A stretch of DNA of 64,000 nt from a virus, in UHGV virus genome UHGV-0036582. The stretch is one strand, 5' to 3'. Made by a program: the position numbers and the translations under genes. The notes under the pieces are model-generated. The model was not told the origin of the DNA. It saw nothing but the letters and a program-made list of their open reading frames with translations, and searched no databases. Of this stretch, positions 1 through 64,000 are shown piece by piece. Each line of letters opens with the position of its first letter. Positions within the stretch are counted from its first letter, which is position 1.

Positions 1-3000
1 GAAAACGTTGAGTGGTATAAAAATAACACTGACGCGATTAATGCTGCTGGCGACAAAGCTCGTGAGGCGGCGGCCAGTGCTGCCGCAGCAGCAGAAAGCG
101 CCAATACCGCTGGAGAAAAAGCCTCTCAAGCGTCTCAAAGTGCATCCGCTGCGGCATCTTCACAAAGTGCTGCAAGTGCGAGCGCAACTGCTGCGAAAAA
201 ATCTGAAACGAACGCACAAGCCGCAAAAGAAGCGGCAGCAGAATCAGCATCTGTAGCGTCGGCCAAAGCATCGGAGGCAGCAACATCTGCGTCCAGTGCC
301 TCTGCATCTAAGGATGCAGCCAAAGTATCAGAGACTAACGCTTCATCGAGCGCAAACGCGGCAGCATCATCGGCAACAGAAGCTGCAAATTCGTCTAAGG
401 CAGCAAAAACGTCAGAGACAAACGCAAAAGCATCTGAAACGGCCGCCGGGCAGAGTGCAAAGTCTGCAAACAGTTCGAAATCTGCGGCAGAAGCCTCAGC
501 AAGCGCAGCCTCAGCAAGCGCGGATAGTGCTTCATCAAGTGCAACAGCGGCAGGAAAATCTGCGGAAAGTGCATCGTCATCAGCGACAACAGCTACCACA
601 AAAGCGACAGAGGCGACGAGTCAGGCTACAGCTGCTAAAAATTCAGCATCGGCAGCAAAAGCCTCTGAAACAAATGCAAAGACTTCAGAAGACAATGCTG
701 CTTCCTCTAAGGCGGCAGCTGCTGAATCTGCAAGTTCTGCGTCTGCATCAGCTACCTCGGCATCCGCTTCAAAAGATGAGGCGACTAAACAGGCGTCAGC
801 AGCGAAGGGCAGTGCCACGACGGCATCCACAAAGGCAACAGAGGCGGCAGGCAGTGCGACGGCTGCATCTCAGAGCAAAACTGCTGCCGAATCTGCTGCG
901 ACCCGTGCAGAAGCAGCCGCAGATCGTGCTGAAGAGATTGCCGGTGCAGTTGCGATGGAAGACGCAACCCTTACAACTAAAGGTGTTGTGAAACTTAGTA
1001 GTGCGACAGATAGCACCAGTGAATCGCTGGCTGCAACGCCAAAGGCAGTTAAAGCAGCCAATGACAATGCGAATAGTAGGGTGCCATCTAACCGAAAAAT
1101 TAACGGGAAAGCACTGACTGCGGATATCACATTAACGCCGAAAGATATTGGCACTTTAAATTCAGTAACGATGTCTTTCTCTGGCGGGGCTGGGTGGTTC
1201 AAACTGGCTACGGTTACCATGCCACAAGCGAGTTCCATCGTTTACATTGCATTGATTGGTGGCGCTGGTTACAACGTCGGCTCCCCACAGCAGGCAGGCA
1301 TTTCAGAACTGGTTTTACGAGCAGGCAATGGAAACCCCAAAGGGATTACCGGAGCTTTGTGGAAGCGTACAGCCGTCGGATTAACGAATTTCGCCTGGAT
1401 CAACACATCCGGCGATAAATATGATATTTACGTTGAGATTGGCAATTATGCGACGAGTGTAAATATCCATTGGGACTGTACTGCAAATGCGTCAGTTTCT
1501 GTTTATACCTCGCCAACATATTCAGCGAGTAAGCCTTCCGGCGTTACCGATGGCGTTGTTTATACGGTGTATAGCTCACACCAGAAACCTACACCATCAG
1601 ATATTGGAGCACTGCCAACAACGGGAGGGACTATTTCAGGTCCGTTGGCTGTTACTGGTGGGATCACCGGAACATTAAATGGCAATGCAAGTACCGCTAC
1701 GAAATTGCAGACTGCAAGAACTATCGGCGGCGTGGCCTTCGATGGCTCTGCGAACATAAATTTGCCTGGTGTAAACACGGCAGGTAATCAGAGCACTACT
1801 GGTAATGCCGCAACCGCTACAAAACTTCAAACGGCAAGAACGATTGGTGGCGTTTCATTTAACGGAACTGCCAACATCGACTTGCCCGGAGTTAACAAAA
1901 CTGGCAACCAAAGCACCACAGGTAATGCTGCTACAGCTACTAAATTGCAGACTGCAAGAACCATCGGTGGTGTTAGCTTTGATGGCACTGCGAATATTAA
2001 TTTGCCAGGTGTAAATACGGCAGGTAATCAGAGCACTACAGGTAACGCGGCCACAGCGACCAAGTTGCAAACTGCTAGAACTATTAACGGGGTGTCGTTT
2101 AACGGCTCTGCGAATATTTCAATACCAACAATTACGTCCAGAGGACGCGTTACTGCGCTCACCGGTACAACACAAGGTGCTGCGACTGGATTGCAGATGT
2201 ACGAGGCATATAACAATGGCTACCCTTCGACTTACGGGAATGTGCTTCATCTTAAGGGCGCAACGGCCGTTGGTGAAGGTGAGTTGTTCATAGGTTGGAG
2301 CGGTACAAGTGGCGCTCATGCACCTGTACATGTACGTTCGCGACGAGATACGGATACATCCAGTTGGTCTGAATGGGCGCAAGTTTATACGTCCAAAGAC
2401 TCAATTCCAGGTGTTAATGCCACCGGTAATCAGAACACTACTGGCAACGCGGCAACCGCCACCAAATTGCAGACAGCGAGAAGAATTAACAATGTGGCTT
2501 TTGACGGCACGAAAGATATTACTCTAACGCCTGGTAATATCGGCGCTGCTGCTTCGTCTCAGGCATGGCTGAATACTGGCGATTCAGGACAATCATTATC
2601 CACATCGTCATTTATTACGCTGCTGCAAAATAACGGCGCATTCAATCAGCGTACATGGATTGCTCGCTGTTCGTGGGCTTATGCTAATAACGCCTCAATA
2701 CCGGATAGCGAAACAAAATGCGGCACTATTCCGCTTGCTGGCGCACTGATTGAAATAACCAGCTTTGGCATGACTAACTACACAATTAGGATCACCACCG
2801 CAACGACTACCAGCGTTTCCGGTGCAAAAGTAAACGCCGAATTTATTTACGTTTACAATGGGGATGGTTATTCGCCAGGCTGGCGCAGGCAGTACAATAC
2901 TAAAAACCTGCCGACGCCACTTGAGATAGGAACTTACAGCAAATCGGAGATTGACAATTTAAATAGGAATTTTCTCACATCGTCAAGACTTGAAGCTGGC

Positions 3001-3471
3001 TCGTTAGATGCAAACTTCCAGACGTTAACTTGTTATTATTTGCAAATATTCGACATTCAGACAACAACCGATAGTCCTAACATGTTCGTAAGTCCGATTG
3101 CTGGCTACAACATGGTTTTTCGTTCGACTTCATCCCGTCGATACAAGACGGATATCGAGTCTTTAGAGAACAAGTACGCGGACGAGCTGTTGAAACTTCG
3201 TCCTGTATGGTATCGCTCGACTTGTGAAAGGGACAGAAAGGACTGGGGACATTATGGCCTTATTGCAGAAGAAGTCGGAGAGATAGCACCGCAATATGTT
3301 CACTGGCGTCCTCTTACAGACGAAGATGATCCAAGTATAGCGTCTGATAATGGGATGGTTGCTGAAGGCGTGATGTATGACCGTCTGGTTGTTCCACTCA
3401 TTCACCATATTCAAAAACTGACAAAAAGGGTTGAGGAGCTTGAAGCGAAGTTAAATTCACCTGAAGAATAA
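1..3471 (+). CDS. Tail fibre protein, 5'-truncated by the window edge; Ala/Ser-rich N-terminal repeat region, internal 40-aa tandem repeats, C-terminal intramolecular-chaperone-like domain
   Basis: Frame 1 is open from base 1 to the stop at 3469-3471; the listed ORF 955..3471 is only its Met-initiated tail. N-terminal region is Ala/Ser/Thr/Lys-rich repeats. Five copies of GN(A/Q)(S/A)TATKLQTARTIGGV.F.G.ANI.LPGVN. C-terminus (YKTDIESLENKYADELLKLRPVWY...LEAKLNSPEE) resembles the self-cleaving chaperone domain of phage tail fibres and spikes. Confidence 0.8.
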   Translation, partial: ENVEWYKNNTDAINAAGDKAREAAASAAAAAESANTAGEKASQASQSASAAASSQSAASASATAAKKSETNAQAAKEAAAESASVASAKASEAATSASSASASKDAAKVSETNASSSANAAASSATEAANSSKAAKTSETNAKASETAAGQSAKSANSSKSAAEASASAASASADSASSSATAAGKSAESASSSATTATTKATEATSQATAAKNSASAAKASETNAKTSEDNAASSKAAAAESASSASASATSASASKDEATKQASAAKGSATTASTKATEAAGSATAASQSKTAAESAATRAEAAADRAEEIAGAVAMEDATLTTKGVVKLSSATDSTSESLAATPKAVKAANDNANSRVPSNRKINGKALTADITLTPKDIGTLNSVTMSFSGGAGWFKLATVTMPQASSIVYIALIGGAGYNVGSPQQAGISELVLRAGNGNPKGITGALWKRTAVGLTNFAWINTSGDKYDIYVEIGNYATSVNIHWDCTANASVSVYTSPTYSASKPSGVTDGVVYTVYSSHQKPTPSDIGALPTTGGTISGPLAVTGGITGTLNGNASTATKLQTARTIGGVAFDGSANINLPGVNTAGNQSTTGNAATATKLQTARTIGGVSFNGTANIDLPGVNKTGNQSTTGNAATATKLQTARTIGGVSFDGTANINLPGVNTAGNQSTTGNAATATKLQTARTINGVSFNGSANISIPTITSRGRVTALTGTTQGAATGLQMYEAYNNGYPSTYGNVLHLKGATAVGEGELFIGWSGTSGAHAPVHVRSRRDTDTSSWSEWAQVYTSKDSIPGVNATGNQNTTGNAATATKLQTARRINNVAFDGTKDITLTPGNIGAAASSQAWLNTGDSGQSLSTSSFITLLQNNGAFNQRTWIARCSWAYANNASIPDSETKCGTIPLAGALIEITSFGMTNYTIRITTATTTSVSGAKVNAEFIYVYNGDGYSPGWRRQYNTKNLPTPLEIGTYSKSEIDNLNRNFLTSSRLEAGSLDANFQTLTCYYLQIFDIQTTTDSPNMFVSPIAGYNMVFRSTSSRRYKTDIESLENKYADELLKLRPVWYRSTCERDRKDWGHYGLIAEEVGEIAPQYVHWRPLTDEDDPSIASDNGMVAEGVMYDRLVVPLIHHIQKLTKRVEELEAKLNSPEE
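1681..2160 (+). repeat. Four tandem 120-bp (40-codon) repeats inside the tail fibre gene, with a fifth diverged copy near 2444
   Basis: Repeat units begin at 1681, 1801, 1921 and 2041 (ggyaaygc..accgctac.aaa.tgca.actgc.agaac.at.gg.gg.gt); protein-level repeats GNQSTTGNAATATKLQTARTIGGVSF.GTANI.LPGVN. Confidence 0.85.
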
Positions 3472-3597
3472 ACAACCTCAACGAGAATTAGTTTAGAAAC
3501 AAGTTCTCATTAGTTTTTTAATATATATAGGTAAGTACACGCCTATTAATTGAGGGGTGAAATATGATATAAATCCGCCATCCCGATTTGGCTTTTC

Positions 3598-3933
3598 ATG
3601 GAGGAAAACATGTCGAACGAGATGGCGGGCGTTACAACAGAGCAAGTTGAGCGTATTGCCGCGATCGTTGCTCGGGAGGTTGTTGGCAAATTAGGTAAAG
3701 AGCTACGTGAAGAAATTGGCCAGGAGGTCAACGATCAGCTGAAAACCTACTTTGGTGATATGACCCCGGCGCAACATAGTATTCAACACTCCAACCTGGA
3801 CAAACTCCTTAACCGGTTAGATTCCATCTCAAGTGGGTTCTTTGGCGGCATTGTTTCTAAAATAACGTCGTTCATTATTACCGCACTGCTTTTGGGGTTA
3901 GCCGCGTATGGCGTAAAAAATGGACTGCAATAA
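3598..3933 (+). CDS. Small membrane protein with C-terminal TM helix, possible holin or lysis regulator
   Basis: 111 aa; hydrophilic N-terminus and one hydrophobic helix ITSFIITALLLGLAAYGV near the C-terminus; sits directly upstream of the putative endolysin and spanins. Confidence 0.35.
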   Translation: MEENMSNEMAGVTTEQVERIAAIVAREVVGKLGKELREEIGQEVNDQLKTYFGDMTPAQHSIQHSNLDKLLNRLDSISSGFFGGIVSKITSFIITALLLGLAAYGVKNGLQ

Positions 3934-3946
3934 CAGGAGATCAAGG

Positions 3947-4639
3947 ATGAAGACTCCGAGAGGCATTCGTAATAATAACCCCGGTAATCTTGATAAAGGA
4001 TCACCGTGGCAAGGTCTGGTTGCGAATCCAGACGAACCGCGCTTTTGCACGTTTAAAGACCCTGTTTGGGGGATTCGTGCACTGGCGGTGACTCTAATTA
4101 CCTACCACGACAAGCGTCGCGCAAAAGACGGCTCAAGTATCGATACCATTCGTGAAGTTATTGAACGTTGGGCACCGCCGAATGAAAACAACACTGACGC
4201 CTACATTAATGAGGTGTCTAAAGCCGTTGGTGTAACCGCAGACATGATTATCGATCTGCATGATTACGACATTCTTCGACCTTTGGTTGAGGCAATCATT
4301 CGCCATGAGAATGGGCGAGGTCCGCTAAAAACGCTGAACACCTGGTATGCGGCAGAAGTTATTGAGGAAGGTCTGCGTCGAGCTGGCGTCGTTAAGCCGG
4401 TGAAAACCGTGAAGGCTGTTCCTGTAACTAAAGAAACGGCAGGCGCAACTGTTACAGCAGGTATTGGTCTGGCGCAGCTGGCCGATGTTATGCCGCAGGT
4501 TTCCGCTGCTATGGATAAAGCACAAGGTCATATCTCTAGCGGGGATACAGTACGCATCATCTTCGGTATTGCCACTATTGTTGTGGCTGGATTTATCGCC
4601 TGGTCGCAGGTAAGAAGACACCAGAAAGGGATGGTCTAA
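3947..4639 (+). CDS. Putative endolysin or cell-wall hydrolase with C-terminal membrane anchor
   Basis: Start moved to the ATG at 3947, which has an AGGAG RBS at 3935-3939. N-terminal RNNNPGNL motif, C-terminal hydrophobic helix IIFGIATIVVAGFIAWSQV. The call rests mainly on position between the membrane protein and the spanin pair. Confidence 0.4.
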   Translation: MKTPRGIRNNNPGNLDKGSPWQGLVANPDEPRFCTFKDPVWGIRALAVTLITYHDKRRAKDGSSIDTIREVIERWAPPNENNTDAYINEVSKAVGVTADMIIDLHDYDILRPLVEAIIRHENGRGPLKTLNTWYAAEVIEEGLRRAGVVKPVKTVKAVPVTKETAGATVTAGIGLAQLADVMPQVSAAMDKAQGHISSGDTVRIIFGIATIVVAGFIAWSQVRRHQKGMV

Positions 4640-4640
4640 T

Positions 4641-4892
4641 ATGCTAGGCAGCCTGATGACAAAGCTAAAAGTTGCTTTGATTACGCTGGCTGCCGTTCTT
4701 TTCGTTCTGGTCGGCGCTTACACGATGGGCGGAAATGCGGCGCGACGAGCAATGGAAGAGAAGGCAAAACAGGAAGACAGGAAACGACTTCAAAGCACAG
4801 TGGACGTCAAAAATGAAACACTTGATGAGTTACGGCGCAAGGATGCTTCTACTGTTCATCATGAGTTGCACAATAAGTGGTTGCGTGATTAA
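4641..4892 (+). CDS. i-spanin (Rz-like): N-terminal TM helix plus periplasmic coiled coil
   Basis: 83 aa; TM helix LKVALITLAAVLFVLVGAYTM followed by a charged helical region; the o-spanin gene is nested in its 3' end in the +1 frame. Confidence 0.7.
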   Translation: MLGSLMTKLKVALITLAAVLFVLVGAYTMGGNAARRAMEEKAKQEDRKRLQSTVDVKNETLDELRRKDASTVHHELHNKWLRD

Positions 4893-5043
4893 GCCTCAAC
4901 CCGCTGGTGTGCTTTTCTGCGATGCGGCTACACCGCTATACATCAGCCGTGATGATCTCATGACCGAAGAGACTGAAAGAGAGGTGCTTTTTCACAATAT
5001 GATTGGGGAGCGATTGTGTGGATGGGGCAGAAAAGTGCCATAA
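4813..5043 (+). CDS. o-spanin (Rz1-like) outer-membrane lipoprotein, overlapping the i-spanin gene
   Basis: ATG at 4813 inside ORF 4735..5043; signal peptide MKHLMSYGARMLLLFIMSCTISGC with a lipobox Cys; Pro-rich mature part; classic overlapped Rz/Rz1 layout. Confidence 0.65.
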   Translation: MKHLMSYGARMLLLFIMSCTISGCVIKPQPAGVLFCDAATPLYISRDDLMTEETEREVLFHNMIGERLCGWGRKVP

Positions 5044-5217
5044 CAAAAGTGGCGTTTTCTAACATAAAATTTGCATATTATTAGAGCACAAGGTAGATTT
5101 GATGCATGGATGTCAAGTAAATCATACCTTGTTTTAATAAATCGACGCATACTCGTAGCCTCTAAACCGACAAGGTCGCCGCTATGACATAAAGTTATTA
5201 CCGGCTAAGGTGGAAAC

Positions 5218-5616
5218 ATGCATACTGCACTTAACGCATCTCGTTCTATTCAGACGATAAGAGACTGTACCAAGATGATCGCATCGGTTCCGTTGCGGCA
5301 TTGGAATGACTCGCTCCAAATTCGTGAAATGAACAAACCGGGTATGCTTAAGGATCAGCGTTTCATCGTTAACCTTAAAAGTGACGTTGAAGAAGGCAAG
5401 TTTACCATCAAATTGTTTGCAGAAATGATGGTGCTCAACAATCGGTTACGTTTTCTTGTTAAGCCAGAAAAACAGTTTCCCGATGTTGTGCGTTGTGAAC
5501 AGGATGCTTTCTATGAGATTGAAAGCAAAATAGCTAAATTTATCAAAGATAAATACCGCGTAGATGTTAAAATAGCGAAACTGGATTCATCTACGGATAT
5601 GCGGCTTGCTAACTAA
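5218..5616 (+). CDS. Hypothetical protein
   Basis: 132-aa ORF, no recognisable motif; stop abuts the next ORF start (TAAATG). Confidence 0.5.
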   Translation: MHTALNASRSIQTIRDCTKMIASVPLRHWNDSLQIREMNKPGMLKDQRFIVNLKSDVEEGKFTIKLFAEMMVLNNRLRFLVKPEKQFPDVVRCEQDAFYEIESKIAKFIKDKYRVDVKIAKLDSSTDMRLAN

Positions 5617-6393
5617 ATGTCACCATCATTCATAGCAGAGTATTCAAAAGTACTGTCTGGTTTCCCTGAATGTGAAGCAAGAGAGAAAATCAGAGTTGGC
5701 TACATGGTTAACTCTGATTTTTCTGTTTTACGGCTCACAGAGTGGTCCTTGATCGGGTCTAATTATGATTACTGTTTGACAGTGTCATTTGTAGGCGACC
5801 CTGATGCAGATTGGCTTCAAGAACATGCAATGGATCTTGACGAGCAGGGGTATTCAGAAGCAGAGATAGTTCATAGTGTTCGTGAATTAGTTGGTGATGA
5901 GCAAGAAGATGATGACGGCATTCAGATCGCCAGGTTCGTCTACAAACGATTCCAGTTTCGCTCACAAAAAGGCTCTCATCTTGGGGTCCAGATTAAAGGG
6001 GCATTTGTAACCCCTTCAAAGGAACAAAAGGGACTTGCTAGAAGAGTTTACAATTTCCTTCTCAATTGGCATGACCATGTGGTATGTGATGACCATCAGA
6101 CGGTTTACGGTGCCAGAATTTGGGCGGTCGGTATGCTTCTGGTCGGGCGTGTCCAAATCTATGACAATTTAAACAAAGAATTTATAGATGTCCTTGTTGA
6201 AGGTGGTATTGGGCAGAATGGCGTCAAACCGTGGGACGCGCTGCTATTGAGCAGCGAGGCCCAGTTACGTCACTGGAACCCTATGGCCGTCAGCATAGAC
6301 CCATCTAGTCAGATTCTCGCCATCATCTCCAAAGAAGACCGTCACATTGAAGTGGGCGTTACAACTTTTGACGCCAGGTCTACCAACCATTAA
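5617..6393 (+). CDS. Hypothetical protein
   Basis: 258-aa ORF translationally coupled to the preceding ORF; followed by a terminator. Confidence 0.5.
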   Translation: MSPSFIAEYSKVLSGFPECEAREKIRVGYMVNSDFSVLRLTEWSLIGSNYDYCLTVSFVGDPDADWLQEHAMDLDEQGYSEAEIVHSVRELVGDEQEDDDGIQIARFVYKRFQFRSQKGSHLGVQIKGAFVTPSKEQKGLARRVYNFLLNWHDHVVCDDHQTVYGARIWAVGMLLVGRVQIYDNLNKEFIDVLVEGGIGQNGVKPWDALLLSSEAQLRHWNPMAVSIDPSSQILAIISKEDRHIEVGVTTFDARSTNH

Positions 6394-6397
6394 TTCC

Positions 6398-6422
6398 TAA
6401 ACCCGCTTCGGCGGGTTTTTGA
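6398..6422 (+). terminator. Rho-independent terminator
   Basis: aaacccgc-ttcg-gcgggttttt: GC stem, tetraloop and T-tract directly after the stop at 6393. Confidence 0.75.
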
Positions 6423-6548
6423 TGTTTCAGTTTCTTTATCAACCTACTAATTAACCTTTACACCGCAGCCGTAGGCATTTAGGCTATATCACATATAAGA
6501 AAACAAGTTGTTTCAGACGATAATTATATACGCAAAGGGAACTCTCCA

Positions 6549-7217
6549 ATGACCAAGATCTTTGTGGTTGGCGGCACAAAGGGCGGGCCTGGCAAATCCA
6601 CCGTTGCCCAGCAAATTGCCGTTTGCCTGAAAGTCAAAAAGAAGAAGAAGGTTTATATCACTGATATAGATATTCAGCGCACGACAACAAGCTGGTGTGA
6701 AGACCGTCGACAGAACGAAGACCTTGAGCTGATTCCTTTTGCATACGTTCAGGATGACATCATTAAGCACCTAAAATCGCTTCAGGGTAGAGCTGAGTTT
6801 GTAGTGGTAGATGCTGGTGGCTTTGACTCCGAAATTCAGCGACAAGCGATGCTGATGGCCGACGTTATCATTATCCCGCTGCGTCCTAAGCGTCGTGATT
6901 TGAAATCTTTACGTGACATCGATCCTATTATCGACAATGTTCGTAATGTAAACGATAAAGTGAAGGTCCGCGCGGTCATGAACCAGTGCCCGGCTTTGCC
7001 ATCACAAGTGTCTCGCATTTTGGCGGCTAAAGAGATTGTCGAGACGTTTGGCATCGAGTCTGCGCCAGTCAATTTATATAACCGCAACGTCTATGATGAT
7101 GCGGAAGAGTCTGGTCGTTCTATCTTTGAAATGACCGGTAGCGAGCGCGACAAAAAGGCGGAAGCCGAGTTTGAAGAATTTGTAGATTATCTGTTGAGTC
7201 TGGAGGAAGAAGAATAA
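6549..7217 (+). CDS. parA: ParA/MinD-family partition ATPase
   Basis: Deviant Walker A motif KGGPGKST in MTKIFVVGGTKGGPGKSTVAQQIA; 222 aa; followed by a small overlapping ORF as in type Ib partition operons. Confidence 0.8.
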   Translation: MTKIFVVGGTKGGPGKSTVAQQIAVCLKVKKKKKVYITDIDIQRTTTSWCEDRRQNEDLELIPFAYVQDDIIKHLKSLQGRAEFVVVDAGGFDSEIQRQAMLMADVIIIPLRPKRRDLKSLRDIDPIIDNVRNVNDKVKVRAVMNQCPALPSQVSRILAAKEIVETFGIESAPVNLYNRNVYDDAEESGRSIFEMTGSERDKKAEAEFEEFVDYLLSLEEEE

Positions 7218-7576
7218 TGTCCATGAAAATGGGTGACCTAGCAAAGCGCAAAGAGTCTGATGCACCGGCTAAGAACACAACTCCTTTGCGCCAACCAGTC
7301 AGACCACAGGGACGCCCGACTCGTGGCAAAGAGAAAATTAAAAGCCGCACAATGTCACTGGAGGACGAATACTTCGAACTGCTGGAGATGATGAAGTTCA
7401 TCCCTCGCTTCGAGAAGTTCACTCGTTCTGACGTGATTCGAGCAGCCATTTTCCATCTGGCAGAGAAGTCACCGCAGGAAATCGAGGACATCGTGAAATT
7501 GAATGAGGCGATCACCGCTGCCGATGTCACGATGCGTACCGATGAAATCAAACGAGAGTTGATGAAGAAAGGTTAA
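7217..7576 (+). CDS. Small DNA-binding partition partner, ribbon-helix-helix-like (ParG-like)
   Basis: 119 aa, start overlaps the parA stop; basic N-terminus; C-terminal segment RTMSLEDEYFELLEMMK...RSDVIRAAIFHLAEK has a strand-helix-helix pattern. Confidence 0.45.
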   Translation: MSMKMGDLAKRKESDAPAKNTTPLRQPVRPQGRPTRGKEKIKSRTMSLEDEYFELLEMMKFIPRFEKFTRSDVIRAAIFHLAEKSPQEIEDIVKLNEAITAADVTMRTDEIKRELMKKG

Positions 7577-7579
7577 AAA

Positions 7580-7614
7580 TCATGCATTGGCGTAATGTAC
7601 GCGCCAATGCATGA
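7580..7614. terminator. 13-bp inverted repeat between convergent genes, possible bidirectional terminator
   Basis: tcatgcattggcg / cgccaatgcatga arms with a 9-nt loop; no clear T-tract. Confidence 0.4.
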
Positions 7615-7628
7615 GTACAATGTCAGTT

Positions 7629-8396
7629 TTATGCCGCGCTAACACTATGTTCAGTCCTAACCACTCCAACCTTCACAAAAGGGCTACCGTAGCTTGGTGG
7701 CTTCTTGATTAATTTGCCAACATACAGTTTTCTAATATGCTCATCGGCTATTCTGCCAACAAATTCATAACGTTTTGTGTCGGGGCCAAGAGCTATATCC
7801 CTTGTAAAGTACTGCTGAGAACCGGCTTTGACCCAGCATTCAATCTGATAAACTTCCATTATCAGCCCACCATATGTAGCGTAGGCATATTTGAGATTCT
7901 CGTCTCTTGGAACCTTTGCCCATACGCCACGCGTAGCTTCATATAATGCCAGAGCGGACATTCCTGACTTGTAGGTGCTGTTTAGCAGGAAGGCAAGACC
8001 GGCGTGCTCAGGAGCAATTTCAGTTTCCTCTTGCAGCACTAAGTGATGGTAGGCGTCCAGTGATATTCTGCCCATCATGGAACCACTTCCTCGTACCTTA
8101 TTCGTAAGCTCTCCGACCCCCATAAGGTCGATGCATGTCGCCTCAACAAGTTTGGCTGTGGTTTCATCCATACCATGACGAAGTATATCTATGCCTAATT
8201 TTTTATTAGCCAAAAGTTCTTTGATCCGCATGGATTTGGGAGAGTCATCGGGATACTTGATGTGATCGAGACAACGAGTCGATTTGCCTTTTCCTATGTA
8301 AAACGGTCTTTTCATCTTGTCTTCTGTATCATAGAGACAGTAAACATAGTATTTAGCCTTATCCAATGATCTCGCGTATACCGATAAATCGTCCAT
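7629..8396 (-). CDS. GIY-YIG nuclease-domain protein with an uncharacterised C-terminal domain
   Basis: N-terminus YYVYCLYDTEDKMKRPFYIGKGKSTRCLDH matches the GIY...YIG...R...H pattern; about 150 aa of unrecognised C-terminal sequence. Confidence 0.6.
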   Translation of the reverse strand: MDDLSVYARSLDKAKYYVYCLYDTEDKMKRPFYIGKGKSTRCLDHIKYPDDSPKSMRIKELLANKKLGIDILRHGMDETTAKLVEATCIDLMGVGELTNKVRGSGSMMGRISLDAYHHLVLQEETEIAPEHAGLAFLLNSTYKSGMSALALYEATRGVWAKVPRDENLKYAYATYGGLIMEVYQIECWVKAGSQQYFTRDIALGPDTKRYEFVGRIADEHIRKLYVGKLIKKPPSYGSPFVKVGVVRTEHSVSAA

Positions 8397-8504
8397 TATT
8401 GCATCTCTTAGCTACTGACTAATGCGTTCTATTTTACACATAAGTTTTTAATCAATTTAACAGGCTCAAAGTGTAGAGCTTCTGGGCGTCTAAGACGACA
8501 AGTT

Positions 8505-8562
8505 ATGCCTGCTTCTGTATATATTTAATAAGTTACTTATTATTTATATATACAGAAGCAGG
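8505..8562. repeat. Perfect 17-bp inverted repeat (cctgcttctgtatatat) around an AT-rich loop; a near-identical copy lies at 55689-55750
   Basis: Arms cctgcttctgtatatat / atatatacagaagcagg; the loop contains ataagttacttat, related to the genome-wide palindromic motif. Confidence 0.7.
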
Positions 8563-8671
8563 TCTTTTAAAAAGACACCCACCAGAACAACTCCCTTCCG
8601 TTTCCACTTCCAAAAACTGTCACCAGTCGCTATCATCCGCTCATTGTGATAAGTAAGTAACTACCTACCAG

Positions 8672-9421
8672 GTGAGCCACATGAGCCAAATCTTTTTCGA
8701 TACCATTGACAACGACCAGTACGACTTCATGACAGAGTGGAATACCGCTGTTATGGACAAGTGGGTCGCTGAAAACATTGGTTTGTCGCGCTGCAAAGAC
8801 GAGGCTGAACTCTTCGAGACGAAGTGGTTTGATTACCGCGATATGCATCCTCTCATGGCCACCTGTCTTTTTACGGAGGCATACAAACGTCAGTACTCAA
8901 ATATCATGCTGACGCACGGTCGCGAACACTTTGAAACAGCTCCGTTCACCACCGGGTTAAAACGCCTGCCTTATCAGGAGTTGTCGACTGCCAATAAAAC
9001 GTCTCTATGGAAAGCACGCCAGTTTGCTGACCGCTATTGCTGCTCATACGACTACTTTATCTCCACCGTTCTTTCCGCAGCTGCACGACGTCTGTGGGAC
9101 AAGCTGCCGCGTCCGCAGCATTTATGGCAGCCAGAACTGATTGAGATATTTGAAGAGAAATTAGCCAGACGCGCAATAACCCGTCTGGATGACTCTCTGG
9201 TTAGCTTTAAGCATATGGGAGACATGCAGTTCAACCCGATTCAGGAAAGCTATTTTGAGTGGATTCTGGAGCGTTTGCGCACCATCCCTCGCAGCAAGCG
9301 CATACGCGCAATTTTCTCCGCTATCTGGCTAATGGAAATCGTTCCAGAGCGCCTTATTTCCGCCCACTTTCCAGAAGAACTGGAAGAAGCACGGCGGTTT
9401 ATTGATCCCCTATCTAATTAA
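8672..9421 (+). CDS. Hypothetical protein upstream of the helicase gene (possible replication accessory factor)
   Basis: 249-aa ORF, no recognisable motif; position is the only basis for the suggested role. Confidence 0.45.
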   Translation: MSHMSQIFFDTIDNDQYDFMTEWNTAVMDKWVAENIGLSRCKDEAELFETKWFDYRDMHPLMATCLFTEAYKRQYSNIMLTHGREHFETAPFTTGLKRLPYQELSTANKTSLWKARQFADRYCCSYDYFISTVLSAAARRLWDKLPRPQHLWQPELIEIFEEKLARRAITRLDDSLVSFKHMGDMQFNPIQESYFEWILERLRTIPRSKRIRAIFSAIWLMEIVPERLISAHFPEELEEARRFIDPLSN

Positions 9422-9464
9422 CTAATACTAGAAAACAATTTGTTTAAAAAACAAAGGAAAGCAC

Positions 9465-10805
9465 ATGACCGAACTTTGCCATACAGGACGCGGGCTGTCC
9501 GAAGAGTTTGATGAAGATTTTCAGAACAGATTGACGGCCTATTTTTGTCGTGATCACGAGTTTCTTACTCGTGCTGGAGATCTGGTTGTACCTAGCCAAT
9601 TTGCCAATGCGGCCAATGCCATATTGGTTAATATGGTTTCGGGCTATTACCGTATGTACAAGAGCGCGCCCTCTTCATCTGCGATTCTGGATATGCTTAA
9701 GCGTGCGAAACGCGATAAGACTATCCGTGAGGAACTATTCGCCGATGTTGTTGCTGCGTTTAAGCGCATCCTTGCAGAAAAATTGTCTGATACCTCGTAC
9801 ATGGTTGACCAGGTATCAACCTTCGCAAAAAGCGTAGCGTTTGATGATGCTCTGATTAAGGCTGCTGAACTGAAAGAGAAGGGCGACTTTCAGGGGGCGA
9901 TGGCAATCATGGCCAAGGTTCAGCAGATTGGATCGAACGAAGCGACCGGAATCTATGACTACTACACCTCCGCAAGTGAGCGATTGAAAGCGCGTGAATA
10001 TGAGGCTTCAGAGGAGTATGTGCCAAACAGCATTACAACTGGACTCCCTCTGCTCGATAGGTTGCTGTACCAAAAAGGCTGGGCGAAGCGTGAAATGGTG
10101 CTCTTCATGGGGTTCGCTAAATCCGGTAAATCGACCGCAATGGGTGAGTTTTCCATAAACGCAACGCTTGCTGGCTACAATGTTCTGTATCTCTCGCTGG
10201 AGGTTCACACCAACATTTTGTCCGACCGCTTTGATGCAAGATTGTCGGAGACGGAAATGTCCAAGCTGGTGGAACGGCGCGATGAAGTTCATCGTAAGTT
10301 GGCAGAGTTGGGAGCCACTAAGGGGATTGGTAGTTTGTGGGTTGTTGAGCGTCCGTCAGGAAGTATGTCACCGGCAGATCTGGACCGTATGCTTAACAGT
10401 ATGAAAGCCAATGGCATGGTGCCTGACATGGTTGTTGTCGACTACGCAGATTTGATGCGTGCCAGTTATGACCTTCGTGATGATCGCGCCAATATTCGTA
10501 GTATCTACACCGATTTACGTGCTCTTTATGACAAGCATAACGTTGCTGGGATCACGGCATCGCAGACAAACCGTGAAGGTGGCGCGTCAGAAGTTGCCAC
10601 AATGATGCACGCCGCCGATAACATCGAAAAAGTACGTATTGCTGACCTGGTAATAACGATCAACAAAACCGAAGAAGAAGAAGCGAAAGGAGAGGCTCGT
10701 CTCTACTTTGCTGGTTCACGTAACCAGCAGGGTGGGATCAGCATTCGCGTTAAACAAAACCTCGAACAAATGCGTTTCATTGAGCGAATCTTAGACGTTA
10801 CCTAA
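9465..10805 (+). CDS. DnaB-like replicative helicase
   Basis: 446 aa; Walker A GFAKSGKST; RecA-fold C-terminal domain with the DnaB-typical VVVDYADLM segment; conserved leader aaaggaaagcacATG. Confidence 0.75.
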   Translation: MTELCHTGRGLSEEFDEDFQNRLTAYFCRDHEFLTRAGDLVVPSQFANAANAILVNMVSGYYRMYKSAPSSSAILDMLKRAKRDKTIREELFADVVAAFKRILAEKLSDTSYMVDQVSTFAKSVAFDDALIKAAELKEKGDFQGAMAIMAKVQQIGSNEATGIYDYYTSASERLKAREYEASEEYVPNSITTGLPLLDRLLYQKGWAKREMVLFMGFAKSGKSTAMGEFSINATLAGYNVLYLSLEVHTNILSDRFDARLSETEMSKLVERRDEVHRKLAELGATKGIGSLWVVERPSGSMSPADLDRMLNSMKANGMVPDMVVVDYADLMRASYDLRDDRANIRSIYTDLRALYDKHNVAGITASQTNREGGASEVATMMHAADNIEKVRIADLVITINKTEEEEAKGEARLYFAGSRNQQGGISIRVKQNLEQMRFIERILDVT

Positions 10806-10886
10806 AAAATAAGCGTGGAGAACACCTCCACGCTTGATTCATTTGTGAAACAACTTTTCTTTTGCCAAACCACAAAAGAAAAACAC

Positions 10887-12068
10887 ATGAGCCTTTATGT
10901 TATATCAACATTTAGGTTGGTCACAATATTGCCTGTTAAAAGTGGAATTATCGTGAGCGAGCTGAAAGAGCTAATTGCCGAATTAGATTTTGAACAATGG
11001 TTGGATACTGAAGGTATCGTTTATCGACGTGGAGGCGTGAGTGCTCGCGGTCGTGAAGTGAATATCAAGGAATGTCCGGTATGCGGCAGCTCCAACTGGA
11101 AGGTATATTTCAATCTGACCAGTGGCGTCGGCAAATGCTTTGCTGGTGATCATCCCGAAGAGATTCAGTTCAATAAGCTGGTCTTCCTCAAGCACTACAG
11201 CGGCAAATCACGACGACAGTTCGAGGAATATGTGCAGAACGCTCTTCTTTCCCAGGGGTGGGCACCAAAGAAAGAAGAGATAGTGCTTGCAAGCACAGTC
11301 GAGTTAGAGGGACCAGTTGCCCTCCCTCGTCATTACGAACTTCCTATAGATGGCCGTCTTCCAGACTATCTGGTTGAACGAAACATATCGCCTGAAATGG
11401 CAAAGTATTTTGACCTACGATACTGCGTCGAAGGCAAGCACGCTTATGTAGATCCGTATACAGATCAGGTAAAAGGACAGATATTCGATATGCGAATACT
11501 CATACCGGTTTACGATCTGGATGGGGTAATGAAGACATTTCAGGGACGAGACATTACCGGTACAGCAGAACGTCGCTACCTCTTTCCTATGCAGCTTCCA
11601 GCTTCAGGTAAGTTTCTCTACAACGGCCATAATGCAGTCGGCAAACAGACGGTAGTTGTCTGTGAGGGGGCGTTCGATGTTATGGGGGTCAAACGAGCTA
11701 TTTTTGACGAAGAAACATTACGTGATTACGTGGAACCAATAGGAACGTTCGGGATGCATCTATCTGGCAACACCACTCAGGATGCAGAAGATCAGCTGGG
11801 CGCGTTCCTGACGCTCAAGGCGCGTGGATTACGTAATGTGATCATGATGTGGGATAGTGAAAAGCAAGCTATACGCAACACTATGGCCGCAGCTAGGCGA
11901 CTCACAAGTATTGGCCTTAATGTCAAAGTTGCGTGTTTGGGCGAGGAAGGACTCGACCCCGGCGATGCGACACCGGGGCAGATTATCAAAGCCTACTATT
12001 GCGCAAAACCTTATTCACGACAGCTTGAACTCTTAAGCAAGGTGAAAGGCATTGCAGCACTAGTTTGA
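10887..12068 (+). CDS. DNA primase (zinc-ribbon plus Toprim)
   Basis: Start set at the ATG at 10887, preceded by aaaagaaaaacacATG; Zn-ribbon CPVCGSSNWKVY...C..DH; Toprim-like VVVCEGAFDVMG; lies directly after the helicase. Confidence 0.7.
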   Translation: MSLYVISTFRLVTILPVKSGIIVSELKELIAELDFEQWLDTEGIVYRRGGVSARGREVNIKECPVCGSSNWKVYFNLTSGVGKCFAGDHPEEIQFNKLVFLKHYSGKSRRQFEEYVQNALLSQGWAPKKEEIVLASTVELEGPVALPRHYELPIDGRLPDYLVERNISPEMAKYFDLRYCVEGKHAYVDPYTDQVKGQIFDMRILIPVYDLDGVMKTFQGRDITGTAERRYLFPMQLPASGKFLYNGHNAVGKQTVVVCEGAFDVMGVKRAIFDEETLRDYVEPIGTFGMHLSGNTTQDAEDQLGAFLTLKARGLRNVIMMWDSEKQAIRNTMAAARRLTSIGLNVKVACLGEEGLDPGDATPGQIIKAYYCAKPYSRQLELLSKVKGIAALV

Positions 12069-13097
12069 ACCAGTATTAGTCACGTAAACATTGACCGAAA
12101 ATGATTTAACTTCTGTGTTGAAGTTGTCAGTCATTACCGCGAGGTAGGCATTCTTGGTATCTCTGAATTGCTTCAGGATGATTTGAACGTTATCGGTGCA
12201 AACAAACGAGGTAGCCAGATTGCCTCCTTTCTCTGAAAAATCCTTTAGGAAAGTGCAGTCAATTTTGCCATCATTAGCGGTGAAGGTGGCATCATCACCC
12301 TGCCAGGTAAATGTTGCGTTAACGCCTTTATCAATGGATTTAGCAATAAGTCGCTGAGTGGAGGATTTTGCTTTAGATCTTGCTGCTGATGGTTGGTATT
12401 TACCGCTTTCTTTTAGTTCTGCAATGTAATCACAGCCATTTTTATCTTCTTTATCGCAAGCTGCCTGATAAAGCTCAGCTGCTTTTTTATAATCTTTTTT
12501 AACCCCTTCACCATACTCATACATAATGCCAAGATTCGCCAATGCAGATGCACTGCCTAGTTCGATTCCTTTTTTATAATACTCTATTGCCTTTTTGTAG
12601 CTTTTTGGCACGCCTGCGCCAACATAATATAACTGTCCTAAATATGACGCAGATTCAGGGTCGCCAGCCTCTACTGCAAGTTTGTGATATTTCAGGGAAA
12701 GTTTTTGGTCTTTCTTACCCGCAAGTCCTTTATGATAAATAACACCCAGATTGTGATAAGAGTTGCCTCCAGCTGCATCACCAGCTTTCTTAAAGAGTTC
12801 CTCTGCCTTTTTGAAATTTTTATCAACCCCATACCCAAGGGCATACATTATACCTAGAGCATTAAACGCTTCTTTGTTCCCCTTAGAAGTCGCCAGTTCA
12901 AGCCATTTTCTGGCTTCATCGTAGTTTTTTTCGACACCATGAATACCTTTCATATAGTCGATACCTAAAGCACTCTGTGACTCAACGTCGCCTGCTTTTG
13001 CCGCATCGATCAGCTTTTGTATTTCATAGGCATGTGCACTCCCCGAAACAAGTAATAGCGACAACATAAAGAAAGATATTGGTTTGAAATGTTTCAT
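12060..13097 (-). CDS. Secreted Sel1-like repeat protein
   Basis: Signal peptide MKHFKPISFFMLSLLLVSGSAHA; repeated units G..(A/S).(N/Y/A)LG..Y..G.GV.K(N/D/S)Y.(K/E)A..(W/L/Y) typical of Sel1/TPR-like repeats; C-terminal about 110 aa non-repeat. Confidence 0.7.
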   Translation of the reverse strand: MKHFKPISFFMLSLLLVSGSAHAYEIQKLIDAAKAGDVESQSALGIDYMKGIHGVEKNYDEARKWLELATSKGNKEAFNALGIMYALGYGVDKNFKKAEELFKKAGDAAGGNSYHNLGVIYHKGLAGKKDQKLSLKYHKLAVEAGDPESASYLGQLYYVGAGVPKSYKKAIEYYKKGIELGSASALANLGIMYEYGEGVKKDYKKAAELYQAACDKEDKNGCDYIAELKESGKYQPSAARSKAKSSTQRLIAKSIDKGVNATFTWQGDDATFTANDGKIDCTFLKDFSEKGGNLATSFVCTDNVQIILKQFRDTKNAYLAVMTDNFNTEVKSFSVNVYVTNTGSN

Positions 13098-13278
13098 TTT
13101 TGGATTTTCACAAGATGGTTAGGTGGTTGTGGCTACTCGGTGTAAGGCTTTGTAATCACCGATTGGTAAGGTTACTTCAATTTAGCTTAACTGTCAGCAT
13201 ACCCAATCGCCGAAAAGATAAGTAGATGATTACTTATTGGTGTGTAAGAATACTGCCATCTGTTAGCTAGGAGTTGGT

Positions 13279-14061
13279 ATGAAAGAAGAAATTAAGAGAT
13301 TAGCCTGCAACATCATTGATAAAACTGGTTTAGAAATCAGCGAGAGCAATCGGCTAGACATCATTGAAAAAGCCGTCAATACGGCAATGGATCATATCGC
13401 CACTCGTTTGGTCGAGATCCCGCTACCGGGGCTACCTTATCTGAAGGTTAAGTTGCGCGTATGGGGCGAACCTGCACATGCACGACGTTCTGCATTAGTT
13501 GTTTTTGTACGCAAAGAAAACTTACGAACTCTAAAAGTGCAGGTTGGGGCGTGGTTTGATGGCAGAGTCATCTATACAGATACCATTATCTGTCCTCCAG
13601 GTGACGAACATATTGAAGCCGTCATTCGAGAATCAATTCGAGCTATGCGCAGTTTAGCTTTGCTGGAAGACAAGCAAAACTTTGAAGATTACTTGCTGTC
13701 GGTAAAAGCTGAACCAACATTGTCTCTGAAAGCCGATTTCGTCACCCCGACAAATCTGTTGGAGGTTTTGATTAATAAAGGGGCTAATGATGCTGTAAAC
13801 CTAATCAGGGAAAGCGAATATTCGACTCTTTGCGACATGTGCAAAAGCCAGTTGGATCTTGTGCATATCATTGTTGATGCGGGGAAGGCGTGTGATGGCG
13901 TAATGGCGGAATTTGCTGGGAAGATGGTCAGGATTGCTAATGAATTACCGATGATAGAGCAAGAGGCCAAATCATACGCCACCAATCATGTCACAGAGCT
14001 TCTTGCCCCCTATCGCTTAGAAAGCGATCAGCGCAAGATGATTAGCTGGGGAAGTTGGTAA
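13279..14061 (+). CDS. Hypothetical protein
   Basis: 260-aa ORF, no recognisable motif. Confidence 0.45.
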   Translation: MKEEIKRLACNIIDKTGLEISESNRLDIIEKAVNTAMDHIATRLVEIPLPGLPYLKVKLRVWGEPAHARRSALVVFVRKENLRTLKVQVGAWFDGRVIYTDTIICPPGDEHIEAVIRESIRAMRSLALLEDKQNFEDYLLSVKAEPTLSLKADFVTPTNLLEVLINKGANDAVNLIRESEYSTLCDMCKSQLDLVHIIVDAGKACDGVMAEFAGKMVRIANELPMIEQEAKSYATNHVTELLAPYRLESDQRKMISWGSW

Positions 14062-14128
14062 GCTCTCTGTGTGTCGTTTTTTACGCAAATAATGATAGGT
14101 AAGCACAAGATTATTTCTGGCGGTAATT

Positions 14129-14599
14129 GTGAAAGCTGATTTGTCAAAAATCCCTTCTATTTCAGGAAATAACGGTTATTCACTTCGTTGTGAGGAAGTA
14201 AAGATAAACGGTGAGTCGGCATATTGCAGCTATTCCGTTTGCCAGCACACCATTCTTGCCTTCAAAGAAAACCGTCTTCCTCGAACTTCTTTCCAGTCGT
14301 GCGCAACCGCTATTAAAGCAGGCAAATGTAAGGCGTTAAAAATGATGGTTGAAGAGATTCGTAAAGGAGAATCTCTGTATTTCGAAGATATGACCGCACT
14401 CATTAAGGAGGTTGAAGAACGGAATAAACAAGCCAGAACTTTAAAACGAAAACGTGACAGTGTAACTATTAATAGCATGGTTAAGAAGAGCGCCACATCA
14501 CAAACATCGATCTCTGACGTGTATGCGGCATTGCTTGAAGAAACAACAAAAGAAACACATGAGCAAATCGATCAACATATGGAGGCAAAACAACAATGA
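14129..14599 (+). CDS. Hypothetical protein (start uncertain)
   Basis: 156-aa ORF ending where the ligase gene starts. Confidence 0.4.
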   Translation: MKADLSKIPSISGNNGYSLRCEEVKINGESAYCSYSVCQHTILAFKENRLPRTSFQSCATAIKAGKCKALKMMVEEIRKGESLYFEDMTALIKEVEERNKQARTLKRKRDSVTINSMVKKSATSQTSISDVYAALLEETTKETHEQIDQHMEAKQQ

Positions 14600-15918
14600 A
14601 AAAGTTGATCGCACTTAAGCATAAGCTGGACGAAATGAAAGCTATGGGAACCAATGCAAAAAAAGAGGCATTGGCCAACATGGATGACTTCGAGCAAAGC
14701 ATGGTTTCATTGATGCTCAACCCTTTCATCCGTTTTGGGGTAAAGAAATACAAAGTGGCAGAGCCGCTTAGTGAGTCCGTCCCAAGTGACGAAAAAGCCA
14801 TTGATGTACTGAATAAGCTGGCCTCTCGCGAGCTGACGGGGAACGCAGCAATAGCTGCTGTTGAGTCTATCGTGGCGTCAATGTGCGCCGATGGGCAGGA
14901 CGTGTTCCGTCGTTTCCTCTTAAAAGACCCGAAAGCGGGTGTTGGGATTAGCCTATGCAACAAGGTTTTTGAAAATCCCATTCCGAAATTCGAGGTGCAG
15001 CTGGCGTCACCGTATAAAGAAAAAGGCGACAAATACCCCTTCAAGCCAAACCCTAAAGCAAAATGGCCGATGATTGGCAGCCTTAAGCTCGATGGTTTGC
15101 GAGTAATTTGCGAGGTTATTGTTGACGAAGAAGAGGTTAACTTCCTTTCTCGTACTGGTAATCCAATCACGTCTCTCGATCACCTAAAGCCAGCCATGCT
15201 CGAATTAGGCAAACTTTCAGGCCACAAACACATCTTCTTCGATGGTGAAGGCACAGCCGGTTCATTTAACCAGTCCGTATCTGCATTGCGCAAAAAGAAC
15301 GTGCAGGCAATTGGCGCTATTTATCATGTTTTCGACTTCTTCCTACCGGAATGGCGAGCACAGGCTAAATCCAAAGAGTATGCAAAGACAGGTATGAAGC
15401 TGAAAGAGCGCCTGGCTATGCTCGTGGCGTTGTTCAAAAACGATCGCAGTGAAGGCTACGCACAAGACATTCACCTGCATCCGTTCTACATCATCCATAG
15501 CCACGAAGACTTCATCGAACGCTTCATGAAACGCCTGGACGATAACGAAGAAGGGGAGATGGGCAAAGATCCGAACTCTGTTTACGAGTTTAAACGTACC
15601 CGCAGCTGGTGGAAGTTAAAAGACGAAGATTCAGAAGATGGTGAAATTATCGATTTTGAGCCGGGCGACCCGGACTCTGGTTTTGCCAACACGCTTGGGA
15701 AAATTGTTATTCGTCTTGAAAACGGCGTCATCGTTCGTGCGAGCGGCATTAAGCATAAATATCTGGACGAGATCTGGAACAACAAAGAGAAGTACCGTGG
15801 TCGTATTGTCGAGGTTCATTGTCACGAGAAAACACCTGATGGCAGCTTACGCCACCCACGACTGAAATGGCCGCGTTGCTTACGCGATACCGAAGATCGA
15901 ATCGGAGATAAAGAATGA
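14596..15918 (+). CDS. ATP-dependent DNA ligase
   Basis: Adenylation motif I KLDGLR (SLKLDGLRVICEV); 440 aa; motif-like segments FDGEG and EGEMGKDPNSVYEFKRT. Confidence 0.75.
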   Translation: MKKLIALKHKLDEMKAMGTNAKKEALANMDDFEQSMVSLMLNPFIRFGVKKYKVAEPLSESVPSDEKAIDVLNKLASRELTGNAAIAAVESIVASMCADGQDVFRRFLLKDPKAGVGISLCNKVFENPIPKFEVQLASPYKEKGDKYPFKPNPKAKWPMIGSLKLDGLRVICEVIVDEEEVNFLSRTGNPITSLDHLKPAMLELGKLSGHKHIFFDGEGTAGSFNQSVSALRKKNVQAIGAIYHVFDFFLPEWRAQAKSKEYAKTGMKLKERLAMLVALFKNDRSEGYAQDIHLHPFYIIHSHEDFIERFMKRLDDNEEGEMGKDPNSVYEFKRTRSWWKLKDEDSEDGEIIDFEPGDPDSGFANTLGKIVIRLENGVIVRASGIKHKYLDEIWNNKEKYRGRIVEVHCHEKTPDGSLRHPRLKWPRCLRDTEDRIGDKE

Positions 15919-16130
15919 TCGTATTAAGTAAACGGGAGAAAGAAACGCTTCATGAAATAAGTAAGTGGCCGGAGTTCCCTGAGTACTGGAAGCCTAAAAC
16001 GCGAGCTAAGTTAGAGCGTTTAGGGTTGGTTGCAAACGTTTCTGAAACGTGGTGCTCGGCCAACTACCAGTTAACTGATAAAGGGAAATTATTGCTACAG
16101 CAATTAGTAGAATCAGGAGCCTTTAAATGA
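15915..16130 (+). CDS. Hypothetical small protein
   Basis: 71-aa ORF overlapping the ligase stop. Confidence 0.35.
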   Translation: MIVLSKREKETLHEISKWPEFPEYWKPKTRAKLERLGLVANVSETWCSANYQLTDKGKLLLQQLVESGAFK

Positions 16131-16275
16131 TTCCATACATCTCATTAGCTTTTATGGCTGGCTTCCTTATCGGCTTCGGCATCTGTCGTGATTTGATTAA
16201 GCAGGAACTTAAAACCAAAACACTGTGCATCGGGAAGCGTGTGTATCGGGTAGTTCATGAAACAAAGGTGAGAAA

Positions 16276-16566
16276 ATGAGTAATTTAACTTCTTGGGAAT
16301 GGTGGTTGGCAACCTATTTTATGGCAGCCGGAGTCGCATTCGCTTTTTACGTAGGGCAGTTAGTCGTAAAACTGCTGCTGATTAAATTTGCTAGCCATAA
16401 ACGTATTGATGATGGCCTGTGGCGTCTTGGTACCCTTGTGGAAACTCGCTACGGGCAACTTAATGAGAACGAAACCATTACTATCCAAGCGAAACGATTC
16501 ACTGCCACGATCACAAGAACACCTGATCGTAGAGTGGCCTTGATCAAAAAAGTCACAACCGAATAA
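16276..16566 (+). CDS. Hypothetical small membrane protein
   Basis: 96 aa with an N-terminal hydrophobic helix WWLATYFMAAGVAFAFYVGQLVV. Confidence 0.4.
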   Translation: MSNLTSWEWWLATYFMAAGVAFAFYVGQLVVKLLLIKFASHKRIDDGLWRLGTLVETRYGQLNENETITIQAKRFTATITRTPDRRVALIKKVTTE

Positions 16567-17342
16567 AAACATCTCGATAAGTATTTACTTACTTATCTTT
16601 TATGTATAAGATGACTTTGTTTTCGTTGAGACGCGACTGTTTGAACTTAAATACAAGTGCAAACGAAGAAGTCTATCTGGCAGTAGCCTAATAAGCCAAA
16701 CACCAGCGAGGTCAGTTTCCAGCCTCGTTACCGAAATGGGACACACTGAGCGAGTGTGATTGCAGAACGCAGGAGGGAACATTCATGTTCCCTCCGATGA
16801 AGTAACAGAATGGGCGGTTGGTATATTTTCAACTCCATATGACTCCCGGATTCTTAGCCACTGACCGCCCATCCTGTTACGTCATTTTGTTCAATTATGT
16901 CGTTTATACTGGGTTAAAAAGCGGCGACGTAGCCCGGCTGGTATGGTTAGCCAGCACACAACGTTGAGGCCATTACATTTTTATCAATTCTAAGGTTCTA
17001 TTCACAGAGATACCGGCGAGCGTTGATATGTAACATGTTGGGCAAACATTCAATCGGAGTAGTGGCCTCAACGTTGTGAAGACGGGATTGTTGTGTAGGT
17101 TTAACCACTGTTGCCATTGGTGCCTGTTTTCACAACAAATGATTCCATACATCACATTGTATAAATTACAAAGTAGGTGCTGTCCTCAGAAACATCATCT
17201 ACTTAAAGATTTTGCCTTCTATTGAGCGAAGTCGAAAACGTCTGGCACTAACGGAAAGTGCAAGTAGCGGTGCGTTTCCTGGCAGAAACTAACACCGCCG
17301 CGATTGGCACTGTTGAGTAATAAATACTGGCAGTGCTGAATT

Positions 17343-17417
17343 GATGGTGTAGCTCAGCGGTAGAGCAGTTGGCTGTTAACCAACTGGTCGGTGGTTCGAA
17401 TCCACCCACCATCGCCA
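17343..17417 (+). tRNA. tRNA-Asn (anticodon GTT)
   Basis: Hand-folded cloverleaf: acceptor gatggtg/caccatc, D-arm gctcagcggtagagc, anticodon stem gttgg/ccaac with loop ctGTTaa, T-arm ggtggttcgaatccacc, encoded CCA. Confidence 0.8.
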
Positions 17418-17422
17418 ATTTA

Positions 17423-17509
17423 GGGGAGTTAGTCCGTAGGGGCAGCGGGGTAGACTGTAAATCTACTGTCATTGCGACTCGGGTGGTTCGACTCCATCAC
17501 TCCCCACCA
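17423..17509 (+). tRNA. tRNA-Tyr (anticodon GTA), long variable arm
   Basis: Acceptor ggggagt/actcccc, anticodon stem gtaga/tctac with loop ctGTAaa, long variable arm, T-loop ttcgact, encoded CCA. Confidence 0.7.
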
Positions 17510-17513
17510 AATT

Positions 17514-17589
17514 GCCGGTTTAGCTCAGTTGGTAGAGCGCCTGCCTTGTAAGCAGGATGTCAGCGGTTCGAGTCCGCTAACCGGCACCA
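17514..17589 (+). tRNA. tRNA-Thr (anticodon TGT)
   Basis: Acceptor gccggtt/aaccggc, D-arm gctcagttggtagagc, anticodon stem cctgc/gcagg with loop ctTGTaa, T-arm agcggttcgagtccgct, CCA. Confidence 0.8.
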
Positions 17590-17814
17590 ATACAACGATA
17601 AGATCATTACGGTTAATCGTCGTTCATGTGCACAATGACTGGTCGAAAGGTAGTGATCTTACCGTTGTGGTGGATTCGCAGACTGATGCGATAGCTTTCT
17701 TGGATGTTAGGGAAATGCGGCCGCAAATCTTCCCTTTCGCGAGCGGTGATCGTCCGTAGTCCTAATTGGCTGCACCGTATGCCGGAGATTCAGTACCGGC
17801 CACCACAACGGCCG

Positions 17815-17901
17815 GAGAGTAGGGAGCATGGTGCTCAAGCGGTCTTGAAAACCGTCCCATTGCGCAAGCGATGATGGTTCGATTCCATTACTCTCCGCCA
17901 G
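17815..17901 (+). tRNA. tRNA-Ser (anticodon TGA), long variable arm
   Basis: Acceptor ggagagt/actctcc, anticodon loop ctTGAaa, long variable arm, T-arm gatggttcgattccatt, CCA; some stems rely on G-U pairs, so less certain. Confidence 0.6.
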
Positions 17902-18054
17902 ACACAGCGTTGAGCGGTTTGGCCTTTTAATCAACTCGATTAAGACTCCGCTAACATAAACCAGACCGCTCAACGCTGTGATAGACAATTACGGCAGACG
18001 TTCTTAACCATAGCTTGCTAACATCCTAGCAACACTTTTTTCAGCGCAAAATTC

Positions 18055-18078
18055 AAAGGGGCTTCGGCCCCTTTTTTG
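18055..18078. terminator. Bidirectional rho-independent terminator between the tRNA cluster and the convergent minus-strand gene
   Basis: aaaggggc-ttcg-gccccttttttg: GC stem with an A-tract on one side and a T-tract on the other. Confidence 0.8.
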
Positions 18079-18092
18079 TTGAACAGTGCAAT

Positions 18093-19355
18093 TTACTTTG
18101 CATAGTCGCCCAATTTTAATATTTCGCGCTTATATTCATTAACCATGCTACTGGATTCAGTATAAATTCGATTTAAAAGATTATCGTTATCTTTATTTTC
18201 ATTTATCTTAATTAGTGCTAATTTATATTCATAGTCATCAAATGCCACAATTAAATGGTGGCCTGGGATTATATCTTCGTCACTCTTAAAGTATATATCT
18301 TCAAGTATGTAATCTAGTTGATTAGATTTTCTTTTCTCGATGTAATCTTCAGCCATAGCTATTACATCATTCCTGTCATTTAACCTGTTTTTTTCGGAAG
18401 GCACATCTTCGTAATGTTGCACGATTGAACAACCAATAAGGCGTGGGATGTAAACGTCAAAATGAGTAACTCTATCATTCGCGGTTTTAAGTAGTTCCTC
18501 AAAGTAGTTTCTTACATGTAAAGGCAACTTCTCAAAGTAATCATTAATTATAGGAGAACAAGGAGTTTTATAATTCATAAGAACCGACGGTACGAGCTTT
18601 GGGTGTCGAAACATCCAGTCCCTTTTAACGTCCGATGGAACATAATAACTTTTAATGATATTATCAAAATAATTTATCATTCGAGATTTGAATATTTTGT
18701 TGAATCTAAGGTTTATGAATGTATCCAGATAAGGCATATTTGAATAAGCATCATCAAAAAATATTTCATCATTGAAAAAATCATATTTATTCAATAAACA
18801 ACACAGTTTTTCCGAATTAATATGTTCACAATAATCGATTTTTAATCCAAAGATAGCAATGATCAACTTCATCTGAGGTGGGATTTTAAAAATTAATTGT
18901 GACACATACGCTCTTTTTTCCTTGAGACATTCCCCATCAATATAAAATGAACCATCCACATACTCAAATATATTAATAATATGCTTCACATACTGTATTA
19001 CCTCATGCTGTCTTACCAATGGATAATATAGTCTATGTAACTCATCGCTGTTTAAATTAATTTTGTGTTTATCGATAATTTGTTTTGCAAGAAGACATAA
19101 CTCATCATGTTGATTTAATAAGGAATCAAACCATTGTTTAAATGCACTCTTTCGCATTTCGAACAATGATTCAGTTGTTAATTGAAGGGCTGAAAAAGCT
19201 GCTTTTGCACTTTTTCTCGCTTCGTAGGCATTCCATGCTGTTGCTATAAAAGCAAATGCTGTAGCCAATGTTCCAACAGTTTGACCATTTAAAACAACCC
19301 AATCCCAAAAAATGACGGTGAGCAGTAGTATAATAATGAAAATTAAAAAAGGCAT
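18093..19355 (-). CDS. Low-GC membrane-anchored protein of unknown function (two N-terminal TM helices, about 350-aa cytoplasmic domain)
   Basis: 420-aa ORF, visibly far more AT-rich than its neighbours; TM helices FLIFIIILLLTVIFWDWVVL and LATAFAFIATAWNAY; Asn/Tyr/Phe/Lys/Asp-rich remainder with no recognisable catalytic motif. Confidence 0.6.
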   Translation of the reverse strand: MPFLIFIIILLLTVIFWDWVVLNGQTVGTLATAFAFIATAWNAYEARKSAKAAFSALQLTTESLFEMRKSAFKQWFDSLLNQHDELCLLAKQIIDKHKINLNSDELHRLYYPLVRQHEVIQYVKHIINIFEYVDGSFYIDGECLKEKRAYVSQLIFKIPPQMKLIIAIFGLKIDYCEHINSEKLCCLLNKYDFFNDEIFFDDAYSNMPYLDTFINLRFNKIFKSRMINYFDNIIKSYYVPSDVKRDWMFRHPKLVPSVLMNYKTPCSPIINDYFEKLPLHVRNYFEELLKTANDRVTHFDVYIPRLIGCSIVQHYEDVPSEKNRLNDRNDVIAMAEDYIEKRKSNQLDYILEDIYFKSDEDIIPGHHLIVAFDDYEYKLALIKINENKDNDNLLNRIYTESSSMVNEYKREILKLGDYAK

Positions 19356-19529
19356 GTATGTATTTCACTCTACTAACTATAAAATATTAGGCTAATGTTA
19401 ACCAAACAATGCCTTAATTAATAGATTGATCGAGGCTTTAATAGCTTTATAATGCAGACTGTAAAGATAAGTATGCACATACCTATCTTCTTTGTAAGTA
19501 AAGTTGCATATCAATTCTATGAGGTAACA

Positions 19530-19775
19530 ATGACGATCACTATCTACGGACGAGATAACTGCTCATACTGCAAACGTGCGGTCGAGCTGGCGAAGCAACT
19601 AAAGGGACATGGCTACGGTGATTATGAGTACATCGACATCACCACTGCCGGTATCGACAAGGAAAAACTAAGTGAAATTGTTGGTAAACCGGTAGAGACT
19701 ATCCCCCAAGTGCTGATCGATGGCCAACCGATTGGCGGATACACAGAACTGGCTGCATACGTCAGCACCCTCTGA
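19530..19775 (+). CDS. Glutaredoxin or NrdH-like redoxin
   Basis: Start set at the ATG at 19530; MTITIYGRDNCSYCKRAVELAK with a CxxC active site (CSYC); about 81 aa; GG pair near the C-terminus. Confidence 0.7.
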   Translation: MTITIYGRDNCSYCKRAVELAKQLKGHGYGDYEYIDITTAGIDKEKLSEIVGKPVETIPQVLIDGQPIGGYTELAAYVSTL

Positions 19776-19779
19776 TTTT

Positions 19780-19805
19780 AACGGCTCACAGGAGCCGTTT
19801 TTATT
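19780..19805 (+). terminator. Rho-independent terminator
   Basis: aacggctc-acag-gagccgtt followed by tttttatt. Confidence 0.75.
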
Positions 19806-19855
19806 CCCACCAAACTCACTCCCGTTTCCCTTAAAATTCAAAAAACAACGTCAAA

Positions 19856-19886
19856 ATGATTCCATACCTACTATGTATGGAATCAT
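19856..19886. promoter_or_regulatory. Candidate tyrosine-recombinase core site: 12-bp perfect inverted repeats around a 7-bp spacer
   Basis: atgattccatac-ctactat-gtatggaatcat, about 100 bp upstream of the recombinase gene; geometry resembles lox/dif-type sites. Confidence 0.4.
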
Positions 19887-19985
19887 TGCTGAAAATGAGT
19901 TACTTTTACTCTTGATCCTATAAGAATCTATGCCTAATATACTGTTTACTTATACAGTGCATCGGCGTAACTCGGTGATTGTCAT

Positions 19986-21089
19986 ATGAAAAATAGCTTT
20001 GACAGAGCACGCGCTGCGGAGAACACCTCAAAAGAGGCGATAGAGTATCTCGAAAGAGCATCTCAAATGCAGGCCGTTATGATCTCCCAGGTCAGCAATG
20101 ACATGAGATTCTCGGACGCATTCATGTTATTCACTCGCTTATCTCTGCTGATAACCAGACGTCGGCCAGAGATCGCTGTTCATTGTATTTTGATACATGT
20201 TTTGCCGCACCTTGCCGATGTAAAAGTAAGTGACATTAATAGGTTCATGGTGAACCAACTGGTCAACCCACTAATACTGGATGGCAAAATTGTTATGGGC
20301 CGCCGCGTTTTCTCTCTGATGAAGCAGTTCCTTAGCTGGTGCGCCTTCCAGGGGATGATAGACGTGTCACCGTTAAACGATATGTCACTTAACAATGTTG
20401 CCGGTGGCGCAAAGCCCACACCTCGCGAGCGGAAGCTGACCGACGCAGAGGTATGGGTGTTCTGGAATATATGGGACTACTTCAATGTGTGCGCTGGTAC
20501 AAAATGGGCGGCCAGGCTATGTCTTGTATCCGCAAGACGACCTGACGAAGTACTGCGGGCTAAAAAAAGTGAGTTCAACCTCCAGCGTGGGGTTTGGAAT
20601 CAAGGCAAGAGAAACAAATCAGCCCGTGAGCATTCTCTGCCTTTAAGCACATTAATGCGCACATGCATTGAAGAGTTATTCGAATATGGTAAAGGCAGCC
20701 AGTGGCTTGTGCCTTCGAATAAAAAAATCGGGAATGATCTTCCGATGTCTAAAGTGGCAATAGCCCAGGCATTACGCCGTATCCTGGAACGACCAGAACT
20801 GATGGAGCTTGAGCCATTTACACCCCGAGATTTGCGTCGTACTGCGCGTAGTTACTTCCCAGCATTAGGCATAAGCCAGGAGGTATCACGCAAAATCATG
20901 AACCACAGTCTTGAGGGGATAGATCGGGTCTACGACCGGCACGATTATATGGACGAGATGCGAGACGCCTTAGAAAGTTTCTCGACGTACATCGCATCAA
21001 TCGTAGAGCAACCGGATTTAGACGAAATTGACCACAAATTCAAGGGAGATCGTCTATCAACAGAGCTTATTCGTGTAAATTTTTCATAG
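19986..21089 (+). CDS. Tyrosine recombinase (integrase or resolvase family)
   Basis: Segments consistent with the catalytic R..K..H.R..H..Y set: VSARRPDEV, PRDLRRTARS, MNHS, RVYDRHDY. Confidence 0.75.
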   Translation: MKNSFDRARAAENTSKEAIEYLERASQMQAVMISQVSNDMRFSDAFMLFTRLSLLITRRRPEIAVHCILIHVLPHLADVKVSDINRFMVNQLVNPLILDGKIVMGRRVFSLMKQFLSWCAFQGMIDVSPLNDMSLNNVAGGAKPTPRERKLTDAEVWVFWNIWDYFNVCAGTKWAARLCLVSARRPDEVLRAKKSEFNLQRGVWNQGKRNKSAREHSLPLSTLMRTCIEELFEYGKGSQWLVPSNKKIGNDLPMSKVAIAQALRRILERPELMELEPFTPRDLRRTARSYFPALGISQEVSRKIMNHSLEGIDRVYDRHDYMDEMRDALESFSTYIASIVEQPDLDEIDHKFKGDRLSTELIRVNFS

Positions 21090-21470
21090 AGACTTTATGG
21101 CCTCAACAACCTTTTGTGATGCGCCTTTCTCTTTACCGAATCGCTCGTTATATGCAGCAAGAACCTGTTTTTCGTCCTCGTTAAGAGGCGCAGTGCCTTC
21201 TTTGTATAAAAATGCTGCGAGTTCAGGTTGGCGTTCTTCCAGCACCATCATCATAAGACGACTTGGCTCAATACCCAGCGCCAGCGCCAGCGGACGAACC
21301 TTATCGATAGGCAAAGGAATTTTGCCACTTTTAATTAAAGAAAGGTTGTTGGCATTTTTATAACCAATAAGTCTAGCTATTTGGGCCTGACTCATAGGTG
21401 AGGATTCAATCAGCCCTGCGATAAAAGCAGCATAGCGACTTTCTATAAATTCAATCTTGTTGTCAGACAT
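21084..21470 (-). CDS. Helix-turn-helix DNA-binding protein, possible transcriptional regulator
   Basis: 128 aa; HTH-like segment SQAQIARLIGYKNANNLSLIKSGK; convergent with the recombinase gene. Confidence 0.5.
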   Translation of the reverse strand: MSDNKIEFIESRYAAFIAGLIESSPMSQAQIARLIGYKNANNLSLIKSGKIPLPIDKVRPLALALGIEPSRLMMMVLEERQPELAAFLYKEGTAPLNEDEKQVLAAYNERFGKEKGASQKVVEAIKSL

Positions 21471-21721
21471 TGTTACAACCTTTGCGCGTTTAATTCTCTC
21501 TGGTAAGTGCTTACCGATATTACATCAAAGGTTAGGGTTGTAAAGCTATTATCATTTTTTTCGGCAGGCACTTGTAAGACCGAGCAAAGGCCCACGCATG
21601 GAGAAAAACTAGCCCAAAATAGGTAAGAAAATTAACTTGCATCTGATATGGATGTATTCAGTATTGATATAATTTTTAGTAGTATTCCTTACCATAGTAT
21701 AAGTTAGAATGGATTGATTGA

Positions 21722-21934
21722 ATGAACACCACTATTTCCAGCCTAATCGCTCTTGAGATCGGACACGTACAAAAATTAGCTGATGAATGTGTAGCTGACA
21801 TTCTCACCGATCTACCGAATGAGCAGATTCAGGTTGGTGTGAATGACACAACTGGCTTTATATTCGAACTTAACAACAAACGCTTCACGCTTCTCAATAC
21901 CGGCTCCGGGTCTTTAGCCGTCAGAATCTGTTAA
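21722..21934 (+). CDS. Hypothetical small protein
   Basis: 70-aa ORF after an AT-rich intergenic region. Confidence 0.3.
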   Translation: MNTTISSLIALEIGHVQKLADECVADILTDLPNEQIQVGVNDTTGFIFELNNKRFTLLNTGSGSLAVRIC

Positions 21935-22032
21935 CCCCTCTTCTCCCTGCGCGAATGGCTTAGTTCCCTGTTCGCGCAGTGCTACATTAAACATACTAGT
22001 AAATAATTTGTTTTCATAACAAAGGATTAGCC

Positions 22033-24132
22033 ATGTCTAAAAAACGTTCCATCAAAGAGGTTCAGGACTTCCGTGACAGTGTAAAACGAGTAGTCGCTCT
22101 CCTTTCAGGTAAAAACATCCCTGTTGCAGAACGAGGGGACGACGCTTATGTACGCTATAACGATGATGGAGAGCCAATTCTCGTAAACATCCCATCAATC
22201 CCGGATAACGCAACACCAGCATTGATGAATGCTGTGCGCGGATTTCTCGATCATGAGGTTGCTCACATTTTGTTTACCGATATTCATGTGTCCAACAAAA
22301 TGAGAGAAAAAGGACGCGTTCCTTCCTGGTCGCTATGGAATGCCTTAGAAGACGTGTTTATCGAGCGAAAAATGGGGCAGGTCTTTAACGGAACAAGACG
22401 TAATCTGATGGCAACTCAGCGCCTTATAATCGAAAAAGTCTTTAAACCAAAGGCTTCAGAGGCTATTACTTATTGTGGCAAAGATCAGCGCGCGCTTTTT
22501 CTAAACTTCTTTCTCTGTCCGGTTGTAAGAGCCTGGGATGGCCAAGCACCGTTCGTAGATTTCATGGATGAATACTGGCCTGTCATTGAGAAACCAATTT
22601 CATTATTAAAAGAACATGGTATCGATGTGGCCGTGCGTAACATGTCTTGCACCGGGGATTGTTTAAAGGTGGCTGCGACCATCGCTAAGATCCTCAAAGA
22701 CACAGAAAGTGAAAGCAAAGGTAAGGAGTCAGCTCCGGGAAAAACTTCCGATCCTTCAGACGCTGATCACGCGGATTCCTCTGGAGAAGGCGATGAAGAT
22801 CACAAGACACCCGAATCGTTAGATAATCACATATCTATTAAAGAAAATTCAAAAGGTAAGCACAAATACGATAATAACAACAGTGATAATTCAGATAACT
22901 CTGAATCATCAGAAACAATATTCGATGATACAGAAAATGATAAAGAGGTATCAGATTCTGGTGCTTCTGATAACGCGGCGTCAGAAGCATTGACCACTGA
23001 CCACGAAAAAAGAAAATCGACAGAAGACGGCTCTTCAGACATTCCAACTCCGTCAAAAATGAGTCTGGAAGAGGCTTTAGAGGAGTTGGATAGCATGGAA
23101 GATGAAGTCGGAGGCATGACAGAAGATGCGCTATCCGAAACGATTAAAAGCGAGTTAACAGAAAGCTCGAAAAGCGAATACAGGCCATACAATCGCTCAT
23201 ACGACTTCATCGGCTCGATTGATCAGGCAGAAGCCCATATCAAACGGCTTATTAAAACATTCTCCGATATTGATTTAGGTGGATATCCAATCAGCCGTTA
23301 TCGCATCGTTCCTGAAGGCAACCAACTCTTCGACAAATATATTGAAAAGCACCTTTCGTCAGGTGTTTCGTCGACGCTGGCAAAAGACCTGGAACGTGCA
23401 ATAGCAAGCAGAAACAGAGTTCAGTTTATACCTGGCCAGCGTCGGGGGCGCATTCATGGTTCAAGTATCTACAGATTAACAATGAATGATGATCGCGTGT
23501 TTCGTAAAAAAGAAGAATCTAAAGCCGTTAACGCCTGTGTTCAACAAGTGATTGATTTATCAGGTTCAATGAGTGGTATAACGATACAATTGGCTCTTGC
23601 AAGTGCATATACCATCGCCGATGCCCTTGATCGAATAAATGTTCCCAACATTATCACCGGCTTCACTACATTTGGTAGTCATATGGCGGCAGGAGAACTT
23701 AAGGCTGTCAAGTATGAGTTCTCTCGCTTTGAATCTTTAATGCTACCTATCATCAAAAATTGGAATGAAAAGGTAAATTCTCGCGAAGTTCGCTCACGTA
23801 TGGGGTGCGTAGGCTACACATTCCCACTTCTTAATAACGTGGATGGTGAAAGCATAGCCAGCCTTGCATCGTTATTTTCCGGTCGCATGGAGGACAGGAA
23901 GATCATGCTTGTTCTGAGTGATGGCGCGCCGTGGGCTGTTGGGAGAGGTTTTGACGCTCATTTGCGTTCGGTTGCGAAGCAAATTGAAACGCAGACTGAT
24001 ATTGATTTGATGGCAATTGGCATCATGACTGACGCACCGGAGAGATTTTACTCAAATCATGCCCTGGTAACGAGCGTTGATAGTCTTGGTTCATCTGTAG
24101 TTACTGAACTATCTCGTATCATTTTAAAGTGA
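22033..24132 (+). CDS. vWA-domain protein (CobT-like) with acidic low-complexity linker
   Basis: 699 aa; MIDAS-like motif DLSGSMSG; central Asp/Glu/Ser-rich tract; followed by an AAA+ ATPase gene, the usual CobS/CobT-like pairing seen in large phages. Confidence 0.65.
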   Translation: MSKKRSIKEVQDFRDSVKRVVALLSGKNIPVAERGDDAYVRYNDDGEPILVNIPSIPDNATPALMNAVRGFLDHEVAHILFTDIHVSNKMREKGRVPSWSLWNALEDVFIERKMGQVFNGTRRNLMATQRLIIEKVFKPKASEAITYCGKDQRALFLNFFLCPVVRAWDGQAPFVDFMDEYWPVIEKPISLLKEHGIDVAVRNMSCTGDCLKVAATIAKILKDTESESKGKESAPGKTSDPSDADHADSSGEGDEDHKTPESLDNHISIKENSKGKHKYDNNNSDNSDNSESSETIFDDTENDKEVSDSGASDNAASEALTTDHEKRKSTEDGSSDIPTPSKMSLEEALEELDSMEDEVGGMTEDALSETIKSELTESSKSEYRPYNRSYDFIGSIDQAEAHIKRLIKTFSDIDLGGYPISRYRIVPEGNQLFDKYIEKHLSSGVSSTLAKDLERAIASRNRVQFIPGQRRGRIHGSSIYRLTMNDDRVFRKKEESKAVNACVQQVIDLSGSMSGITIQLALASAYTIADALDRINVPNIITGFTTFGSHMAAGELKAVKYEFSRFESLMLPIIKNWNEKVNSREVRSRMGCVGYTFPLLNNVDGESIASLASLFSGRMEDRKIMLVLSDGAPWAVGRGFDAHLRSVAKQIETQTDIDLMAIGIMTDAPERFYSNHALVTSVDSLGSSVVTELSRIILK

Positions 24133-24227
24133 ACAAAACAGCCTTAATGATAAGTAACCACTTACGATAGATAATGATATATTTATATAAGAAGTTGAAC
24201 GCTCATTAGAGAACAAAGGAAAAACGC

Positions 24228-25463
24228 ATGACGACTACTGCACTGCAAAATGAAAAAAATCCTTCTGATTACCTTGTTTGCAAGTGGTGCGGCAAATCAT
24301 TTCACTATTTTAAGTCCCATGTAGCCAATGGTAATTGCGAGGGCATTCCTGAGTCAGTAAAAGATGCCGATCCTGACACCGTACTGAAAATGTACACAAC
24401 GCAGTTTCCAGATGAACCAACGCTATCGAAAAAGGCACTTGATGCAATTCAAGCTAAACGTGCCGAGCAAAAAAGCGAAATGGCCAAATCTTCTGGCTTG
24501 ACCAGTAGCCCTGGCTACACAGGCACAGTTGAGTACAAGACAGATCTGGTCGCAGCTCACGAACTGCTAAACGTAACGGTGGAAGAACTCGGAACAAAAC
24601 GTGGGACGCCGCTCATGGTTAGCGTCAACGTCAATACGCCGTATCCAGAGTTCGTTCCCGAAGTGAAGAAAGGCTACGTATATGGCGACTTCGAACTGAT
24701 CAAAGATATTTTCATGATGCTTGAACTTGGCATACCTGGCTATTTGTGGGGTCATGCAGGAACAGGCAAATCGTCATTGCCTACACAGCTATGTGCTTTG
24801 CTCAATCGTCCGTTGATCCGTGCCCAACATACAGCATCAATGGAAGAGGCACATGTTACGGGGCAAATTCTGGCGCGTGATGGCTCTACGTATTTCGAAC
24901 CTGGCTTGCTTGCGCTCGCAATGAAGCATGGCTGGGTTTACCTCGCAGATGAATACGACTTTGCGTTTCCACAAATTCTTGGCGTGTATCAGCCAGTGCT
25001 GGAAGGTGAAGCGTTGGTCATCAAAGAGGCAACTCCAGAATGGCGTCGCATTACTCCGCATGAACGGTTTGCTTTCATTGGCACTGGCAACACGAACGGA
25101 TCTGGTGATGAAACCGGCTTGTACCAGGGTACAAACATCCAGAACGCCGCGAACTTTTCGCGTTTTGGCATCGTTTCGAATGTGAAATACATGAGCAAAG
25201 ACGCAGAGATCAACATGTTGACAAATGCAGGCATCGTGGATGAATACGCTGAAAAGATGGTTAAGTTTGCCGGTATCGTTCGCGATGGATACGAAGAACA
25301 CCTTATTAGTCAGCCAATTGGCCCTCGTGAACTTTTGTTGTCGGCCAAGATTGGAATGATGCGAGGCGACTTTGTGACAGGTATTGAGCGTTCTTTCATT
25401 AACAAACTCCCTTCAGCTTCTGCACAAGCGGCTCGTGAAGTTGTTCAAAAAATATTTGGTTAA
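24228..25463 (+). CDS. MoxR/CobS-like AAA+ ATPase with N-terminal zinc-ribbon
   Basis: Walker A GHAGTGKSS, Walker B-like WVYLADEYD; N-terminal CKWCG...GNCEG cysteine cluster. Confidence 0.7.
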   Translation: MTTTALQNEKNPSDYLVCKWCGKSFHYFKSHVANGNCEGIPESVKDADPDTVLKMYTTQFPDEPTLSKKALDAIQAKRAEQKSEMAKSSGLTSSPGYTGTVEYKTDLVAAHELLNVTVEELGTKRGTPLMVSVNVNTPYPEFVPEVKKGYVYGDFELIKDIFMMLELGIPGYLWGHAGTGKSSLPTQLCALLNRPLIRAQHTASMEEAHVTGQILARDGSTYFEPGLLALAMKHGWVYLADEYDFAFPQILGVYQPVLEGEALVIKEATPEWRRITPHERFAFIGTGNTNGSGDETGLYQGTNIQNAANFSRFGIVSNVKYMSKDAEINMLTNAGIVDEYAEKMVKFAGIVRDGYEEHLISQPIGPRELLLSAKIGMMRGDFVTGIERSFINKLPSASAQAAREVVQKIFG

Positions 25464-25465
25464 TC

Positions 25466-25669
25466 GTGCGTAAAGGATGTTTCGGCTCTCTTATCGCTGC
25501 TTCTGAAACTGGTAAGGCTTGTCTGGTGTGTCCAGACAAGCCCGATTGTCACCAATCAGCAAAAGAAGTTGCGATTTCGATGCATGGGAAGTTCGTAGGC
25601 TTCCCCAATGACAAAATCAAAAAAACCAGAAAGGTAAAAACACATGAAGGCACTGATGGTTCGAACTGA
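25466..25669 (+). CDS. Hypothetical small Cys-rich protein
   Basis: 67-aa ORF with C..C...C.C..C pattern; overlaps the dnaE start. Confidence 0.3.
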   Translation: MRKGCFGSLIAASETGKACLVCPDKPDCHQSAKEVAISMHGKFVGFPNDKIKKTRKVKTHEGTDGSN

Positions 25670-28600
25670 CTTCTCACTTGGGGAGTCGGCTCTAAAAGCA
25701 GAAAACGCGGTGAAGATTGCCAGAGAAGCTGGCTACACCGCTGTAATTTCAGCAGATAGCATGAATATTGCGAGCGTTATTCCACTACAACGTGCCGCTG
25801 GTGACGACATGGCGGTTATTTGTGGTGTGAAACTAAACATTGTTGATGATCCCACATACGAGCACCGGGCTAAACTTGCTAAAGAATCTATGAGATGTAT
25901 GGAATCATTAGAGCGGGGACGTAACTACTCGTTTACCGCTCTAATTAAAAATGAGCAAGGATATCGCGACATCTGCGAACTAATGACGGTGGCCAACACA
26001 CGAGAACAGTTCTACTTTGTACCGCGTCTCTCGCTCGAACAGTTGGTTTCTACATATGCCAAAGGCAACATCATCCTGCTCACTTCCGACATCGGTAGCG
26101 TGTTCCAACGCAACGATTTTGCAAAAATCATAAGCTCACTGATTACAGCGGGCGGGAAAGACAACTTCTATAGCGTGGTTTATCCGCACCCTACCCCATT
26201 CTACGACCAGATTAACGTCCGAGCGATGAAAGTAGCCAGCGCACTGAAAATAGAGCCAGTAGCGTTCTATCCCGCTTATTACGAATCGATCGACGATGCA
26301 GACATTAAAGACATTGCGCACATGGTTACGAACAACATAAAAATCGACCAGCCGCATCGTCTGCGTATCCCCCACCAGCGAGATAACGCCATCAATGGTC
26401 GTCGCCATCTCCTTGAGGCGCTTAAAGCCTTCTCCGTTCGCATGGATGTGCCGGTAACAGCTGCAATGGCCTCAACAACGCAGGACTCCATTATCGATGC
26501 CTGCACATGGCGCTGGCATGAATTGCCACCAGCACTGCCCAAGATGGCAGACGACGAACCTGCAACGCTGATGAAACTGGCTGTTGCAGGGCTGCGTAAA
26601 CGTCTTACCACAAAAGAGTTTGGATACACACCACCTGCTTCTGAGAACAGGGTTTATGTTGAGCGGCTAAAGTACGAAATGGACACGCTGACTCGCCTGG
26701 GATTCTGTGGTTACTTCCTGATGGTACGCGATCTGATGAATCACAGCCGTGAAACTGGCATTCCTGTCGGGCCTGGTCGTGGTTCCTCTGCCGGTTCTCT
26801 GGTGGCGTGGTGCATAGGCATAACCAACGTCGACCCAATCCGTCACGGTCTTCTGTTTGAGCGTTTCATCAACCCTGAGCGTCTCGACTTGCCGGATGCG
26901 GACTTGGACTTCAGCCAGGCACGTCGCCATGAGGTGATCGAGTATCTGAATGAACGCTACGGCGAAGATTACGTTGCAGGCATTCCGAACTTCACCTACC
27001 TGGGCGCAGCCTCTGCACTACGTGACACCGCTCGTATTTATGGTGTGGAGTCCGCAGATATGGCGGTATCAAAAGAACTGAAGAACGTCGAGGATGATAG
27101 CCTTCCATTGGAAGAGCTGCGCGAACAACTGGCAAGTCTCGACAAATACGCAACAAAATATCCTGATGCATTCAATGCAGCCTGCAAGTTACAAAGCCTT
27201 ATGCGTGGCTTTGGTAGACATGCGGCAGGGATGATCGTAGCAGGTGTTCCTCTGACAGAACGTACACCGGTTGAACGCCGTGGTGACGCGCGTTGTATCG
27301 CATTTGACAAGCGTTACTGCGAGGCTATGGGCCTAATTAAGCTGGACGTACTTGGTCTGGCAACTCTCGATTTGCTCGATAGTGCAAAACGCTACATAAA
27401 AGAGAACACAGGTGAAGATATCAATCTTGATGCCATTTCTCTTGAAGATCGCAAGGTGCTGGATGGTTTTGCTGCTGGGTACACTCAAGGTGTTTTCCAG
27501 CTTGAATCAGGCCCAATGCGCAAGCTGCTTAAAGATTTAGGTGGTGGAATTGAGCCAATGAGCTTTAAAACGGTTGTTGCTACGACTGCGCTCTTCCGGC
27601 CGGGTCCAATTCAGTCAGGCATGTTGGATGACTATGTTTCTGTAGCCAAAGGCTTTATGACGCCGGAATCATTACACCCCGTTCTTGATGAACTTACCGC
27701 AGAAACAAATGGCGTGATTCTCTATCAGGAACAGACGATGAACGCGACTCGATTGCTTGCTGGCTTCACAATGGCTGAAGCTGACGGCGTTCGTAAAGCG
27801 ATCGGCAAAAAAGACATGGAAAAAATGAAGAGCATGGGCGAGAAGTTCATCGTTCAGGCTCAAGCTGGCTGGATAGACGTTGAGCTGGAAGATGGCACTA
27901 CACAGCGCATTCACCGTGCGGAACATTTTAAATGCGAAGACGGAACTCTGAAAACTGTCGAAGAGGCACTTGAGTACGGCGCAAAACTACCTATAAACGC
28001 AGTACGCGTTACAGCGTCACATCCAGGGCTATCAGAGATGAAAGCGAAGGAGATCTGGACCGCATTCGAAAAGAATGGTGCCTACCAGTTCAACAAATCA
28101 CACTCTGTTGCTTACTCCTTAATCAGTTATCAATCTATGTGGTTGAAAACTCATTATCCCGCGGAGTTCTTCGCTGCTGCTCTCACTATTCTTGGCGAAG
28201 ATAAACACCAGGGGCTGGTTAAAGATGCGCTGACCTATGGTATTCGCGTATTGCCACCAGACGTTAACGTGTCATCTAACCGAATCGAGATCCGCACGCT
28301 TGAAGATGGCAGCCAGGTGCTGTATGCGCCCTTCTCTGCTGTGAAAGGGTGTTCTGAGAATGGCTGCCAAGCCATCATGAGAGCGCGAGAAAAAGTTGGC
28401 GGCAAATTCGAGTCACTGGCGCAATTCGAAGAAGCTGTCGAGAAACGTGCCTGTAATAGTCGAGTGCGCGAATCACTGCAAAAAGTAGGTGCGTTTGCAT
28501 CCATCGAGCCAGGTAGTCTGCCAGCAACTGATCCAGAGCGTCTCCGCGACCAGGCTGAATTGATGGGAAACCTTGTCATAGACGCAGTTAAAGCCTCACG

Positions 28601-29162
28601 TCCGTTTGAGATGAACCCCAAACGTTCGGCTGAGATTAACGTGCTCATGACACGGATGGCGGCTGAAATGGGATTAGGTGATGAACTAATCCGCCCTAGC
28701 ATTGGCATTAAGCCGAAAATCATGATCATTCTGGACAATGCGAACGGCAATGATGCTCGAACCGGTTACTTTATGGAGAACGGATACGACGACTTTAAGG
28801 CCAAGCTATTGACGGCTGGAGATTTACGCATGGGCGATCTCTATGTCACAGGCGTTTGCAAGAAGGTTAAAGACAAAGAAAAAGACTACACCAAAGACGA
28901 GATCGGCCAGTTCACCGACTTTATACGTGAAGAGATCAATCTGGTGCGTCCGACCTATGTGCTGACGTGTGGCAGCCGGGCAACGGCATTGTTTAACAAC
29001 AAAAACAAGCCATCCGATTTGGTCGGCAGGAAGGAGTACCTTCCAGACCTTGACGTTACTGTCTTTTACGGGTTTAACCCCAACATTCTTTACTTCAGAC
29101 CTGAAGAGGGAGAACGACTAGAAGCGATATTAGCCGACGTAGCAGAAACCATTAAGACGTGA
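25644..29162 (+). CDS. dnaE: DNA polymerase III alpha subunit (DnaE-type C-family polymerase)
   Basis: 1172 aa; palm region [38 protein letters not shown]...LPDADLDF closely matches bacterial DnaE; PHP-like N-terminus. Confidence 0.9.
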   Translation: [1172 protein letters not shown]

Positions 29163-29170
29163 TCCCATAA

Positions 29171-29196
29171 ACATGGCCTCTATGGCCATGTTTTCC
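29171..29196 (+). terminator. Hairpin after dnaE, probable terminator
   Basis: aacatggcc / ggccatgtt stem then ttttcc; weak T-tract. Confidence 0.5.
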
Positions 29197-29287
29197 CTTA
29201 TCCCCTCATATCCCCTATCCTCGAACTCCTTGCCTTATCATCACAATGATATAATCAATATAAAATGATAAGTAAAAAGGAAAGCAC

Positions 29288-29719
29288 ATGATCACCGATA
29301 TTTACGAGAAAATAATGTCTGATCTCGAGTTTGACCGAGACAATCTGGAGGAAGTCTGGCGTAGACAACCCCGCCTTTTAATGGAGTATGGCTCAAAACT
29401 CGCTCATGCAGAAAGAAGTGTCGCAGAGGCAAAACTTAACCTTGAAGCTGTTGAAGCAAAGCTATACGACACAGAGCGTAAGAACTTGAGTATGAACGGC
29501 ATTAAGTTCAACGAGTCTGTACTGGACGCTAAGGTTAAAACAAACCCACAGTATCTGTCTAAACGGCAGAAGTTGGATGAAGCACGGCACATCGCAGACA
29601 TATACAAACATGCTGTCGCCGCCTTTTCGCATCGCCGAGACATGATCGTTCAGGCGTCAAAGATGGCCATCGTTGAATTAGAGCGATTAGGCTCTGAACG
29701 CTTTATTACTCCCCGTTGA
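29288..29719 (+). CDS. Hypothetical protein (predicted coiled coil)
   Basis: 143 aa; conserved leader aaaaggaaagcacATG. Confidence 0.45.
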   Translation: MITDIYEKIMSDLEFDRDNLEEVWRRQPRLLMEYGSKLAHAERSVAEAKLNLEAVEAKLYDTERKNLSMNGIKFNESVLDAKVKTNPQYLSKRQKLDEARHIADIYKHAVAAFSHRRDMIVQASKMAIVELERLGSERFITPR

Positions 29720-29836
29720 TTTTTGATAGATAATAAGTAAGTACTGATCTATCATTTAACAGCTCGAAAGAGCCACGAATGAACGAAAGCCCAACGCGCA
29801 TAGCGCCATCGGCCAAATCACAACAAGGAGAAACAC

Positions 29837-30865
29837 ATGTCTAAGACATTACTTGATTTGCTTAACAAAACTCGTGAAGACATTGCCGCCAAACGTGGTA
29901 ACAACGTTGATCTGACTCGCTTAAAAGACGGCGTCAACTATATCCGCATCTTCCCGAATAAAGACGACCCAAACGGTAAGTTCTTCCAGACTTTCGGTAT
30001 GCACTACGTTAAGTATCAGAACGAGGAAGGTAAAGAAGCAACCAACGCTTATATTTGTGAGCAACATACTCACGGTCGCGCTTGTCAGCTATGCGAAATG
30101 GTGATGGAAGGTCGCGCTCGTCACAAGGGTAACAAAGCAATGGAAGAACGCATCGGTCAAATGCGTGCCACTCCTCGCTACCTGGTCAACGGCATTCTTT
30201 CTGCTCGTGAGGATTTCGCAGATGCTGAGAAATGCCAGTTAATCGAGCTGCCGTCTACTGTATTCGATGATATCTGCAAAGCAATCACCGAAGACATCGC
30301 TGATGATATCGGCAATCCACTGAGCAAAGAGGAAGGCTACGCATTCCTGATTAAACGTACTGGCTCTGGTCGCGATACCAAATATGACGTCTCGCCTAAG
30401 CGTAAAGTCTACAAAGGCGATATCGAAGATAAATTCTGGAATACCCAGCATGATCTGATCGCATACGCAAATCAGGCTGATGAAACTCGTCTTCTGTCGA
30501 CAGTTCGCACTATGGGTCGTCTGATTGGCATCGCTGCACCAACTGCCGCAGCATCTGCACCAGCAATTTCCTCAACCGCGAAAACATCGGCTGCGGCACT
30601 ACCTGGATTTGGCTCTGTCACTGGTCATACAGAAGGAGCGACGGCTGTAGCAACCGCGCACACACCGGCTTCTGAACCAACCAGTCTGGTTGATGAAGAA
30701 ATCCTCCGTGCCGTTGAAACTGAATTTAAACCAGAGGCAAGTTCCGCTGCCGTTGCTGTATCAGTCAAAGAGTCTGAAGCAGTCGCAGCGACATCTGTAG
30801 CAACCGCATCTGCGACGGAAGATGAAGGTCTGGATGACCTACTGAGAGAGCTGGACTCTCTGTAA
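29837..30865 (+). CDS. Putative single-stranded DNA-binding protein (gp32-like) with acidic C-terminal tail
   Basis: 342 aa; Cys/His cluster CEQHTHGRACQLCE suggests a Zn site; Ala/Ser/Thr-rich linker; acidic terminus EDEGLDDLLRELDSL as in SSB interaction tails; sits inside the replication block. Confidence 0.5.
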   Translation: MSKTLLDLLNKTREDIAAKRGNNVDLTRLKDGVNYIRIFPNKDDPNGKFFQTFGMHYVKYQNEEGKEATNAYICEQHTHGRACQLCEMVMEGRARHKGNKAMEERIGQMRATPRYLVNGILSAREDFADAEKCQLIELPSTVFDDICKAITEDIADDIGNPLSKEEGYAFLIKRTGSGRDTKYDVSPKRKVYKGDIEDKFWNTQHDLIAYANQADETRLLSTVRTMGRLIGIAAPTAAASAPAISSTAKTSAAALPGFGSVTGHTEGATAVATAHTPASEPTSLVDEEILRAVETEFKPEASSAAVAVSVKESEAVAATSVATASATEDEGLDDLLRELDSL

Positions 30866-30881
30866 TCCCATTACGTGACCA

Positions 30882-30910
30882 GTAAGGCGTCTACGGACGC
30901 CTTACTTTTT
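30882..30910 (+). terminator. Rho-independent terminator
   Basis: gtaaggcgtc-tacg-gacgccttac then ttttt. Confidence 0.75.
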
Positions 30911-30925
30911 GGAAGGAATGTACCG

Positions 30926-31870
30926 GTGAATTATCTCTTCGTAGATGGCAATAGCCTGGGTTATTACCACCAACAATCTGACAAATTGCACAACGGCGAA
31001 ATGGAAGTACAGGCTGCTTTCGGCTTTGTTAAGAACGTCCGTCGTTATGCCTCCATCCTCCATGCCCGACCTATGATTCTTTGGGATGGATTTAGTGACA
31101 AGCGTCGCGACTTTTACCCGGACTACAAAGCAAATCGCGACGACGATCCTGATATGAAAAAGATGAAGGAAGGCTTTGCTATCCAGAAGCCATACATCCT
31201 CAAAATGATGACCGCGCTTGGTGTTAACCAAATCATTGCAAAAGATGCAGAAGCGGATGATCTGGCCGGGCTGCTGGTATCCCGCATGGCACCGCAGCCA
31301 ACCGTTGAACACATCTATCTGTTAACAGGCGATAGCGACTGGCTTCAGTTAGTTCGCGAAAACGTAAGCTGGGTAAGCCTGCGTGAAGACGCCAAAAACA
31401 AGCAGGTTAATTTTGAGCAATTTGCGGAGCTGACAGGATTCGCCACGCCTCGCGCATTTTTGGAAGCAAAAGCATTACAAGGCGATAACTCGGACAACAT
31501 TAGCGGTGTTGGTGGCATTGGTGCTGGCGGTGCGAAAGAGCTGCTGCATGAATGGGGAAGTGTCGCAACGATGGTACGCGGCATCAACGACGGCTCAATC
31601 GTGGTTAATAAAGGGCGTCATAAGACCGCCTTCAACAAACTAGCGAAGAATGCCTTCAACGAGAAAACAGGCTGTCGAATGCTCGAAGCGTTCAAGAGAA
31701 ACATCACCCTAATGAACCTGATTGAGACGAAGTTTCCGCCTACCGAAATCGAAACAATCAAAGGCAATCGTGACGTGAAAGCATTCGAGCAACTGTGCTA
31801 CGAGCTGAATTTCCGTTCGTTCCTTGAAGACCTTGAAGTGTTTGTTCTTCCATTCGAAAGGTATTGCTAA
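30926..31870 (+). CDS. 5'-3' exonuclease / flap endonuclease (RNase H-like, FEN family)
   Basis: Start set at the GTG at 30926 (GGAAGG RBS at 30911-30916) because the ATG at 30875 lies inside the upstream terminator hairpin. Motifs LFVDGNSLGYY and helix-hairpin-helix GDNSDNISGVGGIGAGGAKELL. Confidence 0.8.
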   Translation: MNYLFVDGNSLGYYHQQSDKLHNGEMEVQAAFGFVKNVRRYASILHARPMILWDGFSDKRRDFYPDYKANRDDDPDMKKMKEGFAIQKPYILKMMTALGVNQIIAKDAEADDLAGLLVSRMAPQPTVEHIYLLTGDSDWLQLVRENVSWVSLREDAKNKQVNFEQFAELTGFATPRAFLEAKALQGDNSDNISGVGGIGAGGAKELLHEWGSVATMVRGINDGSIVVNKGRHKTAFNKLAKNAFNEKTGCRMLEAFKRNITLMNLIETKFPPTEIETIKGNRDVKAFEQLCYELNFRSFLEDLEVFVLPFERYC

Positions 31871-32136
31871 TGCTTAAATCGATTATCAATGGCGCTACAA
31901 CCACCCCTGCCCAACTGGCAAAAGAGATTGTCTTTTATCACGGTGAGTACGCTGTCATCGCACTGCCGTCAATTCTAGGCGCTGCCGGAATGAAAGCGAC
32001 AGATCGCGAGTTTGGATTAGTCAGCGAGCAGGTCGTAAAAATCCTCGCTCGTGTATCCAGACTCCTTAACCACGATGCGATTGTATTCGACGAATCCGCC
32101 GCTTTAAAACGAATCAACGAAACAAAAGGAGCCTGA
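31864..32136 (+). CDS. Hypothetical protein
   Basis: 90-aa ORF between the exonuclease and recombinase genes. Confidence 0.4.
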   Translation: MLMLKSIINGATTTPAQLAKEIVFYHGEYAVIALPSILGAAGMKATDREFGLVSEQVVKILARVSRLLNHDAIVFDESAALKRINETKGA

Positions 32137-32138
32137 TC

Positions 32139-33212
32139 ATGGCAAAAGGAAAATCCGCACTGGCACTTGCTCTGAAAAAGAAAATCGGTAGCAACGACGA
32201 AATTCAGAAAGTAACTCATTGGATTGATACAGGCTTTCCACCGTTAAACAAAGCTATTTCTGGTCGTTACGATGGCGGCTTCCCATGTGGTCGTATCGTC
32301 GAAGTATTCGGTCCTCCAAGTGCAGGGAAAACGTTCCTTGCAACAGCAGCGATGATCTCCGCTCAAAAACAAGATGGTCTGGCGGTATTCCTCGATCATG
32401 AAAACAGTTTTGACGTTGGCCTGGCTGTAGCCAATGGCCTGAACGCAGATGAGGATGACGGTCAGTGGGTATACAAGCAGCCTGATACCTTCGAAGACTC
32501 TGTAGAGTTGATCGGCACAATTCTTAAATTGGTACGTGATGAAGAGCTTATTCCTGAATCAGCACCTATCTGTATCGTGGCTGACTCACTTGCGTCTATG
32601 GTTCCGAACTCCAAAGCCGAGAAGTTCGAAAAGATGGCTGAAGGCACTGCCAAAGACAAAGATCAGCTAAACATGAACGACAATACGGCACTGGCTCGTG
32701 CGACAAGTGCGAACTTCCCTACTCTGGCTTTGTGGGCACGCAAATACAACGCCTGCATCATCTTCTTGAATCAGGTTCGCACAAAAATCGGTGTAATGTT
32801 TGGCGACCCTACTACGTCGCCAGGTGGAGATTCACCGAAGTTCTACGCTTCTGTACGTATCCGTCTTGGTGCATCGGTGATGAAGGATGGTAAAGAGAAG
32901 ATCGGCCAGGACGTAGGCGCAGAATGCATCAAAAACAAAGTTGCACCACCGTATGGTAAATGCACCTGGAAATTCTACTTCGATCCTACTCGTGGCCTCG
33001 ACGTTATCGAATCGCTCGTCGAGTACATGCTGGAAGAAGGATACCTGCCAAAGAACGCCAGCGGGCGAGTTGAAATTGGTGACAAGAAATACACCAAATC
33101 GCAGATCGTCGAGATGTATCGGGAGAAGCCACTGGCTGAAATCATTGCGGCTTTGCAGGCAATCGACGACCGAAGAGCAAAAGACAACCCCACCGAGTCA
33201 GTAGAAGAGTAA
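32139..33212 (+). CDS. RecA/UvsX-like recombinase
   Basis: RecA-type P-loop GRIVEVFGPPSAGKTFLA; 357 aa. Confidence 0.8.
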   Translation: MAKGKSALALALKKKIGSNDEIQKVTHWIDTGFPPLNKAISGRYDGGFPCGRIVEVFGPPSAGKTFLATAAMISAQKQDGLAVFLDHENSFDVGLAVANGLNADEDDGQWVYKQPDTFEDSVELIGTILKLVRDEELIPESAPICIVADSLASMVPNSKAEKFEKMAEGTAKDKDQLNMNDNTALARATSANFPTLALWARKYNACIIFLNQVRTKIGVMFGDPTTSPGGDSPKFYASVRIRLGASVMKDGKEKIGQDVGAECIKNKVAPPYGKCTWKFYFDPTRGLDVIESLVEYMLEEGYLPKNASGRVEIGDKKYTKSQIVEMYREKPLAEIIAALQAIDDRRAKDNPTESVEE

Positions 33213-33216
33213 ACAC

Positions 33217-33242
33217 AAGGCGTCCACAGGACGCCTTTTTTA
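33217..33242 (+). terminator. Rho-independent terminator
   Basis: aaggcgtcc-aca-ggacgcctt then tttttt. Confidence 0.8.
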
Positions 33243-33304
33243 TCTCTTGAAAATATATAAGTACTTACTTATTATTTTCGCATAACAACCACATAGGAAA
33301 ACAC

Positions 33305-33505
33305 ATGATCAAAATCTATCTATTGGCAGTAGCCACAGGCCTTTCAGTGGCTCTCATCTACGGTTTACTGGTTCCGTCGCTGATTTCTACCAAGAGTGAT
33401 TTAGCCGTCATGTTTGGAGTTATCGTTGGTTTTGGTGCTCCTGTAATCGGTCTTATTGCTGGTCGTAAGTTTATCAACTCATTAATCAAAGCAAAGGGGA
33501 AATAA
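33305..33505 (+). CDS. Small two-TM membrane protein
   Basis: 66 aa; helices IYLLAVATGLSVALIYGLLV and VMFGVIVGFGAPVIGLIAG; immediately upstream of the SPFH lipoprotein gene. Confidence 0.5.
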   Translation: MIKIYLLAVATGLSVALIYGLLVPSLISTKSDLAVMFGVIVGFGAPVIGLIAGRKFINSLIKAKGK

Positions 33506-33508
33506 GTA

Positions 33509-34339
33509 ATGAAGAAAGGTTTACTTGCAGTTGCTCTGGCGGCTATTTGCACAATGGGTCTTACTGGCTGTGATCGCGTGGAGCCTGGATACGTTGGCAT
33601 CAAAGTAAACAAATTAGGTGAAGACAAAGGGATCGGTGAAGTGGTTGGCGTTGGTCGCCAATGGACAGGTCTTAACACCGAACTTTACGTATTCCCGACC
33701 TTCAAACAAATGAAGACCTACGACGAGCCGTTCACATTCCAGATGAGTGACGGTACTGCTATTGGTCACAAAATTGGCGTTGCGTATCTGGTTAATCGTG
33801 ACAAGGTAACGACGGTGTTCCAGACCTATCGCAAAGGCGTAGACGATATCACCGAATCAGATCTGCGTCAGAAAATTGCCGACTCTCTAAACCGTTTGGC
33901 CAGCCGTATGACCACTGACTCATTTATCGACGGTGGTAAGGCGCAATTGCTGGACAACGCACTGAAAGATATTCAGAAAGAGATGTCTCCGGTTGGTATT
34001 GAGGTACTGAGCCTGTCATGGGTTGGAAAGCCTGATTACCCAAAAACCGTCATTGAATCTATCAACGCCAAAGTAACGGCTAACCAGCGTACTCTGCAAC
34101 GTCAGCAGGAAGTTGAACAGCGTAAAGCTGAGGCGAATATGCTACGTGAACAGGCTAATGGTGAAGCTGATGCTATCCGTGCTCGTGCGCAAGCAGAAGC
34201 CGACGCCATTCGTCTGCGCGGTGAAGCTCTGCGTCAAAACCCGAACGTTATGGAGCTGGAAGCCATCAATAAATGGAATGGCCAGTTACCGCAGTACATG
34301 ACTCAAGGGGCTAACACTCCTTTCATTACAGTGAAATAA
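33509..34339 (+). CDS. SPFH/band-7-like lipoprotein
   Basis: Lipoprotein signal MKKGLLAVALAAICTMGLTGC; central domain followed by a coiled-coil Ala/Glu/Arg/Gln-rich region typical of SPFH proteins. Confidence 0.55.
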   Translation: MKKGLLAVALAAICTMGLTGCDRVEPGYVGIKVNKLGEDKGIGEVVGVGRQWTGLNTELYVFPTFKQMKTYDEPFTFQMSDGTAIGHKIGVAYLVNRDKVTTVFQTYRKGVDDITESDLRQKIADSLNRLASRMTTDSFIDGGKAQLLDNALKDIQKEMSPVGIEVLSLSWVGKPDYPKTVIESINAKVTANQRTLQRQQEVEQRKAEANMLREQANGEADAIRARAQAEADAIRLRGEALRQNPNVMELEAINKWNGQLPQYMTQGANTPFITVK

Positions 34340-34357
34340 CTCTCATTAAGAAGATCA

Positions 34358-34383
34358 GGCGTCCAGTTGGACGCCGTTTTATT
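34358..34383 (+). terminator. Rho-independent terminator
   Basis: ggcgtcc-agtt-ggacgcc then gttttatt. Confidence 0.75.
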
Positions 34384-34434
34384 CTCGTTATTATCACACA
34401 CAAGAAAACAATTTGTTAAAAGGTTAAGTTAATT

Positions 34435-35259
34435 ATGCCCAACCACATTACAAACGAAATCCGAGTCATAGGTGGTACAAATAAACAACGCTTAGATTTC
34501 ATACGTGCCATAACTAACAAAAAAGGTCTAATTGACTTTAATACCATTTGCAGACGTCCGAAAAGTATAGAAATGGAAGAAAACAATCATATCAGGCGCA
34601 TGGCCTCTGCAATGGCGGGCGAAACAGTTTACGACCACATGTTCGGTGAATTAAAGACTCCAGAACAGGTCGAATTAGCTATGCGTGAATCAGGAATGAC
34701 ACGCAAGGAAATTCGCAAAATCAAAGAGCAGGCTCTTATGCGGCTTGAGAATTATCGTCGCTATGGCTATTACTCATGGTTTGACTGGTCGCGAGCTAAT
34801 TGGGGAACAAAATGGAATGCCTACAACATCGAAATGCCCGTAAAACGTATCCCTACACGTATTAAGTACGGCCATAATTTCCGCCATACACACGTTCGAG
34901 CATATGCAAAACGAATCTATAAAAAACGTCTTGCAAGACATGCCGCAACTGGTGGTGAGTTGGTGATTCGCTTTGAAACAGCCTGGTCTATGCCAAAACC
35001 AATTTATCAAGCGATGGCTAGAAAGTTCCCGCACCTTGAGTTTGTAATACGTTATGCAGACGAAGACTTCGGCAATAACTGCGGATTCATTTTACTTCGC
35101 AACGGCAAATGGGAATATGACTACATTGCACCGGCGAATAACAAACAATCGTCAGAAGAAAAAATCAAATGGCGCAAGTTCGCCTTTGAGTTATGTTGTC
35201 CTGGTATCACTCCACAAGAATACGGTCTAAATGAAGAATACGAATACGCCGGATATTAA
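34435..35259 (+). CDS. Hypothetical protein (Trp-rich motif SWFDWSRANWGTKWNA)
   Basis: 274-aa ORF in a slightly AT-richer accessory block; no recognisable motif. Confidence 0.45.
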   Translation: MPNHITNEIRVIGGTNKQRLDFIRAITNKKGLIDFNTICRRPKSIEMEENNHIRRMASAMAGETVYDHMFGELKTPEQVELAMRESGMTRKEIRKIKEQALMRLENYRRYGYYSWFDWSRANWGTKWNAYNIEMPVKRIPTRIKYGHNFRHTHVRAYAKRIYKKRLARHAATGGELVIRFETAWSMPKPIYQAMARKFPHLEFVIRYADEDFGNNCGFILLRNGKWEYDYIAPANNKQSSEEKIKWRKFAFELCCPGITPQEYGLNEEYEYAGY

Positions 35260-35306
35260 AAAAAATTGTCATTTAGCTTTACGCATGAAGCATAGAGGTT
35301 AATAAG

Positions 35307-36047
35307 ATGAAAAGAAAAATTGAAGAACCAAAAACGACTCTTAATAAACATGGGGAAAAAATTCAAACACATCCAGCGTTCGGTCTTGTGAAAACAAGCC
35401 GTGTTAGCACAACTGGCATTCGCCTATTTGATTCAGAACTGGAACATAGAGACTATATTGAAATAGGCGTTTACGAGGCGGAACTGTCCTTAGACAATGA
35501 ACGAACCCGCCCACAAAGAAGTTGCAATAGACGGCCTTTAGTTGAAATTAGACTTAGCCAGGCACAATGGGCTGCTATGGTTAGCAGTTTTGGAGTGGGC
35601 GAAGGTGTGCCATGCACTATTTCATATAAAACCATTGGAGACTCAATTAGAGTTCATGATATTGCCGAGCAAAAAAGTATTCGGCAAAAATTCAACGATC
35701 AAATAAAGGCCGCTACGAATAGTGAGATTGATCGACTTAATCAGCAAGTTTCAGAGCTAGGTGAACTTGTGAAAAAAGGAAGAGCTGGAAAACGTGACCT
35801 TGAAGAACTATATAGAAAACTAGCATCTGCTGTAGCTAACCTTCCTGAAAATCTGTGCTTTGCTACCGAATTAATGCAGGAACAAATGGATGAAATTGTC
35901 TCTTCTGGAAAGGCGGAGATTGAGGCGTATGTTGCGGGCACGGTTATGCGTAAAGGGTTAGCAGCATTAGGCACAGAATCATGCATTAACGATGATCCTA
36001 CTGTCTCTATCACCAAAATGGAAAGCGGTAAAGAATTACTGCCATAA
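35307..36047 (+). CDS. Hypothetical protein
   Basis: 246-aa ORF. Confidence 0.45.
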   Translation: MKRKIEEPKTTLNKHGEKIQTHPAFGLVKTSRVSTTGIRLFDSELEHRDYIEIGVYEAELSLDNERTRPQRSCNRRPLVEIRLSQAQWAAMVSSFGVGEGVPCTISYKTIGDSIRVHDIAEQKSIRQKFNDQIKAATNSEIDRLNQQVSELGELVKKGRAGKRDLEELYRKLASAVANLPENLCFATELMQEQMDEIVSSGKAEIEAYVAGTVMRKGLAALGTESCINDDPTVSITKMESGKELLP

Positions 36048-36114
36048 ATGCATCTGAGGTACTGACAATGCTTTTAATTCAACCTGGGTTCGGTTTAAAG
36101 ATAAAAAAGGGCAT

Positions 36115-36456
36115 ATGTTTGGTGAGCGAGATTCCAAACGAAAAATTCTGTCTATTCGATTACCATTTATCACCATTCATTGGTTAAACAGAGAGTCAAC
36201 CGATTATTGGTATAAATGCGCAAGAGCAGCATTTAACGACCCTGACTGGTTTGTAGAAAATCACCACGCGGTTCGTCAGGCAAAAAGAAAGGCTAATACG
36301 ACATATATGAAGGCATATCAGGATGCCTGGGAAGAACATCGTGGCCGATACCAAAAAAACATTGAAAAACTTGAATCAGAAAATATGGACCTAAGAAGAA
36401 AACTCGGTGAAGCACGTCGAGACATCGAAGCATATAAACGTCTTGTATCGGAGTGA
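36115..36456 (+). CDS. Hypothetical protein with C-terminal coiled coil
   Basis: 113-aa ORF. Confidence 0.4.
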   Translation: MFGERDSKRKILSIRLPFITIHWLNRESTDYWYKCARAAFNDPDWFVENHHAVRQAKRKANTTYMKAYQDAWEEHRGRYQKNIEKLESENMDLRRKLGEARRDIEAYKRLVSE

Positions 36457-36517
36457 ATATATCTTTGCTTTATTTTTTCAAAGGTGATTATTTTCCTATT
36501 TATAAGGAGAAGTAAAC

Positions 36518-36943
36518 ATGGCAGCAATTAAGAAACTCTACGATGCCGCAAACGCGGCTCTGGATGTTATTGATGATGAAGTATCAAAAGGCTTTCCTGA
36601 ACCTGATTGGGCGCATCAGCTACGAAACGCTATCGCAGAAATGACCCCATCAGATCCACCCCCCGACGAGACAAACTGGCAGCGATTCATCCGTATGTAC
36701 GCTCAGGAAATAGGTCCAACGCCAACGGCAGAGCAGGCAATGCTGCTGAAATACTTCAAAGAGGCGGGAGAGGATTTACCAATTGATGACTCAGCATATT
36801 GGTTCCACTGCGCATGGCGTAAGTATGACGTGATATTCACACAAGGCATGGGAAGCAAAGATATGGTTGTGTGGCATCTACTCCATATAGACACAGCCGT
36901 TGACAGAGTTATTGAACAGTTTTTCCCTAACCAAGAAGATTGA
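36518..36943 (+). CDS. Hypothetical protein
   Basis: 141-aa ORF with an RBS-like AAGGAGAAG leader. Confidence 0.45.
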   Translation: MAAIKKLYDAANAALDVIDDEVSKGFPEPDWAHQLRNAIAEMTPSDPPPDETNWQRFIRMYAQEIGPTPTAEQAMLLKYFKEAGEDLPIDDSAYWFHCAWRKYDVIFTQGMGSKDMVVWHLLHIDTAVDRVIEQFFPNQED

Positions 36944-36998
36944 TCGCCTATTCATAACTAACAAAATAAGTAAACACTAACCACAAAAGGAAAAACAC

Positions 36999-37274
36999 AT
37001 GAGAGTTTTAGTTCGAATCGTTACCAGCACTGTCTATGACGTGTTTCCGCTTTTTATGGTCAAAGTCGATGGCCTTAACGATGAAGAAACTGACGCGCTG
37101 ATCCAGCGTATTCTCGTTGAATATACAGGTCATGACGCTGATTCAGTGATGGTTGATGATGATGGTGTTTGTTGGCATAACGGCAACTGTTGGTACGTAG
37201 AAGAGACTCAACAAATCAGTGATGAAGATGCCGCACATCTTGAGCGTATTTTAAGCATCAGCACTTTTGAGTGA
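36999..37274 (+). CDS. Hypothetical protein
   Basis: 91-aa ORF with conserved leader aaaggaaaaacacATG. Confidence 0.45.
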   Translation: MRVLVRIVTSTVYDVFPLFMVKVDGLNDEETDALIQRILVEYTGHDADSVMVDDDGVCWHNGNCWYVEETQQISDEDAAHLERILSISTFE

Positions 37275-37313
37275 GTTTACAGTAAAATTTATATAAGTTA
37301 GTATCTACCTATC

Positions 37314-37493
37314 ATGAAGATTTTTATTGAATACTTGTTACTCATCGTTTCAATAGCTTTTGTCATCGACTGCATTTTCACCGGTGTCATTCGTAAAGTC
37401 TTTTCCCCGGTGAACGACGTAGTCATAAACGCTTTGGCTATCGTGCTCGTATTTAATTCAGCATTTGATGTAATCAAAGAGGTGGCAGCATGA
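37314..37493 (+). CDS. Small hydrophobic (two-TM) protein
   Basis: 59-aa ORF MKIFIEYLLLIVSIAFVIDCIFTGV...; its stop overlaps the next start (ATGA). Confidence 0.3.
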   Translation: MKIFIEYLLLIVSIAFVIDCIFTGVIRKVFSPVNDVVINALAIVLVFNSAFDVIKEVAA

Positions 37494-37825
37494 AGGCCAT
37501 CCCATTCGCGCTGTTGTTCCTTTCTTCGATTGTTGTGGCCGACACCACTGTTTATCAGTGTGAAATGTCTGTAGCCGACGTTAAGAATGGCGCTCTTACC
37601 GACGTCATAAAAGCACCATATGGAGCGATGGTCGTAGACAGCGGCGACCAGTTCTATGTTGTGCGTGACGATCGAGTGTTGTCATCCCCATATCTCACAA
37701 ATCGTAATGGCAAATTAACCGGCGTCGGAGAAGACCACTTCGTATACAACAAATACAAGGGCTTCTATGGCGTTCACGCTTCTCAGCAAAGCTACCTTTT
37801 CGATGACTGCAAGGAGGTTGGGTAA
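37490..37825 (+). CDS. Secreted protein of unknown function
   Basis: Signal peptide MKAIPFALLFLSSIVVA; 111 aa; two Cys in the mature part. Confidence 0.45.
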   Translation: MKAIPFALLFLSSIVVADTTVYQCEMSVADVKNGALTDVIKAPYGAMVVDSGDQFYVVRDDRVLSSPYLTNRNGKLTGVGEDHFVYNKYKGFYGVHASQQSYLFDDCKEVG

Positions 37826-38037
37826 TGGCATTAACACTGGCAGGTCTGGAAATCGAGAAAACAAGCGGCTACTGGCGTGCTAAGGGTTTCAAGCAGCCTG
37901 GCATTCTTGAGCGTCTGGAACGTGAAGATGGGTATATCGTCCACCAGCGGCGTGAATGGCGTATGTACGATCCAGAAACAGGAAAACTGACTACAAAAGC
38001 CGGAACACTTTGGGGTCTGTTGAAGAAAATACACTAA
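37825..38037 (+). CDS. Hypothetical small protein
   Basis: 70-aa ORF overlapping the previous stop. Confidence 0.4.
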   Translation: MALTLAGLEIEKTSGYWRAKGFKQPGILERLEREDGYIVHQRREWRMYDPETGKLTTKAGTLWGLLKKIH

Positions 38038-38083
38038 ATGCAAACTGACTGCGGCTCGTTCCGCAGTCATATTTCATAGTCGT

Positions 38084-38618
38084 CACCGCTGACAGCATAC
38101 ACAATCAACTACCGCTGATAGCATATCGAGAGTCTATCTCACCGCTCACAGCATACTTTACTCGATTTTTTACCGCTGACAGCATACTTAAGAAATTGCA
38201 TGAATAATGTGTCCCGGTATGGGTATAACCAGAACAAAATTACCGCTGGCAGCATACGAATGTCTGACATATACCATTAATTACCGCTGATAGCATATCC
38301 AAACAAAAATTCCTCAATAAAACACCGCTGACAGCATACGTTCTATCAGGGAGTAGCAGGCAATAAATGCCTTTCACTACAAGCAATCAGCGCAATAGCA
38401 ATAGAATGTTAGTGAGCGCAAACCTATATGGAATGCACTCTTCGAGGTTAGTAACCACTGGGGAGGTATGACAGAGCATTGAGTGGTGATAGATGATTTA
38501 CCGCTCACAGCATACGTTCATCTCACTATACCGCTGGTAGCATATCTTTAACCGTTCACAGCATACTTTTCAGAAAAATAGCCGCTGATAGCATACATTT
38601 CACCGCTGACAGCATATC
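38084..38618 (+). repeat. Iteron array: about 12 direct copies of a 16-bp repeat (consensus ACCGCTGACAGCATAC) downstream of rep
   Basis: Copies at about 38085, 38111, 38141, 38172, 38242, 38283, 38324, 38490, 38530, 38551, 38581 and 38602, all in one orientation with irregular spacing, plus an approximately 150-bp repeat-free spacer at 38340-38489. Confidence 0.85.
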
Positions 38619-39711
38619 AAAGCAGTTTGAGACTATTGGAAAGGATCTCAATCATCTTGATATTTTCAGGCGTCAAATTCTGCGAAAGTTCGGTTATCTT
38701 GTTGATAATGTTCTGTTTGGCATCAATTTCCCCAGCTTTCTCATCTGGTTTTTTGGGTTCGATGTCTTCAGGTTTTGGCGGTGCGACTTTGAGTTTTGGA
38801 TTGCGGCTGTGAATCTGGATATAGATCGACCGCCCACGCTTAATCTCGCTGTATTCGAGATAGCCCAAATCTTGGAGAGCTTTTAAGCCGTTACGTATAG
38901 TCTGATTCTGCGAGCTGACATTCCTGCTACTCAAATTGAGTCGCGCACGCAATCGAGCAAGCGATACCGGCGCAGGCTTGGTTGGAAGACTTTCGATGAA
39001 GGTGTACAGAGCCTGTGCTGTTTCTTTGCGTGGTAGCTTATTGATAACCTTTAACTGCAAAAGAACCTTATGGTCAAAGCGATATAGTTCGGCCAGCTTC
39101 GGTTCTGCATAGAACACCACCGTATCTTTCTGCTCGTTGTAGTCCACGCTATTGATGAGGTGCACCATCAGAAGCGAGATCTTGTTAGAGCCGTCGACGT
39201 TCTTTTCTTCATACGTTCTCTGGAAAGACAGAGTTGTACGCATGATCTTCAAAAGACTGTTTGTAAGCCGGTCGCGGAGTGTTTTGCGGATCTGTGACGA
39301 TGGATAGCCACAAAACTTAGCAAATTTCGTGATGCTTAACTCGACACGACCGTTAGGTTCGCCGTATTCTGCCAGCGAACGCACAACGCCCACCCACGTT
39401 TTGAAATCATGATCCATGTCGAGACGAGGACCGGTTATCTTGATATCGGAATAGCCTTCAGAACGGGCTACTTCGAGCTGGACAAGCTCCTTTGAAGCAT
39501 CGATCTCATTTGGCTTGTTACGTTTACTGTATTTTGTTCCCTTAAGCGTGGGGACGAACAACCCCAGTCGCATCAACGCAATTGGTTGGACTGTATTGTT
39601 GCTATTAGGGACAAGTTCCCCTGTGTACAATTCAAGGGAACCTTCTTCAAAGTTGTCGATGTTATCTTCTACTTCTTTGTTATTTTTACCTTTTTTATTT
39701 TTTGTGGACAT
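38617..39711 (-). CDS. repA: Plasmid-type replication initiator (Rep) flanked by iterons
   Basis: Start set at the ATG at 39711 (MSTKNKKGKNNK...) because longer starts would run through the upstream iterons; 364 aa; iteron clusters on both sides. Function inferred from this architecture, not from recognised motifs. Confidence 0.6.
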   Translation of the reverse strand: MSTKNKKGKNNKEVEDNIDNFEEGSLELYTGELVPNSNNTVQPIALMRLGLFVPTLKGTKYSKRNKPNEIDASKELVQLEVARSEGYSDIKITGPRLDMDHDFKTWVGVVRSLAEYGEPNGRVELSITKFAKFCGYPSSQIRKTLRDRLTNSLLKIMRTTLSFQRTYEEKNVDGSNKISLLMVHLINSVDYNEQKDTVVFYAEPKLAELYRFDHKVLLQLKVINKLPRKETAQALYTFIESLPTKPAPVSLARLRARLNLSSRNVSSQNQTIRNGLKALQDLGYLEYSEIKRGRSIYIQIHSRNPKLKVAPPKPEDIEPKKPDEKAGEIDAKQNIINKITELSQNLTPENIKMIEILSNSLKLL

Positions 39712-39731
39712 GTGGACACCTTTGTCATTCA

Positions 39732-39833
39732 ACCGCTGACAGCATACTTGATTTGCCGCTGACAGAATACCAAAAACAGTTGGCAGCATACGGTGAACCG
39801 CTGACAGACTATCAATTACCGCTGACAGCATAC
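39732..39833 (+). repeat. Second iteron cluster (4-5 copies) immediately upstream of rep, probable promoter/operator and origin
   Basis: accgctgacagcatac at 39732 and 39818; variants gccgctgacagaatac at 39755, accgctgacagactat at 39797; a partial copy tggcagcatac at 39781. Confidence 0.8.
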
Positions 39834-40032
39834 ATGAACATGACTTCAGACCAGTCGTGGCGCGGCTTACAGCGATCGGGGATCTTATTTGATCTATATA
39901 AGGATCTATCTATGGATCTCTTTATTAGGATCTATCCTGTGGATATGTGAATAATTAAAACAGGCATTTACTACCTTCGGCGCACCTGGTGGGTTATCGT
40001 TGCCTCGGCTAACAATCACAGAAAAATGACAT

Positions 40033-40677
40033 ATGGATCTAAAACGCACGCGCTGGGTTCGTCGTCTTGAAGACGGCTCCTACACTATCGAATCAAATTC
40101 CAACCTGAATAAGCAGAAGTTGCTTTGTGACATCTGCGGTATAGCGGCGAAGTGCCCGATCTACGAAACCAGAATTAAACTTGATAAGGCTGGTGTGAAT
40201 TTTCATTTAAACAGTTGCATCAGGTACGTTCCATTACTCGCATTTCGTAAACCGATCATCGGATTGGATGCTCCCTACTTCAACACACTCCGTTCAGGTG
40301 TGACGTGGCGAGATCGTTTATCACCAGACAAGCTGATTTGCCTCGTATCCGCAGACACAGGGAAAATCATCCGTTTTGGGAAAGTAGACAAGGTTTACTC
40401 AGGCCCAGTAGACGAAATGTTGCGGAAACACAGCCGGTTTAATCATCTCTGTATGGGTGGTGAGAAAATCGAGAAGGTAGAAGAAGTGATCCGCAAATCC
40501 TACGGACACTTTCTGACCAAAGATAGCCTGCTCACCGCAATCTACATCAGACATGTAAAACGTGAGTTCGACCTCGAATACCACAGCGAAGAAGAGCTTA
40601 ACCTTGTTGACCCACGTCCAAAAGCTGGCGTCATAAGCATAAACGCAGCGCGTAAAAAGCCCACTGACGCGCTGTAA
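40033..40677 (+). CDS. Hypothetical protein
   Basis: 214-aa ORF between rep and sbcD. Confidence 0.45.
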   Translation: MDLKRTRWVRRLEDGSYTIESNSNLNKQKLLCDICGIAAKCPIYETRIKLDKAGVNFHLNSCIRYVPLLAFRKPIIGLDAPYFNTLRSGVTWRDRLSPDKLICLVSADTGKIIRFGKVDKVYSGPVDEMLRKHSRFNHLCMGGEKIEKVEEVIRKSYGHFLTKDSLLTAIYIRHVKREFDLEYHSEEELNLVDPRPKAGVISINAARKKPTDAL

Positions 40678-40931
40678 CCCTCCAGATCGTATATTGGCGT
40701 AGATAGAATCTACGCCTCCTCAAAATAGCTCTCATAGCGTTCTACAGTGATCCTGTCTTATTTTTAGTCATACAGACAAGCAAAGTTGCGCCACAATAAA
40801 TAGGTATATACTTACTTATAAATTTTGTATATTAAGATGCTCGTTTCATTCCTAACATACCGTTATGCATAGTTGTTTACCTTCTCATTGCTCTTAAAAT
40901 TTGTATCAAAATAACCACAAAGGAAAAACAC

Positions 40932-42017
40932 ATGACTTTGCCATACGGCGTCATTTCTGACTGCCACTACCACAAATGGGATGCGTTCTCCACGACGAAC
41001 GCAGAGGGGCTTAACTCCAGACTTGAAATACAGTTGGAAGCAACGAAAGAAGCAGCCATCGCCATGAAGAAGGCCGGTTGTAAGTACATGTTGGTTGCCG
41101 GTGATACATTTCACGTCCGAGGAACTGTGTCCCCTTCTGTTTTGCATTACGTAACTGAAACGTACAAGTGGATTATCAACGAGCTTGATCTGACAGTAGT
41201 AATGCTGGCCGGTAATCACGATCTTGAAACCAACGATTCAGTATATAGCGCCAACGCAGCAGCATCGCTGAGTTCTATCGGCGTGGTAATCGTATGTGGC
41301 AAACGCCCACACTCAATAAAAATTGGTGATGTGACTGTCCACCTGATTAGCTGGCGTAACAATCATGCGGAGCTTATCAGCGATCTGAAAGCATTACGTA
41401 AGAGCGTAGAAGGTGATAATCATGACGTTGTTATCCATACATCCATTAACAAAGCCATTCCAACAATGCCTGACGTCGGTATCGATGCGCAGGAGTTAAA
41501 GGATATCGGCTTTCGTCTCGTGCTTAGTGGGCATTACCACAACCACAAAGAGGTCATTCCTGGAGTTATCAGTGTCGGTGCGCTGACCCATCAAAATTGG
41601 GGAGATGTTGGATCTCTGGCTGGTTACATGATCGTAAACCCGGACGGCAGTTTCAGTCACTACGAAACCAGTGCGCCTAAATTCATTAACCTGGAAGATT
41701 ATGTTGCCGATGACCAAATTCGCGGCAACTACGTGCGTTTCCGCGCCGTAATTGAGAACGATGAAGAAGGCATTAAGTACCAGAACATCCTCAAAACAAT
41801 GGGTGCAAAAGGTGTCGTGTGCAACTTCATCCGTAAGTCATCAATGATGGAAGGGACAGCAAGCGCAACGGAAACCAGCAAAATCGATAGCCTGGGAGAG
41901 TCGGTATCTGCTTATTGCAAGATTGTCCACGATACTGACGGCGGATTTGATCTGAGCAAGTTGGATATTTTGTGTCAGGAAATCCTCACCGAAGCGGAGA
42001 GTTCGGAGGCTGTGTGA
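40932..42017 (+). CDS. sbcD: SbcD/Mre11-like nuclease (calcineurin-like metallophosphatase)
   Basis: Metallophosphatase motifs GDTFHVRG, LAGNHD and GHYH; directly precedes the SbcC-like ATPase gene. Confidence 0.75.
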   Translation: MTLPYGVISDCHYHKWDAFSTTNAEGLNSRLEIQLEATKEAAIAMKKAGCKYMLVAGDTFHVRGTVSPSVLHYVTETYKWIINELDLTVVMLAGNHDLETNDSVYSANAAASLSSIGVVIVCGKRPHSIKIGDVTVHLISWRNNHAELISDLKALRKSVEGDNHDVVIHTSINKAIPTMPDVGIDAQELKDIGFRLVLSGHYHNHKEVIPGVISVGALTHQNWGDVGSLAGYMIVNPDGSFSHYETSAPKFINLEDYVADDQIRGNYVRFRAVIENDEEGIKYQNILKTMGAKGVVCNFIRKSSMMEGTASATETSKIDSLGESVSAYCKIVHDTDGGFDLSKLDILCQEILTEAESSEAV

Positions 42018-42246
42018 GGCAAAGTCGTTATGGGAGCTTTCGAGACTTTGCCATCACGATGAAAAGACTTGAACGAGGCCAGACGGTGATGTTTCACAAG
42101 CCCTACCCGCCACAAGGAAATCCCGTAGCGTTTTATCTTGGAAGGTTAACCAGAAAAGGCGTATTGAGGCGCAGATCCTTCCCGGCGCATACGGAGTTCA
42201 GATTGAAAGAAGGTCAAAAGCTAACACACGGTATCAAAGGTGTTAT

Positions 42247-44163
42247 ATGAAGTTTTTAAAGCTCCAGGTTGAGAATTTTATGGCTATCGCCAGCGCGGAG
42301 GTCGAGTTAGATCAGCGTGGTTTAGTGCTCATTCAGGGTGTTAATAGTGATGATAGTTCCGCATCAAGTAATGGCTCTGGAAAGTCAACGCTAATGAATA
42401 GCCTGATGTGGTGTCTTTATGGCGAAACAGCTCATGGTGTGAAGGGTGACGATGTGTTGTCTACCGACCATGAAAAGAACTGTCGTGTTGCAGTAACCAT
42501 CGAGGATGAAGGCAAGAGATATGCGATCATTCGTCACCGTAAACACAAAGAGTTCAAAAATCGGCTTATCGTTCGTGGTGAAGACGGCGATATGACGAAA
42601 GGCAAAGATGCGCTGACGCAAGAGTTCGTCGAGCGTCTGATCGGTGCATCTAAAGAGGTTTTCATGGCTTCCATCTATGCGAGCCAAGAAGCTATGCCAG
42701 ATTTACCTGGAATGTCCGACAAAAACCTCAAAACCATCGTAGAAGAAGCCGCTGGCGTTGACAGACTGACACGCGCCTACGCTATTGCTCGTGAGCGAGC
42801 TAATGCAGCTGCCGCACGTATGGATGTGGTTAAAACCAAATTGGAGTCGACAATCTCGACCATTGAGGCAACACAGTCAGAAATTGAGTCAGCGAAAGCC
42901 TCCTCTGAATCATGGGAGCAAGAGCGTTCTAAACGTTATGACGATGCCCTGGCTGGGCTGGCCAGTGCCGAAGTTGAGTTAACGGAAGTTGAACTTGAGA
43001 TCCGCACTCTTCCCGAACAGATCCGTGATACCGAGAAGGCAATCGAAAGTGAGCGCAAAAAGTTAGCCTCAAAAGAAGAACATGACGCCAAGTTGCTCAA
43101 AGTTCGTGGTGCGATAACTGATATTCGGGCAAGCATCAAAGCTACAGAAAATAGTCAGGCTGATGCAATGAACCGCGCGCGTAATTTTAAGACCAAAGCA
43201 GAAGAGGTTGGTACTAAAGTGGGATCACCATGCCCTACTTGTGGCAAAGCCTACTGCGAAGAAGATCTATCAACGGTGAAGGAGAATTTCATTGAACAAG
43301 CACGTCAGGAAATTGGTCAGGCGAAGACACTTGCAGAGGCAATGGCTAAACACAAAACGAATCTTGAGAAAGCGTTAAGCATTGAGTCTGCCCTTGTTAA
43401 AACGACACCTGATGTAACGGCTATCATTGCCCGGATTGAAGAGCTTACGAAACAACTCTCATCTTTGCGTCATCGTGAGAAGGAGGTTGTTGCTATTGAG
43501 TCTCTTGTGACTCGTGCTCGTACTGAGGTCGATCGTATATCAAAAGAGATTAATCCGTTTATTGCTCTTATCGCCAGACACGAAGATAACCTGGTATCCA
43601 GTAAGTCTACCTTCAAGTCCTTAAAAGATGAGTTGAAGGCTATTCAGGAACAAACGTTGCTATTGGAAAAAGCTCGTCAGGTCTACTCTCCTGCCGGGGT
43701 GCGTTCTCATATTTTGACGTCTGTTACGCCTTTCCTGAATACACGCACTGCCGAGTATCTCAATACGTTGTCTGACGGGAATATTACTGCTGAGTGGTCG
43801 ACGATGGATGTCACTAAAAAAGGTGAGTATCGCGACAAATTCAACATTAGTGTGCAGAAGAAAGGTTCAAGTAAGTCGTTCCAGACCCTCTCTGGTGGTG
43901 AGAAGCGGAAGGTTCGCATTGCGTGTTCTTTGGCATTGCAGGATCTGGTTAGTAACCGGGCGAGTAAAAACATCGATTTGTTTATCGGCGACGAAATTGA
44001 CGATGCACTCGATACAGCCGGTCTTGAACGCCTCATGGGTATTTTGGAGTCCAAAGCTCGCGAGCGAGGTACTGTGCTGATTATCTCCCATAAAGAGATG
44101 AAGTCATGGTTCCGGGAAACTATTACGCTGGAAGTTAAAGAGGGGCGCAGCTATGTCGTTTAA
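42247..44163 (+). CDS. sbcC: SbcC/Rad50-like SMC ATPase
   Basis: N-terminal Walker A GSGKST (NGSGKSTLMNSL); long coiled-coil middle; C-terminal signature LSGGEKRKVRIACSLAL and Walker B-like DLFIGDEIDDALD. Confidence 0.8.
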   Translation: MKFLKLQVENFMAIASAEVELDQRGLVLIQGVNSDDSSASSNGSGKSTLMNSLMWCLYGETAHGVKGDDVLSTDHEKNCRVAVTIEDEGKRYAIIRHRKHKEFKNRLIVRGEDGDMTKGKDALTQEFVERLIGASKEVFMASIYASQEAMPDLPGMSDKNLKTIVEEAAGVDRLTRAYAIARERANAAAARMDVVKTKLESTISTIEATQSEIESAKASSESWEQERSKRYDDALAGLASAEVELTEVELEIRTLPEQIRDTEKAIESERKKLASKEEHDAKLLKVRGAITDIRASIKATENSQADAMNRARNFKTKAEEVGTKVGSPCPTCGKAYCEEDLSTVKENFIEQARQEIGQAKTLAEAMAKHKTNLEKALSIESALVKTTPDVTAIIARIEELTKQLSSLRHREKEVVAIESLVTRARTEVDRISKEINPFIALIARHEDNLVSSKSTFKSLKDELKAIQEQTLLLEKARQVYSPAGVRSHILTSVTPFLNTRTAEYLNTLSDGNITAEWSTMDVTKKGEYRDKFNISVQKKGSSKSFQTLSGGEKRKVRIACSLALQDLVSNRASKNIDLFIGDEIDDALDTAGLERLMGILESKARERGTVLIISHKEMKSWFRETITLEVKEGRSYVV

Positions 44164-44911
44164 ATTAAGCCGCTCGCAGTTTTTGCAGGTATTTGCAGTG
44201 ATGCAGTCGATAAAACTGATCAATGGGCATACTTCCAATGGTGCGGCTCCACGTATTCTGTGGGGCAGCAACAATATTGACGGAGTACAATTCGCCGCGT
44301 TGCTTGGTCTAATATCCGAGACGCCATTGATGCAAAGTTTGAAATCACTACCACCTGGATGTATTGCGCCGATCCTGATTAATCCTTTTGTTGAGGGGGG
44401 ATATCTTCCCAACGTCGGGCCTGGGTTTATTGCATCCCATGAAACTGAAGATCTTAACATTAATAGCGAAGGGTTCTTTGGGGGAATGGGTGCGCATCAC
44501 TGTATGGCTTTCACGAACCTTATTCGACTTGCCAATAAGCGGGTGGATAGTTTGGCATCGCCAGGTGATGCTTTTACTGGTTTCCTTATCCAAAGGAGGG
44601 ATAAAAAGTACAGTGCGGACAAACTACAGTTTGTTGGTAAGTATGGAGAAATGGTAGAAATCGAACTTCAGCTCCCTCATGTTTTAGCAAACGATAGTGC
44701 AGACAGTCGGAGGCTGTTGGGCATCATGCGTCATTTCATAGCAAGTGGTGTTAAACATGCCGCAGATAAACATGCCGTAGATAAACGTGTCACGCAGGAA
44801 AATGAGTATTCAGACTTTGCAAACTCTCCCCAACCAACGTTGCAAACGGCAATAGTAACCAATTCGTTGGAGGCGAGATTATTGGAAAACCCTATATGGG
44901 GAACATGGTAA
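44153..44911 (+). CDS. Hypothetical protein
   Basis: 252-aa ORF overlapping the sbcC stop. Confidence 0.45.
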   Translation: MSFKLSRSQFLQVFAVMQSIKLINGHTSNGAAPRILWGSNNIDGVQFAALLGLISETPLMQSLKSLPPGCIAPILINPFVEGGYLPNVGPGFIASHETEDLNINSEGFFGGMGAHHCMAFTNLIRLANKRVDSLASPGDAFTGFLIQRRDKKYSADKLQFVGKYGEMVEIELQLPHVLANDSADSRRLLGIMRHFIASGVKHAADKHAVDKRVTQENEYSDFANSPQPTLQTAIVTNSLEARLLENPIWGTW

Positions 44912-44920
44912 GGAGACTAT

Positions 44921-45490
44921 ATGAGTAAAAAAATCAGCGTAGTTGGTGTTGATCCCTCAATGAGCAACTTTGGGCTTGCTGTGGGCACTTTAGACCTTGA
45001 GACGGACGAACTTGAGATTCACGGCCTTACTCTTGTTGAGACTAAAGCGGGGAGTAACAAAAAGACCGTTCGTGTGAACAGTGACGATCTGCGCCGAGCC
45101 AGTGAAATATGGCGTGTTGCGAAGCCAATCATTGATAAGGCAAATATGGTTTTTTGTGAGCTACCGGTTGGGAGCCAAAACTCTCGTTCGCAGACGTCTT
45201 ACGGTATTTGTATCGGTGTACTTGCGTGTGTGGATAAGCCATTGATCCAGGTTACTCCAAACGAAATCAAGCATTTTGTCGGCAATAAACTTACTACATC
45301 GAAAGAAGAGATTATCCAGTGGGCTACGAAAAAACACCCTAAAGCACCGTGGCTGCGTCGTAAGCAATCTGGACAGGATGTTCTCGTGAACAAAAACGAA
45401 CATTTGGCTGATGCGGTGGCTGCCATCCATACCGGTATGCAAACAGATCAGTTCCGCCAGGTGCGCGATGTTCTTAAGTCTCTCATTTGA
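44921..45490 (+). CDS. RuvC-like Holliday-junction resolvase
   Basis: N-terminal VVGVDPSMSNFGLAV and C-terminal HLADAVAAIHTG match the RuvC-fold pattern. Confidence 0.55.
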   Translation: MSKKISVVGVDPSMSNFGLAVGTLDLETDELEIHGLTLVETKAGSNKKTVRVNSDDLRRASEIWRVAKPIIDKANMVFCELPVGSQNSRSQTSYGICIGVLACVDKPLIQVTPNEIKHFVGNKLTTSKEEIIQWATKKHPKAPWLRRKQSGQDVLVNKNEHLADAVAAIHTGMQTDQFRQVRDVLKSLI

Positions 45491-45524
45491 TTTCATTGAT
45501 AGGTAAGTGCTTATCTATTAACAT

Positions 45525-45556
45525 GGGCCACTATATTTAGTGGCCCTCTTTATTTG
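45525..45556 (+). terminator. Rho-independent terminator
   Basis: gggccact-atattt-agtggccc then tctttattt. Confidence 0.7.
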
Positions 45557-45563
45557 GTGATAC

Positions 45564-47879
45564 ATGATAAGCATCGTAAAACGTAACGGCCAAACAGAGC
45601 CGTTATCCGAAGAAAAATACAACCGCGTCGTAATGTATGGCGTAGAAGGCATTCGTGGTGTAAGCGCATCCGCTGTAGCAATGGGAGCTGCGGCCAGCAT
45701 TTTTGATGGGATGACCACCAGCCAGTTGCATGAGGCTTTGGTTAAATCTGCCGCTGATTTGATCTCACCAGAAGCACCAAATTACTCACAGGTGGCTGCC
45801 CGCCTGAACATTTTTAAAATCCGCAAAGATGCCTTCGGTCGTTACGACTATCCGAACTTCTACCAACACATTGTCAAGAACGTTAACAAGGGCGTTTATG
45901 ACAAGGATTTGCTGACACATTATTCGTTTGAAGAGATCGAAGAACTCGGCAATTACATTAAGCCGAAACGTGACGATCTTTTTGGCTATGCAGCTACGGT
46001 GCAGTTGCAAAGCAAATACCTCGTTCAAAACCGTGTTACTGGTGAGATTCATGAGGGGCCGCAACATATCTATATGCTGGTAGGCATGTGTCTGTTCCAG
46101 AATTGGGAAGACGACTGCGCTGGCAAAACACGTATGGAGATGGTCAAAGGTTTCTATGACGTTACAAGTACGTTCAAACTGTCTCTGCCCACACCAATCA
46201 TGGCCGGCGTCCGTACTCCAACCCGTCAGTTCTCCAGTTGTGTGCTGATTGAGTCTGGCGATAGTCTGAAAGGGATTAGTGCAGCTTCAGCCGCAATTAT
46301 CGACTACGTTTCACGTCGTGCTGGAATTGGTATTGGTTTTGGCCGTATCCGTGCGCTGGGCAGCGAGATCCGCAATGGTGAAGCCACCCATACTGGAGTT
46401 ATTCCATTCCTGAAGCATTTCCAGACGGCTGTTAAATCTTGTTCGCAAGGTGGTGTTCGTGGTGGCGCAGCAACAGCGTTTTACCCGATCTGGCATCTTG
46501 AAGTTGAAAGTCTGCTGGTGGTGAAAAATAACCGTGGTATTGATGAAAACCGCGTTCGCCATCTTGATTACGGCGTCATGAGTAACCGTCTAATGTACCG
46601 TCGACTCGTCAGAAGCGAGAACATCACTCTGTTCAGCCCGCATGATGTGCCTGATATGTACGAAGCCTTCTTCACAGACCAGGAGCTGTTTGAAAAGCTG
46701 TACCATAAATACGAAGCCGATGATTCAATTCGCAAGAAGTCAGTACCTGCCATTGAGCTGTTCTCATCTCTGATGCAGGAACGAGCGTCCACGGGCCGAA
46801 TTTATATTGCGAACGTCGATCATATTAATGAGCATGGCGCTTTCATTCCTGCTCTTGCACCTGTTCGCCAGTCAAACCTGTGTATGGAGATCACCCTACC
46901 CACCCGTCCACTGGCATTTACCGACGACCCGAACGGTGAGATCGCGCTATGCACTTTATCCGCTTTTAACCTCGGAGCCATCCGTTCACTGGAGTCTCTT
47001 AAAGAGGTGGCGTTCTATGCCGTTGCTGCACTGGATTCGTTACTGGATTATCAAGACTATCCGATGGAGGCAGCCGAAGTGCCTGCCAAAGCTCGTCGTA
47101 GCTTGGGAATTGGTGTAACCAACTTTGCTTATTACCTGGCAAAGAATGGCGTTCGTTATTCTGATACCGCTGGCAATAAACTGGTGCATGAAACGTTCGA
47201 AGCTATCCAGTATTACCTTCTTGATGCCAGCTGCCGACTTGCTGAAGCAAAAGGTGAGTGTGACTGGTTTGAGCAGACCAAATACGCAATTGGTCAGTTG
47301 CCGATCGACCATTACCGTTCTTCATTAGACGAAAGTGGCGAAACCAACTTTGAGTTAAAGATGCCGTGGGAAGAACTGCGTGAACGTATTGCAAAATACG
47401 GCCTTCGCAACTCCACACTGACGGCACAAATGCCATGCGAGACTTCCAGCCAGATCACTAATTCCACCAACGGCATCGAACCGCCTCGTGGCCCGGTGTC
47501 AGTGAAATCTTCTAAGGACGGCATCGTCAAGATGGTCGTGCCTGAGTTTGAAAAACTGAAGGAACAGTATGAATACCTGTGGGATATGCCGGACAACCGC
47601 GGCTATCTGACAAAGGTGGCGATCATCCAGAAGTTCTTTGACCAGGCTATTTCAGCCAATACCAACTATGACCCTTCTCGCTTTGAAGGCGATAAAGTCC
47701 CAATGATGACGCTACTGTCAGATTTGCTTCTCGCCTACAAGATGGGAGTTAAAACGCTTTACTACCACAACACCAGAGATGGGGCAGGAAAGCGTGATGA
47801 CGACGAACCGCAGAATCCACTGACGCAAGCTGTAGCCGTCGAGCCAGAAGATGAGTGCGACGGAGCCTGCAAAATCTGA
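45564..47879 (+). CDS. nrdA: Ribonucleoside-diphosphate reductase large subunit (class Ia)
   Basis: 771 aa; N-terminal ATP-cone (IVKRNGQTEPL); catalytic region FSSCVLIESGDSL and NLCMEITLP; C-terminal Cys pair. Confidence 0.9.
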   Translation: MISIVKRNGQTEPLSEEKYNRVVMYGVEGIRGVSASAVAMGAAASIFDGMTTSQLHEALVKSAADLISPEAPNYSQVAARLNIFKIRKDAFGRYDYPNFYQHIVKNVNKGVYDKDLLTHYSFEEIEELGNYIKPKRDDLFGYAATVQLQSKYLVQNRVTGEIHEGPQHIYMLVGMCLFQNWEDDCAGKTRMEMVKGFYDVTSTFKLSLPTPIMAGVRTPTRQFSSCVLIESGDSLKGISAASAAIIDYVSRRAGIGIGFGRIRALGSEIRNGEATHTGVIPFLKHFQTAVKSCSQGGVRGGAATAFYPIWHLEVESLLVVKNNRGIDENRVRHLDYGVMSNRLMYRRLVRSENITLFSPHDVPDMYEAFFTDQELFEKLYHKYEADDSIRKKSVPAIELFSSLMQERASTGRIYIANVDHINEHGAFIPALAPVRQSNLCMEITLPTRPLAFTDDPNGEIALCTLSAFNLGAIRSLESLKEVAFYAVAALDSLLDYQDYPMEAAEVPAKARRSLGIGVTNFAYYLAKNGVRYSDTAGNKLVHETFEAIQYYLLDASCRLAEAKGECDWFEQTKYAIGQLPIDHYRSSLDESGETNFELKMPWEELRERIAKYGLRNSTLTAQMPCETSSQITNSTNGIEPPRGPVSVKSSKDGIVKMVVPEFEKLKEQYEYLWDMPDNRGYLTKVAIIQKFFDQAISANTNYDPSRFEGDKVPMMTLLSDLLLAYKMGVKTLYYHNTRDGAGKRDDDEPQNPLTQAVAVEPEDECDGACKI

Positions 47880-47986
47880 CATATGGTGGGGGATATCCCC
47901 ACCTTCTCTTTGATTTGTAAGCCTTGTTTAAACACATAAGATAACAACTTGTTTAAACGCACCAAAAAAAGAAAAAGGAAAAACAC

Positions 47987-49129
47987 ATGTCATATTCAAC
48001 GTTCCGTTTGGGTGCTAATGATGCAACCAAAGAGCCTATGTTCCTCGGACAATCTGTCAACGTGGCACGTTACGATCAGCAAAAATACCGTGATTTTGAA
48101 AAGTTGATTGAACGTCAATTGTCTTTCTTCTGGCGGCCGGAAGAAGTTGATATTTCGAGCGATCGTATCGACTTCAACACGAAGCTGCGGGACCACGAAC
48201 GTCACATTTTTCTGAGCAATCTCCGTTATCAAACGTTACTCGATTCAGTTCAGGGACGTAGCCCAAATGCAACGCTGCTGCCGCTTATCTCTATTCCTGA
48301 ACTGGAAACGTGGGTTGAAACGTGGTCTTTCTCTGAGACTATCCATAGCCGTAGCTACACCCACATTATTCGTGGCATGGTGGACGATCCGAGTATTGTT
48401 TTTGACGGTATTGTTACGGATGAAGAAATCATCAACCGAGCGATCAGTATCTCTGCTGAATATGACAGGCTTTATGGGATGACATGCGAGCGCCAGTCGT
48501 TAGGTGAGAAGGAGTTTGAACGTCTGTACGTAAATGAATATGGCTGGGAGCCATACCCTTTGCATCGTCAGCTTTTCCGCACGTTGGTGTCCATTAATGC
48601 GCTTGAGGCGATCCGTTTCTATGTAAGTTTTGCATGTACGTTTGCCTTTGGCGAACGGAAGTTGCTTGAGGGTAACACCAAAATTATGCGCTTTATTGCC
48701 CGTGATGAAGCTCTGCATTGCGAAGGAACTGAACGCATGATCCGCTTCATGCGTACCGGTCGCGAAGGTTTATTGTGGAAAGAGATTGCTGCTGATGAAG
48801 AAAACGTCATTTACGACACCATGAAATCAGTCGCCGAACAAGAAATGAACTGGGCAGACTATCTCTTCAAAGACGGTTCGATGATTGGTTTAAACGCGGA
48901 TATTCTGAAGACCTATGTAAAATACCGCACCAATCTGGCTATGAATCGTCTTGGCCTGAAGGCTTTATTTCCAGAAGTTACCACAGATCCGCTGGTCTGG
49001 ATGAACAAGTGGTTGTTAACCGACACACTGCAAATTGCACCACAAGAGGCAGAGCAAAGCACATATCTGGTAGGTCAGATCGATTCTACCGTGGATAAGG
49101 CTTCTCTAAGCCAGTTTGCAGACCTGTAA
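47987..49129 (+). CDS. nrdB: Ribonucleoside-diphosphate reductase small subunit (class Ia)
   Basis: 380 aa; di-iron/radical-site region [19 protein letters not shown] and IARDEALH. Confidence 0.9.
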
Positions 49130-49206
49130 ACCGATACAAAGCATTATGTGGCCTGGCAACGCTGGGCCACAATGGATCACAAGAATTAAGAAGGAACAAA
49201 ACTAGC

Positions 49207-50076
49207 ATGAACTTTACCAAACTGACTGACCACCTGAAACTTGCCACCGATCGTCTCATTGGATTTAAGCCAGAACCATATGAGTTGCATGAAGGTCATG
49301 GTGTAGCTACTGAAAGTATTTACAAGATGGTCGATCAGTTTCATGAACTCTTCCAGCATCCGAGACGCGTTATGCCGACACCAGAGCTGCTTCGTCTCCG
49401 TGCAAGCCTGATTCATGAAGAAGCTGTAGTGGAAGGTATTCCAGCCGCAATGAATGGGGATATTGAGCAACTGCTGGATGCAATGGCCGACTTTTTATAC
49501 GTTGGTGTTGGTACGATGGTCGCCATCAAAGGTGGTATTTCTACCGGCATGACCTATTACACGCAGGAACAGAGCATTGATCGCTTTATGCAGACAATTT
49601 TTGTGCCCGGTAACACTGTTTTCGATGATATGGCAATGCCATTTCAGGAAGCTCGTGAGGCGTCATATATGCTCGAAGAGCTGGCAGATAAACTTGAGAA
49701 CAAGACTGTTAAGGATTCTGAGCTGATTCAGGAACTGCGCCGTGTCATGAACAAAATCTATGTGGCGTGCATGATGACCTATCGACTGGCTGATTTCCTC
49801 GGTATCAATGTAGTCGAGCTGGTTGGCGAAATTCATCGGTCTAACATGACAAAATTATGGCCTGCTGATGTCGAGGAACGTCGCCAGGCTGTGGCCAACT
49901 GCAAATACGACTCTTCAGACCTGGGATTTCGCCATGCTGATGGTACCGATAAGATGATCGGTTTTCGAATTTCCGATGGAAAGATTCTGAAGTCTCCAAC
50001 CTATAGTGATGTCGATTTATCCTCCTTTGTTGAGCAAGCTAAAGCCTCAGCAATGTACGGAATGATCAAAAAATAA
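49207..50076 (+). CDS. Possible MazG-like all-alpha nucleotide pyrophosphohydrolase
   Basis: 289 aa; acidic helical segments EEAVVEG...DIEQLLDAMADFLYV loosely resemble the MazG/HisE EExxE...D motif; tentative. Confidence 0.3.
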   Translation: MNFTKLTDHLKLATDRLIGFKPEPYELHEGHGVATESIYKMVDQFHELFQHPRRVMPTPELLRLRASLIHEEAVVEGIPAAMNGDIEQLLDAMADFLYVGVGTMVAIKGGISTGMTYYTQEQSIDRFMQTIFVPGNTVFDDMAMPFQEAREASYMLEELADKLENKTVKDSELIQELRRVMNKIYVACMMTYRLADFLGINVVELVGEIHRSNMTKLWPADVEERRQAVANCKYDSSDLGFRHADGTDKMIGFRISDGKILKSPTYSDVDLSSFVEQAKASAMYGMIKK

Positions 50077-50144
50077 TTGTAGGTAGTTATCTATCTATGT
50101 ATATTGTGTTAGCGCGTTAAATTCCTGAAACAACTATTCGTTTT

Positions 50145-50169
50145 GGTGGCCTATGGCCACCATTTTTTT
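50145..50169 (+). terminator. Rho-independent terminator
   Basis: ggtggcc-tat-ggccacc then attttttt. Confidence 0.8.
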
Positions 50170-50219
50170 ATCTATCTGGCCTTGTTCCCTCAATAAATGT
50201 AAACTCACGCAATGAATAA

Positions 50220-51350
50220 GTGATTACTTATCTTTGTGAGGTTTTTGTGTCACTCCTTTTGAATCGTGAGCATACGAACGGTCAGGTAACAAACGCATCG
50301 TATGCAAAAGTTATTGAGACGGTGCTTAAAAGCGGCGTGCAGGCTGATGATCGCACAGGCACTGGTACTTTAAGCACCTGCTACGTTCCCTCTTACTACA
50401 TGCTTACTGGTGGGACTGTGCCGCTTATTTCTGGAAAGGCGGTAAATCTTAAGCCACTGCTTGTCGAACTTGAGTGGTATCTGAAAGGCACGGGCAACAT
50501 CCAATTTCTCAAGGATAACGGCGTTAAGATTTGGGATGCATGGGCCGATGAGAATGGCGATTTGGGGCCGGTTTACGGTAAGCAGTGGCGTCGATGGGAA
50601 GATACCCGCATCGTGAGCCATAGTGAATATCTGAGCAAGATCGCTACTTTCCGTGAACGCGGGTACAAAGTCGAGGGATACCTGGGTATCAGTGAAGATC
50701 GCGTAGTGCTGTCCCGTGAAATCGATCAGCTACAGCGTATTGTCGATACACTGCGCACGAACCCTACCGATCGTCGCATCATGCTTAACGCATGGAACGT
50801 AGGCGAGCTTGAGGATATGAAACTGCCACCTTGCCACTTTGTCTTCTCTTTGTGGAGTCGTGAACTGGATTTTGAAACCCGTTTAACGATGGCAACTGAC
50901 ATTGGTCTACAACACAGTCGCCTCGGTTATGAGTCTATCTACACCAAGATGCTATACGATCTGGAGATGGACGGCAGTGTTACTGAAACTGAACTGGATG
51001 AACTTGGAATCCCCAAACGCATCCTCAACTCCTGCCTCGTACAGCGTAGCGTAGACACTTTTGTTGGTATGCCATTCAATATTGCTGGCTATGGCATTCT
51101 CACTCATTTTCTCGCGAAGATTACGGGTCACATGGCCGGTGCATTTGTGCATTTTGGCTTTGACGTGCATTTGTACAACAACCACATGGAAGGTGTGTGT
51201 GAGCTAATGCAACGACAGGCTCCAGAGCATTCAGATCCGGTCGTTATATTCCCTAATGAATGGTCTGAGCTGGATGATTTCAAATGGGACGAGATTCTTA
51301 TTCTTGGCTATGCCCCTCTACCGTGGATCAAGGTTCCAGTGGCGGTGTGA
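50220..51350 (+). CDS. thyA: Thymidylate synthase homologue with insertions (start codon uncertain)
   Basis: DRTGTGTLS, WADENGDLGPVYGKQWRRWE, NAWNVGELEDMKLPPCH and MPFNIAGYG match ThyA blocks; two insertions of about 30 and 45 aa relative to E. coli ThyA as recalled. Confidence 0.8.
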   Translation: MITYLCEVFVSLLLNREHTNGQVTNASYAKVIETVLKSGVQADDRTGTGTLSTCYVPSYYMLTGGTVPLISGKAVNLKPLLVELEWYLKGTGNIQFLKDNGVKIWDAWADENGDLGPVYGKQWRRWEDTRIVSHSEYLSKIATFRERGYKVEGYLGISEDRVVLSREIDQLQRIVDTLRTNPTDRRIMLNAWNVGELEDMKLPPCHFVFSLWSRELDFETRLTMATDIGLQHSRLGYESIYTKMLYDLEMDGSVTETELDELGIPKRILNSCLVQRSVDTFVGMPFNIAGYGILTHFLAKITGHMAGAFVHFGFDVHLYNNHMEGVCELMQRQAPEHSDPVVIFPNEWSELDDFKWDEILILGYAPLPWIKVPVAV

Positions 51351-51351
51351 T

Positions 51352-51765
51352 ATGGCAAGAGGTATGTATGTCTTATGCGAAATTGAAGGTGTGCTGGCAA
51401 ATACCAGCCATCGTAAATCTGTATCTGACTCGGATGCAGGCCAATTCATTGCCGGTGATGAACTCATTTTCCCCACCAGCCGTATGTTGCGTGGTTTTGC
51501 TCGCTCAGGGGCTGAAGTGGTGCTTATCAGTAGCCGCTCTGAAACTCTTGAAGCGCCCACTAAACGATGGCTGAAAGATTTTGGTGTTGATTACGACTGG
51601 CTTCACCTCGTACCGAATAGCACTAGTTATGAGAAGCATATTAAGCGCACATTAGCGGAGCATAAAGGCGATCTGCTTATCGCTGCGCTGGTGCACGATC
51701 CTCGACTCCGTGCCGCTTTAGCTGACTCACATCATAGACCGGTCATCTATGAGGTGAGCAAATGA
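51352..51765 (+). CDS. Hypothetical protein between thyA and the DHFR gene
   Basis: Start set at the ATG at 51352, just after the thyA stop; the listed start at 51256 would overlap thyA by about 95 nt; 137 aa. Confidence 0.45.
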   Translation: MARGMYVLCEIEGVLANTSHRKSVSDSDAGQFIAGDELIFPTSRMLRGFARSGAEVVLISSRSETLEAPTKRWLKDFGVDYDWLHLVPNSTSYEKHIKRTLAEHKGDLLIAALVHDPRLRAALADSHHRPVIYEVSK

Positions 51766-52238
51766 AGATGATAGCTGCTGTTGGCCGTAACTATGAGATC
51801 GGCATAGCGAACGAACTGCCCTGGCGTTGTTCTACCGATCTGAAGCTATTTAAGAGACTCACCAAAAACGCCACTGTCGTTATGGGGCGTAAAACGATGG
51901 AAAGTCTCAAACGCCCTCTTCCAGAGCGTCATAACCTCGTTTTGACGCGCTCTCATGGCTTTGTACCAAATGGATTCTACCCTGCTGGTGTGGATGATGT
52001 GTTGCGATTACCAGAGCCTGTGTGGGTGATTGGCGGGGAACAAATTTACTCGCTATTCATGCCGCATGTTGAAGAGATTTGGCTCTCCCACATCGGCGTT
52101 GATGTGCCAAACGCCGATGCATTCTTCCCGGCAAGCATGATGCGTAATTTAGGCTTTGTGCCTGTTGAAACAGCTTATACCCAACGAGCCAGCGAGGAAG
52201 AGCCTGGCTTTTCGCAGATCGTATACAGAAGGTCGTAA
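51762..52238 (+). CDS. folA: Dihydrofolate reductase
   Basis: N-terminus MKMIAAVGRNYEIGIANELPWR..DLKLFKRLT and VVMGRKT match the DHFR signature; 158 aa; adjacent to thyA. Confidence 0.85.
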   Translation: MKMIAAVGRNYEIGIANELPWRCSTDLKLFKRLTKNATVVMGRKTMESLKRPLPERHNLVLTRSHGFVPNGFYPAGVDDVLRLPEPVWVIGGEQIYSLFMPHVEEIWLSHIGVDVPNADAFFPASMMRNLGFVPVETAYTQRASEEEPGFSQIVYRRS

Positions 52239-52882
52239 TGGATTACCGGATTGGGATCACTGGTGCTCAGGGCAGTGGGAAAACAACCCTGGCTAAATAT
52301 ATCGACAAACATTACGGAATCCCTTACGTGGATGCTGGTGTCGGAAGTTTGATGAGCCGCCTCGGTGTTCGAGTAGGTGATTCTATGCCTCTATATGAGC
52401 GGCTTCAGATTCAAATGGAAATAGCAAAGCATATAGAGCTACTTACGCGTGGTGCTGAAGGCTTTGTTATCGATCGCACACCTGCTGATGTTATGGCCTA
52501 CACGTTGGATTTGGTCGGCCATACAAATGAAGATCGGTGTATTGAGTTAGCCCTCGATATCGAAAAGTTTTGCCACAAAACTGCTATTTCAAACTTTAAC
52601 GCCATTGCTGGCCTACGCCCGGGGGTCGCTCTCTCAGAGCGAGATTACTTGCGGTCACAACGAGCATCATTAGACCGTCTGTATGTCGCTCGTATTGATG
52701 CGTTGATGTGCGGGGAACTGACAAAAATTCACCTGCATCCGCAAAGGGGAGATCTGCAAACCTTCGTCGTTTCCAACCGGTATCGCACAGTTGAAGCAAG
52801 AGCCAGATCAGTGATGAGAATGCTAGATAACGCGGTAGAAAAGATAGAAAACCGGTTCTGTGGCCGAGTGACCGTTCATTAG
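52238..52882 (+). CDS. P-loop nucleotide kinase (deoxynucleoside monophosphate kinase-like)
   Basis: Walker A GITGAQGSGKTT at the N-terminus; 214 aa; lies in the nucleotide-metabolism block. Confidence 0.5.
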   Translation: MDYRIGITGAQGSGKTTLAKYIDKHYGIPYVDAGVGSLMSRLGVRVGDSMPLYERLQIQMEIAKHIELLTRGAEGFVIDRTPADVMAYTLDLVGHTNEDRCIELALDIEKFCHKTAISNFNAIAGLRPGVALSERDYLRSQRASLDRLYVARIDALMCGELTKIHLHPQRGDLQTFVVSNRYRTVEARARSVMRMLDNAVEKIENRFCGRVTVH

Positions 52883-52943
52883 AAATTGTTCGCCTCTTCG
52901 ACATTGCGACAATAAAACTCTCAAAATGGGTTAAGGATAAAAA

Positions 52944-53363
52944 ATGTTTAGTGAAATGTTGCTTGAAGATGAACTGGATCGGAAAACAACAGAGGCTTTG
53001 ATTCGTGTAGCGGACGAACATTCCCGGTCGCTTATGAGCGATCGAGAGGCTCGTCTGGCTATTCGTGCCATATTCGAAACTGCGCAGGGGCTTGTTGGTA
53101 CACAAGTGGGTGAAGCCATTAACATCGCCATGTCTCAGTTCAGTGAAGGCAGTAAAAAGTCTCTGTTTCCTATGCATTTGATGCTGGCTGGTGGCACGGT
53201 GCTTTATATCTCTGTTTGTCTGGATAGCAACCAAATCAATATTCTCAACACTGTGTCAGGTAAGTGGAAAGATCCGATTGTCTGTGAAACCAGTGAAGAA
53301 ACTTTGAAAAAAGCGGCTCAATTTGTACGTAGCGCACTACTTAAGGGCGCTAAGAAGTTGTAA
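52944..53363 (+). CDS. Hypothetical protein
   Basis: 139-aa ORF. Confidence 0.45.
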   Translation: MFSEMLLEDELDRKTTEALIRVADEHSRSLMSDREARLAIRAIFETAQGLVGTQVGEAINIAMSQFSEGSKKSLFPMHLMLAGGTVLYISVCLDSNQINILNTVSGKWKDPIVCETSEETLKKAAQFVRSALLKGAKKL

Positions 53364-53372
53364 GGAGTTCTG

Positions 53373-53930
53373 ATGACAACGATTGTTGCAGGCATCGATA
53401 TCGAGTCTACGGGACTGGATTTCCTTGCTGGTCATAAAATTATTGAAATCGCAATTACCCGCTATGAACTGGAGACACAGAGACATATTGATAGTCTGGA
53501 GATGCGTTTTAACCCTCGCAGAAACATAGATCCGAAAGCTCAAGCCGTTCATGGCATTTCATTGGAACAGCTCGCAGCTGAACCTTTGTTGTCAAATCAT
53601 GCCAGCGAAATTGGCGCTTATATGGGGGCATGTAGTGTGTGGGTTGCTCATAACGGCGAAGCATTTGATATACCATTTATTCGACACGAGTTTTCAGGGT
53701 ATGGAGTAAGACTGCCAGAAGTTCCTGTTATAGATACTATGTTATCGGGATTGTGGGCCACAGAAGACGGTAAACGTCCCCGCCTTGAAGAGTTGGCCTT
53801 CTCTCTTGGCTATATATACGATCATGCCAAAGCACATAGTGCCTTATATGACACAAACTTAATGATGCAATGCTTCTTTAAGGCACGTAATAAGTACGGA
53901 TTTTTTAAATTACCCTCTGAAATTGTGTAA
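53373..53930 (+). CDS. DnaQ-like 3'-5' exonuclease (DEDDh family), candidate proofreading subunit
   Basis: Exo I GIDIESTGL, Exo II WVAHNGEAFDIPF, Exo III HSALYD. Confidence 0.75.
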   Translation: MTTIVAGIDIESTGLDFLAGHKIIEIAITRYELETQRHIDSLEMRFNPRRNIDPKAQAVHGISLEQLAAEPLLSNHASEIGAYMGACSVWVAHNGEAFDIPFIRHEFSGYGVRLPEVPVIDTMLSGLWATEDGKRPRLEELAFSLGYIYDHAKAHSALYDTNLMMQCFFKARNKYGFFKLPSEIV

Positions 53931-53934
53931 AACA

Positions 53935-53972
53935 AAAGCCTACTTTAAAAAGTTTAAAGTAGGCTTTCTTTT
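53935..53972 (+). terminator. Rho-independent terminator
   Basis: aaagcctactttaaa-aag-tttaaagtaggcttt then ctttt. Confidence 0.7.
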
Positions 53973-54088
53973 AAAGAACAGTCGCCTTTCAATCATTTCC
54001 TGCCTGTATTTAATACTTTTCCGCCTGATAGGTTTAGTCAAAATGCAGCCATCGAAACGCAAATGTAACCAAACAGAAGGAGACTTAC

Positions 54089-54898
54089 ATGAGTTCGGTT
54101 GAAAATGTAATGACAAATGATGATCTGGACGAGCTGACAGCCATGTTGCAATCACTTGATGAACCAGTAAAAAAAGCTGCACAGGTTGAAAATACTGATG
54201 ATATTGACGATCTGCTGCTCGGCCTAGATGCTGGCGTAGCCATGAGTTCTGATGATGTTGCCGAAGAACTGTTCAATGAAGAAAAAGCAGGTGATTTCAG
54301 CTCTGCTTTAAATGAGTTGGAGTTAGCGCATGAGCCTATAAACGTAATTAACGCTGAAAGTGTTGAAGCTGCCGAAAACGAGCCAGAACAATTGGGATTT
54401 ATTGAGGTTGAAGAGTGTGTTGAGGTTAATGATGAATTAAAAGTTCAACAGTCAAATGATAGCAATACAAATAAAAAAGCTCGTACTGCAAGAGGTCCTC
54501 GTTTTACTTTAAGTGATAAAGATGATTCGTTTTTCAATAAAGCGGGCTTAGAAAAAGATATTTTCTTAGACGCTTACGATAACGCGCCTGTCAAAGCAAA
54601 GGATAAGATATTAAACCTTCTTAATTGGTTTAGCGGAGGTCCAGATATTAGTGTTTACACGGTAATTTCCATGAGACACCTTCTCACAGAAAAGAAGGCT
54701 ACAAGTAATAGTATTAAGATTGCTTTAATGAGCAATCCAGAAAAACCGTATCCGCTTAATACTGCGTCAACTCAGGCTGGGCAAATGATGGCTGTATTTC
54801 CAGCGACAGGAATTGCCGTTAGAGACGGTGGAAATCTAACATTGAACGAAGAATCACCGATCGTTAAGAAGTTTGTCGCGGAGTACACTATTGGATGA
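54089..54898 (+). CDS. Highly acidic protein of unknown function
   Basis: 269 aa; N-terminal half dominated by Asp/Glu (DDLDELTAMLQSLDE...DDIDDLLLGLD...); lies upstream of the Dam-like methyltransferase. Confidence 0.5.
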   Translation: MSSVENVMTNDDLDELTAMLQSLDEPVKKAAQVENTDDIDDLLLGLDAGVAMSSDDVAEELFNEEKAGDFSSALNELELAHEPINVINAESVEAAENEPEQLGFIEVEECVEVNDELKVQQSNDSNTNKKARTARGPRFTLSDKDDSFFNKAGLEKDIFLDAYDNAPVKAKDKILNLLNWFSGGPDISVYTVISMRHLLTEKKATSNSIKIALMSNPEKPYPLNTASTQAGQMMAVFPATGIAVRDGGNLTLNEESPIVKKFVAEYTIG

Positions 54899-55081
54899 CG
54901 TTCCCCTACTTAAAATAAAGCCCATAGAGAGCTTTATAGTACTGGGTAAGCCAATCACATACCCAGCACTACAAAAACGCGCCAGAGAGCTTCTCGTTTG
55001 CATTTCTGGCGCGTTTTATTTGATTGCCAGACATAAAATCAAATGCAAAAATAGGTATATACTTACCTATCGAGAAAGAAG

Positions 55082-55675
55082 ATGATTGCAGCCGAAAAAA
55101 TCAAACAGCGAAAGCGCGACAACTCTCTTCGTGACCTCTGGAGAACACCTGACTGGCTGTTTTCTGCCATTCAACGTTATCTTGGAGTGACATTTGATGT
55201 TGACGTTGCCTGCAACAAGGACAATGCAAAGCTGCCTAATTTCATAGGCGTTGAGCGTGATGCTTTGAAATCTGAATGGGGACAGCCAGGTACAATTGCC
55301 TTCCTAAATCCACCCTACTCCAAAATCTCCCCCTGGATTGATGCGGCTATACGTGAGCAGGCTCGCGGAGTTACAACAGTGATGCTAATTCCTCAATCCC
55401 TAGATACAAAGTGGTATGAGCGTGCAACAGAGTGTGCGAATGAGACGATTATTCTGTCTGGTGGCCGCGTAGCGTTTGTCGAGCCTGACGTAAATCTGGG
55501 TCAGGTAGAAGTAAACATCAACCCAGGTGGCAGTATGCTCGTTGTTTTTCGAGGATTCTGTCAGGACGCTGGGCACTCTATAAGCAAGATCCCTTTGGAC
55601 GTCATGAAAAGTCTGGGAGGGTATGATCCTGCGAATGTGATCAGGAAAAAAAGACCATCAAAGAAGGCTGCTTAG
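55082..55675 (+). CDS. Phage Dam-type DNA N6-adenine methyltransferase
   Basis: Catalytic motif NPPY in IAFLNPPYSKISPWIDAAIRE; 197 aa. Confidence 0.7.
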   Translation: MIAAEKIKQRKRDNSLRDLWRTPDWLFSAIQRYLGVTFDVDVACNKDNAKLPNFIGVERDALKSEWGQPGTIAFLNPPYSKISPWIDAAIREQARGVTTVMLIPQSLDTKWYERATECANETIILSGGRVAFVEPDVNLGQVEVNINPGGSMLVVFRGFCQDAGHSISKIPLDVMKSLGGYDPANVIRKKRPSKKAA

Positions 55676-55688
55676 TTTGTTCTGGCGT

Positions 55689-55750
55689 CTGTAATTAGCC
55701 TGCTTCTGTATATATAAATAACTACATATTAATTATTAATATACGGAAGC
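55689..55750. repeat. Second copy of the 17-bp-arm inverted repeat (agcctgcttctgtatat / atatacggaagcaggct)
   Basis: Arms share the core cctgcttctgtatat with the element at 8505-8562; one arm mismatch; AT-rich loop. Confidence 0.65.
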
Positions 55751-55836
55751 AGGCTGTTTTGTATCAGAGACTCCAGACCTGAACATCACTACAGAATCCA
55801 CTAGAACCCCTTCCCAGACGCTTTAAAATCGATTTT

Positions 55837-56091
55837 ATGAACCACTTTAAGGAAACCAACATGTCATACCCGACTAATGTCGTTGCGCTCGTAGAGAGCG
55901 ATTTTCTGGCCCAGGCTCGTGAAATGATGAAAGATCGTGAGCAGGCTTTCAACTTGTACGAATGGGCAATTAAGTGCTTGCATCTTGGCGAGCATCGCGA
56001 ACTTGTTGAACAGCTTTTAGGTGAGTTGATCAATGAGGTGTTTGCCTTGAATGTTCAACTACATGGTAGAGAAAATAATCAATCACAATGA
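55837..56091 (+). CDS. Hypothetical small protein
   Basis: 84-aa ORF. Confidence 0.4.
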   Translation: MNHFKETNMSYPTNVVALVESDFLAQAREMMKDREQAFNLYEWAIKCLHLGEHRELVEQLLGELINEVFALNVQLHGRENNQSQ

Positions 56092-56675
56092 TAGATAAGT
56101 ACAAACTATTCATAAAGTGAATTGTAAGTGCTAAGATCTGATAGTTTCCAGTCGTAGACTGGAGACTCGACCTGATGGGTGGGGGTAAGCGTCACTGGCG
56201 TCAGGTTTAAAAAAGCTCACTACCAGCGTAGAACTGGTGCCGTTTAGGTGTCGGGGAAGGGGGGAACCAAAGTGAGCAGAGACAAGGGTCACTTTATGAT
56301 TGTCGAGTCTGGGGTGTTTCGAGAGGTTGAATCCAGTACTCCCCTTCATAAAGTGTGGGAAGATCTCGGTTCTGGGGTGCTGTCATCCATAACTTCCCAA
56401 GTCTAAGCTGGCAGTAGACTTAGACCATAACTTTTCAGGTTATGAAACGACCAGGTTGGTGAGAGATTTTTATACTCACCTCCCTGGGAGAGTATTACCT
56501 GAAAAGACAACCTCTCACTTCGTTCGAGGTGAACTTCACTCACTTCGTTCGTTCAGTTCAGGTTTATAAAAACCTGTTCTGGGAAGTAATTTGTTTATTT
56601 TAATAATTATTAACACGCACGCGTGTGCGCACGCGCGAGGAAAAATCGGCGCGGCGCTTGATTCAGGAGTTTATA

Positions 56676-57265
56676 TGACGACGAAGACACCAGCCCGATC
56701 GCAAGCAAAAACTCGCAAAAAAGCCAAAAACAAAAATTCCCCCCGCACCAATCCCACAACGCCTGTCGTAGAGTTCAATCCCCAGCTTAAAACCGTGAAA
56801 ATCTTTAGTGATGGCTCTTGCCTTAAAAATCCGGGTGGCCCGGGCGGTTACGGTATCGTTCTCCAGTATCGTGGTGAGGAACGCGAGTTCTCAGATGGTT
56901 TTCATAGCACCACCAATAACCGCATGGAGATGATGGGGGCACTTATCGGGCTGGAGCGTTTGAAATATCCATGCAACGTTATTTTGCACTCTGATAGCCA
57001 GTATCTGAAAAACGGCATGACACAGTGGATGAAATGGTGGAAACGCAATGGATGGATGACTTCTGACAAAAAACCGGTAAAGAATGTTGATCTGTGGAAG
57101 CGTCTGGATGAGGCCGCAAGTCGACATAATGTTCGCTGGAAGTGGGTTAAAGGCCACGCCGGGCATCGTGAAAATGAAATATGCGATCGACTCGCGAAGA
57201 TCGCAGCTTTTTCAGCAGCAGATATGCCTCACAAGAAAGATATTGGTTTTGTTTATAATAAGTAG
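56676..57265 (+). CDS. rnhA: Ribonuclease HI
   Basis: Start set at the ATG at 56676; [26 protein letters not shown] and [20 protein letters not shown] match RNase H catalytic blocks. Confidence 0.85.
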
Positions 57266-57413
57266 TAAGTAAGTGTTTACCTATCATTTTAAATCATGTA
57301 TCTTATCGGCGTCAGGATGACAATGTGTCGGTAAGACACAGTTCCAGGATGGAACGAGAAAGGCGGCTGGCAATCGCCAGCCGCAACTCTTTCTGACACT
57401 GGATGGGGTCCAC

Positions 57414-57908
57414 ATGGCACGTCAAACCTATTTCACTTCTGCAACTAAACGTCCTCGTTCTTTACGTCAAATTTTGGCCGAATTATTTAGCGGTCGTGTT
57501 ATGTCACGTCTTGATGAACTAGAGACTACCGTTCGGTTGCTGAATGAACGTTTAGATAATCAAGCGTCAGTTGTTGCGAACGTGGGGGCGATTGTTGCCT
57601 CTGGTTCTTCACGCGAAGCGAAAAGTACACGGCCTTTAGTGAAGGAGAAAAACAACAAGGACAGTTCGAATGGAAAATTTTCAAAGAAAGAGGCTGAAAC
57701 CAATGGCCTACGTTCTCATTATAGTTTCACTGGCGACGGTAGCCGTTCCAGCCGGCCAGAGCCTTTTGATGCCGGATTCATCCATCACCACACCTTCGTC
57801 GACGACAATTACCACCACTCCAGTGGAGCGTCCTGTCACTCTGGATGGGATGGCGGTGGATGCGATACCTCAAGTTCATCCAGTTACTCAGGATCATGCT
57901 GTGACTAA
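57414..57908 (+). CDS. Hypothetical protein; C-terminal half may be a non-coding read-through
   Basis: 164-aa ORF; N-terminal 80 aa look protein-like, C-terminus is a Ser/Gly/Cys/His low-complexity tail; an overlapping ORF in another frame (57670..57921) encodes a signal-peptide-like protein. Confidence 0.3.
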   Translation: MARQTYFTSATKRPRSLRQILAELFSGRVMSRLDELETTVRLLNERLDNQASVVANVGAIVASGSSREAKSTRPLVKEKNNKDSSNGKFSKKEAETNGLRSHYSFTGDGSRSSRPEPFDAGFIHHHTFVDDNYHHSSGASCHSGWDGGGCDTSSSSSYSGSCCD

Positions 57909-57917
57909 GGCGGTTGT

Positions 57918-58106
57918 ATGAACTGGTTTTCAAATCACTTTGGAAAAATTTGGCTGGCAATTCTTGCCCTTATGGTCGCCGGTTGGGTATCGAACATTAT
58001 AAAACTTGTTTGCTCTGGCGATCTCCAGTTTCAGGCTGGCATGACCTTGGCTCGTGTAGTTGGGATTTTTATTTTTCCAGTCGGTTCGGTACTTGGTTAT
58101 TTCTGA
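57918..58106 (+). CDS. Small membrane protein
   Basis: 62 aa; two hydrophobic helices (IWLAILALMVAGWV and VVGIFIFPVGSVLGYF); ATGA overlap with the upstream frame. Confidence 0.4.
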   Translation: MNWFSNHFGKIWLAILALMVAGWVSNIIKLVCSGDLQFQAGMTLARVVGIFIFPVGSVLGYF

Positions 58107-58199
58107 CGGTTGTTAGTGCATATGCATTGACCGTCTCTGCGTAAGCAATTTATGTAACCAGAAAACAATTTGTTTTGACAAATAGCAAAAGGAAAACAC

Positions 58200-58625
58200 A
58201 TGTTAGGTTTCTTCAAAAAGAAAACTCGTAAAGCTGTTATCGAAGTCAAAAAAATGGAGAACCGTGATGCGGTTGAGGCCACCGTGTGGGGCGCGTACAT
58301 GATCTCCTATGCCGACGGCACATGTGACGCAAAAGAAATTGCCATTCTTGAGAAGACAATTGCAGCTCTGCCTGCGTTTTCTCCGTTTGCTGGTGAAATT
58401 GCCCAAATGAGCGCCAATATCCGTGCTCGTTACGAAGCGTCCCCTCGTTCTGCTAATGCACAGGCTATTCGTGAGCTGTCTGATATTGCGGGTACTCCAG
58501 AGGCGGTCGATGTTCTGTGTCTGTGCCTTGATATTGCCGATCAGGACGGCATTGGTGAACAAGAAGAGCAGGCACTGAAAAAGATCGCCCAGGCGCTTCA
58601 GTTGTCACTGGATGCTTATCTCTAA
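58200..58625 (+). CDS. TerB-like domain protein
   Basis: 141 aa; helical protein with paired acidic motifs (SYADGTCDAKE and DIADQDGIGEQEE) resembling the TerB fold; conserved leader aaaaggaaaacacATG. Confidence 0.4.
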   Translation: MLGFFKKKTRKAVIEVKKMENRDAVEATVWGAYMISYADGTCDAKEIAILEKTIAALPAFSPFAGEIAQMSANIRARYEASPRSANAQAIRELSDIAGTPEAVDVLCLCLDIADQDGIGEQEEQALKKIAQALQLSLDAYL

Positions 58626-58783
58626 TGCTTGAGAGATTCCGGCTTGTGATCGTCATTGCTCTTCTGGTGATGGCGGTGTTGGTGGATTTTACGGGAAAGA
58701 TGATGTCTGTCATTTCTGATGGCGTCCTCATTGGTTTGGCGATCTACTTCGCTTATCCGTTAGTTCGTAAAGCAAAGTGTTAA
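58625..58783 (+). CDS. Small two-TM membrane protein translationally coupled to the TerB-like gene
   Basis: 52-aa ORF below the ORF-track cutoff; start overlaps the upstream stop (TAATG); MLERFRLVIVIALLVMAVLVDF...VLIGLAIYFAYPLV. Confidence 0.35.
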   Translation: MLERFRLVIVIALLVMAVLVDFTGKMMSVISDGVLIGLAIYFAYPLVRKAKC

Positions 58784-58785
58784 TG

Positions 58786-58812
58786 ACAAGGGCCAAATGG
58801 CCCTTGTGTTTC
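58786..58812 (+). terminator. Rho-independent terminator
   Basis: acaagggcc-aaat-ggcccttgt then gtttcg. Confidence 0.65.
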
Positions 58813-58922
58813 GTTGACCGAAATAGAGAGTTTGCACCTTTACGTTTAGCTTGCTCCCCTTTTATGCCACATCACAATAAAGCCAATAAGAAAACAACTT
58901 GTTTAAGCATTAGGAAAAACAC

Positions 58923-59492
58923 ATGTGCAAGAAATGCAAAGCGATAGCTGATGAACAAAACGCCTTATTCGAAGAAATGGATGCTAATGAACTGGTCAAA
59001 ATGTTAGCCATTCTTCGAGGAATAGAAGACGTTTCCATATTTGAGAGAGTGGTTACAGCACTTAATTTTGAGTCCACCTTTGAAGAGCCAACTCAGGTTG
59101 TAGCTTTAGCACATCATTTCGGTGTTCATTATCTTGCTGAAAAAGAGCGCGCTGATAAGTTGCAGGCGACTTTGGATATGGTGAGCGAGACTCAACGAAC
59201 TGATGACACTAACAAGAGTGAGGCGATTATTGCCAGCAAAGATCGTGAAATTGCTGGGCTTAAATCCTCTCTAACGATGTTGATGTCTGCGTTCAATCTT
59301 ATGTCTTCTCAGGCGGGTTATAAAATGCCATCACTAAACAGCGATGATCCGATGGCCGTTCGTCAGCTTTTGGGAGCAATGGCCGACCAACTCGACGACA
59401 CAAAGAGTCGGCTTGAAGACATGATGCGTGAGTTAAGCCATCGACATAACCTCGCAACACAGCCACACAAAGCCTTTCAAAGCTCTAATTGA
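58923..59492 (+). CDS. Hypothetical protein
   Basis: 189-aa ORF with leader ggaaaaacacATG. Confidence 0.45.
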   Translation: MCKKCKAIADEQNALFEEMDANELVKMLAILRGIEDVSIFERVVTALNFESTFEEPTQVVALAHHFGVHYLAEKERADKLQATLDMVSETQRTDDTNKSEAIIASKDREIAGLKSSLTMLMSAFNLMSSQAGYKMPSLNSDDPMAVRQLLGAMADQLDDTKSRLEDMMRELSHRHNLATQPHKAFQSSN

Positions 59493-59547
59493 TCTGATAT
59501 GGCCGCATGATCGGCCATATTGTGTTGATAAAAAACAAGGATGAAAA

Positions 59548-59829
59548 ATGGCATACGGTACAGGGATTTACAACAATAAAGGAATTAACGTTACTGGCTT
59601 CCTTACTCCTATTTTTTTTCTTGATCGATTTACGGCGTCATCAGGCTCTAAGACGTACTCCAATCCGCCACCGGGTAAATCGCTACATGCCGTGTGGTCA
59701 TTGATGCCTCTTAACAACGACAACTACATTAATTTACCTGTTCCAACAGTTACTATTAATGGAAATACGGTTAGTTGGTCAAATTTATATACGGGGCTTG
59801 GTTCTTACATATACACATACTGGGGATAA
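59548..59829 (+). CDS. Hypothetical Asn/Tyr/Gly-rich protein (AT-rich gene)
   Basis: 93-aa ORF; lower GC than the surrounding genes. Confidence 0.4.
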   Translation: MAYGTGIYNNKGINVTGFLTPIFFLDRFTASSGSKTYSNPPPGKSLHAVWSLMPLNNDNYINLPVPTVTINGNTVSWSNLYTGLGSYIYTYWG

Positions 59830-59831
59830 TT

Positions 59832-60446
59832 ATGTTCGGGATGTCAATTACTCAATCAGATGGAAGTTTGTGGATGAGTCCAGAATTTACTCCGCAAAAT
59901 CTGATTAATAAAGGGACAATGTCTACATCTAAAGGTTCTGTTTTTCAAACATCAATCCCATCAAACAAATCATGCTTTTTCTTCATAAAAAGCAGTAATA
60001 AGGCGAACATGATGTTTATTCATGAGCATAGTAACGGATACAATGCTCTCAGATTGCATCAGGTAAATGGTAGCCCCGGAACAATAACAGTTTATGCTTT
60101 TTCTGATATGGTGTTACCACATTCTGGCTATGGCATTGCCATGTATAACAGCGCAGGCGCAATGGTGTATCACGGTGAGATGATGCCCCTTGATGCGAAA
60201 CTTATCACTATTTCGGACCCTCAATTTACCATAGATGTGGGGTATCCGTGTGCGGTAATGCCTGCTATGGTTGGGGTTTATAACTATAGACGAACCGATT
60301 ACGACAGACCTGTCTATGTAACTATGACCGGTGCAACTGGAAACCAAGTATATAACGGTCAATGGTATTCCGGTAATGTCACATGGGATATTAAGAAGAT
60401 TTATACAAACAAAATCCTGGTTATAAATACCTCAAAGTATGATTAG
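59832..60446 (+). CDS. Hypothetical protein (AT-rich gene)
   Basis: Start set at the ATG at 59832, directly after the previous stop; 204 aa. Confidence 0.4.
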   Translation: MFGMSITQSDGSLWMSPEFTPQNLINKGTMSTSKGSVFQTSIPSNKSCFFFIKSSNKANMMFIHEHSNGYNALRLHQVNGSPGTITVYAFSDMVLPHSGYGIAMYNSAGAMVYHGEMMPLDAKLITISDPQFTIDVGYPCAVMPAMVGVYNYRRTDYDRPVYVTMTGATGNQVYNGQWYSGNVTWDIKKIYTNKILVINTSKYD

Positions 60447-60508
60447 CAAATACCTTTATTTAAAGGATTGCCTGTTAATTTCTATTTAGCACCTTTTCAT
60501 TTTTGAAA

Positions 60509-60550
60509 TAATTGCACCATTAAACAAATCTTTTCTTAATGGTGCAATTA
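60509..60550 (+). promoter_or_regulatory. Perfect 15-bp-stem hairpin covering the translation-initiation region of the methyltransferase gene
   Basis: taattgcaccattaa ... ttaatggtgcaatta; the right arm ends at the A of the ATG at 60550. Confidence 0.5.
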
Positions 60551-62235
60551 TGAATACAGCTCTTTCCATCATCGACGATGCCAACTCAAACACTGCTATC
60601 GATTATCGTCAGGAAATGAACGTCATCCACGAAATTGTGGCCGAGTGCGAGAAGGAGATCGCCTTCATGTATCAGGTTCACGACTTCGTTTATGGAGACG
60701 AACGCCACAACATGATTAATCGCCTGCTGCAACTGAACCACCGACCAGATGAAGAACGCTCACGTTTGAATCGAGCTTGGCTGGATAAAGTCGATCTGGA
60801 ATGGGTGAAACAGAATATTTGGGCCGAGTACTGGAGGAAGGTCACGGATATGACTAACGTTCTGCTGATCATGCCAGCTTCCCGTCGCGACGAGTGGCGT
60901 GAGCAGTTTATCGAGGGTAAGCAGGAAGTCATCAAAACTGACAGAACCGGCTATCAGATGAAGGTAAAAGAGTTCGTTGGTGTACCGGAGTTCAAAGCAG
61001 AAACGGTCATACCCACGATGCTTAATTTGCTGAATGACAGGCACAAATATCTCTCTGAGCGCGTGTATGGCTTGTTTAAGGCGCTGAGTCCTGCGCACAA
61101 GACAAATAAGACAAACGGTTTCAGCGAACGTCTGATAATCGCTGACTGCATTTCTGATTTCTGGCGGGACAGCGTTAGTGTGAACTATCGCAAAGAGGAC
61201 TATATCGACGATCTGCGTGTCTTGCTTCATTTCTTCGCGCACAAAGAATTTATTACCATCAACCGCACTGCTGAGGTGCTATCAGCTGCGTATCGGGCAA
61301 ACGACTGCCAGACCGGTGACTGGATGAACGTCGATGGAAATCTGATGCGCGTGAAGATGTTCAAGAACGGCAACGTTCACTTTGAAATACATCCTGACGT
61401 GGCCTGGAAGTTGAATGAGGTGCTGGCTTACAGTATGCCTGCTGCAATCCCCGCGCCATGTCGCACCGCGCCAAAAACACGGGCACCAAAGCAGTTCGGG
61501 TTAATCCAGAAGACGATCTCCGTGCCGGTTCGCACTGCGCTTCGTGACGGGCGATTGAGCAAAGACAAAGGCGTATGGTACTTCTCTGATTCAGCTCTCC
61601 AGAAGTCGCAGGTGGAAGAGCTTGAGCGCACACTGAGCTTCATTGGCGGCGTGCAGGAGAAAAAGCACTGGCAGTTCCCGTATGACATCGTCCATACGCT
61701 AAATACGATTGTGGCTACCGGTTTAATACCGGATACAAAATCACACCAGTTCTACCCTACCCCACGCTTGATTGCTGAGTACGTTGCCAGAGCCACTGAA
61801 TTGAAGTCTGGTGAGAAGCTGCTGGAGCCTCAAGCCGGACGTGGGGATCTTCTGGCCTATATTAACGCCGATCTGGAAGATGTTACCTGCATAGAAATCG
61901 CACCTCTCTTCGCTGATATCCTGCGTGGAAAAGGGTATACGAACACGATTTGCTGCGACTTCATAAAGTGGTCTGAGGACAACGTAGGTTATCAGTTCGA
62001 CAAAATCGTTATGAACCCGCCGTATTCGCTTGGTCGTCATAGAGAGCACACGCTGGCTGCGCTGGGGCATCTGAAAGTCGGCGGGCGTCTTGTAGCAGTA
62101 TTGCCGGGCACTGCGCCAATACTGGACTGGATGACGATGGATAATTACGTTTATGCCAGAGGGAAGTCGTTTACCAACGAGTTTGAAGACACAGGGATCA
62201 CAGTCAGCGTATACGTTTTCAAACGCGTTAAATGA
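60550..62235 (+). CDS. Orphan DNA methyltransferase (N6-adenine type) fused to a large N-terminal domain of unknown function
   Basis: C-terminal 150 aa carry QFYPTPRLIAEYV, SAM-binding LLEPQAGRGDLL and catalytic IVMNPPY; the N-terminal 400 aa or so have no recognisable motif. Confidence 0.7.
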   Translation: MNTALSIIDDANSNTAIDYRQEMNVIHEIVAECEKEIAFMYQVHDFVYGDERHNMINRLLQLNHRPDEERSRLNRAWLDKVDLEWVKQNIWAEYWRKVTDMTNVLLIMPASRRDEWREQFIEGKQEVIKTDRTGYQMKVKEFVGVPEFKAETVIPTMLNLLNDRHKYLSERVYGLFKALSPAHKTNKTNGFSERLIIADCISDFWRDSVSVNYRKEDYIDDLRVLLHFFAHKEFITINRTAEVLSAAYRANDCQTGDWMNVDGNLMRVKMFKNGNVHFEIHPDVAWKLNEVLAYSMPAAIPAPCRTAPKTRAPKQFGLIQKTISVPVRTALRDGRLSKDKGVWYFSDSALQKSQVEELERTLSFIGGVQEKKHWQFPYDIVHTLNTIVATGLIPDTKSHQFYPTPRLIAEYVARATELKSGEKLLEPQAGRGDLLAYINADLEDVTCIEIAPLFADILRGKGYTNTICCDFIKWSEDNVGYQFDKIVMNPPYSLGRHREHTLAALGHLKVGGRLVAVLPGTAPILDWMTMDNYVYARGKSFTNEFEDTGITVSVYVFKRVK

Positions 62236-62296
62236 TAGGTAAATACTTACCTAATTTGTGTAAGAATGTAGTTACTAAACGATAAGAGAAAAACAC

Positions 62297-63001
62297 ATGA
62301 ACAACCTCCAGTTAGAGCATTTTAACGTCACAGGCCATTCTGATTTTCCTTTCAAGTTTACATTGAAAGGTTATGCAGAGGATGCGGTAGGCCAGATCAT
62401 TATTGATAAAGGCATCGTTAAGTTTGAGGGGGATTTTGATGAATCCGCGAAAACATTCATAGACTTCGTTGCCAAACGTTGGAGCGAGCAATGGAAAAAC
62501 CTGGAAAAGCGCGCCAATGAGTTTGATCGGTTCATGGATGCAATGGATACAGCAAAAGAGGCTCTTGATGCCGGGACTCCGTTAGATCTGGAGTCACTTT
62601 TCAACGGCGAAGTGGCCTCTGCGATGTTTGCCACCATGTTCGCGGGTGAGTTCGTCCGCAGCGGTGCCAAAAACTACCTTGAGCTGGATTACAACGTCCC
62701 TGCAATTGGCGATTTCGTCGTTACCATCCAACGCAAAGAAGGTAAGACGCCAGGTGAACGCGTCGCAGAGCTTGAGGCCGTTGTGGATCAGCGTAACGGA
62801 GAGTGTGACCGTTTGATCAACGAGCTTCATGCACTTCGGGAAGAAAGAATATGTGCGGGTAGCAATACACGTAATGCAGCGGATATCTACTTCCAGTTAG
62901 TTGAGGAATGCCAGATTCCACCAGGTGGCTCTCTTGTCGATTACGTCAGACATTTAATGGCGGAAGTTAACTCCAGCCATAAAGATGGTGAGGTGCGCTG
63001 A
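62297..63001 (+). CDS. Hypothetical protein
   Basis: 234-aa ORF with leader gagaaaaacacATG. Confidence 0.45.
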   Translation: MNNLQLEHFNVTGHSDFPFKFTLKGYAEDAVGQIIIDKGIVKFEGDFDESAKTFIDFVAKRWSEQWKNLEKRANEFDRFMDAMDTAKEALDAGTPLDLESLFNGEVASAMFATMFAGEFVRSGAKNYLELDYNVPAIGDFVVTIQRKEGKTPGERVAELEAVVDQRNGECDRLINELHALREERICAGSNTRNAADIYFQLVEECQIPPGGSLVDYVRHLMAEVNSSHKDGEVR

Positions 63002-63381
63002 TGTTTGGCATTGACGCACAGCGTATAGCCGCTTTTGCAAAAAGCCCTCTTGATAATCCCTTGTCTCGTAGTGAGCAAATGGAGCTGGCAAGGCTTTTTC
63101 TTCACATTCAAAAACAGGCAGACATTTTCAATAACATGCCTAATCAACCTATTCTGGATGGTCACATCCAGATGGTCATTAACAGTCATGAGAAAGGCTG
63201 GGCTGCAATCGTCCCCTGCACAATTACATACAAGTTGGCGAAAGAGGTTCAAGAGTTTCGAAAAGCCAGTGTCGAATCGGAGTCTACCAAAGCCGCAATA
63301 AACACTCTTATTCGCATGGGGTTCACATGGACCGGTGGAGCCTACTGGCAAGCACCTCACCCCATTTTATCCGGCAATTAG
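63001..63381 (+). CDS. Hypothetical protein
   Basis: 126-aa ORF overlapping the previous stop. Confidence 0.45.
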   Translation: MFGIDAQRIAAFAKSPLDNPLSRSEQMELARLFLHIQKQADIFNNMPNQPILDGHIQMVINSHEKGWAAIVPCTITYKLAKEVQEFRKASVESESTKAAINTLIRMGFTWTGGAYWQAPHPILSGN

Positions 63382-63500
63382 ACGCTACAAATCCTTCGGC
63401 ATGAATAAATAAAGGCCATAAGTTGTGGCCTTAAATAAATTGTTTTCTACCTTTTCTTATTTGTGAAAATAACCACAACTAGAAAACAACGGAGTTAAGA

Positions 63501-64000
63501 ATGTCTAGTATTTCCGAAGCTCATATGTTCGCCGCTGGCGCTCATGGTGGCGTTGGTCAGAAAAGAAAATATACCGGCGAAGACTACATCAACCACCCGG
63601 TTGCTGTCCGAGAGATTGTTGCATTGCATGACGGAACCGTGGAGATGCAAATCGCGGCGCTTCTGCATGATGTGGTCGAAGACACCCATGTAACCATAGA
63701 GATGGTTCGTGATCACTTCGGTGAGCGCGTAGCTGAAATGGTTCAGGCTCTGACCAACATTGCAAGGCCAGAAGACGGCAATCGAATACAGCGTTTCATC
63801 ATCAATGTCCGGGAGCTGGAGCAAAATCTCGACATGCAGACGCGCATGATCAAGCTGGCTGACCTGCTCGACAATACCTCTTCTATCGTGAGTCGCGATC
63901 CCGAGTTTTCAGCTGTCTACCTCGCAGAGAAAGAACTGATGCTGGACGTACTCTTTCACGGCAAAGAGATTGGTGCCAATGCTGATGTTGTCGAGTACAT
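63501..64000 (+). CDS. HD-domain hydrolase of the RelA/SpoT type (small alarmone hydrolase-like), 3'-truncated by the window edge
   Basis: Not in the ORF track because it runs off the window. ATG at 63501; translation MSSISEAHMFAAGAHGGVGQKRKYTGEDYINHPVAVREIVALHDGTVEMQIAALLHDVVEDT...KLADLLDN matches the HD pyrophosphohydrolase signature. Confidence 0.6.
   Translation, partial: MSSISEAHMFAAGAHGGVGQKRKYTGEDYINHPVAVREIVALHDGTVEMQIAALLHDVVEDTHVTIEMVRDHFGERVAEMVQALTNIARPEDGNRIQRFIINVRELEQNLDMQTRMIKLADLLDNTSSIVSRDPEFSAVYLAEKELMLDVLFHGKEIGANADVVEY

Follow-up and report, generated by a model that had tools for sequence, protein, structure and literature searches.

A two-gene insertion in the accessory region of a phage-plasmid

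The window analysed here (64,000 nucleotides; UHGV virus genome UHGV-0036582) is an E. coli SSU5-like phage-plasmid. Within it we studied a pair of closely spaced genes, here termed orfA and orfB, together with the inserted segment that carries them:

59472–60469 (no strand): inserted segment of ~1 kb with the gene pair, missing from SSU5 and from 'empty-site' sister plasmids
59497–59520 (+): perfect inverted repeat of 9 bp around a 6-nt loop (ATATGGCCG / CGGCCATAT), at the left insertion junction
59537–59541 (+): Shine-Dalgarno-like AAGGA for orfA, 6 nt 5′ of the ATG (direct sequence reading)
59548–59829 (+): orfA, 93 aa, small predicted all-beta protein, PHROG 557
59822–59826 (+): GGGGA ribosome-binding site for orfB, within the 3′ end of orfA (direct sequence reading)
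59832–60446 (+): orfB, 204 aa, predicted all-beta protein, PHROG 425

The orfA stop codon (TAA, 59827–59829) is followed 2 nt downstream by the orfB ATG (59832), an arrangement of translational coupling; a TTG-started ORF from 59775, longer than orfB, was dismissed as an overlap artefact. Scans 5′ of orfA, as far as the preceding gene, revealed no promoter, and those 3′ of orfB no terminator. Within the phage-plasmid lineage, dN/dS ratios of 0.08 for orfA and 0.04 for orfB reveal purifying selection, and both are thus genuine genes. The two reading frames appear intact in about 150 genomes. In one genome (H377), an IS1 element has inserted inside the pair.

With a GC content of 39.5% against 45.5% for the window (z = −1.8; 3% of equal-sized windows are lower) and a GC3 of 0.38 against a mean of 0.47, the pair is genuinely—albeit modestly—AT-rich, as the original prediction had it. 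Two other genes of the window have a lower GC3 (35307–36044, 0.30; 54089–54895, 0.32). The amino-acid composition of the pair is far more extreme than its GC: among the 56 + strand ORFs, orfA ranks first and orfB second to fourth for Asn, for Asn+Tyr, and for Asn+Tyr+Ser+Gly, and the two proteins are the two lowest in charged residues, in keeping with the Asn/Tyr/Ser/Gly-rich character attributed to them. Their presumed beta-rich nature likewise found support in confident monomer predictions, all-beta for orfA (pLDDT 83) as well as orfB (pLDDT 81). Low GC relative to the surroundings proved to be a trait of the family in every phage examined, including those whose tail module natively contains the pair. 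Taken alone, it is thus a poor guide to recent acquisition in the present case, and we rejected it as a sign of recent transfer.

Horizontal acquisition, also part of the original prediction, is borne out by the insertion itself and by the nearest relatives of the pair, which reside in lytic Nonagvirus phages. Homology to SSU5 stops at 59471 and restarts at 60470, and ~60 of 180 related plasmids (about a third) match only up to 59471. In these empty-site plasmids, a 189-aa gene directly abuts a DUF4942 methyltransferase gene; in the window, the pair lies between these two genes, amid accessory genes (TerB/TciA-like, TciB-like, methyltransferases, Ea22-like) and away from J, the central tail fibre gene, and from all other tail genes. 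J itself lies outside the window; in the relative Cyrano it occupies 17.7–22.4 kb and the pair 81.9 kb, placing them ~60 kb apart. The inverted repeat at the left junction was not called by the terminator scan and may represent a weak terminator or a junction remnant; at this position, SSU5 has a GC-rich hairpin of the classic kind with a T-run after it.

The pair belongs to two protein families encoded beside the central tail fibre gene

Profile searches assigned orfA to PHROG 557 (E = 4.7e-29) and orfB to PHROG 425 (E = 2.7e-72), each over its full length; the labels of these families ('outer membrane protein' and 'membrane associated protein', respectively) are misannotations. At the sequence level, orfA is 76% identical to JenP1 gp22, 63% to its phi24B homologue, 30% to SSU5_023, and 28% to T1 gp32, while orfB shares 82% identity with JenP1 gp21 and 61% with phi24B gp54 (vb_24B_42) and aligns with SSU5_024 at a profile E-value of 8e-11 (hhalign). 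Across 43 diverse members of the orfB family, the only invariant residues are G11, F90, L120, and Y203; close homologues keep Cys48, His114, and Cys140 without exception. Scans of both proteins against PADLOC (E ≤ 1) and NCBIfam gave no match, and PDB sequence searches with a fused relative (P0080), a close-homologue profile, and a diverse profile returned nothing relevant.

The two families travel together. A small gene followed by a large one is the arrangement in JenP1, phi24B, SSU5, T1, and SECphi27, and in all of these the pair directly adjoins J (gp32/gp31 plus cor in T1; likewise in P13374, alongside phi24B). Homologues of the pair also adjoin J in N15, HK022, Dhillonvirus, Nonagvirus, and short-tailed Stx phages, and single fused proteins of ~315 aa exist with PHROG 557 as their N-terminal and PHROG 425 as their C-terminal part—a Rosetta stone for the association. 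In T1, N15, HK022, Dhillonvirus, Nonagvirus, Stx phages, and SSU5, the pair is regarded as a tail-tip receptor-binding module. This agrees with the original prediction insofar as it favored receptor recognition over an enzyme, the families forming such a module in many siphoviruses and in Stx podoviruses. Its suggestion of carbohydrate binding found no support, as the characterized relatives target outer-membrane proteins (LptD, FhuA-type receptors, and those of BamA-dependent phages).

The pair studied here is a further case of this known module, typified by T1 gp32/gp31 and including N15 gp22/gp23, the HK022 homologues, SSU5_023/024, phi24B gp55/gp54 (vb_24B_41/42), and the 'Ig-like' and 'hand-like' proteins of the Dhillonvirus JLBYU60. 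Shared with these are the same two families in small-then-large order and tight coupling, an N-terminal motif (M-x-Y/F-G-x-x-I...G), a large subunit ending in ...Y-D, and a partner J that ends in V.D.NG.LRV.IGRL and lacks a lambda-like receptor-binding domain. What is unusual is the genomic position, ~60 kb from J in an accessory region, and the alternation or coexistence of the pair with a second cassette, only ~26–30% identical, for the same J tip. Moreover, unlike its counterparts in T1, N15, SSU5, and SECphi27, the pair has no Cor-type lipoprotein gene, and we found neither a cor homologue nor a lipobox ORF near it or elsewhere in the window. Such an exclusion lipoprotein gene beside the pair is typical of the T1/N15/SSU5 branch and not universal: it is present in T1, SSU5, the plasmid p4_0.2, and SECphi27 and absent from JenP1 and phi24B.

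The canonical cassette is mostly missing where the inserted pair is present

In SSU5 and the empty-site sister plasmids, an SSU5-type pair plus cor lies beside the tail fibre gene. This canonical cassette (small and large receptor-binding protein genes plus the cor lipoprotein gene) spans 1154 bp in p4_0.2. The corresponding region of the window has these features:

1–3471: tail fibre gene, flanking the missing cassette
3482–3527 (no strand): junction of the lateral tail-fibre gene and the lysis genes, without the canonical SSU5-type cassette (blastn against p4_0.2)
3598–3933: gene annotated as holin in Cyrano, flanking the missing cassette
3920–4639: endolysin gene, flanking the missing cassette

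In the blastn alignment of the window with p4_0.2, homology stops at 3481 and restarts at 3528, skipping the cassette, and a tblastn search of the whole window found neither a further pair nor a cor gene. In the related plasmids listed, the two cassettes nearly exclude one another: the canonical one was found in 14 of 15 empty-site plasmids and in two of 48 plasmids with the pair studied here (Fisher p = 5e-11, uncorrected for phylogeny, related plasmids not being independent observations). Plasmids with both cassettes (e.g., CP056788.1 and NZ_MG904996.1; both cassettes intact in the one examined) look like intermediates.

We examined J in relatives of the window. Its last 120 aa are identical in both plasmid types, although the canonical and accessory cassettes share only ~26–30% identity. 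In a 99.9%-identical plasmid and in Cyrano, the protein ends in ...VINGQRIDVYDDNNVLRVRIGRL; over its last 190 aa, it shares 37.5% identity with the C-terminus of JenP1 J, and the terminal motif V.D.NG.LRV.IGRL is common to the plasmids, JenP1 J, and the phi24B needle. This partner J has a conserved tip domain at its end and no lambda-type receptor-binding domain of its own.

Evidence from virions and from characterized receptor-binding proteins

In Drexlerviridae, Dhillonvirus, and Queuovirinae, it is the locus adjoining J that sets terminal receptor specificity (PMC8594841; bioRxiv 10.64898/2026.04.02.716166). In phi24B, the 204-aa orfB homologue (gp54) was recovered in the virion proteome at low abundance and extra density caps the needle tip, while the small subunit gp55 was not detected in the same proteome (bioRxiv 10.64898/2026.04.10.717836). 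In silico docking placed a PHROG 425 protein on the J tip, and membrane-affinity calculations spoke against membrane insertion of the pair proteins (PMC12309495). The distal J tip was not resolved in the T1 cryo-EM paper, which consequently holds no structural evidence for gp31/gp32. Receptor binding by the PHROG 425/557 branch is known from modelling and is still a largely computational case. One published proposal likens the small protein to the receptor-binding domain of lambda J; our Foldseek search of the PDB with the orfA model did not reproduce this, with no significant match and none to lambda gpJ.

Among the relatives of the window, Cyrano carries the accessory cassette only, is inducible, and releases DNA-filled siphovirus particles (PMC9928086). 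The record of PhiR41_1, an infectious relative for which our literature search found no describing paper, likewise holds the accessory cassette only; its stated host is K-12 MG1655. In relatives, the remainder of the virion module has stayed intact. CYRAN_88 and CYRAN_89—homologues 98–99% identical to the pair, to which this expression result applies, rather than this exact element—are missing from the set of Cyrano genes reported as transcribed above background in an LF82 lysogen (PMC9928086). The alternative entertained with the original prediction, namely that the proteins are conserved virion components of native composition in relatives, was partly borne out, given the phi24B homologue in the virion proteome and the native tail-module pair of SSU5; as to composition, the relatives are equally AT-rich.

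A remote homology, as judged from profile comparisons, may connect orfB to a proven receptor-binding protein. Rtp44 (DUF6453; PHROG 1265) is homologous to chain C of PDB 9RPT, which is RBP-Oeko, the receptor-binding protein by which phage Oekolampad binds LptD (PMC12685063). It occupies the same kind of locus beside J in its small siphoviruses, is a separate, beta-rich protein that presumably hangs from the tip of J, and appears to share a conserved core of ~60 residues with orfB. Searched directly, orfB matched PHROG 1265 at E = 2e-6 and stayed below threshold for Pfam DUF6453 (15.1 bits, E = 0.015; gathering cut-off 25 bits), against which Rtp44 itself scores 379 bits. The profile of 43 orfB-family members aligned with Rtp44 over 61 residues (hhalign E = 1.8e-4, probability 48%), while profiles of close homologues were not convincing (E = 0.038 and 0.3). 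In Foldseek searches of the orfB model against the PDB, no match reached E ≤ 0.001; 9rpt_C, the only biologically sensible match though a weak one, ranked fourth (probability 0.91, E = 0.054, TM only 0.33/0.27). PCSK9 C-terminal domains topped this list and were set aside as generic beta-sandwich noise. Rtp44/RBP-Oeko differs from the pair in being one polypeptide of ~310 aa (here 93 + 204 aa), and nothing in the window corresponds to Rtp45, its cognate exclusion lipoprotein. LptD as receptor is established for this family only and provides no basis for assignment to orfB.

Two more distant systems are instructive. T5 pb5 (Oad) with Llp follows the same logic, a monomeric receptor-binding protein sitting non-covalently on the central fibre tip and binding an outer-membrane barrel (PMC12685063); pb5 is ~3 times larger and showed no sequence or fold relationship to the pair, and its gene lies in the tail module along with that of the exclusion lipoprotein. 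A precedent for the genomic position is gp38 of the T-even-like Krishvirus, an adhesin gene ~55 kb from its fibre gene, a placement attributed to displacement or to a separate horizontal gain (bioRxiv 10.64898/2026.04.02.716166). It belongs to an unrelated family acting on a myovirus long tail fibre, and alternation with a copy at the canonical site has not been reported for it.

A probable replacement tail-tip module

Taken as a whole, the explanation we favor, with a probability of about 0.7, is that orfA and orfB form a tail-tip receptor-binding module that was acquired horizontally and replaced the ancestral cassette. Both proteins, neither of which has an export signal, would be made in the cytoplasm during lytic growth and bind, without a covalent link, to the C-terminal tip of the central fibre, a trimer of J. 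There, orfB would act as a distal cap recognizing an E. coli outer-membrane beta-barrel protein, with orfA as its partner or adaptor in 1:1 association. The leading guess for the receptor is BamA, since the closest characterized carriers of the pair are BamA-dependent, with FhuA or another barrel as possible alternatives. The cassette presumably stems from a pool common to Nonagvirus and short-tailed Stx phages and entered the early/accessory region between the 189-aa gene and the DUF4942 methyltransferase gene. It would have rendered the ancestral SSU5-type cassette (pair plus Cor lipoprotein, beside the tail fibre genes) redundant, to be deleted subsequently in the lineage of the window. Weighing against this explanation are the ~60-kb distance of the pair from J, the empty promoter scan, the undetected small subunit of phi24B, the lack of a cognate exclusion lipoprotein, and a similarity to Rtp44/RBP-Oeko that is remote and limited to a core of ~60 residues.

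The original prediction had instead seen the pair as acquired cargo. A moron or lysogenic-conversion role in the envelope of the lysogen, e.g., in superinfection exclusion or surface modification, would accord with the PHROG labels and the PHROG category 'moron', with the position among accessory genes, with the AT-rich, horizontally inserted nature of the pair, and with its adjoining lom in Stx phages. We nevertheless consider it improbable. Neither protein has a signal peptide, lipobox, or transmembrane segment (maximum Kyte-Doolittle(19) values 0.94 for orfA and 1.22 for orfB), their N-termini (MAYGTGIYNNKG... and MFGMSITQSDGS...) are not signal-like, and no PADLOC match was obtained; the published membrane-affinity calculations, the presence of the pair in strictly lytic phages (T1, Nonagvirus, Drexlerviridae), the phi24B orfB homologue in virions, and the absence of CYRAN_88/CYRAN_89 from the genes expressed in lysogeny argue in the same direction. 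With a core virion function deleted that the pair appears to replace, a horizontally acquired replacement module is a better reading than moron cargo.

Whether one or both proteins might rather be assembly factors, chaperones that help the J tip or lateral fibre to fold or trimerize without being part of mature virions, also deserves attention. Many tail-fibre loci have small chaperone genes downstream (e.g., lambda Tfa, T4 gp38/gp57). A chaperone-like role was raised in PMC12309495, and phi24B gp55 escaped detection in the virion proteome. Against this stand the large subunit and the extra needle density in phi24B virions, the allelic variants of the locus that follow receptor specificity in several phage families, and the direct receptor binding of the distant homologue RBP-Oeko (PMC12685063). 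In addition, the J tip is identical despite the strong divergence between the cassettes, a pattern more to be expected of interchangeable adhesins than of chaperones that co-evolve with a client, and we hence deem an assembly role unlikely. Yet lower ranks the notion of a hitch-hiking tail-module fragment of another phage without current role, in phage-plasmids many of which would be defective as phages. The distance from the tail genes, the promoter scan, the IS1 in H377, and a loss of the canonical cassette that could be mere decay of a domesticated plasmid would all suit such a remnant; the low dN/dS, the retained coupling and integrity of the ORFs, the DNA-filled particles of inducible Cyrano, and the intact virion module of relatives make it very improbable. 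Finally, recent RefSeq/PGAP naming (WP_000467662.1) presents orfB as a C39-type cysteine peptidase, and the invariance of its Cys48, His114, and Cys140 in close homologues counts in favor. Profile, conservation, and fold tests effectively refute this naming: there was no Peptidase_C39 match in Pfam at E ≤ 1 and none in NCBIfam, the Cys/His residues are not kept among the 43 diverse family members (SSU5_024 and T1 gp31 lack Cys/His at the positions of Cys48 and His114), and the predicted all-beta fold came with no peptidase match.

Implications for host range

If the replacement-module reading is correct, the likely terminal receptor-binding module of these phage-plasmids is a swappable cassette outside the tail operon, offering a handle for host-range prediction and testing. 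The reading also corrects a widespread misannotation of the two proteins as 'outer membrane protein', 'membrane associated protein', or 'C39 peptidase'. Cassette replacement on an identical J tip would moreover provide an independent genetic argument for PHROG 425/557 as the missing receptor-binding proteins, complementing a largely computational case that also covers BamA-dependent Shiga-toxin phages.

A more speculative extension, which we regard as doubtful, is that one invariant J tip serves as a universal socket for interchangeable receptor-binding cassettes at two loci, such that in the lineage of the window the terminal host-range determinant has moved from the late tail operon to the accessory region, and two-cassette plasmids form mixed virion populations with two specificities. 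These would then be a Cor-linked, probably FhuA-type specificity and a Stx-phage-like, possibly BamA-type one, and the plasmids might represent host-range bet-hedging or a receptor switch in progress. SSU5-like phage-plasmids, which can carry resistance genes, are found in about 3% of the complete E. coli genomes; this allele by itself accounts for 150 of 5426.

A gene pair on a ~1-kb insertion in an SSU5-like phage-plasmid

The window region is 98–99.9% identical to ~108-kb non-mobilizable E. coli plasmids and, within the same range, to the phage records Cyrano (pLF82), CMS-2020a, and PhiR41_1, which are SSU5-like phage-plasmids (PMC9928086). J, the central tail fibre gene, lies just upstream of the window, and the genes of interest are arranged as follows:

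1–3471: lateral tail-fibre gene (the window opens within it), followed by lysis genes
59548–59829, + strand: orfA, first gene of the AT-rich pair, 93 aa
within the 3′ end of orfA, + strand: orfB ribosome-binding site, GGGGA
59832–60446, + strand: orfB, second gene of the pair, 204 aa, starting 2 nt past the orfA stop

A longer ORF with a TTG start that appears among the automatic ORF calls is an overlap artefact. Upstream of the pair lie, in order, genes for RNase H, a TerB/TciA-like protein, a TciB-like protein, and a 189-aa protein of unknown function; downstream follow a 561-aa DUF4942 DNA methyltransferase gene and Ea22-like genes, a setting of accessory and early genes.

The original prediction of an AT-rich pair encoding beta-rich, Asn/Tyr/Ser/Gly-rich proteins was borne out. 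GC content is 39.5% (window, 45.5%; z = −1.8, with 3% of same-sized windows below) and GC3 is 0.38 (mean, 0.47). Far more marked is the amino-acid bias: when 56 + strand ORFs are ordered by their content of Asn, Asn+Tyr, and Asn+Tyr+Ser+Gly, this pair comes 1st and 2nd to 4th, and it takes the bottom two places for charged residues. AlphaFold2 confidently predicts both as all-beta (pLDDT 83 and 81), and neither contains a signal peptide, lipobox, or hydrophobic segment. Low GC is a trait of the gene family, since such pairs are AT-richer than their surroundings in every phage examined (z −0.65 to −2.2), including T1 and SSU5, where they are native to the tail module; its cause is probably the Asn/Tyr/Ile/Lys-rich composition mixed with life as an often-exchanged cassette. 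Low GC alone is no evidence of recent arrival: synteny, not composition, demonstrates the insertion. Two genes of unknown function (35307–36044, PHROG 6452; 54089–54895, PHROG 5235) are stronger compositional outliers than the pair, with GC3 of 0.30 and 0.32.

Homology to SSU5, which has nothing between the 189-aa and methyltransferase genes, ends at 59471 and restarts at 60470, placing the pair on a ~1-kb insertion. Of 180 E. coli/Shigella plasmids sharing the left flank, ~118 bear the insertion and ~60 match to 59471 only (empty site), which bears out the predicted horizontal acquisition.

Two cassettes alternate, probably on one tail tip

SSU5 carries a PHROG 557 + PHROG 425 + Cor cassette in its tail module, between fibre adhesin and holin. 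In the empty-site plasmid p4_0.2, the interval from tail fibre to holin holds a pair of the SSU5 type, with identities of 68% and 74% to that of SSU5, and an unannotated cor 59% identical to SSU5 Cor. Exactly this 1154-bp cassette is missing from the window, where homology to p4_0.2 ends at 3481 and restarts at 3528, and no second pair or cor was found within the 64 kb. Among the matches listed, this canonical cassette occurred in 14 of 15 plasmids with an empty site and in 2 of 48 that bear the insertion (Fisher p = 5e-11, kinship ignored; 13 of 73 canonical-cassette records are not among these matches). The two exceptions, CP056788.1 and NZ_MG904996.1, carry both cassettes. In CP056788.1, the one examined, all five genes are intact: the SSU5-type pair and cor next to the tail fibre and, in the accessory position, the pair of Nonagvirus/Stx type. 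Such a plasmid looks like an intermediate state, and may yield virions with two receptor specificities. Four phage records of the lineage (Cyrano, two CMS-2020a, and PhiR41_1, its recorded host being K-12 MG1655) have the inserted pair only, and Cyrano makes particles (PMC9928086).

Over its final 120 residues, J does not differ between canonical- and insertion-type plasmids, and the SSU5 version is nearly identical, so that two divergent cassettes (~26–30% identical to each other) would serve one tip; at the sequence level, this fits interchangeable adhesins that would plug into a conserved socket. The C-terminal ~190 residues of J share 37.5% identity with the J C-terminus of the Nonagvirus JenP1, and the terminal motif V.D.NG.LRV.IGRL is common to J and the phi24B needle.

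Between the canonical large RBP gene and the holin gene, NZ_CP023851.1 (extracted locus ~9988–10200, minus strand) harbors a Cor-type lipoprotein gene left out of the annotation (MMKRLFLTIAVVLSLTGCQKLP...; identity to SSU5 Cor, 59%), as does CP056788.1. The SSU5 and p4_0.2 annotations give the large protein 188 aa; its start probably lies 14 codons further upstream (MYGSKIYRSDGKVW...), where CP056788.1 has it.

Relatives of the pair adjoin tail fibre or needle genes

OrfA is a PHROG 557 member (labelled 'outer membrane protein'; E = 4.7e-29) and OrfB a PHROG 425 member (labelled 'membrane associated protein', in the moron category; E = 2.7e-72), the latter with weaker matches to PHROG 1265 (2e-6) and Pfam DUF6453 (0.015, under threshold); PADLOC and NCBIfam scans of both gave no match. 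By tblastn, the pair is present in ~280–330 phage genomes. Amino-acid identities are 76% and 82% in the Nonagvirus members JenP1, JenP2, and BRET (78% at the nucleotide level), 63% and 61% in short-tailed Stx-converting phages (phi24B, 933W-like, P13374), and 40–49% in Dhillonvirus and many T1-like Drexlerviridae; T1 (gp32/gp31) and SSU5 (SSU5_023/024) are more remote. In all these phages, the homologous pairs directly adjoin the central tail fibre or needle gene, often with a Cor-type superinfection-exclusion lipoprotein gene next in line (T1, SSU5, SECphi27). The inserted pair, in contrast, lies ~60 kb away from J and has no gene for a Cor-type lipoprotein alongside.

An exhaustive profile search retrieved ~315-aa fusion proteins matching PHROG 557 over their N-terminal ~80 residues (4e-8) and PHROG 425 over their C-terminal ~210 (4e-28), arguing that the two proteins act together at 1:1 stoichiometry. 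The N-terminal motif M-x-Y/F-G-x-x-I/V...G is common to OrfA, OrfB, and both fusion halves; in the OrfB monomer model this segment is disordered (pLDDT ~40), as might be expected of a strand folding upon docking.

In JenP1 (extracted locus, 7792–7943 and 8843–8876), the homologous pair forms a separate convergent transcription unit. Its AT-rich upstream region contains hexamers that resemble promoter elements, and a perfect hairpin (AAATGTGCACACATTATGTGTGCACATTT) separates it from the end of J, a layout compatible with a self-contained mobile cassette.

A probable tail-tip receptor-binding module

In the BASEL study, a variable, horizontally exchanged locus beside gpJ tracks terminal receptor specificity in Drexlerviridae, Dhillonvirus, Nonagvirus, and Seuratvirus (PMC8594841), a link confirmed by a 255-phage genetic screen (bioRxiv 10.64898/2026.04.02.716166). 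For one allele there is biochemical proof: the Oekolampad RBP binds LptDE (PDB 9RPT), and the lipoprotein encoded next to it, Rtp45, excludes superinfection (PMC12685063). The tie of OrfB to this family is remote. Rtp44 belongs to DUF6453 (1.4e-113) and PHROG 1265 (8.8e-99) and is homologous to 9rpt_C (8.5e-44); a profile of 43 diverse OrfB relatives reached it over a core of 61 residues (E = 1.8e-4), and OrfB matched 9rpt_C in Foldseek with probability 0.91 but a TM of 0.33. Closer to the pair, AlphaFold-Multimer models led Matusiak et al. (2025) to propose that the J tip is capped by a 'hand-like' protein of PHROG 425, with a small 'Ig-like' protein next to it (PMC12309495). In phi24B, the 204-aa OrfB homologue was detected in virions, and extra asymmetric density at the needle tip matches a heterodimer of both proteins (2026 cryo-EM and proteomics preprint).

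We consider orfA and orfB to be a horizontally acquired tail-tip receptor-binding module that functionally replaces the ancestral SSU5-type cassette (probability roughly 0.7); the newcomer would take over that cassette's role at the tip. The anticipated role in receptor recognition gains support from J-adjacent homologues and the phi24B virions, and carbohydrate binding does not, as characterised relatives target outer-membrane proteins. The receptor is not assignable from sequence. BamA is the leading, if tentative, candidate, given that the closest carriers to have been characterised depend on BamA and likewise lack cor: purified BamA neutralised seven EHEC podophages (PMC12502783), whose homologues are 61–65% identical to the pair.

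Virion detection and tip density in phi24B speak against a role of the pair as assembly chaperones, which we regard as improbable. Less probable still is the moron or envelope protein implied by the database labels; the related idea of cargo found no support, as the Cyrano homologues CYRAN_88 and CYRAN_89 are outside the genes expressed above background in the LF82 lysogen (PMC9928086) and the canonical cassette is missing from the window. That the pair is a functionless remnant seems slightly more doubtful again: dN/dS against Cyrano is 0.08 (orfA) and 0.04 (orfB), and 0.06 for orfB against JenP1, and 150 of 5426 complete E. coli genomes carry the allele, nearly always on plasmids. Least credible is a peptidase. 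In recent PGAP records (e.g. NZ_OZ369471.1, extracted locus 1785–2399), WP_000467662.1, the OrfB protein, bears the name 'cysteine peptidase family C39 domain-containing protein', but neither Pfam nor NCBIfam reproduces the label and conservation of Cys and His does not extend to the wider family; the name is probably a misannotation now spreading.

PHROG 557 and 425 are known families already proposed as receptor-binding proteins, of which the pair is a further member; what seems new is the displaced site, together with two cassettes that alternate on a single J tip. Neither appears to have been described for phage-plasmids in the papers searched, and both make for a clear-cut argument from genetics and a system open to testing.

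Variation around the pair

One E. coli plasmid has the pair split by an IS1B element (NZ_JCATIJ010000003.1, 135768–137443), a natural knock-out. The lateral tail-fibre gene at 1–3471 encodes at least 1156 aa, including internal repeats and, at the C-terminal end, an endosialidase-chaperone-like (S74-type) region; identity to Cyrano and p4_0.2 is 83% across its first 2 kb, after which the gene diverges strongly, making the lateral fibre a second variable host-range locus in the lineage. The TerB/TciA-like (141 aa) and TciB-like (52 aa) genes at 58200–58783 take the place of the SSU5 anti-repressor gene (Ant; compared stretch, SSU5 80936–81670), and the backbone just upstream of the pair is a gene-replacement hotspot. 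Downstream, a 21-nt inverted repeat at 60508–60551 (ATAATTGCACCATTAAACAAA / TTTTCTTAATGGTGCAATTAT; 90% complementary, 2-nt gap) reaches the ATG (60550) of the methyltransferase gene, and one arm, TTTAATGGTGCAAT, is kept at the same position in SSU5; possible roles of the repeat are as an operator or as a hairpin controlling translation of that gene.

Follow-up and report, generated by a model that had tools for sequence, protein, structure and literature searches.

The gene at 60550-62235 (+) of the window, the 64,000-nt stretch of virus genome UHGV-0036582 analysed here, is the standard, catalogued 'DUF4942 + adenine methyltransferase' gene of SSU5-like phage-plasmids, and as such is already known: it is ordinary, its N-terminal half is uncharacterised, and it does not amount to a new system. 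On balance, and with moderate confidence, we read its product as a conserved solitary DNA methyltransferase of these elements that would take its specificity from the N-terminal part and serve in anti-restriction, expressed from its own promoter at a site where an operator has decayed and given way to a palindrome. Finding this routine, catalogued phage-plasmid component again is not news; the point of interest lies in the substrate of the family and the role of the DUF4942 module. Our literature searches returned no functional study of DUF4942 or of the SSU5 or pHCM2 methyltransferase, its methylome or its regulation, and the searchable literature yielded no methylome or biochemical report for any member of the DUF4942-methyltransferase family. 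Enterobacterial phage-plasmids of the SSU5 group are very common and spread resistance genes, and a defined specificity would aid the reading of clinical-isolate methylomes and explain how SSU5-like elements cross restriction barriers.

Identity and distribution of the gene

The element in the window is an SSU5-like phage-plasmid of E. coli. The reading frame called in the initial annotation holds: the CDS (60550-62235, +) encodes 561 amino acids, ATG 60550 is the first possible start downstream of an in-frame stop, and the N-terminus MNTAL/MSTAL is kept among homologues. PHROG 6263 matches the full length of the protein (E 2.5e-299), which is 100% identical to a protein of plasmid CP057798 and 97% identical to one of phage Cyrano, both annotated 'DUF4942 domain-containing protein'. 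The orthologue in SSU5 itself, gp095 (pHCM2 'YdiA', PHROG 6263), aligns end to end with the window protein, and nothing sets the two apart at the protein level; SSU5's own gene has 89.7% DNA identity to the window gene and shares its position, with the TerB/gp094 genes on one side and the Ead/Ea22-like and HD-domain genes on the other. RefSeq labels members of the gp095 family 'DUF4942 domain-containing protein' or 'class I SAM-dependent methyltransferase', and proteins from other SSU5-like plasmids align over the full length at 62-99% identity.

Among 5,426 complete E. coli genomes, 240 (about 4%) carry the gene, always on a plasmid, and hundreds of plasmids from Klebsiella, Salmonella and Enterobacter have it too. 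The initial annotation had presented the protein as an unusual fusion, a view that does not survive comparison: clustering at 50% identity gives at least 614 representative clusters with the same architecture of N-terminal region and methyltransferase, at 510-580 aa, among them the whole SSU5 phage-plasmid group and lambdoid prophages.

Putative promoter and operator, and the palindrome at the start codon

What sets the window lineage apart from SSU5 lies upstream of the gene, where an inserted two-gene moron, a gene pair that is an insertion relative to SSU5, replaces SSU5's terminator, and a 16-bp palindrome replaces the operator common to SSU5-like relatives. A putative extended -10 element, TG-a-AATAAT (60504-60512, +), predicts a transcription start near A60519. 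Of 48 distinct upstream sequences, from relatives with protein identities as low as 45%, 42 contain the element at a fixed distance from the ATG (37-39 nt in 38 cases); a generic two-hexamer sigma-70 scan called no promoter at the hairpin region. Relatives carry the palindrome AAACAA-n-TTGTTT at the position occupied in the window by a degraded remnant, AAACAAATCTTTTC (60522-60535, +), which forms the loop of the hairpin, and the palindrome also precedes six other genes in the window. The operator-type sequence of the element reads AGAAAACAATTTGTTT.

The hairpin at the start codon, described in the initial annotation as 15 bp long, is real and perfect, and proves to be one base pair longer: an inverted repeat of 16 bp with a 12-nt loop and arms at 60508-60523 and 60536-60551. 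The 5' arm, ATAATTGCACCATTAA (60508-60523, +), shares sequence with the putative -10 hexamer and takes in the predicted start of transcription, while the 3' arm, TTAATGGTGCAATTAT (60536-60551, +), holds a weak Shine-Dalgarno sequence, GGTG (60541-60544), and the AT of the start codon. The hairpin folds at -22.6 kcal/mol, compared with -8.2 +/- 2.6 for shuffled sequences (z = -5.5; 0 of 200 shuffles as stable), and the 64-kb window contains only one other perfect inverted repeat of at least 16 nt whose arms are separated by 40 nt or less. An intrinsic terminator was rejected, as a T run is absent after the stem on either strand and the terminator scan was negative; no Rfam match to the hairpin was obtained.

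Stems of at least 12 bp are limited to an E. coli clade at 97% or greater protein identity and to a single further locus (L043, 80% protein identity), whose 13-bp stem, which includes G·U pairs, is independent; in the remaining relatives only 5-6 bp pair at this position. The 16-bp form and a 12-bp form, with arms ATAATTACACCA/TGGTGTAATTAT, are about equally frequent in IMG/VR, and the 12-bp variant lies directly 3' of a strong terminator (GGGGGCGAAAGCCCCC followed by a T run). These sister lineages keep the pairing through a two-sided change, the 16-bp form having G-C where the 12-bp form has A-T, and a further variant, C>T giving G·U, occurs in four loci. Within the 16-bp clade, 1 of 32 stem positions varies against 2 of 12 in the loop, which gives the stem no measurable excess of conservation; across homologous genes, a hairpin structure conserved with covariation was not found.

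Because the 5' arm overlaps the conserved extended -10 promoter, transcription from the gene's own promoter probably begins within the arm, at about 60519. The leader from this predicted start is unstructured (-4.6 kcal/mol, z +0.7), so that the hairpin would either affect only read-through transcripts, act as DNA, or be a neutral product of palindrome correction. Read-through RNA would hold both arms, and the scan called no terminator-like site between the end of the upstream gene at 60446 and the start codon at 60550. From this arrangement we infer the promoter, the transcription start and the consequence of the hairpin as follows. In most relatives, the gene would be transcribed from its own extended -10 promoter, with the palindromic operator AAACAA-n-TTGTTT, common to several other genes of the element, just downstream. 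In the E. coli lineage of the window, this operator appears to have decayed, and the stretch from the -10 element to the start codon would now form a perfect palindrome of 16 bp, the probable outcome of a template switch that 'corrected' an older 5-bp complementarity. In RNA form, the palindrome would block translation only on read-through transcripts from the inserted gene pair upstream.

The palindrome might instead matter only as DNA: it would be either a newly acquired operator, bound by a dimeric regulator, that takes the place of AAACAA-n-TTGTTT and spans the -10 element and positions +18 to +33, or a functionless template-switch quasi-palindrome; we regard this as a serious alternative, though less likely than not. 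The ancestral site is a DNA palindrome common to at least six promoters, which makes the region a protein-binding control region, and all changes from the ancestor fall in the 5' arm, every one of them raising complementarity to the conserved 3' arm with its Shine-Dalgarno sequence and start codon, the signature of templated correction. Templated correction is an established mechanism of quasi-palindrome mutagenesis in E. coli. A new operator, however, fits poorly with several observations. At 0-2 mismatches the arm sequence occurs in the window only in the two arms themselves, with three further sites at 3 mismatches, and a repeated element or operator was rejected on this uniqueness; neither a regulon nor a cognate regulator is evident; the arms, 12 nt apart and 28 bp from centre to centre, are widely spaced for a typical helix-turn-helix operator; and variants of the G·U type suit RNA pairing better than a symmetric protein site.

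Selected translational control, in which both arms lie in the mRNA and the stem sequesters the Shine-Dalgarno sequence and AUG until opened, for example by temperature, by processing, by an RNA helicase or by a ribosome that completes the upstream gene, is a tentative proposal that we rate a little lower. Its strengths are the stable stem over GGUG and the AU of AUG, the pairing kept by two-sided change between sister lineages, the G·U variants, the independent stem of L043 and, in the window lineage, the lack of a called terminator after 60446, which makes a read-through RNA with both arms plausible. The geometry is also that of hairpins that sequester the Shine-Dalgarno sequence and AUG, such as translational operators and RNA thermometers, with the 3' arm over the Shine-Dalgarno sequence and the first two bases of AUG; unlike these, the window hairpin is conserved in a narrow clade only, and its 5' arm is probably promoter DNA, not transcribed leader. 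Most of the family does without the long stem, the own transcript should lack the 5' arm, the terminator upstream of the 12-bp variant leaves little read-through to regulate, and the upstream stop codon, about 100 nt away, is too distant for simple translational coupling. The conservation of the stem within the 16-bp clade does not measurably exceed that of the loop, and the two-sided change is also explicable by templated mutation, since template switching can itself yield paired changes; these therefore need no selection. Regulated translation, which the initial annotation had read as implied by the hairpin, is thus possible, not implied: the stem is stable and occludes the start, and the argument is weakened by the narrow clade and by the position of the 5' arm on a conserved -10 element. 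The shared palindromic operator, lost at one gene in one lineage, may better inform the control of gene expression in SSU5-like elements.

Domain organisation of the protein

The C-terminal part of the protein, residues 396-561 (61735-62232, +), forms a gamma-class amino-methyltransferase domain of Rossmann fold that lacks a C-terminal target-recognition domain. The adenine-type methyltransferase motifs reported in the initial annotation are indeed clear and, in sequence and homologue alignments, follow the order X-I-IV of the gamma class (QFYPTP at residues 400-405, LEPQAGRG at 425-432, then NPPY): motif X, FYPTP (residues 401-405; 61750-61764, +), is immediately preceded by an invariant Q400; motif I, LEPQAGRGDL (residues 425-434; 61822-61851, +), would bind AdoMet and has invariant E426 and G430; and the catalytic motif IV, NPPY (residues 489-492; 62014-62025, +), has N489 and P491 invariant in 68 homologues. 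The Rossmann-like class I methyltransferase fold of the domain superposes on solved members, and the chain stops 69 residues past NPPY. In the gamma-class N6-adenine DNA methyltransferases M.TaqI, M.BseCI, CamA and HsdM of type I systems, DNA recognition falls to a C-terminal recognition domain or to an S subunit encoded separately, whereas the window protein ends after the Rossmann fold and carries in front of it about 395 conserved residues whose fold is without a known relative.

The initial annotation had described these residues as an unknown N-terminal domain of 400 aa. They have indeed no assigned function, but residues 140-295 match a named family, DUF4942 (PF13708; 74.5 bits, E 1.2e-20, above the gathering threshold of 25 bits), which is present in 68 of 68 aligned homologues. 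DUF4942 is, to our knowledge, a Pfam family without known function. Residues 1-85 (60550-60804, +) are an acidic, helical and poorly conserved segment (majority-residue frequency 0.21-0.30), of which residues 1-18 are disordered in the predicted model (pLDDT < 50). The conserved core follows at residues 86-300 (60805-61449, +), and residues 301-395 (61450-61734, +; pI 9.7) comprise a basic linker of variable length (55-82 aa across the family) and a small alpha/beta domain ending in the conserved motif IGGV...FPY; core and linker are both basic. In an alignment of 68 sequences at 29-44% identity, core conservation (0.51-0.58) equals that of the methyltransferase domain, the polar residues S180, H183, T185, N186, H277 and N289 are invariant, and the SSU5 clade alone carries an inserted beta-hairpin at 124-142 (71% gaps over residues 121-140). 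Residues 328-395 align jointly with the methyltransferase in a family of 1259-aa phage proteins (phrog_9133 match, residues 328-560).

Domain and structure comparisons of the N-terminal region identified neither a known target-recognition domain nor a solved structural relative: sequence searches against solved structures with the whole protein and with the N-terminal profile gave nothing significant for the N-terminal part, and the sole Foldseek hits among viral predicted structures were two phage proteins, uncharacterised and about 250-270 aa long. A hypervariable recognition domain was rejected, the DUF4942 core being conserved as strongly as the catalytic domain. Since the methyltransferase domain ends about 70 residues past NPPY and no HsdS-like specificity-subunit gene is found among the annotated neighbours, we infer that the N-terminal module, consisting of the DUF4942 core and the basic, length-variable segment 301-365, provides DNA engagement and site choice. 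Such strong conservation, with invariant His, Asn, Ser and Thr, is unusual for a recognition domain, and catalysis by these residues is conceivable. A more far-reaching proposal, which we consider unlikely, is that the N-terminal 300-395 residues are no passive recognition domain but a new DNA-clamping or base-selecting, or second catalytic, module, and that the palindrome is, separately, a recent insulator silencing the enzyme on read-through transcripts; if the module were active in this way, a phage and plasmid family of more than 600 clusters would form a distinct methyltransferase class, for instance one for context-independent or unusual modification in broad anti-restriction.

Substrate and solitary context

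The C-terminal 165 residues are most likely a gamma-class (EcoKI/TaqI-like) AdoMet-dependent amino-methyltransferase with N6-methyladenine in DNA as its product, DNA as the substrate being suggested by motifs, profiles and gene neighbourhoods. The TP motif (a helix cap) and NPP(Y/F) define EcoKI/TaqI-like N6A methyltransferases (PMC5512222). The closest profiles of the domain are DNA methyltransferases (PHROG 6263, modules of giant phage proteins, PADLOC mad2 and Type II MTases); on the other side, the best Pfam match across the family is MTS, the RsmC/RsmD/HemK-type small methyltransferase domain, in 51 of 68 sequences and N6_Mtase in 8 of 68, and the search of solved structures gave, for the catalytic part, a marginal match to M.TaqI only (E 0.11). 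A substrate other than DNA, be it host or phage RNA (m6A or m2G in rRNA or tRNA) or protein (HemK-like glutamine methylation) recognised by the N-terminal module, is improbable, given the QFYPTP motif X with NPPY, the signature of the EcoKI/TaqI-like DNA N6A group (PMC5512222), the much better E-values of the PADLOC and PHROG matches to DNA methyltransferases (6.7e-15 and 7.4e-19), and the setting of family members on mobile elements, amid replication genes and further DNA methyltransferases.

The initial annotation's claim of two orphan methyltransferases on the element is borne out. No restriction endonuclease adjoins the DUF4942-methyltransferase gene in the E. coli, Salmonella and Klebsiella elements, where its neighbours encode TerB, unknown proteins, an Ead/Ea22-like protein and an HD-domain protein. 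Distant homologues lie in a lambdoid prophage between N6_N4 and C5 DNA methyltransferase genes, on a plasmid-like contig adjoining a Dam-type methyltransferase, a ParB-like gene and UmuDC-type genes, and within a replication module; none of these contexts contains a nuclease partner. Components of defence systems (BREX, DISARM, MADS) were rejected, PADLOC matching the generic methyltransferase module alone, with no partner genes. The likely role of the enzyme, together with the Dam-like enzyme 5 kb upstream, would be to pre-modify the element's DNA and so escape host restriction on infection; alternatively, the DUF4942 methyltransferase may have an epigenetic or regulatory role.

The same role, solitary adenine methylation on a mobile element against restriction, has been proposed for P1 DarB-type proteins, and the methyltransferase module, as the only part of the window protein to do so, matches giant phage proteins of 1,259-3,925 aa, related to the methylase-helicase dyad of polyvalent proteins (Iyer et al. 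2017, PMC5512222). In the DarB-like dyad, the methyltransferase is combined with a C-terminal SF2/SNF2 helicase and an N-terminal LPD36 in a multidomain protein (PMC5512222), whereas the window protein has no SF2/SNF2 helicase and no recognisable LPD36. P1 DarB was rejected as a close relative, pairwise similarity not being significant.

The second methyltransferase, at 55082-55675 (+), is confirmed as a member of the phage Dam family (197 aa; Pfam PF05869, E 2.5e-38; PHROG 111). Like the DUF4942 protein, it is a solitary adenine methyltransferase that this element carries and lacks a nuclease partner, but it belongs to another family and has no accessory domain. Dam-family specificity is known in several phages. 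RefSeq labels its counterpart in the orthologous plasmid 'phage N-6-adenine-methyltransferase'.

A common gene of SSU5-like phage-plasmids

The region shares 100% identity with plasmid CP057798 of E. coli, 97% with Escherichia phage Cyrano and about 90% with Salmonella phage SSU5, so that, on sequence comparison, the window can be assigned to a phage-plasmid of the SSU5-like group, about 109 kb in size. As initially annotated, 60550-62235 (+) is an open reading frame, encoding 561 aa from the first possible start codon past an in-frame stop. Its product is the orthologue of SSU5 gp095 ('DNA methyltransferase'), is labeled 'DUF4942 domain-containing protein' or 'class I SAM-dependent methyltransferase' in RefSeq, and is matched over its full length by PHROG 6263 (E 2.5e-299). 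Among complete E. coli genomes, 240 of 5,426 have the gene, exclusively on plasmids, and it is also carried by 555 PLSDB plasmids from Escherichia, Klebsiella, Enterobacter, Salmonella, Citrobacter and others. Judged by these database matches, it is already known as a sequence feature, being a full DUF4942/PHROG 6263 member identical to existing entries: a common, annotated gene with an uncharacterised half and a lineage-specific palindrome.

A predicted gamma-class methyltransferase with a conserved N-terminal module

Alignment of 24 homologues bore out the C-terminal methyltransferase motifs and placed them in gamma order, with QFYPTP (residues 400-405), LEPQAGRGDL (425-434) and NPPY (489-492), the chain ending 69 residues past the latter. 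In a Pfam search of the 561-aa protein, the methyltransferase matches were all sub-threshold; PADLOC profiles matched mad2 (6.7e-15) and Type II methyltransferases (2.7e-10), and PHROG profiles of giant phage proteins matched the same C-terminal module. The combination of a TP-capped helix and NPP(Y/F) is the signature of EcoKI/TaqI-like N6-adenine methyltransferases (phage/plasmid proteins) (Iyer et al., PMC5512222). Together, motifs, profiles and signature indicate that this domain is most probably a gamma-class amino-methyltransferase with DNA adenine as its putative substrate, the fold being one that fits DNA and RNA enzymes alike and the commonest Pfam match in the family being MTS (RsmC/RsmD/HemK-type; 51 of 68 members), a caveat to the DNA-adenine reading. 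The enzyme is predicted to work like the solitary gamma-class N6-adenine DNA methyltransferases of mobile elements, with which it agrees in motifs, motif order and fold, but it has neither the C-terminal recognition domain nor the S subunit of the usual gamma-class architecture.

The N-terminal 395 residues, initially described as an unknown domain of some 400 aa, contain a Pfam DUF4942 domain (residues 140-295; E 1.2e-20) that is present in 68 of 68 sampled family members; neither the family's specificity nor the role of this large conserved module was found in the searchable literature. The supposedly unusual fusion proved ordinary, as residues 1-395, used as the query of an exhaustive HMMER search, matched 614 representative clusters (159 with E <1e-30), nearly all of 500-580 aa and with a match spanning residues 90-395. 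Across 68 sequences of 29-44% identity, conservation of the core (86-300) equals that of the catalytic domain (majority-residue frequency averaging 0.51-0.58 versus 0.53), with S180, H183, T185, N186, H277 and N289 invariant and R164, E170, R194, D221, R223, D262, E279 and R305 nearly so. Variation is limited to residues 1-85, 121-140 (a clade-specific beta-hairpin), 201-220, 241-260 and the basic segment 321-360, around which the interval 305-366 ranges from 55 to 82 aa in length across the family. This pattern is not what a hypervariable target-recognition domain would show. It would fit a conserved scaffold that engages DNA and has a few specificity loops or, less probably, a second catalytic site; it seems improbable that the DUF4942 module is a novel type of DNA-engaging or catalytic partner that sets the family apart as a methyltransferase class of its own.

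A lineage-specific inverted repeat over the start codon

Directly 5' of the gene, the arms ATAATTGCACCATTAA (60508-60523) and TTAATGGTGCAATTAT (60536-60551) pair perfectly around a 12-nt loop, forming a stem of 16 bp rather than the 15 bp first reported. The 3' arm includes the first two bases of the ATG and the sole Shine-Dalgarno-like sequence, GGTG (60541-60544). The repeat folds as RNA at -22.6 kcal/mol, against -8.2 ± 2.6 in dinucleotide shuffles (z = -5.5; 0 of 200 equally stable), and the 64-kb window has just one other perfect inverted repeat of at least 16 nt whose arms are separated by no more than 40 nt; the hairpin is therefore not a chance feature. No Rfam family matches the hairpin, and its arm sequence occurs nowhere else in the window. 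The longest perfect inverted repeat of the window has 17-nt arms, CCTGCTTCTGTATATAT and ATATATACAGAAGCAGG (8508-8524 and 8546-8562), spaced 21 nt apart.

Among relatives, stems of at least 12 bp are confined to the clade with at least 97% protein identity and to one further locus, L043 (protein 80% identical), which has an independent 13-bp stem with G·U pairs. Within the clade, 13 loci have a perfect 16-bp stem, four (L020, L021, L027 and L041) a 16-bp stem in which a single C>T change gives a G·U pair, and ten a 12-bp stem (ATAATTACACCA/TGGTGTAATTAT); all remaining lineages show only 5-6 bp matches, CACCA/TGGTG or similar. Exact-pattern scans of IMG/VR for the two main stem forms returned 12 and 13 contigs.

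Promoter and candidate operator

Extraction of the region 5' of the orthologue from 77 loci yielded 48-53 distinct sequences, in which an extended -10 element and a palindrome both persist in relatives whose protein identity is as low as about 45%. Of 48 distinct upstream sequences, 42 have the former, TGn + (G/A)A(A/T)AAT, which ends 37-39 nt ahead of the ATG in 38; the latter, AAACAA-n-TTGTTT, separates it from the Shine-Dalgarno in 37. In the window, the putative -10 hexamer AATAAT (60507-60512) is preceded by TG (60504-60505). The palindrome AGAAAACAAnTTGTTT, which has the same core, recurs 5' of + strand genes at 6498-6513 (ATG 6549), 9430-9445 (ATG 9465), 34403-34418 (ATG 34435), 58160-58175 (ATG 58200) and 58889-58904 (ATG 58923), and as a half-site at 63481-63489 (ATG 63501; second imperfect copy at 63435-63449). 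Located 11-42 nt ahead of the ATG in at least six other + strand genes, and in most cases directly past a -10-like element, it looks like a candidate operator for a regulator common to SSU5-like phage-plasmid genes. At the methyltransferase gene, the window's own copy is degraded: AAACAAATCTTTTC makes up the hairpin loop, and its flanks have turned into the 16-bp palindrome. The 12-bp form retains a near-intact operator inside its 21-nt loop.

The HD-domain gene is preceded by an imperfect inverted repeat of 33 nt (63430-63499; 73% complementary), which consists of two operator-like copies around an extended -10 element (TGTGAAAAT), a layout resembling the methyltransferase-gene promoter of SSU5 and Klebsiella relatives.

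Origin and possible role of the hairpin

An explanation at the DNA level, either neutral palindrome correction or a new operator, can be put forward tentatively, the former being the more likely of the two. The stem forms differ by a two-sided change (G-C versus A-T), but all differences from the ancestral sequence fall in the 5' arm and raise its complementarity to the 3' arm, which is constrained by the Shine-Dalgarno and start. Template-switch correction of a quasi-palindrome yields changes of this kind without selection, and from this known mutational mechanism we infer the source of the 5'-arm changes.

A selected role at the RNA level is rated only slightly less likely than the explanation at the DNA level. 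The hairpin had been taken to imply regulated translation, and the stem does cover the Shine-Dalgarno and the AT of the ATG, but the long stem is lineage-specific and its 5' arm overlaps the putative -10 hexamer. Because of this overlap, and because the leader from the predicted start A60519 (about 7 nt past the -10) has no significant structure (-4.6 kcal/mol, z = +0.7), the gene's own transcript probably escapes the hairpin; alternative starts at 60516 and 60513 would leave 8-bp and 11-bp stems. Read-through RNA from upstream, by contrast, would hold both arms and leave the methyltransferase translationally silent. SSU5 has a strong terminator before the promoter, whereas the window's lineage carries at that position, flanked by the gp094 homologue (58923-59492) and the methyltransferase gene, a two-gene insertion encoding an unknown 93-aa protein (59548-59829) and a 204-aa protein of PHROG 425 ('membrane associated protein', moron category; 59832-60446). 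No terminator-like site was found between 60446 and 60550, and the 16-bp form accompanies the insertion. A model in which the hairpin would keep the methyltransferase off on read-through transcripts is coherent; the 12-bp form, however, goes with the terminator, directly behind which such insulation would be unnecessary.

Gene neighborhood and a second methyltransferase

In E. coli, Salmonella and Klebsiella elements, the gene is accompanied by TerB, small unknown proteins, an Ead/Ea22-like protein and an HD-domain protein, with no nuclease or specificity subunit beside it. A distant homologue (36% identity) in the early region of a lambdoid prophage (locus L085, 6948-14320; Enterobacterales chromosome LR733916) lies past lambda-P-like replication genes and between N6_N4-type and C5-type (699 aa) DNA methyltransferase genes, giving three solitary methyltransferases within about 7 kb. 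Another, on a plasmid-like contig, adjoins genes for a Dam-type methyltransferase, a ParB-like protein (weak HTH_ParB match) and UmuDC-type proteins (Peptidase_S24, IMS), and a third is flanked by a UvrD-like helicase and DnaG primase.

The claim of two orphan methyltransferases on one element held, the second being a phage Dam-family enzyme (55082-55675; PF05869, E 2.5e-38), and a putative anti-restriction role for the pair is a natural inference. P1 DarB is the textbook virion anti-restriction methyltransferase; its pairwise similarity to the ORF product is not significant, and its helicase half is missing from the latter. The Dam-family gene sits in a nucleotide-metabolism/replication block (also 51762-53930), for which the annotations of orthologous plasmids give thymidylate synthase, dihydrofolate reductase, an AAA ATPase, a 3'-5' exonuclease and RNase H.

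Follow-up and report, generated by a model that had tools for sequence, protein, structure and literature searches.

An alarmone hydrolase gene on an SSU5-like phage-plasmid of Escherichia coli is predicted to be an orthologue of PaSpo

The gene that ends the window (the whole 64,000-nt stretch of viral DNA analysed here, UHGV-0036582) most probably encodes a metal-dependent, PaSpo-type small alarmone hydrolase (SAH) that is carried as accessory cargo by an E. coli SSU5-like phage-plasmid and undoes the products of toxSAS toxins, a reading to which we assign a probability of roughly 0.9. Phage alarmone hydrolases are a published counter to CapRel and other toxSAS toxins, which themselves serve in abortive-infection defence. 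The gene family, the phage-plasmid location and the rescue experiment have already been published for a 92%-identical orthologue (PaSpo, 2020), and the window holds one more copy of PaSpo, the best-used representative, and adds no new biology. What the assignment to the SAHs and to PaSpo does offer is help with the annotation of SSU5-like phage-plasmids: these occur commonly in clinical Enterobacteriaceae, and the RefSeq label of this protein is generic.

The gene occupies 63501..64000 on the plus strand, where the window end cuts it after the 5' 166 of its 213 codons. Translation of 63501-63998 gives 166 codons free of stops, and the peptide that begins at 63501 reads MSSISEAHMFAAGAHGGVGQKRKYTGEDYINHPVAVREIVALHDGTVEMQIAALLHDVVEDTHV...MIKLADLLDNTSS... 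and contains the motifs H..HP..VA, YINHPVAV, LLHDVVEDT and KLADLLDN. Every motif of the HD signature quoted in the original prediction (H...HP..VA...LLHDVVEDT...KLADLLDN) is therefore present. The first ATG is the one at 63501, the closest in-frame stop upstream is the TAG at 63480, and a GGAG ribosome-binding site, read directly from the sequence and identical in SSU5, lies 6 nt 5' of the ATG (63491..63494, plus strand). Minus-strand open reading frames over the same bases are shadows of the hydrolase gene. That the gene extends past the window, as had been proposed, is confirmed by a copy on the E. coli plasmid pG749_2, which is base-identical across the window part and encodes a protein of 213 aa; the final 47 codons, beyond the window end, were taken from the pG749_2 record. 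A dN/dS of 0.13 between the hydrolase gene and its SSU5 copy indicates purifying selection on the gene.

Matches of the protein to known families are far above chance level. Pfam HD_4 (PF13328) covers residues 8-135 of the window part with E=6.2e-19 and 68.7 bits (gathering score 27.2), and the PHROGs family phrog_990 ('metal-dependent phosphohydrolase') matches at E=1.2e-43. NCBIfam TIGR00691 (spoT_relA) matches at E=7e-25 over model positions 1-123, which correspond to the hydrolase domain alone; with no more than that domain present, the score of 87 bits stays far below the cut-off of 499 set for the full-length family. The PDB gave 22 matches at E<=1e-3, every one of them an RSH hydrolase domain or a small alarmone hydrolase; they include SpoT (7qps, with the lowest E at 1.7e-13), Rel (5xnx, 1vj7 and 6s2t), MESH1 (3nr1 and 5vxa), the (p)ppApp hydrolase 7smg and the bacterial SAHs 6yvc, 6z3n and 6z3o. 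When the 213-aa SSU5 protein was scanned at full length, HD_4/HD was found and no further domain. The predicted protein thus consists of a hydrolase domain only, and its length is within the range of about 150-220 aa that defines an SAH. HD_4, TIGR00691 and the RSH-type structures agree with the proposal of a RelA/SpoT-type HD hydrolase, and a 213-aa single-domain protein on an SSU5-like phage-plasmid fits the further proposal that the enzyme is stand-alone and belongs to a phage.

The same searches bear on whether the protein might be some other HD phosphohydrolase unrelated to alarmones, such as a dNTP triphosphohydrolase, a nucleotidase or a MESH1-like NADPH phosphatase, which we consider extremely improbable. 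The generic Pfam HD model also matches (4.2e-06), but its 27.5 bits are well below the 68.7 bits of HD_4, and the matches in NCBIfam are limited to spoT_relA and SpoT. No dGTPase/SAMHD1-type family was found in Pfam or NCBIfam at E<=1, and none of the 22 PDB chains is a dNTPase or of the SAMHD1 type. The published phenotype of the orthologue, neutralisation of toxSAS (PMC7229694), also argues against a function apart from alarmones. Since RSH-type families and structures alone match, a dNTPase or other HD subfamily was ruled out. An NADPH side activity would be compatible with the alarmone reading because MESH1 too neutralises toxSAS. Of the two findings that the original prediction had named as contrary to it, a missing HD dyad and a dNTPase-type subfamily, neither was seen: the dyad is present, and there was no match of the dNTPase type.

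Residue roles were assigned by a HMMER alignment to the MESH1 chain 3nr1_A, whose index equals the published MESH1 numbering minus one at every motif, and were read against the published roles of MESH1 residues (10.1101/325266). On this alignment, all listed MESH1 active-site residues are conserved in the window protein, and their codons all lie inside the window on the plus strand. The predicted base contacts R22 and K23 (MESH1 R24 and K25) are encoded at 63564..63569 and would touch the nucleobase. The codon of H32, a predicted metal ligand, is at 63594..63596, with that of Y29 just upstream. The HD metal-binding dyad H56-D57 and the ED pair E60-D61 fall together in LLHDVVEDT at 63666..63683, and the stretch from D121, the fourth metal ligand, to N125 falls in KLADLLDN at 63861..63875. 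H32, H56, D57 and D121 correspond to the metal ligands H35, H61, D62 and D122 of MESH1, E60 and D61 to its catalytic pair E65 and D66, and Y29 and N125 to its phosphate contacts Y32 and N126.

These correspondences suggest how the enzyme may work. H32, H56, D57 and D121 would bind the catalytic metal (Mn2+ in those relatives that have been characterised), while E60, D61 and N125 would position water and the 3'-phosphate, and R22, K23 and Y29 would grip the purine nucleotide. [quoted passage not shown] In this scheme the product of a toxSAS enzyme (CapRel, PhRel, PhRel2, FaRel or FaRel2), be it (pp)pApp, (p)ppGpp or a pyrophosphorylated tRNA CCA end, would be undone with the toxin itself left untouched, and the element would thereby be freed from toxSAS-type abortive infection. 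That (p)ppGpp or (p)ppApp loses its 3'-pyrophosphate in an Mn2+-dependent reaction is thus a prediction drawn from the conserved active site together with the phenotype of the orthologue. In ATfaRel, mutation of the Asp homologous to a RelSeq active-site residue led to loss of antitoxin function, and with the equivalent Asp mutated in ATfaRel and RelSeq, antitoxin and hydrolase activity were abolished (PMC7229694).

The closest characterised relative is the SSU5 protein. Jimmy et al. (2020) sorted the RSH proteins into subfamilies, among them 'Salmonella phage SSU5 SAH (PaSpo)', a stand-alone hydrolase encoded by a phage (PMC7229694). SSU5 has one single place that matches the hydrolase protein, and PaSpo is therefore SSU5_099 (YP_006906731.1), a 213-aa protein with 153 of 166 residues (92%) identical to the window part and 87% identity at full length. 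This identity of 92% to a protein that Jimmy et al. classed as PaSpo serves as a proxy, and it supports placing the window protein, as a predicted SAH, in the PaSpo subfamily. The two genes share their length, the upstream intergenic element, the ribosome-binding site, the overlapping downstream open reading frame and the setting of an SSU5-type phage-plasmid. They differ in 13 substitutions within the window part, none of them at an active-site residue, and in their hosts, which are E. coli for the window and Salmonella for SSU5; the toxSAS phenotype is known from the SSU5 allele.

That phenotype is broad. PaSpo neutralised all five validated toxSAS, CapRel, PhRel2, FaRel2, PhRel and FaRel (PMC7229694 Table 1), in line with the expectation that the phage enzyme would be suited to neutralising toxic alarmone synthetases. 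It has since been co-expressed as a detoxifier to purify CapRel-SJ46 (PMC9712102), for the expression of PhRel2 (10.1101/2021.04.30.441581) and for FaRel2, in which case the authors state that PaSpo removes the tRNA modification (10.1101/2024.07.05.602228). In the available text of the PhRel2 study, in vitro de-pyrophosphorylation of tRNA is described with ATfaRel and MESH1 and not with PaSpo (10.1101/2021.04.30.441581). We found no report in the literature of a substrate preference of PaSpo among ppGpp, ppApp and tRNA-PP.

A further question is what the element gains from such an enzyme. During infection or plasmid-prophage carriage, the hydrolase would allow escape from toxSAS-type abortive infection, damping of the host stringent response, or both. 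Jimmy et al. suggested that hydrolase-encoding phages could bypass alarmone-based defence (PMC7229694), and our literature search found no paper showing that a phage or phage-plasmid depends on its hydrolase gene during infection or lysogeny. It is possible, if on balance doubtful, that the main purpose of the same enzyme is hydrolysis of host (p)ppGpp, so that the RelA/SpoT stringent response is suppressed and a growth state favouring phage or plasmid replication is maintained. The enzyme has the fold and active site of the (p)ppGpp hydrolases SpoT, Rel and MESH1, alarmone accumulation upon infection has been discussed by Jimmy et al. as a barrier to phages (PMC7229694), and a 2026 preprint reports, in its title, that phages are restricted through the stringent response. 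What has been published for the orthologue, however, is neutralisation of toxSAS (PMC7229694), and the two roles could well coexist and are not separated by the sequence.

An alternative benefit would fall to the lysogen, in which a hydrolase made from the plasmid-prophage might make the host broadly immune to the (p)ppApp-synthetase toxins that competitors deliver, such as Tas1-type T6SS effectors and exported synthetases. The relatives in the PDB include the (p)ppApp hydrolase 7smg and the SAHs 6z3n, 6z3o and 6yvc, hydrolysis of (p)ppApp by SAHs is described in the available text of PMC7644958, and the orthologue neutralises FaRel, which produces (pp)pApp (PMC7229694). The location of the gene is also consistent with carriage, as the hydrolase was found in 44 of 5,426 complete E. 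coli genomes and all 46 of its copies were plasmid-borne, with none on a chromosome. The gene nonetheless sits in a co-directional block of small accessory genes of an early type (Ead/Ea22-, Eaa- and Eae-like), and we regard protection of the lysogen as rather unlikely to be its purpose. Suppression of the stringent response and protection of the lysogen both call for the same chemistry as the neutralisation of toxSAS products, which is the reading that we prefer.

Other relatives of the protein are known under various names. WP_021533175.1, found on E. coli phage-plasmids such as pG749_2 and pECOH89-like plasmids, is encoded by a sequence base-identical over the shared 498 nt, and its generic RefSeq name, 'HD domain-containing protein', hides the assignment to the SAHs and to PaSpo. 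Human and Drosophila MESH1 (3nr1, 5vxa and 3nqw) share the HD_4 fold and every active-site residue, and MESH1 expressed in E. coli also neutralises toxSAS (PMC7229694); they differ in being distant (E about 1e-12 over query residues 4-135) and in being metazoan cytosolic enzymes with NADPH phosphatase activity. The long RSH proteins SpoT and Rel (7qps, 5xnx and 1vj7) are the top sequence matches among solved structures, but the window protein has no synthetase, TGS, ACT or other regulatory domain. Protein-level matches to the hydrolase were obtained in 249 phage records, including phiKZ-like, Erwinia and Rhizobium phages, and related phage SAH genes are now routinely annotated as such (e.g., PMC12846349).

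SAHs of the ATfaRel type are likewise single-domain RSH hydrolases and neutralise all tested toxSAS by degrading the toxin product (PMC7229694). ATfaRel belongs to another SAH subfamily, however, and is an antitoxin that adjoins its own toxSAS, whereas the window gene has no toxSAS nearby. This comparison bears on the idea that a toxSAS toxin-antitoxin module resides on the element and has the window gene as its type IV antitoxin, as in C. marina, where ATfaRel is an SAH antitoxin beside its own toxSAS (PMC7229694). Directly downstream of the hydrolase gene is an open reading frame of 180 aa (6759-7301 of the pG749_2 sequence L003), which starts about 140 nt past the window end and shares 4 nt (ATGA) with the stop of the hydrolase gene, as toxin-antitoxin pairs typically do. 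The product of this open reading frame, however, has no match in Pfam or PADLOC and matches PHROG families of unknown function alone, including the C-terminal part of phrog_3451. Some Enterobacter plasmids in PLSDB, moreover, carry it without the hydrolase, and the SSU5 enzyme was described as a stand-alone phage SAH (PMC7229694). The annotation of the near-identical pG749_2 contains no RelA/SpoT synthetase, none was found among the domains of the neighbours, and PADLOC returned no match for the hydrolase or the 180-aa product. Given that the neighbours and the pG749_2 annotation lack a synthetase and that PADLOC was silent, a role as antitoxin of a local toxSAS was rejected, and we consider such a role very unlikely.

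The hydrolase and the translationally coupled 180-aa product might instead work together in counter-defence as a module of two proteins, with the 180-aa partner targeting, sensing or regulating something beyond the reach of the hydrolase, for example the toxSAS protein itself. We consider this idea speculative and quite unlikely. Obligate pairing is weakened by the Enterobacter plasmids that have the 180-aa frame alone and by phage PDP46, where a hydrolase homologue that is 50% identical has different neighbours.

The two genes do behave as a cassette in comparisons among related elements. The window at 60000-64000 matches Salmonella phage SSU5 and the Escherichia phages Cyrano, CMS-2020a and PhiR41_1. 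Homology to the three Escherichia phages ends at about 63476, 24 nt before the ATG, and resumes past the 180-aa open reading frame, which indicates that Cyrano, CMS-2020a and PhiR41_1 lack the cassette of hydrolase and 180-aa frame. They are otherwise about 96-98% identical to the window element, and the hydrolase gene is thus dispensable, as these near-identical phages are without it and no more than 44 of the 5,426 complete E. coli genomes have it. Nature therefore offers near-isogenic elements that either carry or lack the gene, which makes its role in infection or carriage testable. No foreign-DNA signature of the cassette was seen in base composition, its G+C of 0.46-0.51 being like that of the flanks.

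The cassette follows a conserved intergenic slot at 63409..63477, defined by comparison with SSU5 and Cyrano, which comprises a G+C-rich hairpin (63412-63432), a T-rich tract and the sequence TGTGA-N6-CCACA (63462-63477). The element is kept in SSU5 and Cyrano whichever gene comes next. TGTGA-N6-CCACA is a CRP-like half-palindrome, and the point at which cargo is swapped lies right at the end of the element. Scans of the upstream region with promoter and terminator consensus sequences found sites no more numerous than in shuffled sequence.

The window is collinear with pG749_2, a 109.9-kb circular E. coli plasmid, over 57.8 of its 64 kb at 91-98.6% identity. The genes of pG749_2 include those for tail, tape-measure, capsid, portal and terminase proteins, ParB, RepB, DnaE, RecA and NrdAB, as well as a tRNA cluster. 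This collinearity and the combination of phage and plasmid genes indicate that the window derives from an SSU5-like phage-plasmid. Four segments of the window (about 1956-3530, 4929-6397, 7575-8503 and 34429-36498) gave no megablast match to pG749_2, and these are probably either variable cargo or genes that have diverged, such as those for tail fibres. At least 80% of the cassette of hydrolase and 180-aa frame is present in 123 PLSDB plasmids, which come from Escherichia, Salmonella, Enterobacter and Citrobacter; nearly all of the matching plasmids are typed as non-mobilizable, and those listed are about 104-127 kb. An earlier count of 236 plasmid records overestimates the carriers of the hydrolase because the query had included 120 nt of intergenic sequence common to non-carriers.

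The hydrolase gene belongs to a co-directional run of small accessory genes that includes a TciA/TciB-like pair, a 561-aa protein with DUF4942 and N6-methyltransferase regions, and Ead/Ea22-like and Eaa-like open reading frames. The TciA/TciB-like pair consists of adjacent frames of 141 aa and 52 aa at 58200-58783 (plus strand), for which relatives have the annotations P1 TciA-like 'tellurite/colicin resistance protein' and TciB-like DUF3927 protein. The 561-aa protein, encoded at 60550-62235 (plus strand), has an N-terminal DUF4942 (1.2e-20) and a C-terminal region resembling N6-adenine methyltransferases, and it matches phrog_6263 'DNA methyltransferase' and PADLOC mad2 (6.7e-15). A role as an orphan anti-restriction methylase is possible for this protein. 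The Ead/Ea22-like frame at 62297-63001 (plus strand) encodes 234 aa, of which the N-terminal 13-101 match the N-terminal part of phrog_3451. Since this product fits the N-terminal part of phrog_3451 and that of the frame after the hydrolase gene fits the C-terminal part, phrog_3451 seems to be a family built on a fused or mosaic protein.

Elsewhere on the element, four tRNA genes (Asn-GTT, Tyr-GTA, Thr-TGT and Ser-TGA) lie at window positions 17343-17900 on the plus strand. Phage tRNAs have been discussed in the literature as a counter to tRNA-targeting defences, and the cluster could be relevant alongside a hydrolase that repairs tRNA. Past the window end, pG749_2 carries a full methionyl-tRNA synthetase gene (metG) and ApbC at 52295-55586. 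At 71766-78439 of pG749_2, which by collinearity is roughly 45-52 kb of the window, there are genes for a DfrA51-type DHFR, thymidylate synthase and NrdAB.
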